Below, in pieces: positions 1 through 51,588 of a DNA stretch of 51,588 nucleotides. Made by a program: the position numbers and the translations under genes. The stretch is from Desulfobulbaceae bacterium. GTDB taxonomy: Bacteria > Desulfobacterota > Desulfobulbia > Desulfobulbales > SURF-16. Numbering within the stretch: the first letter of the stretch is position 1; each line of letters starts with the position of its first letter. The DNA is taken from contig QKJV01000214.1 in assembly GCA_003249165.1 (NCBI GenBank), positions 1-51,588 of the forward strand, written 5' to 3'. The notes beneath the pieces were generated by a model that was given only the letters and a program-made list of their open reading frames with translations, did not search any database and had not been told where the DNA came from.

Positions 1-201
1 TCGCTGTATGAGGTGCTGGAAGAAAAAATAATACCGCTTTATTACAAGGTGAACGAAAACGGTGTTCCTGAGGGCTGGGTCAAGGTTATGAAAAACGCAA
101 TTAAAAGTACGGCAGCACAATTTTCTGCCCGCCGTATGGTGCGGGAATATGTAGAGAAATTTTATACTAAAGCCGTGCGTTTTACCATCGTGACAGTGTA
201 A
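1..201 (+). CDS. alpha-glucan phosphorylase, C-terminal fragment (5' truncated by window edge)
   Basis: Frame 1 is open from base 1: SLYEVLEEKIIPLYY...GVPEGWVKVMKNAIKS...FSARRMVREYVEKFY, the typical C-terminus of bacterial alpha-glucan (maltodextrin-type) phosphorylases. Confidence 0.85.
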   Translation, partial: SLYEVLEEKIIPLYYKVNENGVPEGWVKVMKNAIKSTAAQFSARRMVREYVEKFYTKAVRFTIVTV

Positions 202-233
202 TCCGTGTCGCTGTTGATGAGCGAATCTTCAGA

Positions 234-1376
234 CTATTTCTGTTTATCCTCCTTTTTTGTTGCCACTTTCGGTAGATAGTCCTTGAAGGATTCTCCATAA
301 ATTTCCCATATTGCCACAAACAGGGCAGCCAAGATTGGGCCGATCATTATCCCCAAAATACCAAACATTGATATCCCGCCAAGTGTACCGAAGAGAACAA
401 AAAGGTCATGCATACTGGTATCCTTGCCTACCAGTCTGGGCCGGATAATATTGTCAATATTCCCGGCAATAAGACCGCAGACAATGGCAAGAATGACGGC
501 GCCGATGAAATTTTTAAGCAATAACAGGATGAAGAGAGCCGGGAGCCAGATAATTGCCGTTCCTACACTGGGGATGATGGAGAGTACCGCCATCAGAGTC
601 CCCCAAAAAACGGGACTTTGAATGCCGGCCAGCGAAAATCCGATACCGCAGAGAAAACCCTGGAGGATGCCGATGATCAGTGTTCCTTTAATTGTCGCCC
701 TGGCAACGGATGTGAAACGTTGCAGCAGAAGTTGTTCTTCCCTGTCTTCAAGTGGAAGATAATAGAGAATTTTGTAAAGCAGCTTGTGTCCATCGATGAG
801 AAAATAGAACATCGTGTAAAGCATAATTACAGACATCAGTACCGCATTAACGGTCATTTTCGTCATCGAAGACAAAGAGTCAATCAGCAGTGTTGATGCA
901 TTACCGACCAGTCCTCCCAGTTTCTGTATGATAACATCACGGTAGGGAAGTATTTGATCATAGTAGGGAATTTTATGTTGATAATCGGCAAACGCGGAGG
1001 GTTTCTCCAGAAAGGCATGAACCCAGGGTGTAACGGATTGACTGACATTAATTGCCTGGGCGACAACAACACCAATGAGACCTGTTAAAGGTATGAGAAC
1101 TAAACAGACTAGAGTGCCGATGGTCAGAAACGAGGCGAGTGTTTCCCTCCCTCGGCAGAAAATTAGAAGCCTCTGGTACAGCGGGTTGCTTAACGCGCTG
1201 AAAAGTCCTGCCAGAAAAATAGGCATCAGAAACTGGCGGGTCATAACCAGAAAAACAGCTGAAATCCCGAAGACAAAAATCAGCAGTATGGCTTTTTGAG
1301 TAGTCTTTGATGGCATAGAAAGGCGTAATTTTGTGTTGTGTTGTGAAGAAGGAAAGAAGAGATTATGCCTTGACAT
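234..1376 (-). CDS. AI-2E (PerM/TqsA) family transporter
   Basis: Multi-TM protein with the AI-2E signature 'IDNIIRPRLVG...LFGTLGGISMFGILGIMIGP'. The start may be ATG 1316. Confidence 0.9.
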   Translation of the reverse strand: MSRHNLFFPSSQHNTKLRLSMPSKTTQKAILLIFVFGISAVFLVMTRQFLMPIFLAGLFSALSNPLYQRLLIFCRGRETLASFLTIGTLVCLVLIPLTGLIGVVVAQAINVSQSVTPWVHAFLEKPSAFADYQHKIPYYDQILPYRDVIIQKLGGLVGNASTLLIDSLSSMTKMTVNAVLMSVIMLYTMFYFLIDGHKLLYKILYYLPLEDREEQLLLQRFTSVARATIKGTLIIGILQGFLCGIGFSLAGIQSPVFWGTLMAVLSIIPSVGTAIIWLPALFILLLLKNFIGAVILAIVCGLIAGNIDNIIRPRLVGKDTSMHDLFVLFGTLGGISMFGILGIMIGPILAALFVAIWEIYGESFKDYLPKVATKKEDKQK

Positions 1377-1423
1377 GGATCAGTATACAATCAAATAAAA
1401 ATGGTTTGCAAAACAATATCCAT

Positions 1424-4141
1424 TTAGGAAGGTTTCATGCTGCGGCGTATTCTTTTTTCAAGTTCGACAATCAGATAGGCAATAATTCCTGACCCGAAAA
1501 TTTTAATCCAGGCATGAGGAGTGATGGGGGCGCTCTGAAAAAGTCGGTTCATAAACGGTGCGTAGGTATAGACAATCTGGAGCAGAAGCATGAAGGTTGC
1601 CCCGGCAAAAACCCATTGATTGGTGAACAGACCAAGTTCAAAGATTGACTTTTGGAGGGACCGGCAATTTAAAAGATAACAGAGCTCTACGATGACGAAA
1701 GCATTTACCGCAACCGTTCTGGCTTCCGCAAGTGAAGCGCCGGAGTGCAGTTCCCACTGGAAAAGACCGAATGCGGCAAACAGGAGAAGAGCTCCGACAA
1801 GAATGATACGCACATTGAGACAGGATGTGAGAATTGGCGTTTGCGGATTGCGGGGTGACCGGAGCATAATACCCGGTTCTTTTGGTTCAAATGCCAACAT
1901 CAAACCGAGAAAACCGGCAGTAGTCATGTTGATCCAAAGAATCTGCACCGGTAGGATGGGCAGAGTAATTCCAAGGAAAATGGCGAAAAGAATAACAAGC
2001 CCTTCTCCAAGATTGGTGGGAAGAGTCCAGACAATAAATTTTGTTAAATTGTCGAAAACTCCCCGTCCTTCCTCGACAGCTGCTTCAATCGAAGTGAAAT
2101 TATCGTCTGTAAGGACCATATCTGCAGCCTCTTTTGCTACCTCAGTCCCGGTAATTCCCATTGCTACGCCGATATCCGCCTGCTTGAGAGCAGGGGCATC
2201 GTTTACGCCGTCTCCAGTCATCGCCACAACATGACCTTTAGCCTGAAAAGCTTTAACTAAACGCAGTTTCTGCTCGGGAGTTGCCCTGGCAAAGACTGTA
2301 ATGTTTTCTGCCTTGTCGATGAGTTCCTGATCGGAAAGATTTGTAAGATCCTTTCCGGTTAAAACAGCAATTTCCTCTTGTTTTTGAGAGTTATCCAATC
2401 CTATCTGTTGGGCAATTGCAGCTGCAGTAAGAGGATGGTCTCCGGTAATCATTTTTACCCGTATTCCTGCGCCCTGACATGTTTTAACGGCAGATACTGC
2501 AGCTGCTCTTGGAGGGTCAAGCATACCCTGCAGGCCTATAAAAGTCATATCAGATGCAACATCCGCATGATTAATGTTACTTGTTTCCTGTAAAACATCC
2601 TTACGAGCAAAGGCAAGTACCCGTTCCCCCTTTGCCGTCAGTTTTTTGAGCTGAGCTAGTATATCAACTTCCTGAAGCGGAACTTGATTCCCTTTGCCAT
2701 CGAGCTGGTCTCTGCATTTGGCCAGAACAGTTTCAACCCCGCCTTTTAGAAAAATTGTGTTTGAACTGTTCACCTCTGTTTGATGAAGAGTAGCCATATA
2801 TTGGTGTTCGGATTCAAAAGGAATTACGTCTAGGCGGGGATGATTTTGCATCTCGTGATCATAAAGAATTCCAGCTTTAAGCGCTGAAACCAGCAAGGCG
2901 CCTTCCGTCGGATCACCCTGTATCTGCATATTTCCACTGTCATCTTTGATCAATCGGCTGTCGTTACATAGGACTCCGGCGAGGAGACATTGAGTCAAAG
3001 CGGGATGTTGCAGCAATTTAATTTTATTGCCTTTACTTTCAAAGCTTCCGTTATTTGGGTCATATCCGCCCCCTGATACCAAATAGTGGATTCCACCAGC
3101 GTGAACTCCCTTGACGGTCATTTGATTTTCTGTAAGTGTTCCTGTTTTGTCAGAACAAATAACTGTTGTGCTGCCAAGGGTTTCCACCGCCGGTAGTTTG
3201 CGTATAATAGCGTTTCGTCTGGCCATGCGAGAAACACCAATGGCCAATGTAATAGTTACCGCGGCAGGCAAGCCTTCCGGAATGGCACCTACAGCAAGGG
3301 CAACAGCAGCCATAAACATGTCAATAAAGGTTTGCCCACGTAATACTCCAACAACAATGGTCAGGGCGGAAAGTCCGAGAATTACATACAGGAGCATATG
3401 GCTGAACTGAGCAATTTTGCGTGTCAGCGGTGTAGCCAATTCTTCGGATGAAGAAATAAGTTGTGAAATTATGCCAACTTCCGTGTTATCTCCAATTGCG
3501 ACAACAATACCTGTACCTTCCCCGAAAGTTACAAGAGTAGATGCATATGCCATATTCCCCCTGTCGGCCAGCAAAGCATCATCGGGTAATACATTGGATA
3601 ATTTTGTTACGGGAAGCGATTCGCCAGTCAGTGCTGACTCATCGATTTGCAATTCTCTCACCTTAATCAATCGCATATCTGCAGGGACCTTATCGCCACC
3701 TTTGAGATAAACGATATCCCCAATCGTTAAATCGGTTGCCGGAACACGTATTTTTTCACCACGACGAAGAACTGTTGCTTCGGTTGTCATAATGCGGGAA
3801 AGGGCGGCCAGGGCGTTCACAGCCTTGGCCTCCTGGATATAACCGACTATGGCATTAACGATGACCACTCCGAAAATGACTCCGGAATCGACCCATTCAT
3901 GCAAGGCAGCAGTGATAAATCCGGAAGCAATGAGGATGTAGATAAGAGGCTGATGGAACTGCAATAGAAAGCGCAGTAAAGGACTCCTCCCTTTTTTCAC
4001 ACTCAGGGTGTTTGGTCCATACTGTTGCTGACGAATTTTTATTTCAGAAAAAGCGAGGCCATTTTCCTTGTTGCTTTTCAAAAGGATAACTGTTTCATCT
4101 GGGGTCAGTGTATGCCACTTTTTGCTGTGTATGTCGTTCAT
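1424..4141 (-). CDS. cation-transporting P-type ATPase (type IIA, Ca2+/PacL/CtpF-like)
   Basis: TGES, PEGL, DKTGTLT phosphorylation site, MITGD, TGDGVNDAPALK and QILWIN motifs. Confidence 0.95.
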   Translation of the reverse strand: MNDIHSKKWHTLTPDETVILLKSNKENGLAFSEIKIRQQQYGPNTLSVKKGRSPLLRFLLQFHQPLIYILIASGFITAALHEWVDSGVIFGVVIVNAIVGYIQEAKAVNALAALSRIMTTEATVLRRGEKIRVPATDLTIGDIVYLKGGDKVPADMRLIKVRELQIDESALTGESLPVTKLSNVLPDDALLADRGNMAYASTLVTFGEGTGIVVAIGDNTEVGIISQLISSSEELATPLTRKIAQFSHMLLYVILGLSALTIVVGVLRGQTFIDMFMAAVALAVGAIPEGLPAAVTITLAIGVSRMARRNAIIRKLPAVETLGSTTVICSDKTGTLTENQMTVKGVHAGGIHYLVSGGGYDPNNGSFESKGNKIKLLQHPALTQCLLAGVLCNDSRLIKDDSGNMQIQGDPTEGALLVSALKAGILYDHEMQNHPRLDVIPFESEHQYMATLHQTEVNSSNTIFLKGGVETVLAKCRDQLDGKGNQVPLQEVDILAQLKKLTAKGERVLAFARKDVLQETSNINHADVASDMTFIGLQGMLDPPRAAAVSAVKTCQGAGIRVKMITGDHPLTAAAIAQQIGLDNSQKQEEIAVLTGKDLTNLSDQELIDKAENITVFARATPEQKLRLVKAFQAKGHVVAMTGDGVNDAPALKQADIGVAMGITGTEVAKEAADMVLTDDNFTSIEAAVEEGRGVFDNLTKFIVWTLPTNLGEGLVILFAIFLGITLPILPVQILWINMTTAGFLGLMLAFEPKEPGIMLRSPRNPQTPILTSCLNVRIILVGALLLFAAFGLFQWELHSGASLAEARTVAVNAFVIVELCYLLNCRSLQKSIFELGLFTNQWVFAGATFMLLLQIVYTYAPFMNRLFQSAPITPHAWIKIFGSGIIAYLIVELEKRIRRSMKPS

Positions 4142-4237
4142 AACATTATCCCTCCTCGCCGATCATCAAGTAAATTCGTACAGTTCGCCTACGGCATATA
4201 TTCAATAATGCCGTCTTGTTTGGTTTTGAACCATTTT

Positions 4238-5086
4238 TTAACGCCCCTTAGATAACAGTCTCTGTATCCTTTCACGAATAGGTGGATGGGTACTGAAAAG
4301 ATTGGCTATTGTAGAAGCATTGAGGGGATTGACAATATACATCTGAGCAGTTGCCGGATTAACATCCATTGGACGGCGGTGGTTGTATTCATCAAGTTGG
4401 GCAAGAGCATTGGCAAGTCCCTGTGGTTTACCGCAAATAGCAGCACCTGTTGCATCTGCATGATATTCCCTGCTTCTAGAAATAGCCATCTGGATGAGCG
4501 CAGCAGCCAATGGGGCAACTATCATCATGAAAAGGGACCCCAGCAGTCCTCCGCCACCGTCCCCCTCATCGTCGCGTCCAACGCCGAAGATCATGGCCCA
4601 TTGCGCCATGGAAGCCAAAGAACTGATTGCGCCAGCCATTACTGCAGCAATTGAACTGATAAGAATATCTCTGTTTTTTATATGGGCCAACTCATGGGCT
4701 ATAACTCCTTCAAGTTCATCCTGTTTCAGTAAACGTAACAGTCCCTCGGTTACTGCTATGGCAGCATGCTCAGGATTACGTCCTGTGGCAAAAGCATTTG
4801 GCGTATCACTTGCAATCATGTATATTCTTGGCTTGGGAATACCGGCTTTTACGGCAAGCATTTCAACCATAGCATGCAGACGGGGAGTTTGTGCCCGATT
4901 TACCTCTTTTGCCCCGCTCATTCGCAGGGCCAGTTTGTCGCTGTACCAATAAGAGAAGAAGTTCATTGCCAAAGCAAAGAAAAGTGCAATCATCATTCCG
5001 TTTTGCCCACCTAAAGCAGCGCCTGCTACCAGAAACAGCGCGGTAAGCGCAGCCATCAACATAAAAACCTTTGCATAATTTTTCAT
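4238..5086 (-). CDS. htpX: zinc metalloprotease HtpX (M48 family)
   Basis: PNAFATG, HELAH zinc motif, SRSREY.AD and FSTHPP. Start ATG 5086 follows an AGGAGG RBS; the ORF-track N-terminal extension is probably not coding. Confidence 0.93.
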   Translation of the reverse strand: MKNYAKVFMLMAALTALFLVAGAALGGQNGMMIALFFALAMNFFSYWYSDKLALRMSGAKEVNRAQTPRLHAMVEMLAVKAGIPKPRIYMIASDTPNAFATGRNPEHAAIAVTEGLLRLLKQDELEGVIAHELAHIKNRDILISSIAAVMAGAISSLASMAQWAMIFGVGRDDEGDGGGGLLGSLFMMIVAPLAAALIQMAISRSREYHADATGAAICGKPQGLANALAQLDEYNHRRPMDVNPATAQMYIVNPLNASTIANLFSTHPPIRERIQRLLSKGR

Positions 5087-5240
5087 GACTGTTTTGACTC
5101 CTCCTGAGCCAGAATTTTTATTATGTCCAGCAAGACAAAAAATGCTGGAGTTTGAGCTGGACCGCGCATTTTTTATCTTCGACTGATAAGAGATTTCTTT
5201 CCATCTTAATGGAAAGAAATTAAGACAGAAAAATAGTTTG

Positions 5241-5282
5241 ATCAATTAGAAAATATTGATATTATTTTTCGTAAAAATCGAA
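5241..5282. promoter_or_regulatory. putative LysR/NhaR operator region between divergent htpX and nhaR
   Basis: Inverted repeat ATCAAT-N8-ATTGAT (5241-5260) and dyad TTCG-N7-CGAA containing a T-N11-A box (5268-5282) just upstream of the nhaR start. Confidence 0.5.
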
Positions 5283-5293
5283 TGGAATAATAA

Positions 5294-6220
5294 ATGGACT
5301 GGCTTAACTATCATCATCTTTACTATTTCTGGGTCATCATGCGGGAAAAGAGTTTGACGGCTGCGAGCCGAAAACTTAGGTTATCCCCTTCAACAGTCAG
5401 TGCTCAGTTAGCCCGGCTTGAAGAAATGTTAGGTGGTAAACTTTTTCAACGGACAGGCCGCAATTTAAAACCTACAGATCTCGGTCTGCTGGTTTATCGC
5501 TATGCCGATGAGATATTTGCCTTAGGGCGTGAATTAGTGGATACCGTCAAGGGGAGGCCGGAAGTTGGCCCTCTCACTTTAAAAGTGGGCATTGTTGATG
5601 TGTTGCCAAAACTGGTAGCACGGCGTCTTCTGCAGCCTGCCTGGCAACTGTCGGAGCCAGTTCGCCTTATATGTTACGAGGGAAAGGAAGAGAATCTTCT
5701 CGCCTCTCTGGTATTGCACAATCTTGATGTCGTTTTGAGCGATAGACCTGTTGGGGCAGGATTAAGTATAAAGGCATACAATCATCTGCTCGGGGAATGT
5801 GGTATCACTTTTTTTGCAGTTGAAAAACTGGCTCTACCTTTGCGAAATAAATTTCCCTTGACACTCGATAAAGTTCCCATGCTGCTACCTATGAAAATGA
5901 CAGCACTCAGGGGAGGACTGGATCAGTGGTTCGATTCCCTCGGGATTCAACCCCACGTTATCGGTGAATTTGATGACAGTGCTTTGATGATGGTGTTTGG
6001 TCAGGAAGGAGAGGGGGTTTTTGTCGCTCCTTCGGTTATTGAAGATGAGATATTGAGACAGTATCAGGTCGTGGCTATTGGGAGAACAACAGAAGTCACC
6101 GTACGTTTTTACGCAATTTCAGTTGAGAGGATCATCAGTCATCCTGCTGTAATGGCGATCTCTGAGACGGCTCATCAGGAATTTTTCTGTCGTCTTGAGA
6201 GTGAGCAGCGAAAAAAATGA
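5294..6220 (+). CDS. nhaR: LysR-family transcriptional activator NhaR
   Basis: MDWLNYHHLYYFW HTH start, VYRYADEIF, VGIVDVLPK, GEFDDSALM and FYAISVERII.HPAV are NhaR-subfamily hallmarks. Confidence 0.9.
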   Translation: MDWLNYHHLYYFWVIMREKSLTAASRKLRLSPSTVSAQLARLEEMLGGKLFQRTGRNLKPTDLGLLVYRYADEIFALGRELVDTVKGRPEVGPLTLKVGIVDVLPKLVARRLLQPAWQLSEPVRLICYEGKEENLLASLVLHNLDVVLSDRPVGAGLSIKAYNHLLGECGITFFAVEKLALPLRNKFPLTLDKVPMLLPMKMTALRGGLDQWFDSLGIQPHVIGEFDDSALMMVFGQEGEGVFVAPSVIEDEILRQYQVVAIGRTTEVTVRFYAISVERIISHPAVMAISETAHQEFFCRLESEQRKK

Positions 6221-6246
6221 TCAATCGTCCCTGAATTTGTATCACG

Positions 6247-7347
6247 TTATTCCATTCGTTTTTTAAAAAGCCATGTCGCGGTTGATAAAGTGATCAGGGC
6301 GATGATGGCCATAGGCCATGTCTGTCTCCAGACCATGAATGCGTTTATGTCCTTGAGGAAAATTCCTCGCACTATGGTCATGAAATAGCGCAGGGGATTG
6401 CCACGGGTTATGATTTGCAGCCAGGGAGGCATGTTTTCTATGGGGCTTGCGTAGCCGGAAAGGATAACGGCAGGAACGAGAAAAACAAAGGCACCTAGAA
6501 TAGCCTGCTGCTGGGTCATGGAAAGTGAAGAAATAAACAGACCGATGCCAATTATCGCCAGCAGAAATACCATCATACTGCCATAAAGAAGCAGCAAGGA
6601 TCCATTAAACGGTACCCGCATCAGAAAAATTGCAGCCAATACCATGAATGTTCCCTCCAACATGGCGATAATAAGCGCCGGCAATGCTTTGCCAATTAAA
6701 ATTTCCAAGGGATGCAAGGGAGAAACGAGTAATTGATCAAAGGTCCCCATCTCGCGCTCACGCGCAACGGACAACCCGGTAACGAGCAAACTGATCAATG
6801 TAGTAAGAATACAGACTAGGCTGGGTACCGTGTACCAGCGGAAGTCGAGATTGGGGTTAAACCAGTTTCGCGTTACGATCTGTACACTTTTGTTTTTGTT
6901 GTTTGGTAATTCTTGTTGAAACTCATTGATAATTCGAAGTGCATAACCTTGGACTATCTGGGCGGTATTGGTTTTCCGGCCATCAAGAATGAGACTGGCT
7001 ACGGCTTCCTTTTCCTTCGTAATATTAGAGGAAAAATCCTGTGGGATCGATAGAACGGCGATGGCCTGTTGTGTTTGAATAATAGGTGAAATTTCGGATG
7101 GGTTCCCTAAATGGATAATTTTCGTAAATGTACGTGCTGCGGTAAATTTTTGTTCCAAGAGAAAAGCAGATTGGCCGCGGTCAAGGTTGAGGATGGCAAG
7201 TGACTGATTTTTTGCCTCTTGGGTTGCCGCGAAAGAAAAAACAAAGAGCTGGACAAGTGGGGGGACAATAAGAACAAATCTGCTTTTTTTATCCCGCAGA
7301 ATGGCCAGCAATTCCTTAATAATCAGGGCACGAATACGGCTTAACAT
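6247..7347 (-). CDS. ybhR: ABC-2 type exporter permease (YbhR-like)
   Basis: LIIKELLAILRD, WFNPNLD, AREREMGTFDQLLVSP and PIENMP motifs; last gene of a four-gene exporter operon. Confidence 0.85.
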   Translation of the reverse strand: MLSRIRALIIKELLAILRDKKSRFVLIVPPLVQLFVFSFAATQEAKNQSLAILNLDRGQSAFLLEQKFTAARTFTKIIHLGNPSEISPIIQTQQAIAVLSIPQDFSSNITKEKEAVASLILDGRKTNTAQIVQGYALRIINEFQQELPNNKNKSVQIVTRNWFNPNLDFRWYTVPSLVCILTTLISLLVTGLSVAREREMGTFDQLLVSPLHPLEILIGKALPALIIAMLEGTFMVLAAIFLMRVPFNGSLLLLYGSMMVFLLAIIGIGLFISSLSMTQQQAILGAFVFLVPAVILSGYASPIENMPPWLQIITRGNPLRYFMTIVRGIFLKDINAFMVWRQTWPMAIIALITLSTATWLFKKRME

Positions 7348-7349
7348 AT

Positions 7350-8477
7350 TTACCTCAAACGTTTTGCTGTTTTACGGGCGGTAATGAAAAAGAGAATGCC
7401 GGCAAGCAGCAGCAGGATAAGAATGTTTGGTAAAAGCAATCTCCAGACATCTCCAACGAGAAACAGGGTTTGCAGATTGGTTACCAGATATCGGGCTGGA
7501 ATTATACGGGTGAGGGTACGTATCGGCAACGGCATGGAAGCGATTTCGAAGATAAAACCCGATAAAAGAAAAGCCGGTAAAAAGCCGGTGACCATTGCGA
7601 CTTGGGCAGCAACAAACTGATTTTTGGCGACAGTGGAGATGAGCAGTCCCTGGCCTAGGGCTGCCAGCAGAAATGCTATCGAGGTAAGGAGCAGGGCAGT
7701 CAGCGACCCATGAAAAGGAACTTTGAAGAGAAAGACGGCGACTGTAACACTGCCGAGCATGGCAATCATGCCAAGCAAAAAATAGGGAATGAGTTTACCA
7801 ATTATGACTTCTGCAATTCCTACAGGTGTGGCCATCATTGCTTCCATGGTGCCGCGCTCCCACTCGCGGGATACGACCAAGGCGGTCAGCAAGGTGCCGA
7901 TGATAGCCATTATGATGGCTATTGCTCCCGGGACAAGGGAGTCTCGACTCTCTAGTTCCGGATTGAACCAGATTCGCGGTGCAAGGCGAGGGCCATTCAA
8001 TTCGGATTTTCCCTGTTTCAGATTACGGATTGTCGACCAGGTCGACACAACACCCTGACTGTAATTTTGAACGTAGTTGGCAGTATTTGTTTCGCTGCCG
8101 TCCGTTATTACCTGAATCATCGGCTGCTCTGAGACATTTTTGTGGAGTGTTGCTGAAAAATTGTCGGCAATAACAACCATGCCTCTTGAGCGGCCGGCGA
8201 GCAGATCCTCTTCCAAACTCCTTGCATCCCGGTTAATGCGGACATCAAAATATGGACTGGCCTTAAATGAAGCTGCCAGTGAAGCTGCTTCCTCACCATT
8301 GTCCTCCAGAGCAAGACCTATGCGTATTCTTTTGGCATCCAGAGAAACTCCGAAACCAAAAAGAAAAAGGAGGATCGTCGGTAAGACAAAGGCAATGAGT
8401 AAACTGCTCGGGTCCCGCACAACTTGCACGAACTCCTTGGTGATTAAAGCACGAATGCGGCGCAACCGGTCTTTCAT
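7350..8477 (-). CDS. ybhS: ABC-2 type exporter permease (YbhS-like)
   Basis: KEFVQVVRDPSSLLIAF and REWERGTMEAMMATP. ATG 8477 overlaps the upstream stop codon (ATGA). Confidence 0.85.
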   Translation of the reverse strand: MKDRLRRIRALITKEFVQVVRDPSSLLIAFVLPTILLFLFGFGVSLDAKRIRIGLALEDNGEEAASLAASFKASPYFDVRINRDARSLEEDLLAGRSRGMVVIADNFSATLHKNVSEQPMIQVITDGSETNTANYVQNYSQGVVSTWSTIRNLKQGKSELNGPRLAPRIWFNPELESRDSLVPGAIAIIMAIIGTLLTALVVSREWERGTMEAMMATPVGIAEVIIGKLIPYFLLGMIAMLGSVTVAVFLFKVPFHGSLTALLLTSIAFLLAALGQGLLISTVAKNQFVAAQVAMVTGFLPAFLLSGFIFEIASMPLPIRTLTRIIPARYLVTNLQTLFLVGDVWRLLLPNILILLLLAGILFFITARKTAKRLR

Positions 8478-10210
8478 CTTGTCTCCCGATTTTTCTTGTC
8501 CCACTCTCTGATGAGAGCGATAAAGGCATCTTCGAGGGTTGGATCAGGAAGTCGTTCTGATCTTGTAGATTTTTTCAGATCATCCGGAGAGCCGCTGTCT
8601 ATCATGCGTCCCTGATAAATAAGAGCAATCCGGTCGCAGTATTCCGCCTCATCCATAAAGTGAGTAGTTACCAGAACCGTCACCCCGCGCTCCACCAAAG
8701 CGTTAATGTGGGTCCAGAATTCACGGCGGGTAATAGGATCGACACCGGATGTTGGTTCATCAAGGAAAAGCACTGCAGGTTCATGCATCACTGCGCAGCT
8801 TAAGGCCAATCGCTGCTTGAAACCTAGAGGGAGTTCTTTTGCCGCGACTTTCAGATATGGCTGAAGAGAGAAGATTTCAATCATCCGTGCTACGGTGTCT
8901 TTCTGTTTTGTCCCGGCGAGGCCATATACTCCGGAAAAAAATTCCAGATTCTGAAGAGTGGATAGATCACCGTACAGAGAAAATTTCTGTGCCATGTAGC
9001 CCAGACGGGATCTGGCTTTTCCTGGTGCTTTCTGCAGATCGAGTCCTACGACCCGGCCAGCTCCGGCAGATGGACGCAGTAAACCGCACATCATTTTGAA
9101 GGTAGTAGATTTCCCAGCACCGTTAGGACCAAGCAGTCCGAATATTTCACCTCGTCGGATAGAAAAGGTTATGTTTTCTGCCGCTGTAAAATCACCGAAC
9201 CGTTTGGTTAGCCCATCGGCTTCAACAGTTATTGAACCTTCATCCTTGACTTGCGTCATAGAGGCGGCAAGTACTGAATTTCCTCCTGGTCCACCGCCTA
9301 GAATATCGATGAAGGCGTCTTCAAAGCGCGGAGAAACTGAAACAAATTGTGCTGCCGAACCAGCTGCGAAAGTACTCGATTCCGGCAGAGATGCATTGGA
9401 ACGCAGGACAATCCGGACATGTTCTCCCTGAACAATTCCATCCTGGATTTCATCTTGCCGAAGTGCCTGTGCAAGAATTTTTCTGCGATTACCTTTTATG
9501 TTGCGTATTTGGAAACAGCGGTTAGTCACCCGACCAGTTAAGACTGTCGGTGGCCCGCCAAAAATCAGCCTGCCTTCGTTTAACAACAAGACCTCATCAC
9601 ATTGTTCGGCTTCGTCTAAATATGCAGTTGACCAGATTACAACTGTATCATCAGTAACCAATCCACGTACCATGCTCCACAACTCACGTCGACTGACAGG
9701 ATCAACACCTACACTTGGTTCATCAAGTAGAAGCAACTGCGGCTTACGGATTAGGGTACAGGCAAGCCCAAGTTTCTGCTTCATTCCTCCAGACAATCGT
9801 CCGGCCAGCCTTTTTTGGAAGGGCTCCAAACCGGTAAAGCTTAACAATCGCTGGAAGGCCTGAATACGCGCATGGCCTGTTACGCCGTGGAGATCGGCAT
9901 ATAGGCGGAGGTTTTGAATGACGGATAGGTCTTCATACAGTCCGAATTTCTGTGGCATGTAACCGATAATTCTATGCAGATTGGCTGGGTCGTTTCGGGT
10001 GTCAAAACCAAATATACTTATATCGCCGGACGTAGGGAGAAGGAGGGCTGCCATGAGCCGAATCAAAGTTGTTTTGCCTGCGCCGTCAGGCCCGACAAGT
10101 CCTGTTATGGCACCGGAACGGATGATGGCTGAAAAATGGTCAAGGGCAGGAGGCTGATTGTTTCTAAAAGTATATGAAAGGTCCTGCACCGTAACTGATC
10201 CATGATTCAT
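8474..10210 (-). CDS. ybhF: ABC transporter ATP-binding protein with two NBDs (YbhF-like)
   Basis: Two Walker A motifs (GPDGAGKT, GPNGAGKS), LSGGMKQK and degenerate LPLGFKQR signatures, two LDEP motifs. Confidence 0.9.
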   Translation of the reverse strand: MNHGSVTVQDLSYTFRNNQPPALDHFSAIIRSGAITGLVGPDGAGKTTLIRLMAALLLPTSGDISIFGFDTRNDPANLHRIIGYMPQKFGLYEDLSVIQNLRLYADLHGVTGHARIQAFQRLLSFTGLEPFQKRLAGRLSGGMKQKLGLACTLIRKPQLLLLDEPSVGVDPVSRRELWSMVRGLVTDDTVVIWSTAYLDEAEQCDEVLLLNEGRLIFGGPPTVLTGRVTNRCFQIRNIKGNRRKILAQALRQDEIQDGIVQGEHVRIVLRSNASLPESSTFAAGSAAQFVSVSPRFEDAFIDILGGGPGGNSVLAASMTQVKDEGSITVEADGLTKRFGDFTAAENITFSIRRGEIFGLLGPNGAGKSTTFKMMCGLLRPSAGAGRVVGLDLQKAPGKARSRLGYMAQKFSLYGDLSTLQNLEFFSGVYGLAGTKQKDTVARMIEIFSLQPYLKVAAKELPLGFKQRLALSCAVMHEPAVLFLDEPTSGVDPITRREFWTHINALVERGVTVLVTTHFMDEAEYCDRIALIYQGRMIDSGSPDDLKKSTRSERLPDPTLEDAFIALIREWDKKNRETR

Positions 10211-10219
10211 CGTGTTGGT

Positions 10220-11227
10220 TCACTTTGAGGGTAGTTGTTGGTCTTTTTCAAAAAGCCGAACAGTAACCGGCATCCCTTGGCGTAGCGCATGATCAGGATC
10301 GTCGGCAATGATTCGCAATTGATAAACCAGTCGGGTCCGTAGTTCTTCGGTCTGAACGGATTTCGGTGTAAATTCAGCTTCTGGAGAAATAAAGCCGACA
10401 TGTCCATGATATGTTTGATCTGGAAAGGAATCAGTGTAGATTGCTGCATTCATTCCGGGATAGATACGGCCTAGATCGGGCTCATCAACGTATGCTCTGA
10501 TCCAAATAGGATTGTCAAGAGATAGAGTAAGTACGGTTTGTCCCGCAGCAACTACCGCACCCGGTTCTTCCACCCTGGTCAGGATGGTTCCCTCTTCTTG
10601 TGCGTTAATTGCCGTATCCGCCAATCGAGTGCGGGCGCTTGCCAGTTGCGCTTCTGCTGCCTGTAAATCTGCTCGGGCTGCAGCGACATCTTCACTACGA
10701 TAGCCTTCTCTTGCAAGATTCAAACTTTGCTTGGCTGTCACCAACCGCGCCTTGGACTCTTTCAGTGATGCTTCAGCATTATCATAAGCTTGCTGAGATA
10801 CCGCTCCTGTTGCGATAAGTTTTTCTATGCGATTAAAATCAGTCTGAAGATTTGTAACAGTTGCCTCCCGTTCCCTGACCAGTGCTTCGGCTTGAGCTAT
10901 TTCCTGTGGTCTGCTGCCCGCCTCCATTTTAGCAAGCACTGCAATTGCCTGACTCCGTCTGGCCAAGGCGAGGCTCAGTTCATCCTGAAAAGGAATCTCA
11001 TCGAGTTGCGCAAGTTTTTGCCCCTTTTTTACACGGTCACCTTCCTCAACGTCTATGCCAAGAATGCGGCCACCAACTCGGAAGCCAAGATCCACTTTGC
11101 GAATATCGACGTTGCCATAGAGAGTGAGTTCGCCGTTGCTCGTTTTAGTAAAAAACAGATTGCGAAAAATAAGTACTCCCACTACGCCGGTAAGCAGTAT
11201 CAGTAAAAATATCGGTTTTTTTTTCAT
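10220..11227 (-). CDS. ybhG: HlyD-family membrane fusion protein (YbhG-like)
   Basis: N-terminal TM anchor, LYGNVDIR.V.LGFRVGG, coiled coil and AEFTPKSVQT.ELRT.LVY. Start probably MKKK at 11227. Confidence 0.85.
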   Translation of the reverse strand: MKKKPIFLLILLTGVVGVLIFRNLFFTKTSNGELTLYGNVDIRKVDLGFRVGGRILGIDVEEGDRVKKGQKLAQLDEIPFQDELSLALARRSQAIAVLAKMEAGSRPQEIAQAEALVREREATVTNLQTDFNRIEKLIATGAVSQQAYDNAEASLKESKARLVTAKQSLNLAREGYRSEDVAAARADLQAAEAQLASARTRLADTAINAQEEGTILTRVEEPGAVVAAGQTVLTLSLDNPIWIRAYVDEPDLGRIYPGMNAAIYTDSFPDQTYHGHVGFISPEAEFTPKSVQTEELRTRLVYQLRIIADDPDHALRQGMPVTVRLFEKDQQLPSK

Positions 11228-11586
11228 GACTGAACTCGCAGTGTAAGCCAAAGTTAAAGATAAGTTGATTAGCGATAAATCAATTATCTGGTCCGGGTAA
11301 ATGTTTCTTGCAATACGCAAATTAGTGCGAGAATCTGTTCCTGTACAATTCTGTAAATTCTTTCAATTACTTTCATATTATAACCCGAAAGCCCAAGATT
11401 ATGAGTCAGAGTTATCTTTGATAAGATGGCATTATTCCCCTCTGAAAATTCTTTATGTCTAAGTCCTTCTGGTAAACAAGTTAAAAGAATGAATGAGACA
11501 TTTTGAGCATTGAAATACAGTTTATTAGTAAAAGCATGATTTCATTTTCATCAATAATGACTTGGGCAACGGAAAATCAACACCTC

Positions 11587-12561
11587 TCAATGCGTAAAGA
11601 TGGTTTTTCCCTTTTCCTTATTTTCACGTTTAAAGAGCTTTTCAATATTTCGCCAGACAAGTAAAAAAGACTCTCTGTTTGCACATTTCAGAGAGAAAAG
11701 AAGTTCGTCTTTTTCAAAAGACGGACTATGTTCAATCCGCGCCTCTTCGGGCAGGGAAAGATTTGCTATGAAGCTTTTGAATTCCTTTTCCGCTTGGCTC
11801 AACCGCGGGAATCTTTCATCGGTAAGCCATTTCATAAGGTTGGTTGTTTTCTGAGGAATGTTGGCCGAATCATGGTTGAGGATCTCATCAATACTTTGAT
11901 TCCTCAGAAAATTTGCGATGGTTACATTATTACGGACAGCGAGTTCCCTGCAGGTTATTAATAATTTTTTCTGATTACCGACGCTTAATCGAAGCGCTTC
12001 AATGATTTCATAAAGAGATAATCTGTCGCTGAAAGGAATTTTACAGAGTTCAAAAGCAACTTTGTCGTCGAGTATTCCCTCATGAATGGAGACAAGCAGT
12101 GGTTCCTCCAGTTCCAGTAAGCGCAAATCACGCTGAATATGATAGACTGATGGCGAATGTCCCATCAGTGGAAGAAAACGTGACGCAACTGTTTTTTCAT
12201 CGGTATGTGCTAACACTTTACGAAAAAAAACAGCTCGCTCAACGGGGGTCAGGGGAGAGGATAACAGGGATTCTTCAAGGCAAATGGCAAACGTGTCTAA
12301 CGCATCTGCTTTGTCGGTCAGTTTATGACAATCACATGTTGTTCCTTTATCTTCAAGAGCGGCAAGAAGTCTTTTGCGTCCTGAAACGATAGCAAATGAG
12401 GAAGATGATTTTTCTTTGACAACAGGAGGATGAAGGATTCCGCAACGTTTGATGGATTTAGTCAACACCGGGGGAACAGAAACAGGGATAAAAGATGGTG
12501 TAAGTGAATAGGTGCTATCGGAAAAATCTATATTGTTGATACTTATCCGTGAGATATGCAT
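11587..12561 (-). CDS. ParB N-terminal (ParB/Srx) domain protein, orphan
   Basis: SIKRCGILHPPVV...AIVSGRKRLLAA matches the ParB GxxR box; helical C-terminus. Alternative start 12579. Confidence 0.7.
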   Translation of the reverse strand: MHISRISINNIDFSDSTYSLTPSFIPVSVPPVLTKSIKRCGILHPPVVKEKSSSSFAIVSGRKRLLAALEDKGTTCDCHKLTDKADALDTFAICLEESLLSSPLTPVERAVFFRKVLAHTDEKTVASRFLPLMGHSPSVYHIQRDLRLLELEEPLLVSIHEGILDDKVAFELCKIPFSDRLSLYEIIEALRLSVGNQKKLLITCRELAVRNNVTIANFLRNQSIDEILNHDSANIPQKTTNLMKWLTDERFPRLSQAEKEFKSFIANLSLPEEARIEHSPSFEKDELLFSLKCANRESFLLVWRNIEKLFKRENKEKGKTIFTH

Positions 12562-12691
12562 GAAATCCCTCTTTGGCATTGCGCTTTTTGCTTATGGTTA
12601 TATACTGGATGAAAATAATATCATAAAGATAATTTTTAACAACCCTGCCTATTTATGCGTCAACAGATATGATTTTAAGAATAGTAGTGCA

Positions 12692-13339
12692 ATGAGAGTC
12701 ATAATGATTGCTGCTATTACCTTATGCGGGCGCATCACTCCTGCACCATTGGGAAGTCGACTCGATCGTCGTTTTCTTGAAAAGATGCGCGATGAAACTG
12801 ATGCCAGTTTGATAGGAGGAGGTACTCTACGGCAGGACAATCCGGAAATGCGGGGTACCGGTGGTAAACTGGGGGAACGTATAAGGGCAATTATGACCTA
12901 TTCAGGCGATATCCCGGTCCGGGACAAAAAGATTTTCACTCAAGGACCGACTCCTCTTGTTTTTACTGCCCGGGAGCATTATGAATCTCTTACTGTGCGT
13001 CTTGGTAGAGGGGCCGAAGTCATGGCCCTTCCCCTAGACGCAGGTGGTTTGTCCGTTTCAGGTGCTATTGCTGAACTGCAGAAAAGGGGAGTCCGGTCGG
13101 TGCTTATTGAAGGAGGCGGCAGAATGAATTTTTCGGCCCTCTACCAGAGGGTCGTTGATGAAGTTATGGTGACAATTACGCCCAAACTATCTGGTGACAC
13201 CTCAGCGGCGAGTCTGATTACAGGACCTGAATCAGTTGGAACTCCTTTGCTTGATCTGCAACTTCTTTCCTGTAGGGAGCAGACCACAGGAGAAATTTTT
13301 GCCCACTATCTTATCCGTTATGAGGATCAAAATGCATAA
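12692..13339 (+). CDS. RibD C-terminal / DHFR-like NAD(P)H reductase (standalone)
   Basis: AITLCGRI, MRDETDASLIGGGTLRQDNP, VLIEGGG.MN and VDEVMVTITPKL are RibD_C motifs; no deaminase domain. Confidence 0.85.
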   Translation: MRVIMIAAITLCGRITPAPLGSRLDRRFLEKMRDETDASLIGGGTLRQDNPEMRGTGGKLGERIRAIMTYSGDIPVRDKKIFTQGPTPLVFTAREHYESLTVRLGRGAEVMALPLDAGGLSVSGAIAELQKRGVRSVLIEGGGRMNFSALYQRVVDEVMVTITPKLSGDTSAASLITGPESVGTPLLDLQLLSCREQTTGEIFAHYLIRYEDQNA

Positions 13340-14084
13340 ACAGGAGCTCGCCATTCTTTTTTCCGGAGGGACAGATTCATTAGCCCTCTATGCATTGGCA
13401 ACAGCAGGTCATCATCCAGACCTGCCGCGACCAAGGCGGATTCACCTGCTGAATATGCTTAACGGGATGGGACGCTTCCCTGATTTTACCAGTAACCGTT
13501 TCGAGACAGCAAAAAAAATTCTGGTCAGACGTTTCCCTGAACCTGAAGACATGCCGAAAGCCTTGTTGGTAGAACTCGATATGGGGAGACTGTTTCAAGA
13601 TTTGTGGCTTGATCGGTATGAGGAGTTGATGCCACGTTACGGAGGGAAAAATCTGGTATGTGTAGCATGTAAGGTTGCCATGCATATTAGAGGGATTCTT
13701 TACTGCAATGAACATCTTATACCTACACTCGTTGCCGGTTATACAAAAAAACAGAACTACTATCCTGAACAGACTCCTGTATTTATGGAGAAAATTTCTA
13801 AATTCAGTGGACAGTTCGGGTTATCGGTCCATTTTCCGGTTTATGATGACTTTGAAGAGGTTATGACAACCCGCCATCTGCTTGAGGATTATGGCCTCCC
13901 ATCAACCGGTGGAGGGGAACGAAAATGTCTTTTCAGTCAGACCTTAACAACTGCTACGGAAAAGGAAATTGGTGCATATCTCGATGATATGCTGCCTTTG
14001 GCACAGAACTATATCGAAAGCATTCAGGACGGGAGGATCAGGGATGCTGCTGCTTGTTTCCCACTAGGAAGTAAAACTCTTTAA
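13332..14084 (+). CDS. uncharacterised PP-loop (adenine nucleotide alpha-hydrolase) protein with CxxC and a distal Cys
   Basis: N-terminal ILFSGGTDS PP-loop, CVACK, later ERKCLF. ATG 13332 follows a GAGGA RBS and overlaps the upstream gene. Confidence 0.7.
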   Translation: MHKQELAILFSGGTDSLALYALATAGHHPDLPRPRRIHLLNMLNGMGRFPDFTSNRFETAKKILVRRFPEPEDMPKALLVELDMGRLFQDLWLDRYEELMPRYGGKNLVCVACKVAMHIRGILYCNEHLIPTLVAGYTKKQNYYPEQTPVFMEKISKFSGQFGLSVHFPVYDDFEEVMTTRHLLEDYGLPSTGGGERKCLFSQTLTTATEKEIGAYLDDMLPLAQNYIESIQDGRIRDAAACFPLGSKTL

Positions 14085-14102
14085 TTGTAGATAGGAGATG
14101 TT

Positions 14103-15038
14103 TTGGGAGAAAATTTTTTGCCGAGAACAATCCGTGTTGATTGTGAACCTTCACTCATTAACATGGAAACCCATAAAAAAGTGATCACCTCGGGTACAGA
14201 CGTACCTGAGCAACCGCCTTCTTTTTGTGTAGATCTTAATGAGGTAGGTATATCAGGTAAGACCGTTTGGGTACTCCTGCCAGAGGGCCGTTTGCCTTTT
14301 ACGGCAACCATCACGGTGGACCTTCCGGGACATGCTAGAGGAATTCACATGTCCCGCCTTGAGCAGGCAATAGCTGATCTGCACGAACGCCCATTTGCCA
14401 GACTTAGTCAATATGTGCGTGCTTTGGTTGAAATGATAGTTGAGCGTCAGCGTGGAAACCATGCACGGGTAAGTCTTCAAGGGAAGAGACCCATGCTGCG
14501 TCAATCAAAAATCAGCCGACAGATTTCAGTCGATCCATTGCTTGTTAAAGTTTCGGCGATGATAGACAAAACAAACTCAAACACGATCTTTCTTTCTAAC
14601 GGCGTGGGAGTCTGTCACATTACCTCATGTCCATGTACACAGGTTTACAATCTTGATGTTTTTCCCGAGCGTGGCAACTGCCCGATGCCTACCCATTCTC
14701 AGCGCTCACAGACATGGTTGCATCTGCGTGGAGAGTGTAAAATCCCATCATATAACGATTTGCTGAATTGTCTTGAAAATTCCCTGCATCTGACCCAGGA
14801 TCTTCTGAAAAGGCCGGATGAGGCAGAAATAGTTCTGAAAGCACATATCCATCCCCAGTTTGCGGAGGATGCGGTTCGAGAGACGGCGCGGGCTGCAGCG
14901 GTGATGTTCGGCCCAGTATGTCCGGCAGAAACCGGGATCGTCATTGAATCGCTCAGCCTTGAAAGTATTCATATCCACGACGTCTGTTGCCGGTTGGAAA
15001 CTACCCTCGGATCAATCTATTCCCTCCTCGATGAATGA
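14103..15038 (+). CDS. GTP cyclohydrolase FolE2/MptA family (MptA-like)
   Basis: GIHMSR, TSCPC, THSQRS, LLKRPDE, AH.HPQFAEDAVR and ESIHIHD motifs. Alternative start ATG 14163. Confidence 0.85.
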   Translation: MGENFLPRTIRVDCEPSLINMETHKKVITSGTDVPEQPPSFCVDLNEVGISGKTVWVLLPEGRLPFTATITVDLPGHARGIHMSRLEQAIADLHERPFARLSQYVRALVEMIVERQRGNHARVSLQGKRPMLRQSKISRQISVDPLLVKVSAMIDKTNSNTIFLSNGVGVCHITSCPCTQVYNLDVFPERGNCPMPTHSQRSQTWLHLRGECKIPSYNDLLNCLENSLHLTQDLLKRPDEAEIVLKAHIHPQFAEDAVRETARAAAVMFGPVCPAETGIVIESLSLESIHIHDVCCRLETTLGSIYSLLDE

Positions 15039-16498
15039 GAAGTGAAAACGAGGCTCCAAACAGATACCCTGATTTCCTGTTAAGAACCATAGGATTGCTT
15101 GCAACCAGACTTGCAGTTGAAGTCTATGTCGTAGGGGGAACGGTCCGAGATTGGCTAAGGGGCATTTGGCCCCGGGATCTTGATCTGGCCGTTTCGCATT
15201 CCGCTCTTGATTTTGCCAGAACATTAGCTGCTGATCTGCATGGAACTTTTGTTTTGCTTGATGAAGAAGAGCAGACAGCAAGAGTGATCTGGAAGGAAAA
15301 TCTCGTCGATATTGCTGGATTTCGTGGAGGGGCTCAGGATATTTGTACAGACCTCCTTTTGCGTGATCTGAGCATAAATGCAATGGCCATCCGGTTCCAA
15401 GACTTCGGAAATTTAAACAAGCCGAAAGAAGAGGTGCTCATTGATCCGGCAGACGGCCTGTCTGATCTGCGCAAAGGTATTATCCGGTTGCTTGGTCAGC
15501 GTGTTTTGACAGATGATCCTTTGCGACTACTGCGAGCATTTCGTTTTTTTGCTGAAAATGGATTTGTCATCGAACCATACTCATGGCAGATTATTGTTAC
15601 TTCTCGTGAACTCATTCGTTCTGTATCTCCAGAGCGCATATCTCACGAACTTGATTGTATCATAGCAAGTTGCAGAGCTGCGGATACAATAGAATTGCTT
15701 GTTCATTCCGGAGTTTTGCCTCTTCTGTTACCTGAACTCGCTATGGGGGGAGGGATAAGGCAGCCAGCCAGTCATCATCTTGATGTCATGAGACATAATA
15801 TAGAAACTTTGCGACGGATGGAGGAAATTTTGTCCCAGCCGGCAGATTACTATCCCGAGCAAGGTGAGGTGATCAGCAGCTATCTCGCTTGTGAAAGGAA
15901 AATTTTGTGGCTCAAATGGGCCGCTTTGTTTCATGATCTGGGGAAGCCCTCCGTGTGTAAAATTATTGATAAACGTATAACTTTTTATAATCATGACCGT
16001 GTTGGGGGTGAGCTTGTTGGGGCAATTGCCCAGCGGTTACGCTGGAGCAAGGAAAAAACATCGATAATCAGTAAGTTGATTGCTTTACACATGTGGCCTT
16101 TTCATCTAAGCAATAGCCGTAGAAAAAAAGAAATCACTGCAAAGGCGTGTCTGAAACTTTACAGGGCTGCAGGAAAAGATCTGACAGGGCTCTTTCTGCT
16201 GGCAATGGCCGACAGTCTGGCAGGACAGGGTTCAGGAAAGCCAGAGAATATGGAAAAGGAACTTGCTGCGCTTTACCGGCAGATACATGATATCTGCAGA
16301 ACCCGAGTTGAGCCTGTTTTCGCAAGCCCCCGGTTAGTAACGGGCAATGATTTGATCGCTTTTGGCCTAAAACCTGGACCTCATTTCAAAAAAATTTTGT
16401 CAGAGGTGGAAAATGCGCAGGTTGAAGGAACGATATCCAACCGTGATCAAGCCCTTGATTGGCTAAGACAATTATGCCTCTCCTTTGATTTGATTTGA
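15035..16498 (+). CDS. tRNA nucleotidyltransferase/poly(A) polymerase family protein with HD domain
   Basis: YVVGGTVRD...DLDL, RDLSINAMA and DDPLRLLRAFRF in the NTase head; HD domain H...LFHDLGK...H..VG...D; C-terminal LVTGNDL..G..PGP. Confidence 0.9.
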   Translation: MRSENEAPNRYPDFLLRTIGLLATRLAVEVYVVGGTVRDWLRGIWPRDLDLAVSHSALDFARTLAADLHGTFVLLDEEEQTARVIWKENLVDIAGFRGGAQDICTDLLLRDLSINAMAIRFQDFGNLNKPKEEVLIDPADGLSDLRKGIIRLLGQRVLTDDPLRLLRAFRFFAENGFVIEPYSWQIIVTSRELIRSVSPERISHELDCIIASCRAADTIELLVHSGVLPLLLPELAMGGGIRQPASHHLDVMRHNIETLRRMEEILSQPADYYPEQGEVISSYLACERKILWLKWAALFHDLGKPSVCKIIDKRITFYNHDRVGGELVGAIAQRLRWSKEKTSIISKLIALHMWPFHLSNSRRKKEITAKACLKLYRAAGKDLTGLFLLAMADSLAGQGSGKPENMEKELAALYRQIHDICRTRVEPVFASPRLVTGNDLIAFGLKPGPHFKKILSEVENAQVEGTISNRDQALDWLRQLCLSFDLI

Positions 16499-16582
16499 TT
16501 TATTTTTTCGCCATTGTAGTCTATTAAAATTAACTTTTTTTTGAACGTAAACAGACAACGTGAATGAAAATGGACGGAATCT

Positions 16583-19069
16583 ATGGAAAACGCAGATAAT
16601 ACCATCAGTGAGAATCACACGTATGCAAAGATTTTCAGCGCCAAAACAGCCGACCAGTTCAAGGAGAGGATACAACATTATCTTTTGAGTTTCCAAGGCC
16701 GGGATCCCATGAGGGCAGGGCAACGAGATGTCTATAAGGCTTTGTCATATGCCCTGCGGGATGTGCTGGTGGAAAAATGGATTGAGACGCAGAAGAATTT
16801 TTACGTAAAAAAAAGCAAACGAGTTTACTACCTTTCTCTCGAATTTCTTATTGGTAGAAGTCTCGGTAATACACTGATCAATACCGGTGTGCTGAATGAG
16901 GCCTCCAAGGCCCTTGAGCAACTTGGTTACGACCTTGAAGGAATTCGGGAAGTTGAGGAAGATGCAGGTCTTGGCAACGGCGGTTTGGGGAGACTTGCCG
17001 CCTGTTTTATGGATTCTATTGCAACTCTGAAGATTCCAGCCTATGGATATGGGATCCGATACGAATATGGTCTTTTTTTCCAAAAACTGATTAACGGATA
17101 CCAGGTTGAAACACCGGATAATTGGCTGCGTTTTGGGTCTCCTTGGGAGTTTGAGAGATCTTCATACCTTTTCCCCGTTCATTTTTACGGCAAGGTTTAC
17201 AGTTATCTGGACAAAAATGGCATTTATCGTTCGGAATGGGTTGACACAGAGGATGTCATGGCCATGGCCTGTGATATCCTTGTCCCTGGTTTTAACAATA
17301 GTCATGTTATAAATATGCGGCTTTGGACTGCAAAAGCATCCCGTGAATTAGATCTCAATGTTTTTAATACTGGTGATTATATTCATGCGGTTCAGGGAAA
17401 GGTTATATCGGAAACTATTTCCAAGGTGCTTTATCCTTCGGATGAAATTAAAGAAGGGCAGGAACTTCGTTTAAAACAGCAATATTTTTTTGTTGCCGCC
17501 ACATTTCAGGACATTTTACGCCGCTATAAGAAAAAGAACGTTTCGTTCGATCAGTTCAGTAATCAAATTGCAGTTCAGCTAAACGACACCCATCCAGCTA
17601 TTGCTATTCCGGAATTGATGCGTATTCTCATCGATATAGAGGGATTAAGCTGGGAAAAAGCCTGGGATATAAGCATTAAGACATTTGCCTATACAAACCA
17701 TACATTAATGCCTGAAGCTTTGGAGACATGGCCTGTTGACCTGATAGGCAGGGTTCTGCCCCGTCATTTACAGATTATTTATGAAATCAACCAGCGTTTT
17801 CTTGACCAAGTTGCCCAGAAATATCCCGGCGATATCGGTAAAATGCGGGATATGTCAATTATTGAAGAAGGCGAAACAAAAAGAGTGCGGATGGCCTATC
17901 TTGCAGTCATTGGCAGCCATTCCGTTAATGGTGTTGCTGAGTTGCATACTCATCTGCTGAAAACCAAAATTTTTCAGAATTTTCATGAATTTTATCCCGG
18001 AAAATTTAACAACAAAACTAACGGTATTACTCCGCGGCGCTGGTTGCTGAAATGTAATCCCGGATTGGCTGACCTTATTTCGAAGAAAATCGGTTATGAT
18101 TGGGTTACCAACCTTGAGGAGCTGAAGAAACTTGAAAAATTTTCCGGAGATGCCGTTTTTCAACGGAAATGGCGGGCGGTAAAGTTGGAAAACAAGAAAC
18201 GTTTATGCCGGATAATTAACGAAGTTTGCGGAATAAAGGTAAATCCGGATACCATGTTTGATGTCCAGGTGAAGAGAATACATGAATATAAAAGGCAGTT
18301 GCTTAATGCCCTGCATGTGATTTCTTTGTATCAAAGAATTTTAAACAATCCTGATTATTTTTTTCCCTCCCGTACGGTCATTTTTGCAGGTAAAGCTGCG
18401 CCATCTTACGGCAAGGCAAAGCTTATTATTAAACTGATTAACTCAATAGCTGACGTGATTAATAATGATCCAAGAGTAGGAGAAAAGCTCAAGGTTGTTT
18501 TTATTCCGAATTACAATGTTTCTCTTGCTGAAAAAATAATACCTGCTGCTGACTTGTCCGAACAGATTTCAACGGCAGGGACCGAGGCATCAGGAACAGG
18601 AAATATGAAATTAGCGTTGAACGGGGCTTTGACGATAGGAACGCTTGACGGTGCCAATATCGAGATTCTGGAAGAGGTGGGTAGGGATAACATTTTCATT
18701 TTCGGTCTTACTTCGGAGGAAGCTGAATATGAAAAATATCACAAATCCAGAACCCCGATGAGCATATATGAAAAGAATTGCGAAATAAAAAATATAGTGG
18801 ATAGTATTCATGATGGATTCTTCAGTTACGGAGACTGCAAACTTTTTCGTCCTTTGGTCGATGATCTTATGAATGAAAATGATCCGTATTTGCTGTTACT
18901 TGATTTGGAATCTTATATAACGTGTCAGGAAAAAATTGGGCTTGTATTTCGGGATAAAAAGACTTGGACGGAAAAATCTATCTTGAACGTTGCGCGGATG
19001 GGCAAATTTTCAAGTGACAGAACTATCAGAGAGTATGCAAAAGATATTTGGGGAATTAAAGATATTTGA
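16583..19069 (+). CDS. glgP: glycogen/starch phosphorylase
   Basis: GLGNGGLGRLAACF, QLNDTHP, KRIHEYKRQ, the EASGTGNMK PLP-lysine motif and FSSDRTI. Confidence 0.97.
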   Translation: MENADNTISENHTYAKIFSAKTADQFKERIQHYLLSFQGRDPMRAGQRDVYKALSYALRDVLVEKWIETQKNFYVKKSKRVYYLSLEFLIGRSLGNTLINTGVLNEASKALEQLGYDLEGIREVEEDAGLGNGGLGRLAACFMDSIATLKIPAYGYGIRYEYGLFFQKLINGYQVETPDNWLRFGSPWEFERSSYLFPVHFYGKVYSYLDKNGIYRSEWVDTEDVMAMACDILVPGFNNSHVINMRLWTAKASRELDLNVFNTGDYIHAVQGKVISETISKVLYPSDEIKEGQELRLKQQYFFVAATFQDILRRYKKKNVSFDQFSNQIAVQLNDTHPAIAIPELMRILIDIEGLSWEKAWDISIKTFAYTNHTLMPEALETWPVDLIGRVLPRHLQIIYEINQRFLDQVAQKYPGDIGKMRDMSIIEEGETKRVRMAYLAVIGSHSVNGVAELHTHLLKTKIFQNFHEFYPGKFNNKTNGITPRRWLLKCNPGLADLISKKIGYDWVTNLEELKKLEKFSGDAVFQRKWRAVKLENKKRLCRIINEVCGIKVNPDTMFDVQVKRIHEYKRQLLNALHVISLYQRILNNPDYFFPSRTVIFAGKAAPSYGKAKLIIKLINSIADVINNDPRVGEKLKVVFIPNYNVSLAEKIIPAADLSEQISTAGTEASGTGNMKLALNGALTIGTLDGANIEILEEVGRDNIFIFGLTSEEAEYEKYHKSRTPMSIYEKNCEIKNIVDSIHDGFFSYGDCKLFRPLVDDLMNENDPYLLLLDLESYITCQEKIGLVFRDKKTWTEKSILNVARMGKFSSDRTIREYAKDIWGIKDI

Positions 19070-19219
19070 AATTGTAGTTATTTTTTGACAGATATTTCGT
19101 TATTATTCAAAATTTTTTACTTAATATCAGATGGTTGTTCTACAGTTCAAATGTGTTCCCACGAAATTTCGTTTTTATCTCTGGCGTTTTTTTGAGGTAA
19201 AAATCTTAGTCCATTTAGT

Positions 19220-19942
19220 TCAAAAAATTCTTTTCCAGCTTTGTCCGGCATTAAATAAATCCTTTAGTGTAACTATCCCCGCGATTTGCAATTTTTTGGC
19301 TAGAAAAATAAAAAGATACGCTGTCTGGAGTGAGTCCTGTAACGCATCGTGACTGGAAAATGTCGGGAGTTGATAGGCTTTACTTAGATCTGCAAGATTA
19401 TAGGAAACCTGGAGGTTGAATTGATCATGATAATTTTCCCAGCAGGTTTCGGTATAAATTTGTGCCAGACGCATAGTGTCCAGACAGGGATTCTTTATGG
19501 TCGAATGGAAAATTTTTTTTGCAGATTTGTTAATATAACTTACATCAAGACTTACGTAATGCCCAACAAGAAGAGCAGGACCGCAGAACTCAATGAATTT
19601 TGGTAATATATCTTTTAATTTCGGAGCGTTGGCCAGTTGGTCAGGGGTAAGACGGTGTAGTAAAGTGCTGTCCGTAGCCTCGGTAATTTTATATGGTTTA
19701 ACAAGGGAATAAAAAGTTTCACCAGCAACGATTTTAAGATCTCTGACATGTACAGCTCCAATGGAAACTATCTCATCTTTGCGGGTAAGGCCTGTTAGTT
19801 CCGTATCAAAAACTACGAAATTGTAACTCTCAAGAGATCGATTCTGGTCAATCCCTTTGAACCATGCATGGTTTTGCGCAAAGATGGGATGTACGTTCTT
19901 TTTTTCCCGGGCCCAAAAAGGCCACATATTCATGAGTTCCAC
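19220..19942 (-). CDS. DEDDh 3'-5' exonuclease (DNA pol III epsilon-like), partner of the DUF294 protein
   Basis: VVFDTELTG (ExoI), VGHY..LD (ExoII), HDALQDS (ExoIII); lies immediately downstream of the DUF294 gene. Confidence 0.85.
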   Translation of the reverse strand: MELMNMWPFWAREKKNVHPIFAQNHAWFKGIDQNRSLESYNFVVFDTELTGLTRKDEIVSIGAVHVRDLKIVAGETFYSLVKPYKITEATDSTLLHRLTPDQLANAPKLKDILPKFIEFCGPALLVGHYVSLDVSYINKSAKKIFHSTIKNPCLDTMRLAQIYTETCWENYHDQFNLQVSYNLADLSKAYQLPTFSSHDALQDSLQTAYLFIFLAKKLQIAGIVTLKDLFNAGQSWKRIF

Positions 19943-19957
19943 AAAAGTTTATCCTTC

Positions 19958-21886
19958 CTATTCTCTGATGTGGAATTGCTGGTTGAGACTTGACTGGATT
20001 TTTCTTATGACCTCGAAAGATTCTTTTAAGGTTTTTTTCTCTAAATCAGAGAGATCGGCAGGATTAATATAATTATTCGGCTGCATGCCTTCTTCCAGCA
20101 TATGTAGTTGGTGAATGAGACGAAGTTGCATGAGAAATTCGTAAGCCTCAACAGTTTCAGTATATAATTCCTGTGATATATGCCGCTGTTCATTGAGGAG
20201 TTGTAAACGGCCCAAGGTATTTGTCTCGGCAATTCCATTTTTAAGAGCCATAAGTCTGGCAAAATCGACAAAAGGCACAAGCCCTCGTTCTTTAATGTTA
20301 AGCCTGTTTCTGTGCTCCCCATTCTTTTCTACAATCAGATTTTTGAAAAATGAAAGAGGTGGGCGTGATGTAAGGCAGAACCTCGCAAGATGATTAAGAA
20401 ATATTTCCTGCCTCGGTACAGCTTCACACAGATGACTTCTAAGATTTTCTGCCAGACTTTTATCGCCATAACCTGCCCTGAAATCAAAAAAAATTGTGGT
20501 GTTGAGTACCTCTTGTGCGTCTGGAATAAGCATCCAGCGATCAAATTCCCGTTTCCAACCTTTCAAATCTTTCCGAAGATCAGGATTCGAAGCCATTATA
20601 TTGCCAGGACAACGTGGATATCCACATTGAACGAGATGTTCTATTACTTCCTCCGAAAAAATTTTAAAGTAATTCTCTGCGTCTTGTCTGCTATCCTTGT
20701 CTGCAGGAATTTCGCATATTAGGGCATTATCCTGGTCTGTTCGAAATGTTTGCTCTCGTCTTCCCTCACTCCCCATGAGTATAAAGCAGAATTTTGCCGG
20801 TGGAGGTCCCATTTTTTCAATCATCAGATGAAGTATACGATCAAGTATCTGATCGTTTAATATTGTTATCATTCTGGTAATGTTGTTTGCCTTTGCCCCT
20901 TCTTCAATAAGGGATCTTACAACAAGCGGAACTTTAAGCGAGAGTTGATAGAGATCATCGATGCGACGTTGACTCATAATTTCCCTGAAAAGATATAGAG
21001 GAGATGTCCCTTGAAGAACCATGATGTCATGGGTGGTAACAACCCCGGCAATCTTATCCTGTTTTTTTATTCCTAAATGATGAATGCGTTTACTCATCAT
21101 TTCAAGTAACGCATCAAAACAGACCGCATGTGAGTCTATTGTATGAACAGGGACACTCATAATTTCTTTGACTTGTGTTTGATAATCAAGCCCGAGAGCA
21201 ACAACTTTAGTCCGCAAATCTTTATCTGTTATAATGCCGATAATATCTCCGTTCCCATCCTGTACAAGGAGAGAACCGATATGAAGTTGTGCCATGCGGA
21301 TTGCTGCATTCTGAACAGTATCTTCTGCATGAATTACTTGGGGCTCCCCTTTGACAATAGCTCCGACTTGTGCACTGAAAAGATATAGAGAACCTTCAGT
21401 CCTGGTTGAAACACGGATTTGACGTAATTCTTTATAGGCTGTTCTAACCAGTTTTTCCGACATCCGTCGAAGAAAGAAGGTGGTAACTTTTGGTACGGAA
21501 TGCAGTAAATCAAGAAACGCTTCCTTGCTGAATAGAAAACAGAAGGTGTCTTCTACGGTTTCCACATTAAGATTTGCATTCGTATTCCTTATAAGAGGGA
21601 GTGCACCAAAGTATTCCCCCTCTCCCCGAAAATCTTTAAGAGTGACTTTTCCCTGCTCATCTCGTAGATAGGTTTTAACTCCGCCTTTTTGTATTATGTA
21701 AAAATGGGTTACTTCTGTTGTATCCTGCTGGAAGATGAGAGTCTTTTTAGGAAAGAAGTCGATAATACACTGTTTGGAGAGTCTTTTTAATGTGTCATCG
21801 TCAAGTTCGTTGAAGGGAAGTGTTTTCTTGAGAAATTCCAGAACGATTTCAGGTGAAACTGCGTGAACATCTTGTTTTTGAGGCAT
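19958..21886 (-). CDS. cNMP-binding / CBS-pair / DUF294 putative nucleotidyltransferase
   Basis: N-terminal cNMP domain (GEYFG), two CBS domains (GIITDKDLR), MGSEGRREQTFRTDQDNAL NTase motif, CPGNIMASNP and DUF294_C. Start 21886 or 21895. Confidence 0.9.
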   Translation of the reverse strand: MPQKQDVHAVSPEIVLEFLKKTLPFNELDDDTLKRLSKQCIIDFFPKKTLIFQQDTTEVTHFYIIQKGGVKTYLRDEQGKVTLKDFRGEGEYFGALPLIRNTNANLNVETVEDTFCFLFSKEAFLDLLHSVPKVTTFFLRRMSEKLVRTAYKELRQIRVSTRTEGSLYLFSAQVGAIVKGEPQVIHAEDTVQNAAIRMAQLHIGSLLVQDGNGDIIGIITDKDLRTKVVALGLDYQTQVKEIMSVPVHTIDSHAVCFDALLEMMSKRIHHLGIKKQDKIAGVVTTHDIMVLQGTSPLYLFREIMSQRRIDDLYQLSLKVPLVVRSLIEEGAKANNITRMITILNDQILDRILHLMIEKMGPPPAKFCFILMGSEGRREQTFRTDQDNALICEIPADKDSRQDAENYFKIFSEEVIEHLVQCGYPRCPGNIMASNPDLRKDLKGWKREFDRWMLIPDAQEVLNTTIFFDFRAGYGDKSLAENLRSHLCEAVPRQEIFLNHLARFCLTSRPPLSFFKNLIVEKNGEHRNRLNIKERGLVPFVDFARLMALKNGIAETNTLGRLQLLNEQRHISQELYTETVEAYEFLMQLRLIHQLHMLEEGMQPNNYINPADLSDLEKKTLKESFEVIRKIQSSLNQQFHIRE

Positions 21887-21946
21887 TGGACGCATTCCCC
21901 TATTTTAAAATCTGTTTGCTGAATGAGCCGTAACTCTATGATTTTA

Positions 21947-23731
21947 TTAAACCCGGACGATCGGGAAATCGGTATAAGTTTTCTCCGCGGTATTTTTTTT
22001 TAGTTTGTAACAACTCGGCTTCGCAAAAGAGGTAAAAGTGTTGTTGGATGCGTAATCTTGGCGGATTTTGTTGAAATCTTGATGGCGGGTTAGAAAAGCA
22101 TCGACAATATCCGGGGCAAAATGCCGCCCTTTTTCCCTTTCGATAATGGCCATGGCTTCTTCATGTGGGCAGGCTGAACGGTATTTACGCACTGTGGTCA
22201 GTGCATCATAAACATCTGCAAGTGCGACAATACGTGCAGCCAAGGGAATCTCTTCCTCTCGTAACCCGTAAGGATAACCGGTACCATCCCATTTTTCATG
22301 ATGAAAATAGGCTATAGCCTTTGCCATGGATAAAAAAGATTGTTCCCCTGCGTGATCATCAACGGCCTTGAGAATGTTCCCTCCGTAAGTTGTGTGCTGT
22401 CTAATGATTTCGGTTTCTTCCGGCGTAAATCTCGATTGTTTCAGGAGAATTTCATCTGATATACTGACTTTACCGATGTCATGCAGAATAGATGAGTGAT
22501 AGAGGTCTTCAATATACTGGGCGTTTATGTATTCTTTATATTTATTTTTTGTTGCCAGTTCCCTGGCGAGTATTTGGCTGTATTCACGAATTCTTTCTAG
22601 ATGTTTACCGGTATGGGAGTCACGGTATTCTGACAATTTTGCCAATCCCAGTATGGTCGCAGTTCTTGTTTCCTGCACCGTTTTCAGCGATTGAAGCAGT
22701 TCATTGTCCATTTTTACACGGTTTGAAATATCTCTGATCAGCATCTGGAATCCGACCACCACTCCTTCTTTCCTGATAACAGTGGCGTTACATTCTACAT
22801 TGAAAAGAGAGTTGTCCTCACTAAGGAGCCTAAATTGAAAACCGGTAACATTTTCGCCGAGACGAAGTTGTGACAGCAGTTGCGACTGGATAGCCTGCCT
22901 ATCATCAGGATGTATAAGCTGAAGAAAATCGATATCCAGTTCCGCATCATGTAAATGTAAATTGGTAAAAAACCTTGGGTTAGCCAGAAGTATTTTGTTG
23001 TCCATATCGACGAGAATGACATCGTCGATAATGTTCTCATAAAGATCTCGATATCGACTTTCCGATTCTTTCAGTTCGTTGGTTCTTTTTTTGACATCAT
23101 CCTCTAATTTTTCAGCATAATATCCCAGTTTTGTCCCGATTTCACGTTCCTTCATACGTAGATTGAACTCGTTAATTCTGGCATTGTGTTCGGCATTGCT
23201 TTGCACGGTAATAATAATGATAAAGGAGATAAGAAAAAAAGAGTTTACGAGAAAATCGTGATAAGAGGTGGATGTCCAAGGGTTAAATATAAAAATGGGT
23301 ATTACATAAATTGCATAAAGAATTCCGCCTAAAAAAAATGTCTGATTCCGTGTCAAGGGAAAGATCGCGGCGAAAATGACGAGAACCAGCATGAGGCTTA
23401 CATAATAGAATGATGAAAACCCACCCATATTGACAATCATTGGCGAAATAGTAATAGCCGAGACGAGGTAGGCGGTCGTACCAAAAAGAAAGGGATAACG
23501 TTTTTTTTTGTCTTGGGAATTCAGGAGGAGTACAAAAAGACATACCAGAGATGCGGTTAATCTCCATATGAGAAATTTATTAAAATGATAGCGTACGTCA
23601 ACATAATCTATAACAGAAAACAATGGGAGCAGGATTGCCATTGTCCAGAGAATTACTTTGGCCCGCTGATGAAGCAGTTCCTGCATCTCATGATGGTATA
23701 TGGCAGCGTATTCCGGTTTAATCTGATTCAT
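21947..23731 (-). CDS. membrane sensor (about 6 TM)-PAS-HD-GYP cyclic-dinucleotide phosphodiesterase (paralog 1)
   Basis: Hydrophobic N-terminal ~180 aa, PAS (IHPDD...RDIS), HDIGK, HHEKWDGTGYP and ARIVALADVYDAL. Confidence 0.9.
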   Translation of the reverse strand: MNQIKPEYAAIYHHEMQELLHQRAKVILWTMAILLPLFSVIDYVDVRYHFNKFLIWRLTASLVCLFVLLLNSQDKKKRYPFLFGTTAYLVSAITISPMIVNMGGFSSFYYVSLMLVLVIFAAIFPLTRNQTFFLGGILYAIYVIPIFIFNPWTSTSYHDFLVNSFFLISFIIIITVQSNAEHNARINEFNLRMKEREIGTKLGYYAEKLEDDVKKRTNELKESESRYRDLYENIIDDVILVDMDNKILLANPRFFTNLHLHDAELDIDFLQLIHPDDRQAIQSQLLSQLRLGENVTGFQFRLLSEDNSLFNVECNATVIRKEGVVVGFQMLIRDISNRVKMDNELLQSLKTVQETRTATILGLAKLSEYRDSHTGKHLERIREYSQILARELATKNKYKEYINAQYIEDLYHSSILHDIGKVSISDEILLKQSRFTPEETEIIRQHTTYGGNILKAVDDHAGEQSFLSMAKAIAYFHHEKWDGTGYPYGLREEEIPLAARIVALADVYDALTTVRKYRSACPHEEAMAIIEREKGRHFAPDIVDAFLTRHQDFNKIRQDYASNNTFTSFAKPSCYKLKKNTAEKTYTDFPIVRV

Positions 23732-23975
23732 TTATTGCCTTTTTGTATCTTCCATGTTGCAGATTTGTGGTAGATAAAAAGTCAGGATTTTTTTGATTGC
23801 CCCATACCTATTTATTAATATTCAATTATAAATTTCAAAATTTTAAATCATTACGAAAATGTGCTTGCCATCTGAGTTGATTTAGTTCGAGTAATATTTT
23901 TTATCTTTATTGTTTAGTGATTTCCAATAATTATTAGAAAATATAACTACTAAATAATAAAATAAAGAAAATATT

Positions 23976-24560
23976 TCAGCGAATAGCCCTTTTTTTCTGT
24001 TCAATTTCTATATCGAGCTGTTTGAGCTGATTAATCAGATTTTTCATAGTCTGATTTTCTTTAGTCAGTATATCAATTTCCTGTCTCAAAGTTGTACACT
24101 GATGTTGAAGGGCTTCTTTATCTTTCACTAATGACATATTCGCTTTTTGCAAATATGTTTCGCGATTTTTGTCGGTTACCTCTTGTACTCTTTCTGGGCA
24201 ATTCGTTGCATTCAACAATTTCTTTATGTGCTGAATTTCCAGCCGAATATTTTTTTGAGGTTGAGAAAGTTTTTCATACTGATCAAGGGCGTTGATTGCC
24301 TTGTCGAAATCCGGTTCGGGATTGTTGCTGTGAGAATAAAGAAGAGAAAGATAGAGATAGGTTTCTGCTGTGGGAACTTTTTGTTCTGCATTTTTATTTT
24401 TTTTGAGACTATCTTCCAAAAAATGAATTTCTTTATTAACCTCAGACTTATTCAGCGCCAAATAATAGTCGGTTGATTTTGTGAACAGATGTTTCTCAAC
24501 ACATCCTGTGTTTGTGAAGAGAAGAAAGAGAAGAGGTAATATTTTTAGAATGTTTAACAT
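23976..24560 (-). CDS. lipoprotein with TPR-like helices and C-terminal coiled coil (QseG-like)
   Basis: Lipobox ...FTNTG|C, helical YLYLSLLY...DKAINAL segment, C-terminal coiled coil QLKQLDIEIEQK. Confidence 0.6.
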   Translation of the reverse strand: MLNILKILPLLFLLFTNTGCVEKHLFTKSTDYYLALNKSEVNKEIHFLEDSLKKNKNAEQKVPTAETYLYLSLLYSHSNNPEPDFDKAINALDQYEKLSQPQKNIRLEIQHIKKLLNATNCPERVQEVTDKNRETYLQKANMSLVKDKEALQHQCTTLRQEIDILTKENQTMKNLINQLKQLDIEIEQKKRAIR

Positions 24561-24590
24561 GATTTTTTATCGATAATATTTTTAGGGGTT

Positions 24591-25967
24591 TTATTTGATG
24601 ACTTTCGGGATGAACACATTTTCTCTTTTAGTCTGGTCTGTTTTTTCCCCTCTGCGATTCACCACATATATACTTCCCTGTTGAGATTTAGCATGTTCTT
24701 TCAGTTCAGCCGCAATCTCCGCAATTTCAATATGGTTCATGTTTTTTACGTTTTCGTTAGTAACAACAGCAATTGAAATCGACATTATAGGAAATCTGAC
24801 TTTCAGACCTTGACGCGTAACACCCTCGATATAACCACGTAATTTATCTTCCGGTTTATAAAACGACAAAACCTTCAAATCAAATTTTCTTATAATAGCT
24901 TCGCAAATTTTTTTGTAATTGGTATTTTTGACTATGAGAGCGAAATCATCTCCTCCTATGTGGCCAACAAAATCATCGTCAGCCCCGTGATTAACCACAG
25001 CCTCTCTGATTACTTCGGCCGTTGTACGAATGACTTCGTTGCCTTTGGCATAACCATATCGATCGTTAAATGATTTGAAATTATCAAGATCGAGCATACA
25101 GAAAGCAAGATACTCTCCTGATTCCAAACGTTTTTTGAGGACATTTTCAATTGCCACTCCACCCGGCAGTCGTGTAAGAGGATTTGAATCAATATGAAGT
25201 TCCTCCAACCGCCCCAGTCTAGAAATCATGGAATTGAATGCTTTAGCAAGTTGACCAAATTCATCATGCGAGCTGACTTCTGTTAGATGAGTAAATTTGC
25301 CCTGCGATACAATTTCAGTAGCTTCTTTCAGTTTCTTAATAGATTGGGAAAGGCTTCTGCAAACAACTGCTATTGCGCCGAGGCCAAGCAATACTGCAAG
25401 TCCTGACAACATTAAGGTCGTTCGGAAAATGTTAATGCTAACATTGCCGAATTTTTGCATTTTTTGCTGTTGGTTTGATCTGGCAATATCTTCAATATGT
25501 TTGATTAATGAGAGAATTTCGTCAAGATTCCCTCTGAGCAACTGGCTGTCTGGATGAATCGATTCTTTGGAATTGATTGTACTGAATTGTTTCCTGTATA
25601 TTGCTTCGAATTCGTCATGGAGAGAGGCAAGCTGGGCAATGGGAATATTTTTCTGCTCTGGCAATTCATACACCTGGGTGATAAGATCATTAAAATCTTT
25701 ACCGCGTTGCCAGAACATGTCTTTCATCTCTGAACTTTTTAGAATCAAAAATCTCCGTCCATACGCTTCCTGGGCAAGAAGAGTATCACTCATTTGGTTG
25801 GAAAACTGGATCAATACAGCGTCATTTTTGAGGATATTCTTATTAATTTTGTCAAGTTCCTGCAAGCCTTGCAATGATATTGCTGCTATACAGACAGTAA
25901 CCAACATAACAGGCAAATAGCCAAGAATCATTTTTTCTTCAAGCGTTAACCGCAAAAGACGCTTCAT
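24591..25967 (-). CDS. membrane diguanylate cyclase (periplasmic sensor-HAMP-GGDEF)
   Basis: Two TM segments, HAMP (DEFGQLAKAFNSM), NPLTRLP, DLDNFKSFND and the HIGGDDF active site. Confidence 0.88.
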   Translation of the reverse strand: MKRLLRLTLEEKMILGYLPVMLVTVCIAAISLQGLQELDKINKNILKNDAVLIQFSNQMSDTLLAQEAYGRRFLILKSSEMKDMFWQRGKDFNDLITQVYELPEQKNIPIAQLASLHDEFEAIYRKQFSTINSKESIHPDSQLLRGNLDEILSLIKHIEDIARSNQQQKMQKFGNVSINIFRTTLMLSGLAVLLGLGAIAVVCRSLSQSIKKLKEATEIVSQGKFTHLTEVSSHDEFGQLAKAFNSMISRLGRLEELHIDSNPLTRLPGGVAIENVLKKRLESGEYLAFCMLDLDNFKSFNDRYGYAKGNEVIRTTAEVIREAVVNHGADDDFVGHIGGDDFALIVKNTNYKKICEAIIRKFDLKVLSFYKPEDKLRGYIEGVTRQGLKVRFPIMSISIAVVTNENVKNMNHIEIAEIAAELKEHAKSQQGSIYVVNRRGEKTDQTKRENVFIPKVIK

Positions 25968-26368
25968 TTTTTTACCTCAAATACAGATATGTAATTATTC
26001 CCAAGATTTTAAATTTTTTTTTTGTCGCAGATACACATCCGAACTTTTGGATTTGATAATTAGGAAGCAGAAAAGGAAGTAATCAAATAATTTTATACAA
26101 TGAACTGACATTTTTTCTAGAGCTGATCTGAATAAAATTTGGAAGAATTATATTAAGTGTCGACGGCCAGACTTTTACTCACTCAAAAAGTGTTTCAAAA
26201 CATTTCATTAAAATGATACTCTTTAACCGGTTCAAATGAAATTGAAATTCCGTTACTTGCTTAATGTTATATTAATTTTCGGTAGTGCATGCCTGCCAAG
26301 TTGCAATCGATTCAATCAAATATAATATTTTAAAAGTTCATTATTTTAGTATGTAAAGGGGAGAAATA

Positions 26369-26722
26369 ATGTTTGGAAATAAAATTTTTCCTTTTTCCTT
26401 TATTCTTTACCTGTCATCGTTTGCTGCTTGTACATCGTATCAACCTCCTTTTACACATTATTTGTGCCATACAATGACTTTTGCTGAAGTTTTGAAGGTG
26501 GCGAAGCAAAATAAAATGTCTGTTTATGAGGAGATTGCCGTCTATAAAGGTTATCGACTTTTGTGTTTTAAAAGTGATACCAGCGGCCCTGATGTGTTTC
26601 TTATTGTGAATCTGGAAGGGAAGCCTGTGTTGCGAAATTTTCAAAATGGCATGATGAATGATAGGATACTTATAAATTACGTCGAGGATTTTGACAGGCA
26701 TAATAATTTAGAAATTGACTGA
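26369..26722 (+). CDS. hypothetical small lipoprotein
   Basis: AAGGGGAG RBS, signal peptide with lipobox-like FAA|C; it is the best ORF in the gap. Confidence 0.6.
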   Translation: MFGNKIFPFSFILYLSSFAACTSYQPPFTHYLCHTMTFAEVLKVAKQNKMSVYEEIAVYKGYRLLCFKSDTSGPDVFLIVNLEGKPVLRNFQNGMMNDRILINYVEDFDRHNNLEID

Positions 26723-26877
26723 TAAGAAAGTTTTTTGTTGCCGGACGAAATTGTTGTGTGGGTAATTGTTTATTCCACGAGATAACAATATTGTCTGAAA
26801 TAAGCTTAGCGAAATATCCTTTAGGTAAGAATCTATTGATTCTTGCAGGGTTGCTAAATTGACTTTCATAAAGAAGA

Positions 26878-28575
26878 TTATTGAACGAGAATATTTAATC
26901 TGGCTTTTTGAAAGTCATTTTCTCGAGTAAGAAATGCATCAGTAACATCCGGGTCAAAATGTTTCCCTGAATCCTTTAAAATAATTTGTTTTGCCTGCTC
27001 ATGACTTATAGCTGATTTGTAGCACCTTCTTGATGTCAGGGCGTCATAGGCATCGGCAAGCGCAACAATTCGGGCCGATAAAGGAATTTCTTTGCCGGAT
27101 AACCCGCTTGGATAGCCGGTACCATTCCATTTTTCATGGTGATAATATGCGATCTGTTTTCCAATAGTCAGGAAGGATTGGCCTTTGGTCAGTTTTTCAC
27201 TCTCACACAATGCATCTCCGCCATAAACGGAATGACACATCATTATCTCATACTCCTCGGGTGTCAACTTCCCCGGTTTGAGCAGGATATTGTCTGGTAT
27301 GCCTACTTTACCAATATCATGTAAAATCGAAGATAAATAAATATCGTCAATATATTCAGGGGTAATATAATGTTGGTAAGCTGGATGTTTTGATAATTCC
27401 GCAGCAAGAATTTTTGAATACTCACGAATTCTTTCCAGATGATTTCCTGTGTCTCTGTCACGGAACTCAGCTAGTTTAGCTAATGCAAGAATAGCGGTTG
27501 TCCTTGATTTATCGATGAGATGATAAGATTCGAGGAGTTTTTTTTCCATTTTTTTTCTTTCAGTGATATCTCTGATGACAAGCTGAAATTCGAGCGCTCC
27601 TCCTTCTTTAACAATTTTTCTTGCATTACATTCAACGTTTATAGGCTGATCTCCCTTTCCAATGATTATAAACTGAACATCTTTTACAGGTTCACCCAGG
27701 AAAAGTTTAGGGAGCATTCCACCTGTTACGACAGCTAAACTGTCTGGATGAATTATGTTGAGGAGTGATTTCCCTGCGAAGCTATTTTGTGTAATACCAA
27801 TAATGTTATAAAAGTGATTATTTGCCACTATGACCTTTGCATTACAATCAATGAGCACAATCAGATCAAGAATATTTTCGTATAATTCTTTGTAACGCAG
27901 TTCAGATTCTTCTATTTTTTTTACTCGTTTAACAACCTCATCCTCGAGATTATGGGTATAGAAAGATAGATCCTTATTCATCGATTTTAGATTCATATTA
28001 AGATTAAATTTCCGGATCCTAGCTTTTGTTTCTTCGTTGCACTGAACAAGACTGACGATGATAAAGGCGATGAAAAAGAAACTGTAACAAAAAAAAATCT
28101 TGTTATTTTCGGCAGTGGGTTGGCTGAAGAGTACGACTGGAATGGCATAAGTAAGATAGAGGGTGAATCCCGCAATAGCGGCCTGTTTAATAGTAAGTGG
28201 CAATAATGCGAATCCGCCCACGGAGACGAGAAGGAGGCCAACATAGTATGATGAGGCGTATCCTCCTGTTTTCAATACCATTAGGGAGATGGTAAGACCT
28301 CCCAGAAGATAGGCCGCCAGCGTCAGGAACATTGTCAGAAGAGGATTGTTCTTCCTGCGCAGAATAAGAATGAATAGTATCAAGATAAAAGCAAAGGTTA
28401 GCCTATAACCGAGAAAACGAATAAAATGTTCCTTGGCTGCGAATGAATCCAGAAGTGAAAACAGGGGGTAAAAAACAATGCCGAGCTTAAAAAACGTGTT
28501 TGCCCTCTGCAGGAAAAATTTTCTGGTTTCCTGATCGTAAACAGATCTATATTCTAATGAGGTTTGTTCAATCAT
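26878..28575 (-). CDS. membrane sensor (about 6 TM, PhcS-like)-PAS-HD-GYP phosphodiesterase (paralog 2)
   Basis: TM domain with FSLLD...RL...MV.KTGG..S.YYVGL.L, PAS (IHPD...RDITERK), HDIGK and HHEKWNGTGYP. ATGA overlap with the upstream methyltransferase. Confidence 0.9.
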   Translation of the reverse strand: MIEQTSLEYRSVYDQETRKFFLQRANTFFKLGIVFYPLFSLLDSFAAKEHFIRFLGYRLTFAFILILFILILRRKNNPLLTMFLTLAAYLLGGLTISLMVLKTGGYASSYYVGLLLVSVGGFALLPLTIKQAAIAGFTLYLTYAIPVVLFSQPTAENNKIFFCYSFFFIAFIIVSLVQCNEETKARIRKFNLNMNLKSMNKDLSFYTHNLEDEVVKRVKKIEESELRYKELYENILDLIVLIDCNAKVIVANNHFYNIIGITQNSFAGKSLLNIIHPDSLAVVTGGMLPKLFLGEPVKDVQFIIIGKGDQPINVECNARKIVKEGGALEFQLVIRDITERKKMEKKLLESYHLIDKSRTTAILALAKLAEFRDRDTGNHLERIREYSKILAAELSKHPAYQHYITPEYIDDIYLSSILHDIGKVGIPDNILLKPGKLTPEEYEIMMCHSVYGGDALCESEKLTKGQSFLTIGKQIAYYHHEKWNGTGYPSGLSGKEIPLSARIVALADAYDALTSRRCYKSAISHEQAKQIILKDSGKHFDPDVTDAFLTRENDFQKARLNILVQ

Positions 28576-30110
28576 CCTTCTTTGGTAGCAAGGACAAAGA
28601 GGTTGACCTTTTCATCCTCCGTAAGTATTTCGACATTAGAACCAAATGGAGTGTCGGAGAAGATATCTACTAAATCCTCACCTGTACGGTAGATCAATTC
28701 CCAGTGAAGGATCTCATCCATGAAAATCTGGTCCGGATAAGGCGCAAAATTGCCAAGAAGCAGTTTGCCGCCAGGTTCGAGATGATCATGACATCGTTTG
28801 ATCATTGCCTGAAAGAGTCGACGATCGAGATAATCGCATAATCCGGCGGAGTAAATAATATGTTGTTTGCCGATCTCATGGCTGACCCGCCCTAAAGCCC
28901 ATTTAACTAGATTCTCATTCATTAGTCTAATGTTAGCATTATGGGCAAAAACGTTTACATATTGATTTGTATAGCGTAAAGCCTCTGAATCTATGTCCAC
29001 ACAGAGTGCTTCTATGGCATGCGAATAGTCGCAATTTGCAATAAAATCGAAGAGTTCACGGTTTGGTCCACAGGCCAAATTCATTATCCTTACCCGTGAA
29101 GATTGTTGACGAAACGTTTCACTTAAAGCTGCTAATTGTCCTGAGAGGAGTTTTCTGCGGCCTCTGATAGCCTTAGCTCCCGGGCGTTGCAAACACCAAG
29201 CGTCCACTATTTTCCCGAGTTTGCCATCTCCTTCAGCTTTGTCCTTATAAATATGCTCCATCATAAGAAAGTCGCCAGCATACCCTTTAGGCTTGTAATA
29301 AGCTCTTTCGACAAAACGGCTGCGCATAATGTAGGGGAAAACCTCTTTAAAAATATACCCCCACATATAATCACGATCTTCTTGATTTATCATTAATGCT
29401 TTGTATCTTGCAAGATTTTCATTGATGGTATCGAGTAGAGTGTAACAGTCTCCTATGATTTTTGGATCTGGATCCTCCTGAGCAACGTCTTTTTGAAGTT
29501 GAAAGGAAAGGTTGAAGAGTTGTGCTTTGAGTGTTTCCACTTCGTTGCTGATCTGATACCATGCTGGGCTGTTAAGCAATTTGCCTGGGATAGGTCTTGA
29601 TTCGTTAAACTCACGTCGTTTTGAAGCGAGTGATGCAGCATAACCAATTAATGGTTCGTTTTCTTCAAGAACCCTCCTGAATTTTTTGCATATAAGTTTT
29701 GTCAATGAGGTGACAAGCCGACCATAAAGATCTGGTTTTTCGTAGAACATTTTTTCAACAATAGCAACATCGAAGCAAAAAATTTCTGCATCCTTAGTAG
29801 CACGGATATCACGTACACGCGATCCACCGTCGAAAAAGCCTATCTCTCCAAAAAAATCACCTGACCCAAGTAAAGCAACAGTAATTTTTGTTTTATCCGT
29901 TGTATGGGAAACTTCTATAGTTCCTTTTTGGACATAATAGAAGGCGGTGCAGTCCTGCTGTAATGTTTCATTTGCTGATAAACAGATTTTGTTTGAATAT
30001 TCTAAAATTGCCGCATTAAGTTGTCCATTTCCGGTAAAAACTACTTCATCATCCATTGGAAATTTTATCGGGTCGTTAAAAAGCGGGGATAATTGAACAG
30101 CTTTGTTCAT
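28572..30110 (-). CDS. cNMP-binding domain + class I SAM-dependent methyltransferase (PhcB-like)
   Basis: N-terminal cNMP domain (GDFFGEIG...R); C-terminal RAYYKPKGYAGDF, AIRGRR, NLACGP (SAM motif I), YSAGLCDYL, LEPGGKLLLGNF and WELIYR. Confidence 0.8.
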   Translation of the reverse strand: MNKAVQLSPLFNDPIKFPMDDEVVFTGNGQLNAAILEYSNKICLSANETLQQDCTAFYYVQKGTIEVSHTTDKTKITVALLGSGDFFGEIGFFDGGSRVRDIRATKDAEIFCFDVAIVEKMFYEKPDLYGRLVTSLTKLICKKFRRVLEENEPLIGYAASLASKRREFNESRPIPGKLLNSPAWYQISNEVETLKAQLFNLSFQLQKDVAQEDPDPKIIGDCYTLLDTINENLARYKALMINQEDRDYMWGYIFKEVFPYIMRSRFVERAYYKPKGYAGDFLMMEHIYKDKAEGDGKLGKIVDAWCLQRPGAKAIRGRRKLLSGQLAALSETFRQQSSRVRIMNLACGPNRELFDFIANCDYSHAIEALCVDIDSEALRYTNQYVNVFAHNANIRLMNENLVKWALGRVSHEIGKQHIIYSAGLCDYLDRRLFQAMIKRCHDHLEPGGKLLLGNFAPYPDQIFMDEILHWELIYRTGEDLVDIFSDTPFGSNVEILTEDEKVNLFVLATKEG

Positions 30111-30152
30111 TTTGTACTCCTTGCAAGAATAGAAAGTCCGGTTAACTGATTT

Positions 30153-30545
30153 TCATACTGCCGAGACAGATTCTTGCTCTTGTCCATATTTATTGATAAT
30201 ATTCTTCAAATTTTCCAGATGTTGTTCCGTCAAAATGCCAAATTTAATACAGCGTCTACGCATAGTAATCTGGCTGAAAGGCTGTTCAGTTGGCAAAATA
30301 AAATCGTTTATCGTTGTATACGGAATACCTTCAAGGCAAATACCGTCATCAGCCAGCAAGTCAAGGCTATTCGCATCCCTTGACGGACCGTTGGTAGAAA
30401 AGTAACAAAAAGCGAGTCCGGCAACACTTATATCTATTATTTGTCCGATTTTATTTGCTGGTGGACGTAGAAATGCGTATGTTCCGTCCCTGGCAAAATA
30501 TCTTTTGTGTTTTCTTCTATCTCTTATCGGCTGTTCATATGCCAT
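30153..30545 (-). CDS. PilZ-domain c-di-GMP receptor
   Basis: RRKHKR (RxxxR) and DISVAG (D/NxSxxG) motifs. Confidence 0.88.
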   Translation of the reverse strand: MAYEQPIRDRRKHKRYFARDGTYAFLRPPANKIGQIIDISVAGLAFCYFSTNGPSRDANSLDLLADDGICLEGIPYTTINDFILPTEQPFSQITMRRRCIKFGILTEQHLENLKNIINKYGQEQESVSAV

Positions 30546-30700
30546 TCTTTACCCCCATCTCTTTTTTTTCAGTAGCTACCGGAAATGTTTGTTTAAACAA
30601 TGACTGTCTTGATGGTTATTATGACTTCGTCAATTGGGTAAATCAATTGCGAATACCTTTTTTTATTCCCCTTAAAAATAAAACTATATTCATTCAAGCC

Positions 30701-30730
30701 TTGACAAGTATTATTACATCATTGTGTAAT
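30701..30730 (+). promoter_or_regulatory. sigma70-like promoter with overlapping palindromic operator
   Basis: TTGACA (30701-30706), 18-nt spacer, TGTAAT (30725-30730); perfect dyad ATTACA-N6-TGTAAT at 30713-30730. Confidence 0.45.
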
Positions 30731-30819
30731 TTTTTATTCATATCTATCGGCGATAGAAATAAATACTTTACTAGAAGTTTTATTTACAGAAATTCCATTG
30801 CCATTTAGGAGTGATTTGT

Positions 30820-31959
30820 ATGTCCTGTTCATATAGAGGAATTAAATTACATTTTTTCCCAGATTTGACTGAGGAAGAATTTCAATTAATTTTACCTATG
30901 TTGCAGCATATAGATTTGAAGGAAAATGATACTGTCATATCCGTTGGTGCAAAACATCTCGGTTTGTTTCTTATTGTAAAAGGAAAAGTTCGGAGAGAAA
31001 TGATGTTGGGGGTCAGAATCGGAACGACTGGCCTAGAAACATGGCAGGAAAAAGAGCTTTTTGAGACGAGGTCCCCTGGGCAGTTTTTTGGAGAAGAAGC
31101 ATTAATTTCCAATAAGCCAGCTTTGGAGGAATGGGTTGTATTGGAAGATGCGGAATTTCTCTATATCTCTCAAGATATTTTGGCTCAAATTCAACAAAAA
31201 TCAGCGGTTGTATATGGGAAAATACTTCAGGTTCTCAGCGTCGCTTTGTTTGATAAAGCCTGCAAAGAACAAAGCTGGCTTGCTGCAAGTATAGAAAACA
31301 AAAAGCTCGTTAAAAAGATGCGCATTGAGCGCAAAAAAAATAATGCAATGCATCGCATTGCCCAAAGTACATCAATTAATAATGTTAATCAAACTCTTGA
31401 TACTATACTGGATGCCTGCATGGACTGTCTTGAAGTTCAGAAGGGTTCTATTATGATCTATAATCGTGGAGTGCTACGGGTTGAAGCTGCTTTCGGCAAG
31501 AATAAAGATAACATTTTGGGGCAAGTTCAGCAGATAAATGACAGTAGTGTTTCTGGACGTTGTTTTTTGACTAAAAAACCAATTTTTATTCAGAATATTG
31601 AAGAGGAGGAGGGACTGCAGAAAACACCATATCCTGGGCAGTATTGGAATAATTCTCTCATTAGCCTGCCACTGATAAGTCTTGAAGGAGAAAGTATTGG
31701 GGTGCTGAATGTAAGTAAGACATCAAGAGATATATTTACGGAAGAGGATATGAAAATTCTTGAGGATCTTTCTTATGAAGCTTCTGCTGCATTAGCACAT
31801 GAGATTTCTCTAGCACGTCTTTATCGTAATTTTCAAGAAACTCTCCTTGAAGTTAAACAACTGCAATCAAATTTGAAGCAGATTGAAGAAAAAATTTACT
31901 GTATCATCCAGGCCTCTTGTCCAATAATGGATGCAATGGGAGCCACAGCAAATGAATAA
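30820..31959 (+). CDS. cNMP-binding + GAF domain protein without an output domain
   Basis: FFPDLTEEEF...GLFLIVKGKV...GQFFGEEAL cNMP fold; GAF with GSIMI, SLISLPL, IGVLNV and FTEED; terminal coiled coil. AGGAG RBS before ATG 30820. Confidence 0.78.
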   Translation: MSCSYRGIKLHFFPDLTEEEFQLILPMLQHIDLKENDTVISVGAKHLGLFLIVKGKVRREMMLGVRIGTTGLETWQEKELFETRSPGQFFGEEALISNKPALEEWVVLEDAEFLYISQDILAQIQQKSAVVYGKILQVLSVALFDKACKEQSWLAASIENKKLVKKMRIERKKNNAMHRIAQSTSINNVNQTLDTILDACMDCLEVQKGSIMIYNRGVLRVEAAFGKNKDNILGQVQQINDSSVSGRCFLTKKPIFIQNIEEEEGLQKTPYPGQYWNNSLISLPLISLEGESIGVLNVSKTSRDIFTEEDMKILEDLSYEASAALAHEISLARLYRNFQETLLEVKQLQSNLKQIEEKIYCIIQASCPIMDAMGATANE

Positions 31960-33496
31960 AATAAGCCCCTACGAAGAGTTTGCCAGACGCAATCTGGAGA
32001 TCTCCGACCGCGAAAAGCAGACGGTCGATGCTGTTGCGGCTCACGGTAAAATGACAGCGAGGCAACGAATTGAATTTCTTTTCGATGAAGGAACATTTCA
32101 GGAAGTTGATCGTTTTGTTACACATCGCTGTACTGATTTTGGTATGGGAAATAAGAAAATACCAGGAGATACAGTAATAGCTGGCAATGGCCTGATAAAT
32201 GGCAGACTTGTCCATGCTTACGCTCAAGATTTCAGTGCTTTGGGGGGATCATTCTCTGAAGAAAACACAAAAAAAATTTATAAAATCCTGGATAAGGCAA
32301 TGCAGCTTGGTACACCATATATTGGATTGAATGACTCCGGCGGTGCACGCATTCAGGAAGGAGTTTGTGGTTTAGCTGGTGTTGCCGAATTGTTTTTTAA
32401 AAATACACAAGCATCAGGACTTATTCCTCAGATTTCCGCTATCATGGGGCCCTGTGCCGGAGGGGCAAGCTATTCCCCTGCTTTGACTGATTTCATTATC
32501 ATGGTTGAGGGGCAAAGCCATATGTTTGTTACAGGCCCCGAGGTGATCAAAGCCGTAACACATGAGGAAGTGAGCATGGAAGAACTTGGAGGCGCCCATG
32601 CTCATCATCGCCAAAGCGGTGTATCTCACCTCGTTGCAGGAAATGATAGAGAATGCATAGTTCTAATCCGTGAGTTGCTGGATTACATTCCTTCGAATAA
32701 CATGGAAGAAAGCCCATTGAAGAAATGCTTTGACGATCCTCAAAGACGTGAACCATTACTAAATGATTTCATCCCAAATGACTCACGTTCATCCTATGAC
32801 ATGAAATCCCTCATTCGAGCAGTTGTTGATGAGGGATCTTTTTTTGAGATACAAGGTGCTTATGCTGCTAATCTGGTTATTGGTTTTGCTCGTCTCAATG
32901 GTAAATCGGTCGGTATTGTTGCCAACCAACCTGCGTATCTGGCTGGAGCCCTTGACACAAATGCCTCCCGAAAGGGTGCCCGTTTTGTCCGTTTTTGTGA
33001 TGCGTTTAACATGCCGCTAATAACCTTTGTCGATGTTCCCGGATTTCTTCCCGGCAAAGATCAGGAACTCAGCGGTATTATCCGTGACGGTGCCAAGCTA
33101 CTTTATGCCTATTGCGAGGCCACTGTTCCAAAAATCAGTGTTATCACGAGAAAAGCTTATGGCGGTGCCTATTGCGTGATGTCGAGTAAACATATTCGTG
33201 GTGATTATAATTTTGCATATCCTGGAGCTGAAATCGCGGTGATGGGGTCGGAGGCGGCCATAAATATTATTTATAGAAAACAACTTACCCGTCAGCCAGA
33301 TGATACTTTCAAAAACCAGAAATTGGAAGAATACAGAGAACGGTTTGCTAATCCTTATTTTGCCGCATCACATGGTTATATAGACGAAATAATCATGCCA
33401 GAGGACACACGTTGGCGTCTTGTTTCAGCCTTGGAGCGCTTGAAAACGAAGGTGGCCAAAAATCCTCTCAAAAAACATGGTAACATGCCGTTGTGA
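31952..33496 (+). CDS. pccB: acyl-CoA carboxylase carboxyltransferase (beta) subunit, PccB/MmdA-like
   Basis: GKMTARQRI, DSGGARIQEG, GPCAGGA.YSPA, DVPGFLPG, RKAYGGAY and the KHGNMPL terminus. Confidence 0.9.
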   Translation: MNKISPYEEFARRNLEISDREKQTVDAVAAHGKMTARQRIEFLFDEGTFQEVDRFVTHRCTDFGMGNKKIPGDTVIAGNGLINGRLVHAYAQDFSALGGSFSEENTKKIYKILDKAMQLGTPYIGLNDSGGARIQEGVCGLAGVAELFFKNTQASGLIPQISAIMGPCAGGASYSPALTDFIIMVEGQSHMFVTGPEVIKAVTHEEVSMEELGGAHAHHRQSGVSHLVAGNDRECIVLIRELLDYIPSNNMEESPLKKCFDDPQRREPLLNDFIPNDSRSSYDMKSLIRAVVDEGSFFEIQGAYAANLVIGFARLNGKSVGIVANQPAYLAGALDTNASRKGARFVRFCDAFNMPLITFVDVPGFLPGKDQELSGIIRDGAKLLYAYCEATVPKISVITRKAYGGAYCVMSSKHIRGDYNFAYPGAEIAVMGSEAAINIIYRKQLTRQPDDTFKNQKLEEYRERFANPYFAASHGYIDEIIMPEDTRWRLVSALERLKTKVAKNPLKKHGNMPL

Positions 33497-33597
33497 TGCC
33501 TTCCTGCTTTGAATGATTTTGATGAAGTTCCTTGTATAATCAAATAAACCAAACAAATTGGTTTAGCCCTAGGACGAAGAGCTGATTTTTAAAACTC

Positions 33598-35094
33598 ATG
33601 TTTAATAAGATTTTGATTGCCAATCGGGGTGAGATTGCCCTTAGAATTATGCGTACTTGTCGAGAGATGGGCATAAAAACGGTTGCTGTTTTTTCTCAGG
33701 CTGACAGGAAATCGCGTCATGTACGTTTCGCTGATGAGGCATATTGTATTGGCCCTGCGCCTGCCCTAGAAAGCTATCTTGATGGTGATGCTATCCTTAA
33801 AGTTTGCGGAAAATCTGGTGCTCAGGCTATTCACCCAGGGTACGGTTTTTTATCTGAAAACAGACAGTTTGCTGATAAATGCAGACGGGCAGGTTTTATT
33901 TTTATTGGACCGGAAGCGGTGGTTATCGAAAAGATGGGCAATAAGGGTATGGCTCGGGAAATAATGAGGGCAAACGGTATACCCATAATACCGGGAACAA
34001 CTGATTCTTTCGGCAGTTTTGAGGAAATTAGCGCTGTATGCGACACTATTGGCTTTCCCGTCATGCTGAAAGCTGCTTCTGGAGGAGGAGGGAAAGGAAT
34101 GCGTGTCGTTGTCGATGCCGATGGACTGCTCGACGCATTTCACGCTGTGCAGCGCGAATCCTATGCTTCTTTTGCGGACTCACGTATCCTTCTTGAGCGA
34201 TATTTCCCGGTTGCGAGACATGTTGAGGTTCAGATTCTCGCTGACAGTAGAGGAAATGTCACTCATCTTTTTGAACGGGAATGTTCCGTTCAGCGTCGTT
34301 ATCAGAAAGTAATTGAGGAATGTCCTTCGATTTATGTAAATGATGAATTACGAACCAGGCTTTCTGATGCTGCAGTTAAAGCTGCAAAAGCTGTCGGATA
34401 TACGGGGGCAGGGACAGTTGAATTCCTGCTGGATGACGAGAAAAATTTTTATTTTCTTGAAATGAATACTCGAATTCAGGTGGAACATTCAGTAACCGAA
34501 CTTGTAACGGGCATTGATATCGTTCGTGAACAAATACTTGTCGCGGCCGGTAAAAGTTTGAGCTTCAAGCAGGAGGATATTTCATGTAATGGTTTTGCCA
34601 TGGAATGCAGAATTTATGCTGAAGACCCGCGTAATTCCTACATGCCGGCACCTGGGCAGATCAAAAAAGCCGTGTTCCCGGAGGGGCCATGGGTCAGAAT
34701 CGATAGCGCGGTTTATGATGGGTGGGATGTAACCCTTCATTATGATCCTATGATAGCTAAAATTGCTGTATGGGGGCGGACCCGCGAGGAAACACGACGG
34801 AGAATGCTCCGTGCTCTGGATGAATGTATTATTTTTGGGGTGAAAACCAATCTTGAGTTGCATCGGCAGATTTTGACTGATGAACACTTTATCAATGGTA
34901 TGATCGACACCTTATTTCTTGATCGACTAGTTGACACCGTTCCGGAATTGGACAACCTCCATGACCTTGGGGTTATCGCTTCCATTTGCTGCATGGTGTC
35001 CTCCCCTCCTGAGCGGGAGAGTAATGTTGCCAGGCAGGATACCGGCCTTTGGCAGATGGCCAATAAATATCAGTTTTGGGCTTCGAGATTTTAA
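33598..35094 (+). CDS. accC: biotin carboxylase subunit
   Basis: KILIANRGEIA, IHPGYGFLSEN, GGGGKGMR, ERECSVQRRYQK, EMNTRIQVEH and YDPMIAK. Confidence 0.93.
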   Translation: MFNKILIANRGEIALRIMRTCREMGIKTVAVFSQADRKSRHVRFADEAYCIGPAPALESYLDGDAILKVCGKSGAQAIHPGYGFLSENRQFADKCRRAGFIFIGPEAVVIEKMGNKGMAREIMRANGIPIIPGTTDSFGSFEEISAVCDTIGFPVMLKAASGGGGKGMRVVVDADGLLDAFHAVQRESYASFADSRILLERYFPVARHVEVQILADSRGNVTHLFERECSVQRRYQKVIEECPSIYVNDELRTRLSDAAVKAAKAVGYTGAGTVEFLLDDEKNFYFLEMNTRIQVEHSVTELVTGIDIVREQILVAAGKSLSFKQEDISCNGFAMECRIYAEDPRNSYMPAPGQIKKAVFPEGPWVRIDSAVYDGWDVTLHYDPMIAKIAVWGRTREETRRRMLRALDECIIFGVKTNLELHRQILTDEHFINGMIDTLFLDRLVDTVPELDNLHDLGVIASICCMVSSPPERESNVARQDTGLWQMANKYQFWASRF

Positions 35095-35203
35095 AGGAGA
35101 TTTGTCCCTTGACCTTTTTATTTGATCGTTTTGCTGTTCTTCAAGGTTCTTTGTTGTTTCTCGATATCGTGTACGTATCCTGTTTTTTGTTTGGTAGAAA
35201 ACC

Positions 35204-35704
35204 GTGAAACGAGAAGTGAGGGTGGACAACAAAATTTACCAGGTCGAATATGAAAAAATGTCCGATCTGGTAAAAGTGTCGATTGACGGCCGCGCTTATC
35301 TTGTGGATTTCTCAAGCGTTGATGGAAGTTCCTTTTCGTTTCTGGTAAACAATCAATCCTATGATGCTATTGTCAGTAAAAACAAAGACACTTTTTCCAT
35401 AGTCCTTGGGGGAAAAACCTTCGATGTCGAATTTAATGATCCCCGAAGCAGGCAGCATTCTGATGAACGGCGGCAGACAAGAGAAAATTCCAGGCAGACT
35501 ATTTGTGCTCCCATGGCCGGTCGCATTGCGCGTTTCCGGGTATGCAAAGGAGATATGGTTAAAGAGGGGCAGGGGTTGGTCGTGCTCGAGGCCATGAAAA
35601 TGGAAAATGAACTTAAGTCTCAAGGGAGCGGCCAGGTAAAAGAGGTCTTTGTTGAGGAGAATGATATTGTTACCCCTGGCCAGTATCTGCTTATTATCGA
35701 ATAA
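35204..35704 (+). CDS. biotin carboxyl carrier protein (with N-terminal BT-like segment)
   Basis: APMAG and the EAMKMENE biotinyl-lysine motif; GTG start. Confidence 0.92.
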   Translation: MKREVRVDNKIYQVEYEKMSDLVKVSIDGRAYLVDFSSVDGSSFSFLVNNQSYDAIVSKNKDTFSIVLGGKTFDVEFNDPRSRQHSDERRQTRENSRQTICAPMAGRIARFRVCKGDMVKEGQGLVVLEAMKMENELKSQGSGQVKEVFVEENDIVTPGQYLLIIE

Positions 35705-35728
35705 TACTTCCTTTTTGATAAAATGTTT

Positions 35729-36097
35729 TTATCCCTTTTTTTTCCTGAGGATAAAAATTCGGCAATAGATTGTTAGATTAATGACAATCACCAATACTCC
35801 GAAAAGAATCTGTATCTCTTTGGACAAACCGGCTGGATAAACAACAGATTCGATATAATGTTCTATAAAACCATCCATGTAAATCGGTTGTCCCCCCTTC
35901 AGACGAAGACGCTGTTCAAGAGGGGTGAGCGGACAGATGCCGCCAGTGAATTCAATCATGGAGCCCCATATCACAGCCGGAATATGCAGATATAACAACC
36001 GGGGCCATTTCAATACGAGGCAACCGCCGATCATTACAAAAATTATAAAGAAGAGATGAACTATCAACAGCAGGTCAGCTGTAACTTTATAAAACAT
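35729..36097 (-). CDS. DUF2784 family membrane protein
   Basis: AD...H..FI.FV..GG, LHIPAV.WG and CPLTPLE..LR...G...Y..GFIEHYI. Confidence 0.85.
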   Translation of the reverse strand: MFYKVTADLLLIVHLFFIIFVMIGGCLVLKWPRLLYLHIPAVIWGSMIEFTGGICPLTPLEQRLRLKGGQPIYMDGFIEHYIESVVYPAGLSKEIQILFGVLVIVINLTIYCRIFILRKKKG

Positions 36098-36393
36098 TGG
36101 ATTTTAAATTTTGTTTACGGACTGATCCCGGAAATAGCCGAAAGGTGATAATGTTAAATTCAATTAATGTTTATTTAAGTAATATAATGAGATCCGATTC
36201 ATGCTAGGAACAGGAACTGTTGGTGAAAAACGACATGTTTCGTTTGTAATAAAAAACGTTTATCAGAGTGTTTTCCCCAGGCAAGTTTTTGGGAAGATAA
36301 GATGCCGCATAGTTTGTCATAAATTTGCGACTCACTATTTCTGTCACGGATCGTCATCAGTGGTGCTAATTATACAGAGTATTTCTCCGGCAA

Positions 36394-36993
36394 TTATTCG
36401 CTGAAACACTGAGCCTGATAGGTGAAAACTTCCAGTTTCCCCGTCTGCCACGCGTTGGAGGCAAGGCCAGCCTTTATGCAGAGATGACTGAGAAAGTCTT
36501 CCGTCCGCGGGAGTTGTTCCCATACCTGGGGAAGAAAGGTGGCACTGGCTAAACCGTCCCGGAGGATGACCCCATCTATTCTCGGGCGAAGTCTGGAGAG
36601 CAGTTCGTTGCCGTTTTCATATGCAAGTAGCTTGGGGTCGGTTAGAATACTTACCCCGATATCCAATTCATTGAATTCTTTTTTCTGCAATGGGGGGAAC
36701 CTGGGATCACCAAAGGCTGCATTAATCGCATTATGACGGATGTTTTCCAGAATTGATTCGACAGCAACGATCGAACCGATACAGCCCCGTAATTTACCAT
36801 GTCTGTGTAAAGTAACAAAGGTTCCTCGGGTCTGTTTTAGAGAGGAATCATGTACCACGGATTCTATTTTTTGCCGATCCTCATCTGGAATTGACAGACC
36901 AAGTTTATGCGCTATGGTCTGACGGGCCAGCATGATGAGTGTTTTTCCCTGGGCAGTGGTGATGTTGGTCGGCGGCGGATTTTGTTTATTCAT
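36394..36993 (-). CDS. AMMECR1-domain protein (AmmeMemoRadiSam system protein A)
   Basis: GTFVTL...G.LRGCIG, NAAFGDPRF, ATFLPQVWEQ and LCIKAG. GGAG RBS before ATG 36993. Confidence 0.92.
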   Translation of the reverse strand: MNKQNPPPTNITTAQGKTLIMLARQTIAHKLGLSIPDEDRQKIESVVHDSSLKQTRGTFVTLHRHGKLRGCIGSIVAVESILENIRHNAINAAFGDPRFPPLQKKEFNELDIGVSILTDPKLLAYENGNELLSRLRPRIDGVILRDGLASATFLPQVWEQLPRTEDFLSHLCIKAGLASNAWQTGKLEVFTYQAQCFSE

Positions 36994-37654
36994 AAATGTA
37001 TCTCCGCAAAAGGCCCGCATAGCATTACGCTGAAACAAGTAAAATGTGAAGCTATGAAGAATGAATCAAAAAGTGTCGCTGGTTAATGAACTAAATATAC
37101 TCGTTAGCAGGGGAAAGAGGAAGGAAATCTGACGATAAATTAATTAATAGGTCCAAAATATGCTTATTAATTAGATTATAATAGTTACAGGATCAGCCTA
37201 AATGGCGATTAGAACAAAGAAGAAGAACTTGATCGTTCCGCCAAGATACAACGGCAAATGTAAATCTGTGGATACGTGAATCAGTCTGCTCATATCGGCA
37301 CCTTTCTTAGTCAACTTCTTCAGGCCTTTTCACGTTGACTGATGCTAAAGTTCTGCTTGTGTATATTTTGCAGTCATGAAGCATTTCATCTTGAGATATT
37401 ACTGTGAGTTTTTGTCATATTACAGTTTTGCCTTTTTCCATACAGGCTGGATCATTTTTTAAGTTGGGGTTCTCTTATAAAATGGGCATCGTTGCGAAAT
37501 CAAAAAAAATGAAATGAGAGGCAAAGAAAATGTACTTCAATTATGATGAGACTGTAAATTTACAGCCGGCTGCTTTTTAAGAGTTTTTATAATTTGAAAA
37601 GCTAAGTGTGGTTGAAAAAACCTCAAAACAGCAGCTGATGCTAAGGAGGATTAA

Positions 37655-40042
37655 ATGAAGGCTTTCAAGGCTGTGCTCATTGTCGCGCTATTGCTTTTTA
37701 TCCAGGCATATACTTCCACTGTTTTTGCTGGTTCCGGGTACATGCGGCTCAGTTATCTGCAAGGTGATGCTCAGATTATGAACCCTGAAGCAGGGGAATG
37801 GACTCTCCTTTCAATAAATACTCCAATTGGCGAAGGTGACCAAATCTGGATCCCCAGGGATGGCATTGCCGAGCTGGAGCTTAATTCAGGAAGTTATATC
37901 AGGCTCGATAGTGACTCCTCGCTGCAGATACTCGCTATGGATCAGAATTCGTCGCAGTTTTATCTTTCTCAGGGAAGCGCCTATGTCTATTACAATGCCC
38001 CACGGGGGAACGTCATTCAGGTTGATACTCCGGACGCCTCGACTCGCGTCTTCGACCAGGCTATTTTCAGAATTGATATACTGGATCAATACACTGATGT
38101 CTCATGCTATAAAGGATATGTGGAAACGGAGAACCAGCGCGGCATGATCAGTTTAAATGCCGGACAGACGATTTCTCTTGGACGTGACACGAATGGAAGT
38201 ATAGCGCCTGTTGGTCCGCCTGACGGATGGGATCAGTGGAACAGGGAGAGAAATGACCAGCTTTTCCCGAAAAGACAAGCCGCAGGTGGCAACTATCTGC
38301 CGATGGAATTGCGGTCTTACTCCTACGAGCTCGACAGAAGCGGAAGGTGGGCGCATGTGCCACAGTATGGTAATGTCTGGATTCCCACCGTTTCCGTCGG
38401 AATTGACTGGGCTCCTTACCGGCACGGTAGATGGGTTCGTCGCGGGCATGACTATATATGGTTGGCCTCTGAACCATGGGGATGGGTGCCTTATCATTAT
38501 GGCAGATGGGCGTTTACTCCAGCCTTTGGCTGGTTCTGGGTGCCACCGCTTGCAGGTTCAGTTTACTGGGGGCCCGGATATGTCGGTTGGGTCATGAGTG
38601 ACGATTATGTCGGTTGGGTCCCGCTTGCACCTGGAGAAATTTATTATGGAAGGGGCTATTTTGGGCGTTACAGCGTAAATATCACCCATATAGATATAAG
38701 ACGAGTTCATGTCACGAGAGAATACAGAAATGTGCACGTGCACAACGGGCCGACCATTATCAAAAGGAACAGTTTTTACAGAGGATATCCAGGTGACGGT
38801 TATCACGCAATGAAGATGCCGAAAGAAAAAATATTTGACATAAAGCATATGCGTCCAGGGATTCCCAATTTTAAACCGCCTAAAGAAAGCTACTATATTT
38901 CGGAAAGAGTTATTCCAAGGGATAAGCTTGCTCCGGCTCGGGTGAGGGAAATCAAGTTCAGAGAACTCAAAGAGTCACGCCGTTTCATCAAAGACAGGGA
39001 TAAATCCGTTTTGCATCCTGGTATGAGACTTAAACCTATGCCGATTGATGTCGTTTCGACGCCGAGAAGTCCAGGCAGGAACAGAAATTTAGCGCCACAT
39101 GAGATGTCCGGGAATCAGCAATTTCCTGGGCGGTTTGATAATGACCATGGCAAGGGAGAGAGGGGAAAAGAGATGCGGAATGAGGATCGACAGGACTATT
39201 CGGTTCCTCCCCGCGGGCGTGATGGACGAGATGACCAGAAACAAAGGCAGCTTTTTGAGGATCGTAAACAATCGGTATTTCCTGATTCAGGACGAAACCA
39301 GAATGATGAAGCGAAAAAAATGCGCGATGACAGGCAGCGTGGGAAGACTATGCCAGATATCAGTCGGGACCGAAATGGAGATGCTGATCAGCGGCACAAG
39401 GAAGAGCAACGTCGGTACGAGTCCCCGGATGCTGGTCAGTGGAAAAGGACGGAACCAAAGCCGACAGAGGTTGAATCACGTGGACATGATCGATTGGTAA
39501 CCCCTGAACCGAGACAATCTAAACCCTTTGAACGGAATATTTCTAATCTTCCGGATAAAAGTCGGGAGAGAAGAGAGGATTCAAATCAGGGACAGAGTGA
39601 AAAACAACGTCAATTCGTTATTCCTGATACGAATCGAGGAAAAAATACGCAACCGCAACAAAAGCATATCGAGGAACAACGACAGCGTGAAATTCCTGAA
39701 AGGAATATGAATCGCAATGAGGAGCCGCAGGGTATGCAGTTGCGGGAGCAACGTCAATTCATCGCACCGAACAACAATCGCGATCGAAGGGAAGAAAGGC
39801 CTCGAATGCAATTGGAGGAGCAACGAAGGCCTACGTCGACAGATATAGGGCGCTCTAGGTATGAAGAGCGTAGACAGGCCAGGCCTGACGAACAGCAACG
39901 GCGGTCTTCTGGTATTGAAAGTACCCATGGCTTTCGTGGTAACAGAAATCAGAGCGAGGAAAAGTCCGGTTCAGCCCAGTGCGGCCCGGGGCAAAAAGAC
40001 GAATTTAATTCTGAAAAATGTCCTCAACGCCAAAGGAGATAG
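37655..40042 (+). CDS. secreted FecR/DUF6600-domain protein with a long repetitive charged tail
   Basis: AAGGAGG RBS, signal peptide, FecR-like beta domain, Trp/Pro/Tyr-rich W.PY..G.W and PWGW.PYHYGRW region, low-complexity R/E/Q/D tail. Confidence 0.8.
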   Translation: MKAFKAVLIVALLLFIQAYTSTVFAGSGYMRLSYLQGDAQIMNPEAGEWTLLSINTPIGEGDQIWIPRDGIAELELNSGSYIRLDSDSSLQILAMDQNSSQFYLSQGSAYVYYNAPRGNVIQVDTPDASTRVFDQAIFRIDILDQYTDVSCYKGYVETENQRGMISLNAGQTISLGRDTNGSIAPVGPPDGWDQWNRERNDQLFPKRQAAGGNYLPMELRSYSYELDRSGRWAHVPQYGNVWIPTVSVGIDWAPYRHGRWVRRGHDYIWLASEPWGWVPYHYGRWAFTPAFGWFWVPPLAGSVYWGPGYVGWVMSDDYVGWVPLAPGEIYYGRGYFGRYSVNITHIDIRRVHVTREYRNVHVHNGPTIIKRNSFYRGYPGDGYHAMKMPKEKIFDIKHMRPGIPNFKPPKESYYISERVIPRDKLAPARVREIKFRELKESRRFIKDRDKSVLHPGMRLKPMPIDVVSTPRSPGRNRNLAPHEMSGNQQFPGRFDNDHGKGERGKEMRNEDRQDYSVPPRGRDGRDDQKQRQLFEDRKQSVFPDSGRNQNDEAKKMRDDRQRGKTMPDISRDRNGDADQRHKEEQRRYESPDAGQWKRTEPKPTEVESRGHDRLVTPEPRQSKPFERNISNLPDKSRERREDSNQGQSEKQRQFVIPDTNRGKNTQPQQKHIEEQRQREIPERNMNRNEEPQGMQLREQRQFIAPNNNRDRREERPRMQLEEQRRPTSTDIGRSRYEERRQARPDEQQRRSSGIESTHGFRGNRNQSEEKSGSAQCGPGQKDEFNSEKCPQRQRR
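39100..39950 (+). repeat. degenerate 72-bp (24-aa) tandem repeats in the FecR/DUF6600 gene tail
   Basis: Units resembling (E/D)(E/K/D)QRxxxxP(D/E) start at 39527, 39599, 39671, 39743, 39815 and 39887 (exact 72-nt period). Further units lie upstream (EDRKQSVFPD, DRQRGKTMPD, EEQRRYESPD). Confidence 0.7.
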
Positions 40043-40060
40043 CTGGAATTTTGTGAATTG

Positions 40061-40094
40061 AAAAAAAAGAGGGGCAGGTGACCCTCTTTTTTTT
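40061..40094. terminator. bidirectional intrinsic terminator
   Basis: AAAAAAAAGAGGG-gcaggtga-CCCTCTTTTTTTT hairpin between convergent genes, with U-tracts on both strands. Confidence 0.85.
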
Positions 40095-40121
40095 GTAAAA
40101 AAACTGGCGAAAAGTAGGAGG

Positions 40122-40958
40122 TCAGTTCGTTTTCCCTTTGCCGCTGAGTAGCTTGTCAACCTCATCGGCGAGAAAACCGAGATGCATTTTTTCCTCTTCC
40201 GCAAGATGGAGAAACATTTCTCTGCTGTTTTCATCAGGATTTTTGCGGGCGAGTCTGCTATAGAGGTCATGTGCCTGGGTTTCCAGCATCATTGCCAGGT
40301 AGAGGATATCCTCGCGGTCGTGAACATGCTGTTCAAAATGCTTGAGAATTACTTCCCTGCTGAACCCGCCCTCCATGATATTGCTCTCTTTGTTCACTTT
40401 AGGGATGTCTTCCTCCGACGGTTTGAAATCGGCTATCAGCTTGGCTTTGTGTCTGTCTTCAAAGCTCGCCAGACGGAGGAGGAGGTCCTTTTCTTCCTGA
40501 GTTTCGCATCTTTCGGCAAAGGCAAAATATAGTTGTTGCAGACCTTCTTCCATTGTGTAGGCCATGGTGAAAGCATCTTTGTATTCGCCTGAAGTGAAAA
40601 ACTCCATACCCAAGGTTTCTGGTCCTTTAGCCTTGAAGCCGTTCCATGCCTTAATGCCGCCGGAGAGATTGTAAACATTCTTGAAGTTGCTGCCCTGCAG
40701 CATCTGGGCTGCAGCCTTGCTCCGGCCACCGATGGCGCAGTAAACCAAGGTCGGCTTGGACGGGTCGAGTTCGTTAAGCCGGGACATCAGTTCCTTAAGC
40801 GGTATGAGAATAGCACCCGGAATATGTTCGAGTTCGTATTCTTTGGGTTGCCGGACATCGAGAAGCTGAAAACTATCAGCCGGATTTTCCCTTATGAAAG
40901 CACGAGCCTCGTCGGCATCCATGTTTTTTGATGGCAGAAATAAACTTTTCCAGTTCAT
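40122..40958 (-). CDS. rhodanese + ferritin-like (rubrerythrin-type) fusion protein
   Basis: LLDVRQP.EY...HIPGA and active loop CAIGGRS; C-terminal four-helix diiron-type motifs (MEE...EDRH; LE...EEKMH). Confidence 0.82.
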   Translation of the reverse strand: MNWKSLFLPSKNMDADEARAFIRENPADSFQLLDVRQPKEYELEHIPGAILIPLKELMSRLNELDPSKPTLVYCAIGGRSKAAAQMLQGSNFKNVYNLSGGIKAWNGFKAKGPETLGMEFFTSGEYKDAFTMAYTMEEGLQQLYFAFAERCETQEEKDLLLRLASFEDRHKAKLIADFKPSEEDIPKVNKESNIMEGGFSREVILKHFEQHVHDREDILYLAMMLETQAHDLYSRLARKNPDENSREMFLHLAEEEKMHLGFLADEVDKLLSGKGKTN

Positions 40959-41115
40959 TGCAATCTCCTTGTTTGATTTATGAATCCGGCTCCCGTAATG
41001 GCCAAACTGTGTAGGTTTTTAATGGTATAATAAAGATTCACTTGTTTACAATGGCACATTGCTCTTGAAAAAAAGTCCCGTAAAAAAAGAGCATTCGATA
41101 AATCATGTTTCAAGG

Positions 41116-42351
41116 TTAAGGACTAACGACTGATTTTTCAAGCAAATTAAGCAGTTGATCACGTATATTCTTTGGTTGATTCAGCATGACGGCATATGGG
41201 ATGAGGTGTAATCCCCTGGGAAAATATCCCGTATAGCAGTAAACACCGGTCATGGTGCCTGATTTTATCAGACGCCCGTTGTCCATATACAGCAGATGGG
41301 CATATGGACGGAATTCTTGGAGAATTTTTATCATGGTAGCGGGTGTGATAAGATTGTTTCTCGACAGGCCAGATCCCTCTACCATAGTTATCTGAGAGGA
41401 ATCTAAACCAAGAGAGGAAAGAAAGTCATGGAACACCTCACGACTTTTTTCCCAGGTTGCCGGGTACCCTTTTTCCTTTGCTCCGCAGGTGAGAAACAGT
41501 TGGTTAGCGATAAAATTGTTTGAGTACCGCAGCAATCCTTCAATAACCTGTTTCAAAGTTTGGCTCGAGTAATGGCTCAGAATATGTTTTGTCGAAACGG
41601 GAACGGCTTTACCAGCAACTTTACCAGAGCCCATGATGCCGCTTTTGTTTTGCAAAGCCCGGAACAGTTCACCTGTATGAATAAGGATATCTTCATTATT
41701 ATTGGTCAGATTAATTCGCTGGGTTCCGGGAGGTAAATTTTTACCCAAACGCACCATGATGGGCAGGGTTGGTGTTTGCGGTTCAGCTGATGAAATCGTT
41801 CCGTTAGGATGTTTGATAAAGTTAATAGTATTAAAGTTAGCTGCTAGGGCGCTATTGGCCGCGTCATATGGATTGAGAGTTGTGCTTCTGCCATCGGCCT
41901 GACCATTAAGCTGGAAAGCGCCAGCGTCTAGAAAAATGTTATTTATCGTGGTAACTCCCTTCTCTCTTAACGTATTGAGGATACCAGTTATTTCTTCCGA
42001 GGTAAGAAAAGGATCTCCATAGCCTTTGATATAAAGATCGTTGTCTTTAGTCAGGAAAAAATCAGTACGAAAACGAAAATTTTCGCCAAGAATACGCAGG
42101 CTGGCGAGTGAGGTAACGATTTTAAGTGTGCTGGCCGGCACGAAAAGGGTAGTGGCATTTTTTTCGGCTGTTATATGGGGGGGCGAGCCGACCTGATACC
42201 CGCCTGTAGTTATAATACTGTCAATCTGGTGGAAGACAGGCTGTTTTTCCCCGGCAGTGAGGCGGGAAGAAGAGAGAATGAGAAAAAGCAGTGACAAAAA
42301 ACAACAGGACATTGCCTTGCAAAGCAATGTCCTGTTCACATTGTGTACCAT
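41116..42351 (-). CDS. dacB: D-alanyl-D-alanine carboxypeptidase/endopeptidase (PBP4, peptidase S13)
   Basis: PASTLK (SxxK), GYGDP, SNN, EGSGLSR and KSG triad. Confidence 0.88.
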   Translation of the reverse strand: MVHNVNRTLLCKAMSCCFLSLLFLILSSSRLTAGEKQPVFHQIDSIITTGGYQVGSPPHITAEKNATTLFVPASTLKIVTSLASLRILGENFRFRTDFFLTKDNDLYIKGYGDPFLTSEEITGILNTLREKGVTTINNIFLDAGAFQLNGQADGRSTTLNPYDAANSALAANFNTINFIKHPNGTISSAEPQTPTLPIMVRLGKNLPPGTQRINLTNNNEDILIHTGELFRALQNKSGIMGSGKVAGKAVPVSTKHILSHYSSQTLKQVIEGLLRYSNNFIANQLFLTCGAKEKGYPATWEKSREVFHDFLSSLGLDSSQITMVEGSGLSRNNLITPATMIKILQEFRPYAHLLYMDNGRLIKSGTMTGVYCYTGYFPRGLHLIPYAVMLNQPKNIRDQLLNLLEKSVVSP

Positions 42352-42360
42352 ATATACCGA

Positions 42361-43707
42361 TTAGATCTTTGGTAGATTTTTGGTGGCTTCGGCGATTGCC
42401 TCTTCCGGATAGTCGTAGTTGTGCAGTTCGCCGGCATAAAATTTTTCATAGCTTGACAGGTCAAGGAGTCCATGACCCGAGAAGTTGAAGAGGATGGTTT
42501 TCGGGTCATTGATATCGCGGGTGGCCTCGATAATTGCTGCCCGAATGGCATGGCAGGTTTCCGGGGCAGGAATAATGCCTTCCGTCTGGGCAAAGAGTCT
42601 GCCCGCCTCGAAACATTCGAGTTGATGGACGCTGATCGGTTCTATCAGTTTTTCCCGCACAAGGGCCGAGACGATGGGGGACATGCCGTGATATCGCAGA
42701 CCACCGGCGTGAATGCCCGGAGGAATGAAATCATGCCCGAGTGTATACATATAGAGCAGCGGGGTTTGGCGGGCGACATCACCATAATCATAGGCATAGA
42801 CGCCGCGGGTAAGCGTTGGGCAGGATGCGGGTTCAACGCCAACAAAGCGAATATTTTTCCCTTCAAGTTTATCGGTAAGGAAGGGGGCCACGATGCCGGC
42901 AAAATTGGAACCGCCCCCGCAGCACCCTATTACGACGTCAGGGTAGTCCCCGATTTTAGCCATCTGTTTTTTCGCCTCAAGACCAATTATGGACTGATGG
43001 ATAATGACATGGTTGAGAACCGAGCCGAGCGCGTACTTTGTATCTTCCCGTGTGGCAGCATCTTCGAGTGCCTCACTGATTGCTATACCCAGAGAACCGG
43101 CAGTATAGGGCATGTTCTCAAGAATTCTTCGACCAAAGGCTGTGTCAGGGCTAGGGCTTGCAACAATATCTGCACCATAAGTATTCATCATAATTTTACG
43201 GTACGGTTTTTGATCAAAAGAAACACGCACCATATAAACCTTGCATTCGAGCCCGAATTTATGGGTGGCAAAAGAAAGTGCGCTGCCCCATTGACCAGCG
43301 CCAGTTTCTGTTGAAAGGCGTTTGACTCCTTCCCGTTTGTTATAATATGCCTGAGCCACTGAACTGTTTGTTTTATGGCTGCCGGACGGAGAAACCCCTT
43401 CATTTTTGTAGTAAATTTTTGCTTTGGTACCGATAGCTGCTTCTAGAGCGTAGGCCCGAATCAGAGGGGAAGGCCTCCAGATATGGTAAATTTCTTGGAC
43501 CTCTTCAGGGATATCGATCCAGCGTTTATCGCTCATCTCCTGCTCAAGCAAACCAATGGGGAAAACTGGTGCAAGTTTTTCCGGGCCTGCGGGTTGTTTT
43601 GTTTCCGGGTCAAGTGGTGGATCAATGCCGTTTGGAATGTCGGGCATTACATTATACCATTGAGTCGGCATTTCATTTTCATCGAGAAGAATTTTTTTCT
43701 GTTCCAT
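42361..43707 (-). CDS. trpB2: TrpB-like PLP enzyme (TrpB2, standalone tryptophan synthase beta)
   Basis: SGSHKTN PLP lysine, [26 protein letters not shown] and FSGHG; no trpA nearby. Confidence 0.93.
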
Positions 43708-43884
43708 GGGTCTCTCCCTGAAGACATTGTGTGAAATATGAACTTAAGCTTGATAAATATTTTTATCGGGAAGGGGAGTTCATCCATTTATTAATGGTTA
43801 TTAAAACTTTTACGGATGAATTTGGCCGCTATAAATAACCTGAAAGTACAAATCTGTCAAAGTGAAAAGGGGGAAAACAGGTCA

Positions 43885-43913
43885 TTGACAAAGAGTTTGC
43901 CCTGATATATCTT
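43885..43913 (+). promoter_or_regulatory. sigma70 promoter for the gmhA operon
   Basis: TTGACA-17 nt-TATCTT, about 45 nt upstream of the gmhA start. Confidence 0.55.
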
Positions 43914-43958
43914 TGAATGCTTCACTAAACTCTCATAACAATGAGGAATAATACATTT

Positions 43959-44555
43959 ATGGAAGATATCCTCCGCCGTAGCCTGGCAGATTCGATAGCG
44001 GCTAAAGAAGATTTTTACCGTGACCACCGGCAGCATTTTTACCAGCTTGTTGATTGGGTTGTTAACTGCTTCAAATCTGGCAACAAGCTGATGCTCTGCG
44101 GTAACGGAGGGAGTGCAGCAGATGCGCAGCATCTCGCCGCTGAATTTGTTAATCGTTTTTTGATTAATAGATCTCCTCTTCCTGCCATTGCTTTGACAAC
44201 TGACACATCTATCCTTACCAGTGTGGGAAACGATTTTTCCTATGATGATATTTTTGCCAAACAGGTTCAGGCATTAGGTAAACAAGGAGATATTCTGCTT
44301 GGAATATCAACAAGCGGTAATTCTCCCAATGTTATACGCGCGGTTGCCGCGGCAAAAAATCTGGGCGTTAGGACAGCCGTACTTACTGGTGGCAATGGAG
44401 GTAAGCTGGCAAACGAGGCGGAACTCGTTTTAACAGTGCCAAGCAATCGTACCCCCCATATTCAGGAGACCCATCTCTGGATTGAACATATGCTCTGTTG
44501 GTTGGTCGATGAAAGACTTTTCGGCAGCCTGCGAGAGGAGGACGTGGAACAATGA
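43959..44555 (+). CDS. gmhA: D-sedoheptulose 7-phosphate isomerase
   Basis: CGNGGSAADAQH, NDFSY, ISTSGNS and IQETH. Confidence 0.95.
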   Translation: MEDILRRSLADSIAAKEDFYRDHRQHFYQLVDWVVNCFKSGNKLMLCGNGGSAADAQHLAAEFVNRFLINRSPLPAIALTTDTSILTSVGNDFSYDDIFAKQVQALGKQGDILLGISTSGNSPNVIRAVAAAKNLGVRTAVLTGGNGGKLANEAELVLTVPSNRTPHIQETHLWIEHMLCWLVDERLFGSLREEDVEQ

Positions 44556-45499
44556 GTGAAAAACCCATTGATTTGTCAGGTCTTCATACCTACTCAGTAC
44601 ATGACCGCTTCAGCAAGGTGACCGTTGAACATTTTGCACGACCTGTTGGGGCAGGAGCAACAGTGAAAGAATTGCTTGCCTCTTTGCCGGCGCAGTTTGC
44701 TGGGGTGGATTTCCCGGATCTACTCAATCGACTTGCTTCAGCGCATCGCAATAAAAGGCCAGTTATTATCGGTATGGGGGCTCATGTTATCAAGGTGGGA
44801 CTTAATCCCCTCTTGATAAATCTTATGGAACGATCGATTATTACAGGATTAGCATTGAACGGTGCAGGAATTGTCCATGATACCGAGATCGCTATGGTCG
44901 GTCGTACTTCAGAGGATGTAGGCCAGGTTCTCGGGAGCGGAGCCTTTGGGGCAGCAAAGGAAACCGGAGAGGAAGTGAATGCTGCTATTAATCGAGGTGC
45001 GGAAAAAAATATCGGCTTGGGGCAGGCAATGGGTGAGCACCTGGTTAACAGAAAATTTCCTTTCAATAACATGAGTTTACTTGCTTCCGCCTACCGCCTC
45101 GGCGTGCCGGTAACTGTTCATGTTGCATTAGGTACCGATATCGTACATATTCATCCCTCTGCTGACGGAGCTGCTATCGGGCAAACCAGCCATTATGATT
45201 TCCGCCTGTTCTGCTCTTTGGTCAGTGAGCTTGATGGGGGAGCGTATCTGAATATTGGTTCTGCCGTTCTGCTACCAGAGGTCTTTCTGAAAGCTATAAC
45301 CGTTGTTCGTAATCTCGGGTATCATGTGGAAAATTTTACTACGGCAAATTTTGACTTTGTTCGTCACTATCGCCCGATCACAAATGTTGTAAACCGTCCC
45401 ACTGCCGCAGGTGGTAAAGGTTTCAACTTTGTTGGACATCATGAATTGATGATTCCTTTGCTGATAGCGGGATTGCTGGACATACTCGCTGAAAAGTAA
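44552..45499 (+). CDS. conserved protein, deoxyhypusine-synthase-like fold (tentative)
   Basis: MGAHVIKVGL, NGAGIVHD.E, PVTVHVALGTD and NIGSAVLLPEVFLKA resemble the DHS-like NAD-binding fold; ATGA overlap with gmhA. Confidence 0.6.
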   Translation: MSEKPIDLSGLHTYSVHDRFSKVTVEHFARPVGAGATVKELLASLPAQFAGVDFPDLLNRLASAHRNKRPVIIGMGAHVIKVGLNPLLINLMERSIITGLALNGAGIVHDTEIAMVGRTSEDVGQVLGSGAFGAAKETGEEVNAAINRGAEKNIGLGQAMGEHLVNRKFPFNNMSLLASAYRLGVPVTVHVALGTDIVHIHPSADGAAIGQTSHYDFRLFCSLVSELDGGAYLNIGSAVLLPEVFLKAITVVRNLGYHVENFTTANFDFVRHYRPITNVVNRPTAAGGKGFNFVGHHELMIPLLIAGLLDILAEK

Positions 45500-45565
45500 A
45501 TTCTTGGCTCAATTTTCGCGTAAATTTGCTGCTCTATTTACGAATATTTAAGGAGTTGGTAAGCT

Positions 45566-45781
45566 ATGCCCTTGTTTGATTTTAAATGTCTCAAGTGCGG
45601 AAATGAGTTCGAGACCTTGGTGATGGGGAGGAGTAAGCCTGCCTGTCCAAAATGTCAGAGCGAAGATTTGGAGAAATTAATGTCATCATACACCTGCTGC
45701 CGACACAAGGGCAGCGGTTCAGCTTCCTCAGGCTCCAGTTGTTCCGGCTGCGCTGGAGGAAATTGTTCCACCTGTCATTAA
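45566..45781 (+). CDS. FmdB-family zinc-ribbon protein
   Basis: MPLFDFKC..CG.EFE...CPKC.S plus a C-terminal C..C...C..C motif; AAGGAG RBS. Confidence 0.9.
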   Translation: MPLFDFKCLKCGNEFETLVMGRSKPACPKCQSEDLEKLMSSYTCCRHKGSGSASSGSSCSGCAGGNCSTCH

Positions 45782-45798
45782 ACAGTTAAGGACCAACT

Positions 45799-46734
45799 AT
45801 GCAGAATGTGATAAAAATCGGAACTCGGGCAAGCCTGCTGGCCATGGCACAGAGTACCAATATAAAAAATCTGATCGAATCTCGCTATCCTAAAGTTTTT
45901 GTGGAGCTTGTGAAAATAGTCACAAAAGGCGATAAAATTCTTGATGTGCCGCTGGCTAAAGTTGGTGGCAAGGGGCTTTTTGTCAAGGAAATTGAAGATG
46001 CTATATTGCGGCATGATGTTGATATCGCTGTACACAGCATGAAAGATGTCCCCGCTGAACTTCCCGATGGCCTCCATCTTGGAATCATAACCAAACGTGA
46101 AGATCCTCGGGATGCGTTTATCTCGAATGAATACCAAACCCTTCGTGATTTACCGCAGGGAGCAAGAATAGGAACCAGCAGTCTGCGGCGTAAATCCCAA
46201 ATTGCAAAAATTCGAGGCGATCTGGTCATTTCGGACCTGCGTGGCAATCTCGATACCCGGCTCAGAAAGTTGGACGAAAAGCAATATGATGCGATTATCC
46301 TTGCTGCAGCAGGGCTGAATCGGCTAAAACTTTCTTCCCGTGTAGCCTCCTTTTTGGATCCGACCGAAATGCTTCCCGCAGTCGGTCAAGGTGCGGTCGG
46401 GATAGAATTAAGGCAGGCTGATGCTGATCTGTTTGAATCTCTTTCTTTTTTAGCAGATGAAACCACAGCTGTTGCGGTGCGGGCGGAACGCGCCTTCCTT
46501 CATCGTCTTGAGGGGGGATGTCAGGTTCCGATTGGCGCTTTTGCCCAACTGAAGGACAAGGAGTTGACCATCACAGGTCTCATTGCTTCCGTTGACGGTG
46601 CAAAAATGCTCAAACAGACATTGAATGGGGCCGTAGTTGATGCGGAAAAATTAGGCGTTCAACTCGCCGAAGAACTTCTCGCTAATGGCGGCGGAGAAAT
46701 CCTGGCCGAGGTTTATGGAAAAAAAATTGACTAA
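45799..46734 (+). CDS. hemC: hydroxymethylbilane synthase
   Basis: IGTR.S.LA, GGKGLFVKE, AVHSMKDVP, GTSSLRR and LEGGCQVPI. Confidence 0.97.
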   Translation: MQNVIKIGTRASLLAMAQSTNIKNLIESRYPKVFVELVKIVTKGDKILDVPLAKVGGKGLFVKEIEDAILRHDVDIAVHSMKDVPAELPDGLHLGIITKREDPRDAFISNEYQTLRDLPQGARIGTSSLRRKSQIAKIRGDLVISDLRGNLDTRLRKLDEKQYDAIILAAAGLNRLKLSSRVASFLDPTEMLPAVGQGAVGIELRQADADLFESLSFLADETTAVAVRAERAFLHRLEGGCQVPIGAFAQLKDKELTITGLIASVDGAKMLKQTLNGAVVDAEKLGVQLAEELLANGGGEILAEVYGKKID

Positions 46735-48289
46735 TACAGCAAAACTGAACAGAGGCAAGGCCTACCTTGTCGGTGCGGGGCCCGGCGACCCTGGTCTCAT
46801 TACCGTGCGTGGACTCGAGATTCTTAAAAAAGCGGAAGTCGTCATTTATGACTATCTAGCAGGAGAAAAGCTCCTCAAATATGTTCCGGAGAATGCCGAA
46901 TTTATTTACGCCGGTAAGAAGGGAGGCATCAAACACACACACACACAGGATGAGATCAATGCAATGCTCATCGACCGGGTGAAAAGAGGAAAAAAGGTTG
47001 TTCGCCTCAAGGGAGGGGATCCCTTCATATTCGGCAGGGGAGGAGAAGAGCTCGAGGAACTGGTCAAAGCTGGACTTCCCTTTGAAGCAGTACCCGGCGT
47101 CACATCGGCATCAGCTGCAGCGACTTTTGCCGGTGTACCCATTACCCATCGACGCTATACATCTTCTGTGGCTTTCATTACCGGACATGAAGATCCCGAC
47201 AAAGAAAACTCCAATATTGCCTGGGATAAAATTTCTACCGGAGTCGGCACGTTAGTCTTTTATATGGGTATAAAAAATCTTGAATCCATAACAACTAACT
47301 TGATGAAACATGGTCGTAATCCAAAAACTCCGGTAGCGGTCGTTCGTTGGGCTTCCCGTCCCAATCAGAAATCAGTGGTCGGTACATTGGATACAATCGC
47401 CGAAATAGTCCGAGTAAATGACATTAAGCCTCCTGCCCTGACAATCGTTGGAGATGTGGTTAAACTGCGAGATACGATCAACTGGTACGAGGAGCGTCCC
47501 CTTTTTGGTAAACGTATCCTTGTTACCCGGACCAGAGAACAGGCAAGTGACCTCGTCGCTTTGCTCGAAGAAAATGGCGCTAACTGTCTGGAGTTCCCAA
47601 CGATTTCTATTCTGCCACCTGATTCATGGCAGGAGCTCGATAACGCCCTTGGTAGAATTGGTGACTTTCAGTGGATTGTATTTACCAGTATAAATGCTAT
47701 TCAGTCCTTTTTTGCCCATCTTCATTTAAAGGGCTTGGATAGCAGGGTATTGGCCAACTGCAAAATTGCCTCTGTTGGGAAGGTAACGGATGACTCTTTG
47801 CGATCTTATGGTTTGATTAGTGATCTTGTTCCAGAAAAATTTACCGGTGAAGGCCTGGCGGAAGCCTTTGAAAAACAAGGCGTCACGGGTATGGATATCC
47901 TTATTCCAAGGGCTTTGAAAGCAAGAGAAATTCTTCCTGTCCGGTTGAAGAAAGCAGGTGCCAGAGTCACAGTGGTCCCGGTTTATCAAAATAAACGCCC
48001 AGAAGGCATACATGACACGCTGCGTGCCAAGCTGGCCAACAAAGATTTGGATATTGTTACTTTTACCAGTTCTTCTACTGTAACCAACTTTATCGATATG
48101 ATGGATGTGAAGGATAAGAAGGAACTGCAGGAGTTGATGCACGGTGTCAAAATAGCTGCTATCGGTCCGGTTACTGCCAGAACCATTGAAGAAAACGGCC
48201 TGAAAGTTGATATTCAACCTGAGAAATATACAATTCCCGACATGGTGGATGCCATAGTGGATTACATGGTTGCGCATGGTGACGGATAA
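46727..48289 (+). CDS. cobA: uroporphyrinogen-III C-methyltransferase / uroporphyrinogen-III synthase fusion
   Basis: LVGAGPGDPGL and RLKGGDPFIFGRGGEE (CobA); ILVTR, FTSINA, FTSSSTV and AIGP.T (HemD). Start TTG 46727 or ATG 46715. Confidence 0.95.
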   Translation: MTNTAKLNRGKAYLVGAGPGDPGLITVRGLEILKKAEVVIYDYLAGEKLLKYVPENAEFIYAGKKGGIKHTHTQDEINAMLIDRVKRGKKVVRLKGGDPFIFGRGGEELEELVKAGLPFEAVPGVTSASAAATFAGVPITHRRYTSSVAFITGHEDPDKENSNIAWDKISTGVGTLVFYMGIKNLESITTNLMKHGRNPKTPVAVVRWASRPNQKSVVGTLDTIAEIVRVNDIKPPALTIVGDVVKLRDTINWYEERPLFGKRILVTRTREQASDLVALLEENGANCLEFPTISILPPDSWQELDNALGRIGDFQWIVFTSINAIQSFFAHLHLKGLDSRVLANCKIASVGKVTDDSLRSYGLISDLVPEKFTGEGLAEAFEKQGVTGMDILIPRALKAREILPVRLKKAGARVTVVPVYQNKRPEGIHDTLRAKLANKDLDIVTFTSSSTVTNFIDMMDVKDKKELQELMHGVKIAAIGPVTARTIEENGLKVDIQPEKYTIPDMVDAIVDYMVAHGDG

Positions 48290-48332
48290 GTAAAGACTTT
48301 GCCGCGATAAATTTCTTGTATAGTATTTATAT

Positions 48333-48368
48333 AAAAACCGGGTTGCCTCTATTGTGCCCCGGTTTTTT
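48333..48368 (+). terminator. intrinsic terminator after cobA/hemD
   Basis: AAAAACCGGG...CCCGGTTTTTT inverted repeat 43 nt after the stop codon. Confidence 0.65.
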
Positions 48369-48564
48369 GCTTCCTGCCCTATCTTCATTCTTTTTTTCTT
48401 GAAAATTGTTTTGATAAAGTCTTTGTTTTTATAGTTATTTTAGGAGATAATGGACTAGATGGTGAGTCATTTACCTGTGTGATTTTTTGAGTCGGCTCAT
48501 GTATGAAATCATCAGCATGAGTTGTTCATTGTTTTCAAATAATAAAAAATAAATTCATAAAAAT

Positions 48565-48918
48565 ATGGAAAATCACAAATTACTTCTTCCGACTCATATG
48601 AATCAGTACGGTTTTCTGTTCGGGGGACATCTGCTGAAATGGGTGGATGAATACGCATGGATTGCTGCAACACTTGATTATCCTGGTTGTAATTTTGTTA
48701 CCTTGGCCATGGACAGGGTTGAATTCAAGAAAAGTGTGAAAGAGGGAACAATTCTCACATTCATTATTGAAAAGACTAAAGTTGGCAATACTTCCGTTCA
48801 GTATTCCTGTCTTGTTTATCCGGGAAAAAACATCGGGGAAAAAGATTTGATTTTCTCTACACATATTACTTTTGTAAGAATTGACCAGAATGGCAAAAAA
48901 AAGTCATTGCCTAAGTGA
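48565..48918 (+). CDS. hotdog-fold acyl-CoA thioesterase (YciA-like)
   Basis: P.HMN.YG.LFGG.LLKWVDE, FVT...V.F and VGNTS. Confidence 0.88.
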   Translation: MENHKLLLPTHMNQYGFLFGGHLLKWVDEYAWIAATLDYPGCNFVTLAMDRVEFKKSVKEGTILTFIIEKTKVGNTSVQYSCLVYPGKNIGEKDLIFSTHITFVRIDQNGKKKSLPK

Positions 48919-49245
48919 AAAATTTATGTATTTCAATTTAATCCAGATGATAAAGTTAATTTATCTACCAATCACTTTCTCTGCATATAGGTAAAGGAAC
49001 AAATTGATACTGTCTGGATAGTTATTGTTTTTGTGTGATAAATGTCAATGAGTTATTTGGAAGCAAATACGATTACTGATCTGTAAATATCTTCGCTAAA
49101 CGTGATATATTTTGTGACTATGACTTCAGTACCTTTTTCGGTGAAGATCTCTTTTTTGCCAGTGACAAACTGAATATTCGGATGCAACTTTACGGAATTC
49201 CATATTAATTAATCATCAGAATTGATTTAATTGGGGCATTAAAAA

Positions 49246-50508
49246 ATGTATGAAGTCGCAGTAGCGTGTCTGGTGCTGACTGCGTTACTCTCCTATTTCA
49301 ACCACCGCTTCATCGGTTTACCTACCACAATCGGTGTCATGAGTATAGCGCTGCTCCTGTCGCTCGCTCTTGTCGGTTTGAATACTCTGGGAATAAGTGC
49401 GCTCCACGACTATGAAGTATCCTTGTTGTCGGCGATTGATTTCTCAAATGTGCTGATGGAAGGGATGCTTTCGTTTCTCCTGTTTGCCGGAGCGTTACAT
49501 GTTGATCTTGGCAGTCTGAGTGACTACAAATGGCAAATCGGCATCCTTTCAGTTTTGGCTACCCTTGCCTCTACAATGATAATTGGTTTTTCTCTATGGT
49601 ATCTTTTGCCTATTGTTGATGTAACACTCCCCCTTTCCTATTGCCTGCTTTTTGGCGCCCTGATTTCACCTACTGACCCCGTTGCGGTAATGGGTATTCT
49701 TAAATCTGCAGGTGCCCCAAAAAATCTTGAAATTGTCATTATGGGTGAATCTCTGTTCAATGATGGCATCGGTGTTGTTGTATTTTCTTTACTTCTTGGT
49801 CTGATCAGTGGTGGTACAATCCCACATTTTAGTGAAGGGATTGCCCTTCTTGCTCATGAAGCTGGAGGCGGTATTATTTTTGGCTTGGCTTTGGGGAGTG
49901 TTACTTATTATATGCTCAAAAGCATTGATAACTATCAGGTTGAAGTACTCATTACTCTTGCTTCAGTCATGGGAGGATATGCTCTAGCCGACAGGTTTCA
50001 TCTTTCTGGTCCACTGGCTATGGTGGTCACTGGGCTTTTCATCGGCAATCGTGGACGTCGTTTTGCGATGTCTGAGAAAACCCGGACGAACCTCGATATG
50101 TTTTGGGAACTGCTTGACGAAATACTGAATACTGTTTTGTTTGTACTGATCGGCCTTGAGGTGACATTGATAACATTTTCAATGGGCGTCTTCAAGGCAG
50201 TTCAACTTGTTATAGTCGTGACGCTCCTGGCTAGATTGATTACCGTTGGGTTGCCGACAGGATTGTTTCGTAAAACGTTTCGTCTCCCAAAGGGGGCATG
50301 GAAAGTTTTGACCTGGGGCGGATTGCGCGGAGGAATATCCGTAGCATTGGCTCTTTCGCTTCCGCCTACGCCCGAGCGAGATCTTCTCCTGGCGCTAACA
50401 TATTCGGTCGTAATTTTTTCCATTCTTGGGCAAGGTTTGACTATCGGTACTGTAACGCGAAGTACTGTACGACGCGTGCACGAAAAATTTTCTGGTATTT
50501 CCGTTTAG
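49246..50508 (+). CDS. nhaP: CPA1/NhaP-family Na+/H+ antiporter
   Basis: ISPTDPVAV, GESLFNDG and WGGLRGGIS; about 12 TM segments. Confidence 0.9.
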   Translation: MYEVAVACLVLTALLSYFNHRFIGLPTTIGVMSIALLLSLALVGLNTLGISALHDYEVSLLSAIDFSNVLMEGMLSFLLFAGALHVDLGSLSDYKWQIGILSVLATLASTMIIGFSLWYLLPIVDVTLPLSYCLLFGALISPTDPVAVMGILKSAGAPKNLEIVIMGESLFNDGIGVVVFSLLLGLISGGTIPHFSEGIALLAHEAGGGIIFGLALGSVTYYMLKSIDNYQVEVLITLASVMGGYALADRFHLSGPLAMVVTGLFIGNRGRRFAMSEKTRTNLDMFWELLDEILNTVLFVLIGLEVTLITFSMGVFKAVQLVIVVTLLARLITVGLPTGLFRKTFRLPKGAWKVLTWGGLRGGISVALALSLPPTPERDLLLALTYSVVIFSILGQGLTIGTVTRSTVRRVHEKFSGISV

Positions 50509-50688
50509 TTGTGAAAAAATCACACCAGCAGCCCAAATTATAACCTTATATCTCATAAATCTTTATGAATGTACATTGAAGGAACAGCTCACAATTTAAG
50601 AGCCTTTTGCATATTTTTAAGTTTTATGTAAACGAGAACTAGTTAAAATTAAAGGCAATCATTTTACTCGGAGATTCGACTTCATAAC

Positions 50689-51276
50689 ATGGCAAATAAA
50701 ATCCAGGAACTCATTGAAAAAATAAAGAAACTTGAAAACGAGCTTTCCGAAGAAATACAAAAAAAAGAAGCTGAATTTTCCTATAAAATTCAGAGAGAAA
50801 AAATTTCTTTTCAGGAAGATATAAAAAAGAAGCATAAGCTGCTTGTTAAGGCTGTTAGCCGTTATTTACAGGATGCTGCACTGTTGAACATACTTACAGC
50901 ACCGTGTATTTGGGCATGTGTCATTCCAGCATTTTTCATGGATGTCGTCATTACCGTATATCAATCCATCTGTTTTCCTGTCTATGGCATCCCAAAGGTT
51001 AAACGTTCGAAATATATTATCATGGATCGGCGTGCCCTGCGTTATCTCAATTTTATTGAAAAGATAAATTGCACCTATTGCGGATACTTTAACGGCCTGA
51101 TTGCTTATGTGCAGGAAATAGCGGCTCGCACAGAGCAGTATTGGTGCCCTATAAAACATGCTAGACGCGTAGCTTCAATGCACAGCCGTTATAAGAATTT
51201 CTTTGAATTTGGGGACGCTGAAAATTTTCGAAAAAATAACGAGAACGTTCGAAGAAATTTTGATGATATCAGTTAA
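50689..51276 (+). CDS. hypothetical protein (coiled coil + TM + Cys/His motif)
   Basis: GGAG RBS; N-terminal coiled coil, hydrophobic segment, NCTYCGYFNG...EQYWCPIKH. Confidence 0.75.
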   Translation: MANKIQELIEKIKKLENELSEEIQKKEAEFSYKIQREKISFQEDIKKKHKLLVKAVSRYLQDAALLNILTAPCIWACVIPAFFMDVVITVYQSICFPVYGIPKVKRSKYIIMDRRALRYLNFIEKINCTYCGYFNGLIAYVQEIAARTEQYWCPIKHARRVASMHSRYKNFFEFGDAENFRKNNENVRRNFDDIS

Positions 51277-51361
51277 TTAGCTATATTTTTGTTGAAAAAA
51301 ATAAAATTCTATCTTGTCCTCTCCTTGTTATGTTTTTTCTCAACAGATATAGTTCTTAATC

Positions 51362-51397
51362 AAAAAAAACCGGATAACCCATTTGGGAAACCCGGTT
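51362..51397 (-). terminator. intrinsic terminator downstream of ribB
   Basis: The minus strand reads AACCGGGTTTCCCAAATGGGTTATCCGGTTTTTTTT, a hairpin followed by a U-tract. Confidence 0.7.
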
Positions 51398-51444
51398 ACA
51401 AAAATGTTTATTTACTATAAAAACAAATAACTATACGGACACAA

Positions 51445-51588
51445 TTACGCTGCTTGAAGATGAATTTTACGGTAAGAGACCAGATCTTCAATGGTCAAGA
51501 CGGGCATTGAATGTTGCTCGGCAAAATGTATCACTTGTGGTAAACGTGCCATTGTCCCATCCGTATTAGTTAGCTCACAAAGCACACC
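51445..51588 (-). CDS. ribB: 3,4-dihydroxy-2-butanone 4-phosphate synthase, C-terminal fragment (truncated by window edge)
   Basis: Manual translation (not in the ORF track): [47 protein letters not shown], matching the RibB C-terminus; standalone, with no RibA fusion. Confidence 0.92.

Follow-up and report, generated by a model that had tools for sequence, protein, structure and literature searches.

The locus and its surroundings

Four closely packed genes of the window (the whole stretch of 51,588 nucleotides that was analysed) raise the question of whether they work in one pathway and, if they do, what that pathway makes. The sequence-only reading took all four, listed in Table 1, as a compact route to a modified pterin or other GTP-derived metabolite. 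Of that proposal, genes 1–3 stand as a linked unit and gene 4 has to be removed; to it we add the likeness of gene 2 to the enzyme YcfA, and a GT2 glycosyltransferase gene which it had missed and which is part of the unit in most lineages.

Table 1 Positions of the four genes in the window
Gene	Assignment	Position	Strand	Length
1	RibD_C-type NADPH reductase	12692..13339	+	215 aa
2	YcfA-superfamily PP-loop ATPase	13332..14084	+	250 aa
3	FolE2/MptA-family GTP cyclohydrolase paralogue	14103..15038	+	311 aa
4	Class II nucleotidyltransferase with HD domain	15035..16498	+	487 aa

The tight linkage described earlier is borne out by the open reading frames and by the sequence of the first junction, where genes 1 and 2 overlap by 8 bp. 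The reading frame calls place an 18-bp gap between genes 2 and 3, a TTG start codon on gene 3 and an ATGA overlap between genes 3 and 4. The four are flanked by genes for an ABC ATPase, an HlyD-type protein, a ParB-like protein (a weak match), a carbohydrate phosphorylase, an RNase_T-type exonuclease and a DUF294 protein. No fol, que or riboflavin gene was found among these flanking genes, as had been stated before for folate and queuosine genes. Genes 1–3 are not folate or riboflavin synthesis: the genome also encodes a canonical FolE2 and folP, and its ribD and ribBA are located elsewhere.

The reductase and cyclohydrolase are divergent paralogues

Judged by its sequence, gene 1 is paralogous to the reductase domain of ribD and has diverged from it. 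It scores 84.7 bits against RibD_C (PF01872), above the family cut-off of 24.1, and falls below the NCBIfam equivalog cut-offs of the riboflavin-pathway reductase models (TIGR01508/TIGR00227/RibD), reaching 76.6 against 186.45 for TIGR01508 and 77.4 against 150.15 in a second case. Its nearest solved relatives are the archaeal diaminopyrimidinone reductases 6p8c and 2azn (E about 2e-10). With these (2azn being ArfC/MJ0671) and with the reductase domain of RibD it shares the RibD_C fold, the EGGG nucleotide-binding motif and a stand-alone size, and it begins with MRVIMIAA, in agreement with its orthologues. Ribosyl reductases have a conserved Asp-Asp-Pro motif, and riboflavin-pathway pyrimidine reductases a conserved Leu-Asp-Gly motif. 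Alignment of 15 orthologues of gene 1 gave, in contrast, DNP, GDA, GDP, ENA, QGC and GPV at the first of these positions and an invariant Leu-Cys-Gly at the second. Gene 1 was rejected as a riboflavin-pathway pyrimidine reductase on the grounds of its scores, these varied or replaced motifs and the presence of a full, canonical ribD on a separate contig (C438).

Gene 3 belongs with FolE2 (GTP cyclohydrolase IB) and the archaeal MptA of methanopterin synthesis to the Pfam family PF02649, which it matches with 148.5 bits (cut-off 25). Comparison with the solved structures 3d2o, 2r5r and 8g6c shows that it keeps the motifs HMSR, CPC, H-x-QRS (HSQRS), LLKRPDE and ESIH-x-H, all of them conserved in 11 orthologues. 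It differs from FolE2 and MptA proper in scoring below both equivalog cut-offs (MptA, TIGR00294, 127.7 against 220; FolE2, NF010200, 111.8 against 215), in carrying about 40 additional residues at the N-terminus and, past CPC, an insert of roughly 12, and in accompanying a canonical FolE2 in all of the genomes checked. There are three PF02649 genes in the present genome, in which a canonical FolE2 (248.5 bits, cut-off 215) lies on another contig (C378), and in one check of four genomes all four had a canonical FolE2 (264–328 bits) beside the paralogue (152–155 bits). The possibility that gene 3 is the sole FolE2 for folate, which the sequence-only reading had kept in view, is thereby refuted, and the separate housekeeping enzyme is found both here and in the relatives checked.

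The relationships of gene 1, whose best matches (TIGR01508, 6p8c, 2azn) are diaminopyrimidinone phosphate reductases, would suit a unit in which the product is a ring-opened pyrimidine. The cyclohydrolase would then behave like GTP cyclohydrolase II and release 2,5-diamino-6-ribosylamino-4(3H)-pyrimidinone phosphate, the ribosyl-to-ribityl reduction typical of its family would fall to the RibD_C enzyme, and the PP-loop enzyme would replace the 4-oxo group to give a thio- or amino-ribitylaminopyrimidine, possibly a flavin-like precursor. The GTP cyclohydrolase I reaction passes through this ring-opened compound. We regard such a product as unlikely, since gene 3 keeps every FolE2 motif, so that a truncated reaction has no visible basis, the ribosyl-reductase motif of gene 1 is varied and its Leu-Asp-Gly replaced, and no lumazine- or flavin-synthase-like gene is linked at the loci scanned.

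Genes 1–3 form a conserved unit

The PP-loop and cyclohydrolase genes were surveyed in 401 genomes of the phylum with thresholds of E <= 1e-97 and E <= 1e-30, respectively, for an orthologue. The two were present in an identical set of 17 genomes, from 8 families, and in none elsewhere. Among 41 genomes of the order, 18 had both and 21 neither, one had the PP-loop gene only (G410) and one the cyclohydrolase only (G428); several families were mixed for presence and absence. A RibD_C gene lies directly upstream of the PP-loop gene at 71 of 76 named loci. In most other lineages a GT2 glycosyltransferase gene, absent from this genome and its clade, adjoins the cyclohydrolase, and the two are adjacent on one strand at every locus that holds both (36 of 36). 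The gene order RibD_C, PP-loop, (GT2), cyclohydrolase is found again in many genomes and is therefore not a chance arrangement. All of the carriers seen are Desulfobacterota (recorded as Thermodesulfobacteriota), a sulfide-producing phylum.

Thus, genes 1–3 are one conserved, undescribed unit in sulfur-cycling bacteria, co-occurring and linked far beyond this genome. Of the two outcomes that would have spoken against the sequence-only reading, a lack of co-occurrence elsewhere and a sole FolE2, neither was found.

All of the families involved are of housekeeping type, and FolE2 is known elsewhere among bacteria to replace FolE without needing zinc. The genes might on these grounds be reserve copies of folate and riboflavin enzymes, or isozymes used under stress (metal-sparing paralogues, for example), that share no pathway and are syntenic by chance. 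This is very unlikely, given that folate and riboflavin synthesis have no role for a PP-loop enzyme, that presence and absence coincide exactly in the 401 genomes and nearly so in the 41, and that the scores lie under every equivalog cut-off. A FolE of type IA, the enzyme to be replaced, was not found in the genome, which is 91% complete.

The PP-loop enzyme resembles YcfA

Gene 2 has an SGGTDS PP-loop and a CVAC motif and gave no Pfam or NCBIfam match at a threshold as loose as E = 10. Its similarity to YcfA (PDB 9kq6) has an E-value of 1.6e-10 by sequence and 3.8e-12 with a profile; YcfA was the only significant match in the profile search of the PDB, thiolases of the TtuA and TtcA type being undetected by sequence. 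The AlphaFold2 model (pLDDT 89.4) likewise gave YcfA as the best Foldseek match (E 4e-15, TM 0.75–0.89, 22–23% identity), with the next group far behind. The weaker fold matches included TtuA/TtcA-type thiolases (E about 1e-5, TM about 0.45) and amidotransferases or amidoligases (GMP synthase, NAD synthetase, QueC). The orthologues of gene 2 make up one 50%-identity cluster among 1.84 billion representatives.

As described in PMC12494993, YcfA, from the YcfA–YcfC 6-thioguanine pathway of Erwinia amylovora (9kq6, 9kq7, 9kq9, 9kqd), is a 6-thio-GTP synthase of the same PP-loop fold and similar size which acts on free GTP, adenylating a ring carbonyl; Asp19, Gln129 and Glu183 form its ATP site and Glu134, Gln135 and Phe132 its guanine site, Lys169 contacts the phosphate tail and Tyr128 positions L-cysteine. 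The ATP-site residues correspond in gene 2 to Asp15, Gln141 and Glu196, those of the guanine site to Glu146, Gln147 and Tyr144, and the phosphate-tail lysine to Arg181. In an alignment of 14 orthologues all of these are invariant except Tyr144, which varies, so that the ATP-site Asp, Gln and Glu and the guanine-site Glu-Gln pair are common to the two enzymes. With YcfA as its nearest relative, gene 2 is suggested to attack a ring carbonyl of guanine or a pterin, and we propose by analogy that it would adenylate this carbonyl and then insert sulfur.

The two differ at the L-cysteine site, where gene 2 has Lys140 for Tyr128 and Thr14 for Arg18, and the sulfur-delivery step is therefore not transferable from YcfA. 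The 14 orthologues have in addition three invariant cysteines, Cys110, Cys113 and Cys199 (CxxC...C), the last of them three residues past the catalytic Glu196, at positions where YcfA has Leu, Glu and Ser. Of 14 distant representatives of the superfamily, 11 have this triad, and the other three are YcfA-like in sequence at these positions. A search of the genome itself with PF01171 gave no usable comparator for the cysteines. Among 91 scanned neighbouring proteins there was neither a Nudix protein nor any member of the PLP-dependent cysteine desulfurase or C-S lyase family, to which the YcfA partner YcfC belongs, and the lack of the latter fits a direct use of sulfide. Gene 2 instead has a reductase gene and a GTP cyclohydrolase gene as its linked partners and is inherited in one phylum as part of a conserved unit, whereas YcfA, which assembles as a heptamer in two layers and has its active site at the interface of subunits, comes from the antimetabolite cluster of a pathogen.

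Three cysteines, a CxxC pair and one distant residue, occur in the [4Fe-4S]-dependent thiolases TtuA, TtcA and NcsA and in LarE, enzymes in which sulfur replaces an adenylated oxygen. Gene 2 has their PP-loop fold, lies outside their sequence families and is without zinc fingers or RNA-binding parts; its substrate, unlike theirs, is probably a free nucleotide or pterin. The cysteines could also hold a structural zinc in place of an Fe-S cluster.

Many PP-loop enzymes insert nitrogen, the amidotransferases and amidoligases among the weaker fold matches being examples, and in QueC a zinc is held by cysteines. Together with the absence of a sulfur-carrier gene among the 91 neighbouring proteins, this would accord with a reaction of the adenylated carbonyl with ammonia, giving a 2,4-diaminopteridine or a 2,6-diaminopurine nucleotide. 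We judge it quite improbable: YcfA, by far the nearest relative, is a thioamide-forming enzyme, the cysteines of gene 2 sit beside Glu196 instead of forming a zinc knuckle at the C-terminus, the loci scanned contain no linked glutaminase domain or partner, and the carriers seen all come from a sulfide-producing phylum.

Gene 4 is a housekeeping neighbour

Gene 4 consists of a PolyA_pol head (PF01743, 63 bits), an RNA-binding domain (PF12627, 47.1), tRNA_NucTran2_2 (PF13735, 33.9) and an HD domain (PF01966, 28.8), and lies below all equivalog cut-offs. A PcnB-like enzyme and an A-adding enzyme are encoded in the same genome, and by elimination gene 4 is probably, from these sequence assignments, the third member of the set, the CC-adding tRNA enzyme. 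An orthologue is present in 40 of the 41 genomes of the order, with or without the trio, and follows the cyclohydrolase on its 3' side at 22 of the 43 loci that extend at least 8 kb downstream. The adjacency to the cyclohydrolase holds even with genes 1 and 2 elsewhere, in four genomes of the genus of Desulfurivibrio alkaliphilus and D. dismutans. Outside the order, one of eight mapped cluster-bearing loci has the orthologue (L039, in which the cyclohydrolase is absent), and the named loci from SEEP-SRB2, Eth-SRB1 and Thermodesulfobacteriaceae lack it. Gene 4 is a housekeeping neighbour in the same transcription unit, outside the pathway of which the sequence-only reading had made it a member.

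The persistent pairing of cyclohydrolase and nucleotidyltransferase across the order would fit genes 1–3 modifying nucleic acid, for instance by making a new guanine-derived tRNA base. FolE2 is the first enzyme of the 7-deazaguanine pathways of both tRNA and DNA, and many of the PP-loop thiolases among the fold matches of gene 2 act on tRNA. Such a role seems highly improbable in view of the near-universal presence of gene 4 in the order irrespective of the trio and its rarity beside the cluster outside it; gene 2, at 250 residues, has no RNA-binding domain, like YcfA with its free GTP, and neither a transglycosylase nor queD/queE-type genes are linked at the loci scanned.

A proposed route to a thiopterin

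From the observed gene order, co-occurrence, family and fold assignments and conserved residues we infer substrates, an order of steps, the involvement of sulfur and a product. Our tentative reading, to which we give a probability of about 0.45, is that genes 1–3 form a dedicated, non-essential pathway from GTP to a reduced pterin-type compound in which the ring 4-oxo group (guanine O6) is replaced by sulfur. The FolE2/MptA paralogue would open and re-close the purine to give dihydroneopterin phosphate. The YcfA-like enzyme, with ATP, would adenylate the carbonyl of the 2-amino-4-oxo-pyrimidine ring, either on GTP ahead of the cyclohydrolase or on the pterin following it, and AMP would then give way to sulfide carried on a cluster or metal that has Cys110, Cys113 and Cys199 as its ligands. 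The RibD_C-type enzyme would reduce the product with NADPH and, in most lineages, the GT2 enzyme would then add a sugar; there being no GT2 gene in the clade of this genome, the product here would be the aglycone. Against this reading, the nearest solved relatives of the reductase act on ribosylamino-pyrimidines, not pterins, and G410 has the PP-loop gene with no cyclohydrolase detected, G428 the reverse.

Glycosylated pterins are made by cyanobacteria (biopterin glucoside), green sulfur bacteria (limipterin and tepidopterin) and Sulfolobus (solfapterin). A pathway of this kind, with GTP cyclohydrolase, reduction and glycosyl transfer, would account for the GT2 gene of the four-gene form. Pterin glycoside pathways need no PP-loop enzyme, however, the cyanobacterial pterin glycosyltransferase is of a family other than GT2, and the window is without any GT2 gene.

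A natural thiopterin was not found in the literature searched. In its boldest form, which we consider doubtful, our reading of genes 1–3 would give the first natural 4-thiopterin, made by the first Fe-S-dependent PP-loop enzyme to use sulfide directly for thiolating a free nucleotide or pterin; the compound would be glycosylated in most lineages and bare here. Sulfur at position 4 beside N5 would form a soft-metal chelating pair, by which the compound could act as a metal-binding cofactor or metallophore in the Desulfobacterota, producers of sulfide.

A conserved gene unit

The sequence-only reading had described four tightly linked genes with no folate or queuosine genes next to them, and both observations hold. 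The four ORF positions agree, genes 1 and 2 overlap by 8 bp, genes 2 and 3 are separated by 18 bp, genes 3 and 4 share an ATGA overlap, and no folate or queuosine gene was found among the neighbours in the window. The flanking genes encode an ABC ATPase, an HlyD-type protein, a protein weakly similar to ParB, a carbohydrate phosphorylase, an RNase_T-type exonuclease and a DUF294 protein. The ParB-like gene is divergent from the reductase gene and occupies the same position in most Desulfobulbales loci, with identities of 32–68%. A search for riboswitches and other RNA elements around the genes gave two chance-level matches (E 0.24 and 0.84), neither of them credible, and in a promoter and terminator scan sites were no commoner than in shuffled sequence.

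Positions of the genes in the window and of related features at other loci (L, locus; C, contig of the same genome)
Feature	Location	Strand	Basis
Gene 1, RibD_C-type reductase (215 aa)	12692–13339	+	ORF and Pfam; RibD_C, 84.7 bits
Gene 2, YcfA-superfamily PP-loop ATPase (250 aa)	13332–14084	+	ORF and motifs; SGGTDS PP-loop, CVAC motif
Gene 3, cyclohydrolase paralogue (311 aa)	14103–15038	+	ORF and Pfam; FolE2-type family PF02649, 148.5 bits
Gene 4, class II tRNA nucleotidyltransferase (487 aa)	15035–16498	+	Domain matches: head, RNA-binding, HD, C-terminal
ParB-like protein (330 aa)	11587–12579	-	ParB_N, 17.9 bits, below cut-off
Third PF02649 copy (257 aa)	C482, L002:1501–2271	+	PF02649, 151 bits
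DNA methylase and type III restriction Res-type helicase	L032:8848–14552		PF01555, PF04851
DUF166 gene	L037:5654–6271		NCBIfam 'DUF166 family (seleno)protein DfsP', 265 bits
DUF166 gene	L046:1305–2033
DUF166 gene	L047:10487–11116
DUF166 gene	L131:8295–8897
Uracil-DNA-glycosylase-superfamily gene	L034:8845–9561
Uracil-DNA-glycosylase-superfamily gene	L035:8812–9528

Neighbourhood conservation, by which the proposal of a common pathway could be checked, is borne out, since the order RibD_C, PP-loop, (GT2), cyclohydrolase recurs. In a first set of orthologue loci, RibD_C lay directly upstream of the PP-loop gene in 14 of 16, and the PP-loop gene was often separated from the cyclohydrolase by a gene of ~278 residues; seven of these intervening genes form one cluster, and all six that were scanned are GT2 glycosyltransferases (PF00535). 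The named loci are the best 80 of the 147 found, with genes mapped by tblastn. RibD_C is located on the same strand within 300 bp upstream in 71 of the 76 named loci with enough flank. Where at least 8 kb was available downstream (43 named loci), the cyclohydrolase is present in 33, GT2 in 23 and the nucleotidyltransferase in 22, and GT2 and cyclohydrolase are adjacent on one strand in all 36 named loci that have both. Carriers among these best 80 of 147 are Desulfobulbales (Desulfurivibrio, Desulfocapsa, Hydrosulfovibrio), SEEP-SRB2, Eth-SRB1 and Thermodesulfobacteriaceae; Thiovibrio and Dissulfurimicrobium are further carriers. The cyclohydrolase occurs without GT2 in the 12 loci nearest the window (L055–L066) and in L071 and L130. 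The best match to the cluster GT2 in the window's own genome is 33% identical and broken by a stop codon, and in five close relatives the best match is 35–38%; GT2 orthologues of other lineages match the same queries at 42–61%. With the queries used, no cluster GT2 was found in the window's clade, and in the window the unit is one of three genes.

Of 401 genomes sampled evenly across the phylum, 23 have PP-loop matches (E ≤ 0.001), which are strong orthologues in 17 (E ≤ 1e-97, 58–100% identity) and only distant in six. Cyclohydrolase orthologues (E ≤ 1e-30) are found in the same 17 genomes, from eight families. Distant PP-loop homologues, examined in six other genomes from the phylum, had varied neighbourhoods (among them B12-radical SAM genes and peptidases) that shared no theme. 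Within a 41-genome sample of the order, the PP-loop gene is present in 19, the cyclohydrolase in 19, both in 18 and neither in 21, the exceptions being genomes G410 (PP-loop gene only) and G428 (cyclohydrolase only). Such counts overstate the statistics, as related genomes are not independent. In families f1, f114, f115, f118 and f119 each of the two genes is present in some genomes and missing from others, and in f121 this holds only for the PP-loop gene. This repeated coincidence of presence and absence inside one order points to two genes that act jointly and can disappear as a pair; set beside it, an explanation in which the genes have no pathway in common seems very improbable.

Gene 4 is a housekeeping gene

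The own genome (497 contigs totalling 3.5 Mb, with completeness of 91% and contamination of 6.5%) has three PolyA_pol-family genes, gene 4 included. Of the other two, one is PcnB-like (302.4 bits, cut-off 305.65) and one is an 880-aa enzyme of the A-adding type (932.6 bits along the entire protein, under the 1440 cut-off), from which we infer by elimination that gene 4 is the one that adds CC in a split CCA system. Three-enzyme sets of this type have reportedly been found in Geobacter. Gene 4 has an orthologue in 40 members of the order's 41-genome sample; every genome without genes 2 and 3 has one, which makes gene 4 housekeeping. This distribution, with the three-member PolyA_pol set, rules it out as a pathway enzyme. 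The non-canonical four-gene pathway of the sequence-only reading is largely right for genes 1–3 and wrong for gene 4. Within the order the gene 4 orthologue follows the cyclohydrolase very consistently, also in four genomes of the Desulfurivibrio alkaliphilus/D. dismutans genus in which genes 1 and 2 are elsewhere, and we read the linkage of genes 3 and 4 as inherited operon structure. In other orders, the nucleotidyltransferase is found in only one of eight cluster-bearing loci (L039, itself without the cyclohydrolase), and none was found in the loci of SEEP-SRB2, Eth-SRB1 and Thermodesulfobacteriaceae among the best 80 of 147.

Cyclohydrolase and reductase

Three PF02649 genes are present in the own genome. 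That on contig C378 passes the NCBI cut-off for FolE2 (248.5 vs 215 bits), whereas gene 3 falls below those for both FolE2 (111.8 vs 215) and MptA (127.7 vs 220). From the copy on C482 the catalytic motifs (CPC, H-x-QRS, KRPDE, ESIH) are missing, and for this reason it is probably not a cyclohydrolase; it is flanked by a response-regulator-like ORF and by an ORF read by eye as the glycyl-tRNA synthetase beta subunit. The genome also has folP, and FolE of type IA was not found in its 91% complete assembly. The canonical FolE2 on C378 rules out that gene 3 is simply the sole FolE2 of the folate pathway. Relatives are similar: all five searched have a gene 3 orthologue (49–68% identity), four with a second weak match (33–35%), and a family-model search of four genomes gave in each a canonical FolE2 (264–328 bits) and a paralogue (152–155 bits). 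A riboflavin-pathway role for the unit is also ruled out, because a full ribD and ribBA are encoded together on contig C438, away from genes 1–3.

Gene 3 retains all the motifs that align with the solved FolE2 and so is expected to act on GTP or a near analogue; it differs in having ~40 extra N-terminal residues and an insert of ~12 residues. The nearest relatives of gene 1 are archaeal diaminopyrimidinone phosphate reductases, in which we take Asp-Asp-Pro and Leu-Asp-Gly to be significant motifs. In the gene 1 subfamily the Asp-Asp-Pro positions are variable and Leu-Asp-Gly is replaced by an invariant Leu-Cys-Gly, and because of these changes its substrate probably differs from the riboflavin intermediate. 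With relatives of this kind a ring-opened ribitylaminopyrimidine comes into question as the product of the unit, which we regard as doubtful.

The PP-loop enzyme

No Pfam or NCBIfam model matched gene 2, even at E = 10, and the protein atlas gave only unnamed or loosely named clusters of ThiI, QueC and DUF7411 type. YcfA, the 6-thio-GTP synthase of Erwinia amylovora, is the one protein of solved structure with significant sequence similarity to gene 2 (E 1.6e-10; 3.8e-12 with a profile). The AlphaFold2 model (pLDDT 89.4, pTM 0.89) matches YcfA with E ~4e-15 and TM 0.75–0.89; the next matches, to TtuA, MnmA, QueC, LarE, NcsA and ThiI, are at E ~1e-5 and TM 0.4–0.5. Modification of a nucleic acid by genes 1–3 appears highly unlikely. 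According to PMC12494993, YcfA adenylates the ring carbonyl of GTP and then adds L-cysteine, and its partner lyase YcfC cleaves the adduct to give a thioamide.

Residues with roles in YcfA, from PMC12494993, and their equivalents in gene 2 (invariance over 14 gene 2 orthologues)
YcfA residue	Role in YcfA	Gene 2 residue	Invariant
Asp19	ATP site	Asp15	Yes
Gln129	ATP site	Gln141	Yes
Glu183	ATP site	Glu196	Yes
Glu134	Guanine site	Glu146	Yes
Gln135	Guanine site	Gln147	Yes
Phe132	Guanine stacking	Tyr144	No
Lys169	Phosphate tail	Arg181	Yes
Tyr128	L-cysteine positioning	Lys140	No
Arg18	Phosphate and cysteine binding	Thr14	No

Unlike YcfA, the gene 2 orthologues have three invariant cysteines, Cys110, Cys113 and Cys199, the last three residues past Glu196. 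When 1.84 billion representatives were searched, the orthologues formed one cluster (402.7 bits) plus fragments, below which there was a gap to 121 bits, with 356 proteins at E ≤ 0.001. The cysteine triad is present in 11 of 14 distant representatives, and of the three without it one has the residues of YcfA there; because of this distribution the triad looks ancestral in the superfamily and the cysteine-adduct route of YcfA derived. The [4Fe-4S] site of TtuA, TtcA and NcsA consists of a CxxC and one distant Cys, which the triad of gene 2 resembles in pattern. Among 91 scanned neighbouring proteins there was no desulfurase or C–S lyase. Amination by the PP-loop enzyme, in place of thiolation, we consider distinctly unlikely. 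No gene of the TtcA/TilS family (PF01171) was above cut-off in the own genome, although all 14 control genomes were matched, probably owing to the 91% completeness of the 497-contig assembly.

A proposed pathway

Known enzyme superfamilies make up this unit, a genuine pathway that is conserved and hitherto undescribed. Our reading, to which we give a probability of about 0.45, is that genes 1–3 lead from GTP to a sulfur-bearing, reduced pterin-type product; it is based directly on linkage, co-occurrence, folds and conserved residues, from which we infer every chemical step. The cyclohydrolase paralogue would convert GTP to a dihydroneopterin phosphate. Before or after this step, the PP-loop enzyme would adenylate the carbonyl of the 2-amino-4-oxo ring and put in its place sulfur supplied from the enzyme's cysteine site. 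The reductase would then reduce the resulting product and, in lineages having GT2, this enzyme would glycosylate it, a sugar step that the GT2-less form in the window shows to be optional.

The GTP-derived cofactors (folate, biopterin, methanopterin, molybdopterin, flavins and deazapurines) are thought to be well mapped, and here a unit of three to four genes, with 58–89% identity over eight or more sampled families of sulfur-cycling bacteria, lies outside their pathways, its central PP-loop enzyme belonging to no curated family. Thioamide chemistry, so far known from a plant-pathogen antimetabolite, would thereby be tied to an apparent conserved metabolite of environmental anaerobes. Full-text searches of the literature outside subscription journals gave nothing relevant on natural thiopterins or on this gene combination. 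As Desulfurivibrio alkaliphilus is a cultured carrier, the product is open to direct search.

Variant loci

In L032 (genome G220, of the window's family) the methylase and helicase genes separate the PP-loop gene from the cyclohydrolase, an insertion that splits the unit with both genes kept. A DUF166 gene is found just 3' of the cyclohydrolase at four loci outside the order and may sometimes belong to the unit as a fifth gene. A MAG labelled 'archaeon' (L107) carries a RibD_C, PP-loop, GT2 and cyclohydrolase unit of bacterial type. Its other FolE2 gene (325 bits) is like the canonical FolE2 of bacterial carriers, and no second, different PF02649 type (archaeal MptA was sought) was found in it; probably this MAG was mislabelled or wrongly binned. 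In Desulfurivibrio, a uracil-DNA-glycosylase-superfamily gene lies directly 3' of the PP-loop gene (L034, L035, L087, L101, L109, L120 and L123), and the cyclohydrolase is distant from the PP-loop gene, beside the nucleotidyltransferase.

Follow-up and report, generated by a model that had tools for sequence, protein, structure and literature searches.

The locus described here raises the question of whether a Desulfobulbaceae bacterium carries a relative of the Phc cell-to-cell signalling system in which the output has been moved to c-di-GMP turnover. In the phcBSRQ operons of Ralstonia and Cupriavidus, the methyltransferase PhcB produces methyl 3-hydroxymyristate or methyl 3-hydroxypalmitate, which is sensed by the kinase PhcS (PMC6989110), and the PhcB product is reported to be a secreted signal. 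The stretch of DNA analysed, referred to as the window, is 51,588 nucleotides long (QKJV01000214.1:1-51588) and belongs to an assembly of 497 contigs with 6.5% contamination (GCA_003249165.1). Judged from its sequence, an operon within it looks like an undescribed variant of the Phc system. The full proposed circuit, a Phc-type module in which a lipid-like signal is made, sensed at the membrane and converted into c-di-GMP turnover, is given a probability of roughly 0.6. A preliminary description had named no known lipid-ester quorum-sensing circuit of this layout in sulfate reducers or Desulfobacterota, and the layout is new against the literature searched. The operon and its domains are as follows.

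26878-30545, minus strand: PilZ–methyltransferase–receptor operon, three adjacent genes
30153..30545, minus strand: small PilZ protein with a single domain, 130 aa, opening the operon (ORF, motifs, homologues, AF2 model)
28572..30110, minus strand: cNMP-binding and PhcB-family SAM methyltransferase, putative signal synthase, 512 aa (Pfam, BLASTP, hhalign)
29748..29954, minus strand: cyclic-nucleotide-binding domain of the methyltransferase, aa 53-121 (PF00027)
28578..29393, minus strand: methyltransferase domain with N-terminal extension, aa 240-511, the portion common with PhcB (hhalign)
26878..28575, minus strand: receptor with 6TM PhcS-type sensor, PAS and HD-GYP phosphodiesterase, 565 aa (ORF, Pfam)
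27931..28575, minus strand: 6TM sensor domain of the receptor, aa 1-215, homologue of PhcS-like kinases (BLASTP, hhalign)
27535..27912, minus strand: PAS domain, aa 222-347 (TIGR00229 2.8e-16; Pfam PAS_9 and PAS)
26944..27444, minus strand: HD-GYP domain, aa 378-544 (PF13487 1.3e-31)

All three open reading frames were verified at these coordinates by translation, and the operon stands as first described, with the 130-aa PilZ gene, a 42-nt gap, the 512-aa cNMP-binding methyltransferase (MT) gene and, after an ATGA overlap, the 565-aa 6TM-PAS-HD-GYP gene. An AAGGAG lies 7 nt ahead of the MT start, inside the 42-nt gap. The ATGA is formed by the MT stop and the receptor start, and the receptor is translationally coupled to the MT through it. 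This three-gene arrangement is kept across genomes and is no chance pattern of open reading frames.

The MT had been assigned to the PhcB family, and for the catalytic domain this assignment holds. The translation contains KPKGYAGDF, ACGP, YSAGLCDYL, PGGKLLLGNF and WELIYR. BLASTP against a PhcB-like protein of a phcBSRQ-type operon gives 27% identity over 278 aa (6e-31), and hhalign against the PhcB-like profile gives 99.9% (E 5.4e-34) over 252 columns, spanning MT columns 256-509 and profile columns 202-461. Followed residue by residue, the BLASTP alignment places the KPxGYAGD extension, the (A/G)CGP SAM motif, Y(S/C)AGLxDYL, PGGxL and WxLIYR in both proteins, and these common motifs are invariant in 19/19 and in 14/14 sequences. 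Several MT homologues carry the JGI name 'extracellular factor (EF) 3-hydroxypalmitic acid methyl ester biosynthesis protein', and Pfam adds a partial Methyltransf_20 match (aa 284-362, 4.8e-9). The PhcB reference set was drawn from phcBSRQ-type operons of Paraburkholderia, Cupriavidus necator and Ralstonia pickettii, and does not include the PhcB of Ralstonia solanacearum.

The assignment does not extend to the rest of the protein, nor to the PhcB clade itself. By hhalign, the N-terminal part of the MT does not align with the PhcB-type N-domain of about 180 aa, and a Pfam scan of the PhcB-like N-terminal part returned no match. In a 'quick' tree with long-branch warnings, the cNMP-binding MTs form their own clade (35 rows, SH-aLRT 96), separated by long branches from the PhcB-like clade (14 rows, 94). 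In this tree the MT does not branch inside the Burkholderiales PhcB-like clade.

The N-terminal domain of the MT is a cyclic-nucleotide-binding domain (PF00027, 3.1e-13, 49.9 bits against a cut-off of 27.5). Its G88, E89, G91, S97, R98 and R100 are invariant in 19/19 sequences, and the phosphate-binding cassette of Gly-Glu (G88, E89) and Arg (R98) is present. Searched against the PDB, the family profile matched CRP/CAP, Vfr, the regulatory domains of PKA and PKG, and the cNMP domain of Bd1971 (9e-9). In Bd1971 of Bdellovibrio, a cNMP-binding domain is fused to an EAL c-di-GMP phosphodiesterase. This provides a precedent for control of another signalling pathway's enzyme by such a domain, though what is controlled there is the phosphodiesterase and not the synthase of a signal. 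Through its own N-terminal domain, the MT step would depend on cAMP or cGMP, and the genome codes for a CHASE2-class III nucleotide cyclase.

The membrane part of the receptor had been compared with PhcS-type sensors through the motif TGGYASSYYVGLLL, which it carries, and this likeness is borne out by profile comparison. A hydropathy scan gives six TM segments, with no connecting loop longer than 11 residues, and they lie almost where those of a PhcS-like protein (L053) do. BLASTP aligns the 6TM domain with a PhcS-like kinase sensor over 195 aa with one gap (4e-5), and hhalign matches receptor residues 1-212 to the PhcS-like sensor domain end to end (99.5%, E 4.5e-22, 210 columns), against control E-values of 0.14 for the reversed profile and 0.068 for the best of 20 column shuffles. 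For MASE8 (PF20968), the 6TM part of the window receptor has no match at E<=10, and a precomputed list names PF20968 for the receptor; against the cut-off of 26.2 bits, the PhcS-like kinase reaches 19.7 and several receptor homologues 20.4 to 21.5.

The cytoplasmic part of the receptor contains PAS (Pfam, aa 227-339) and HD_5 (PF13487, aa 378-544, 110.1 bits against a cut-off of 27.2), and a NosR-family c-di-GMP phosphodiesterase model matches at 8.9e-37, below that model's cut-off. The HD-GYP motif is defined as HD together with HHExx(D/N)GxGYP in bioRxiv 10.1101/2021.11.05.467447. In the receptor both catalytic motifs are intact (LHDIGK at 418, HHEKWNGTGYP at 479), as they are in 27 of the 28 listed HD-GYP receptors, the two of the window included. 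The output is PAS and HD_5, not a histidine-kinase transmitter (HisKA and HATPase_c).

Taken gene by gene, the locus resembles the Phc system in an MT catalytic domain with KPxGYAGD extension homologous to that of PhcB-like proteins, in a 6TM domain homologous to the sensor of PhcS-like kinases, and in a synthase gene placed directly upstream of the receptor gene. It differs in its PAS-HD-GYP output, which replaces the HisKA-HATPase of PhcS, and in the absence of PhcR- or PhcQ-type response regulators from the locus, whereas the four-gene MT-kinase-RR-RR order is kept in most of 80 Burkholderiales loci, including those of Ralstonia pickettii (L124) and Cupriavidus necator (L104, L110). Further differences are the cNMP-binding domain in place of the PhcB N-domain, the separate MT clade, the PilZ gene upstream and the phylum. 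No PhcA-like regulator is linked to the locus.

Every domain of the operon is common by itself, and the three genes might be neighbours with independent functions, coding for a methyltransferase, a c-di-GMP phosphodiesterase and a PilZ protein that are all generic. The gene neighbourhoods are at odds with this. Among close relatives, 22 full-length cNMP-MT genes were found across 16 loci; a 6TM-PAS-HD-GYP gene follows 20 of them directly, and the remaining two lie directly behind one. In other Desulfobacterota families, a 6TM gene adjoins the cNMP-MT in 11/11 loci (10 downstream, one upstream). Across lineages, the receptor output may be PAS-HD-GYP, HD-GYP alone, PAS-hybrid kinase, hybrid kinase, PP2C or PAS-GGDEF-EAL, and the only part constant among the partner receptors is the 6TM part, which ties the MT to the membrane sensor rather than to a particular cytoplasmic domain. 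The proposal that a synthase-receptor pair was kept while its output was swapped therefore agrees with the survey, in which the pair is conserved and the output domain depends on lineage. The N-domain of the MT varies as well, being of cNMP-binding, PilZ or PhcB type, and the PilZ-MT fusions of sister clades score above Pfam's cut-off.

The trees tell the same way. The clade of MT_A partners (18 rows, 98) is matched by that of their R_A partners (17 rows, 96), and tandem second MT-receptor pairs form their own groups in both trees, so the pair has been duplicated and passed on as one unit. Though linkage of the PilZ gene is confined to three genera, the start/stop overlap of MT and receptor, the persistence of pairing through many families despite changing outputs, the concordant trees and the homology of both partners to a known synthase-receptor pair make chance adjacency of independent genes very improbable. 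Pairing is not universal in the wider family. In a large metagenomic cNMP-MT clade, HMMs found an adjacent 6TM gene in 0/64 genes with at least 500 nt downstream, the neighbours showing no conservation (125 neighbours in 104 clusters), and an adjacent 6TM gene is absent from five of nine distant MT loci. The MT family is thus not always paired, and may have other roles.

The window also holds a second receptor of the same architecture.

21947..23731, minus strand: paralogous 6TM-PAS-HD-GYP receptor of R_B type, 594 aa, 'orphan' (Pfam; 6TM HMM 1e-84)

This R_B-type receptor has no adjacent MT, and clusters with the receptors that, in related genera, come after the second MT copy (12-row clade, SH-aLRT 82). 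The two receptors of the window are the only matches to the 6TM domain in the genome.

The first gene had been named pilZ, a name that stands on its homologues and predicted fold. PF07238 has no match in the window's own 130-aa protein even at E<=10, and matches 26 of 31 homologues at E<=1 (best 5.8e-5). RxxxR and (D/N)xSxxG are the c-di-GMP-receptor motifs of PilZ proteins; here RxxxR (R11, R15) and DxSxxG (D38, S40, G43) are invariant in 31/31 homologues. With the AF2 model (pLDDT 80.4) as query, Foldseek ranks PilZ structures first, the top rows including MrkH, YcgR-PilZ (TMq 0.65), Alg44, MotI, PlzA, PP4397, VCA0042 and MapZ at probabilities of 0.97 to 1.00, with modest E-values (9e-4 and weaker). 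The model is that of a PilZ beta-barrel with a C-terminal helix. The gene lies upstream of the MT in 11/11 loci of three genera (L033-L043), and was not found at L044-L048 or L134-L153.

MapZ of Pseudomonas aeruginosa is a single-domain PilZ protein whose c-di-GMP-loaded form binds the SAM methyltransferase CheR1 (PDB 5xly, 5y4r), and Foldseek, queried with the PilZ model, also returns MapZ-CheR1 complexes (ranks 21 and 24). In both cases a small stand-alone PilZ protein is linked, by gene position or function, to a class I methyltransferase. This precedent, together with the PilZ-MT fusions, suggests that the small PilZ protein may act back on the MT, which it could target instead of or besides downstream partners. 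The same likeness also speaks for a different reading, in which the MT is a protein carboxyl methyltransferase acting on the receptor or another protein in a CheR-like adaptation, under cNMP and PilZ control and with no small-molecule signal. Weak matches to the CheR SAM domain do occur in the family (7.9e-8 in the PilZ-MT of L145, 0.0011 in the PhcB-like protein), but they are limited to the generic SAM-binding region. CheR1 methylates chemoreceptors, whereas the family of the window MT includes a small-molecule signal synthase, and its nearest named relatives are signal synthases. Moreover, the membrane domain, the sole part common to the partner receptors, offers almost no cytoplasmic surface. 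Adaptation by protein methylation is accordingly regarded as decidedly improbable.

In the preferred Phc-type circuit, the MT would use SAM to convert a carboxylic, probably fatty-acid-derived precursor into what is most likely a hydrophobic methyl ester. The ester would partition into membranes, diffuse between cells and report their density, and the 6TM PhcS-type domain of the coupled receptor would sense it. The receptor would then relay the signal through PAS to the HD-GYP phosphodiesterase, altering the level of c-di-GMP, which PilZ proteins would read. One such reader may be the small PilZ protein of the operon, possibly acting back on the MT; a second, in relatives, would be a PilZ-sigma54 activator lost at the locus of this genome.

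The pairing of MT and receptor also speaks for a cell-autonomous sensing of lipid state, in which the MT methylates free fatty acid or a lipid resident in the membrane, and the receptor of the same cell monitors that pool through its 6TM domain. On this reading, c-di-GMP would follow lipid metabolism or cNMP state, and no signal would pass between cells. A ligand within the membrane is suggested by the very short TM loops, many MT family members have no receptor next door, and the window has no linked exporter or outer-membrane channel, FadL-type genes being found on other contigs. Against this, the product of the homologous PhcB is reported to be a secreted signal, and tandem pairs and an orphan receptor fit distinct signals more easily than one bulk lipid state. 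Such cell-autonomous sensing is considered unlikely.

The proposed intercellular circuit would also have parallels outside the Phc family. RpfR of Burkholderia is a BDSF receptor with PAS-GGDEF-EAL architecture, and RpfC/RpfG of Xanthomonas connect DSF to an HD-GYP regulator; in these, as proposed here, a fatty-acid-type quorum signal leads to c-di-GMP degradation. However, the Rpf synthase (RpfF, a crotonase), the signal chemistry and the sensor domains are all unrelated to those of the window, and the HD-GYP protein of the Rpf system is a separate response regulator.

A broader and rather doubtful reading is that the locus belongs to a class of lipid-ester signalling cassettes, widespread but undescribed, that are gated by second messengers, with a closed c-di-GMP loop in this lineage. 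If so, an exchangeable nucleotide sensor at the N terminus (cNMP-binding or PilZ) would switch a PhcB-type synthase, and a PhcS-type 6TM sensor would plug into nearly any output (HD-GYP, GGDEF-EAL, hybrid kinase, PP2C). With the regulatory signs supposed here, the signal would act through HD-GYP to lower c-di-GMP, and the small PilZ protein would bind and retune the synthase, amounting to autoinduction through c-di-GMP, with the PilZ-sigma54 activator as a transcriptional arm. Tandem pairs and orphan receptors might then represent separate chemical 'dialects' and eavesdropping among sediment sulfate reducers.

The surroundings of the operon contain the following.

26723..26877, no strand: site of the relatives' fourth gene, absent here (comparison with the relatives' loci)
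24591..25967, minus strand: HAMP-GGDEF protein (Pfam GGDEF 4.2e-17, partial match; signature GGDDF)
30811..31959, plus strand: cNMP-binding and GAF protein, divergent from the operon, a conserved neighbour (Pfam)

The fourth gene of the relatives encodes a 716-aa PilZ-PAS-PAS-sigma54 activator-HTH protein, and lies directly 3' of the receptor in nine loci (L033-L041; split in L035); in a tenth (L042) it comes after the second MT copy. In the window the activator has been deleted: about 2.39 kb of L036 correspond to about 250 bp, tblastn finds no match to the activator in the window, and its best match in the genome is 59% identical and without the PilZ part. The activator-less junction is tiled by contigs of an independent run (X3, records 11 and 12). 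On contig C352 there is a second MT copy whose receptor has been lost except for a 9-codon remnant, so the circuit may be decaying in this genome. The HAMP-GGDEF neighbour, by its domain content a possible source of c-di-GMP, keeps its synteny in L033 and L035-L039, and the divergent cNMP-binding and GAF gene adjoins the PilZ gene in 10 loci (L033-L042).

Three open reading frames on the minus strand make up the operon:

30153-30545, minus strand: small PilZ protein, 130 aa
28572-30110, minus strand: cNMP-binding methyltransferase (MT), 512 aa
26878-28575, minus strand: receptor with six transmembrane segments (6TM), PAS and HD-GYP domains, 565 aa

The small PilZ and MT genes are separated by 42 nt, with AAGGAG preceding the MT start, and the MT and receptor genes share an ATGA overlap. 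This arrangement, together with every motif quoted from the translation, is as reported in the preliminary description, whose observation is confirmed; its interpretation, a Phc-type quorum-sensing pair with the output swapped to c-di-GMP hydrolysis and the PilZ protein as reader, is supported to the extent that sequence analysis allows. Pfam places a cNMP_binding domain at aa 53-121 of the MT (49.9 bits), along with a partial Methyltransf_20 match, and residues of the cNMP pocket are invariant. The receptor matches PAS and HD_5 (1.3e-31), and by a hydropathy scan its membrane part has six TM segments joined by very short loops. Of the 28 HD-GYP receptors listed, the window's two among them, 27 keep both catalytic motifs intact. 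NCBIfam has no equivalog-level match for any of the three proteins, and a scan for promoters and terminators gave counts not above those in shuffles.

Phc signalling is known as a speciality of plant pathogens in Ralstonia and Cupriavidus and of their relatives. In tblastn against plasmid sequences, class I methyltransferases of Rhizobium predominated, a domain embedded in a polyketide synthase also appeared, and a match on a Paraburkholderia graminis plasmid led to a phcBSRQ-type operon of four genes, encoding an MT (468 aa), a sensor kinase (445 aa) and two response regulators. With this MT as query, 80 Burkholderiales loci were obtained, Ralstonia pickettii and Cupriavidus necator among them, most of which have the same four-gene order, the phcBSRQ layout. 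One paper gives these gene names and homologues in Ralstonia, Cupriavidus and Paraburkholderia (PMC6989110). The window MT aligns with a PhcB-like protein at 6e-31 (27% identity over 278 aa), with KPxGYAGD, CGP, YxAGLxDYL, PGGxL and WxLIYR in register, and profile against profile the match reaches 99.9% and E 5.4e-34 over aa 256-509. The N-terminal parts of the MT and the PhcB-like proteins do not align, the MT having its cNMP-binding domain there and the PhcB-like proteins a domain of about 180 aa that lacks annotation. A tree built on 61 MT domains separates a clade of 35 cNMP-MTs (SH-aLRT 96) from one of 14 PhcB-like proteins (94), with long branches joining them, so the MT is assigned on these alignments to the PhcB family as a distinct subfamily, not as an orthologue of PhcB. 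The family membership claimed beforehand stands on the profile match and the motifs, but the MT belongs to a clade of its own apart from the PhcB-like proteins.

Several homologues of 480 to 513 aa are named by JGI 'extracellular factor (EF) 3-hydroxypalmitic acid methyl ester biosynthesis protein', and the ESM Atlas gives for the MT part generic methyltransferase clusters only (PF12147, PF13649, PF08242). The family comprises 4543 representatives at E<=0.001. The PhcB-like N-domain (aa 1-180, L053-L133) is highly conserved and without a Pfam match. Its identity as a cryptic PilZ domain was considered and is unsupported, with a marginal best hhalign E of 0.04 against the three kinds of N-domain of distant MTs and 0.51 against the small PilZ family.

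The resemblance of the receptor's 6TM domain to the PhcS sensor, proposed at the outset from its motif, is borne out by comparisons that argue for homology. BLASTP aligned receptor residues 10-204 with residues 9-202 of a PhcS-like kinase with one gap (E 4e-5), and profile comparison of 23 receptor N-termini with 17 PhcS-like N-termini gave 99.5% and E 4.5e-22 in a full-length alignment of 210 columns, against control values of 0.14 for the reversed second profile and 0.068 or worse for twenty column shuffles. The TM segments of the window's receptors and those of the PhcS-like protein of the Burkholderiales locus L053 nearly coincide in position. Sub-threshold MASE8 matches occur in the PhcS-like domain and in some receptor homologues; for the window's own domain the scan gives none, yet the precomputed list gives PF20968.

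Pairing of the MT with a 6TM gene extends well beyond the window. At 16 close-relative loci of the same family and order, a 6TM-PAS-HD-GYP gene directly follows 20 of the 22 full-length cNMP-MT genes, and the other two directly follow such a gene. Two complete tandem MT-receptor pairs are present in four genomes (L044-L047), and in L042 and L043 a second MT copy lies after the receptor of the first pair. For the duplicated pairs the receptor tree mirrors the MT tree: one receptor clade, R_A (17 rows, 96), unites the receptors paired with the first MT clade, MT_A (18 rows, 98), and a second group, R_B (12 rows, 82), comprises the partners of second MTs and 'orphan' receptors. Across the phylum, 39 of 401 sampled Desulfobacterota genomes have an MT match at E<=1e-10; 11 of 13 further full-length matches (leaving out the congeners G349 and G421) and nine of 24 distant matches were examined. 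A 6TM gene adjoins the cNMP-MT in all 11 of the former, downstream in ten and upstream in one, and it adjoins the MT in four of the nine distant loci and in none of the other five.

Receptor outputs beside MTs in the phylum survey (L139 and L143, sisters of L138 and L142, are left out)
L134, two copies: PAS-HD-GYP
L140, L141: HD-GYP alone
L135, L137, L138, L142, L144: PAS-HisKA-HATPase-REC
L136: kinase without PAS
L148, L151 (distant): PP2C
L151, second gene (distant): PAS-GGDEF-EAL
L152, L153 (distant): hybrid kinase

The MT-6TM pair is kept and its output differs between lineages, as the output swapping proposed at the outset has it. On the receptor tree, the HD-GYP output requires at least two changes, which fits such swapping. 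The phosphatases of L148 and L151 are of the 6TM-PP2C (SpoIIE) type, and L151 also has a 6TM-PAS-GGDEF-EAL gene, so that one synthase lies beside two different receptors. An N-terminal PilZ domain above the Pfam cut-off replaces the cNMP domain in some distant MTs (L051, 43.4 bits; L153, 41.3; L152, 32.5). Genomes of family f59 (L145-L147, L149, L150) encode PilZ-MT fusions of about 485 aa with a CheR-like SAM-domain match and no adjacent 6TM receptor; these form a subfamily, and any partner they have is encoded at another place. A metagenome scan that started from ten cNMP-MTs of another clade, each about 480 aa long, retrieved 81 MT genes; for 64 of them at least 500 nt of downstream sequence was available. 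An HMM search found an adjacent 6TM gene in 0 of these 64, and pairing therefore belongs to certain clades, not to the whole family. The neighbours of the metagenomic genes are unconserved (125 neighbours in 104 clusters).

In combination, the best-supported reading is that the operon would encode a Phc-type synthase-receptor module with a c-di-GMP output; a class III cyclase is encoded in the genome. Of the receptor, only the membrane domain is constant beside the MT, which points to a hydrophobic ligand perceived inside the membrane. Such a ligand would also suit the rival explanation of cell-autonomous lipid sensing, and it is from the PhcB/PhcS precedent that we infer the product, its secretion, a dependence on cell density and the sign of every regulatory step. 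FadL-type genes are found on other contigs only. The cores of synthase and sensor and the order of the genes are common to Phc and the window locus, which differ in output, regulatory domain of the synthase, accessory genes, clade and phylum. No such system was found described in the literature on PhcB/PhcS distribution and on Desulfobulbaceae quorum sensing or HD-GYP proteins, subscription journals and supplements lying outside this coverage. No paper joining PhcB with cyclic nucleotide-binding was found, and PhcB with Desulfo* returned only papers unrelated by title or start of abstract. If the Phc synthase-sensor core holds in anaerobic sulfate-reducer lineages, fatty-acid-methyl-ester signalling reaches another phylum, and in the lineage of the window this core would be tied directly to c-di-GMP turnover, with a second nucleotide messenger as gate and interchangeable outputs. 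The locus would then offer a compact, testable case in which a quorum-type input feeds directly into c-di-GMP. Cultured relatives carry MT homologues (Desulfobulbus elongatus, D. rhabdoformis, D. alkaliphilus and Desulfogranum mediterraneum), making the question directly testable.

The small PilZ protein of the window has no Pfam match even at E<=10; its PilZ identity, as originally named, is upheld by its homologues and its predicted fold. PF07238 is matched by 26 of 31 homologues at E<=1, RxxxR and DxSxxG are invariant in all 31, and an AF2 model from the 31 rows (pLDDT 80.4) has PilZ structures as its best Foldseek matches. This model replaced one built from 10 close orthologues (pLDDT 59.5), for which Foldseek gave nothing at E<=0.001. 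Against PDB sequences, the family profile matched only a guanylyl cyclase at chance level (E 0.68). The gene lies upstream of the MT in all 11 loci L033-L043, which represent three genera only, and was not found elsewhere among the loci surveyed. Because PilZ-MT fusions exist in sister clades and MapZ-CheR1 structures are among the matches of the model, the small PilZ protein may act on the MT, which would close a feedback loop. The same MapZ-CheR1 matches bring to mind a rival in which the MT would methylate protein in the manner of CheR, to be set against its profile match to PhcB-like proteins. Complex prediction for the MT with the small PilZ protein scored 0.00, which has no bearing on binding in either direction.

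A fourth gene is present in relatives and encodes a 716-aa PilZ-PAS-PAS-sigma54 activator-HTH_8 protein (L036:4057-6207). It lies directly after the receptor gene in L033-L041 (split in L035), whereas in L042 the second MT copy precedes it. Its PilZ domain matches the small PilZ protein at E 0.17, and there is therefore no sign of recent duplication. The activator is absent from the window (26723-26877), where a clean loss has left about 250 bp in place of about 2.39 kb, and contigs of an independent sequencing run (X3) tile the junction. The genome has no activator orthologue, the best match being 59% identical and without the PilZ part. A second MT copy on another contig of the genome, C352 (L052:382-1920), is 84% identical to the window MT and its sister in the tree; it has no PilZ gene upstream, and all that is left of its receptor is nine codons of the start, lying after the stop. 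This copy could be a decaying duplicate or reflect strain or bin heterogeneity (contamination 6.5%). Its neighbours are MFS transporter and MoeA genes.

The 12 kb surrounding the operon are rich in nucleotide-signalling genes (cNMP-CBS-DUF294, HAMP-GGDEF and cNMP-GAF). The neighbours noted on either side are:

19220-21895, minus strand: cNMP-binding-CBS-DUF294 nucleotidyltransferase, then RNase T-type exonuclease, adjoining the orphan receptor
21947-23731, minus strand: paralogous 6TM-PAS-HD-GYP receptor of the R_B group, no MT beside it
23976-24560, minus strand: small protein, 194 aa, lipoprotein-like N-terminus, syntenic in the genus
24591-25967, minus strand: HAMP-GGDEF protein, signature GGDDF, possible cyclase, syntenic in relatives
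26369-26722, plus strand: small protein, 117 aa, lipoprotein-like N-terminus, syntenic in the genus
30811-33496, plus strand: cNMP-GAF, carboxyltransferase and biotin carboxylase genes, arrangement conserved in relatives

The receptor at 21947-23731 is orthologous to the receptors of second tandem pairs in related genera and has no adjacent synthase, so it is a possible 'solo' receptor; the only 6TM domain matches in the genome are the window's two receptors. In the conserved 194- and 117-aa proteins a hydrophobic stretch is followed by a Cys, and Pfam gives nothing informative for either. The Pfam match of the HAMP-GGDEF protein covers no more than the domain's first 100 positions. Three cNMP-binding proteins, namely the DUF294 protein, the MT and the cNMP-GAF protein, are encoded within the 12 kb. 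The cNMP-GAF gene overlaps the carboxyltransferase start by 29 nt, which suggests that genes of the acyl-CoA carboxylase type are co-transcribed with that of a nucleotide-sensing protein.
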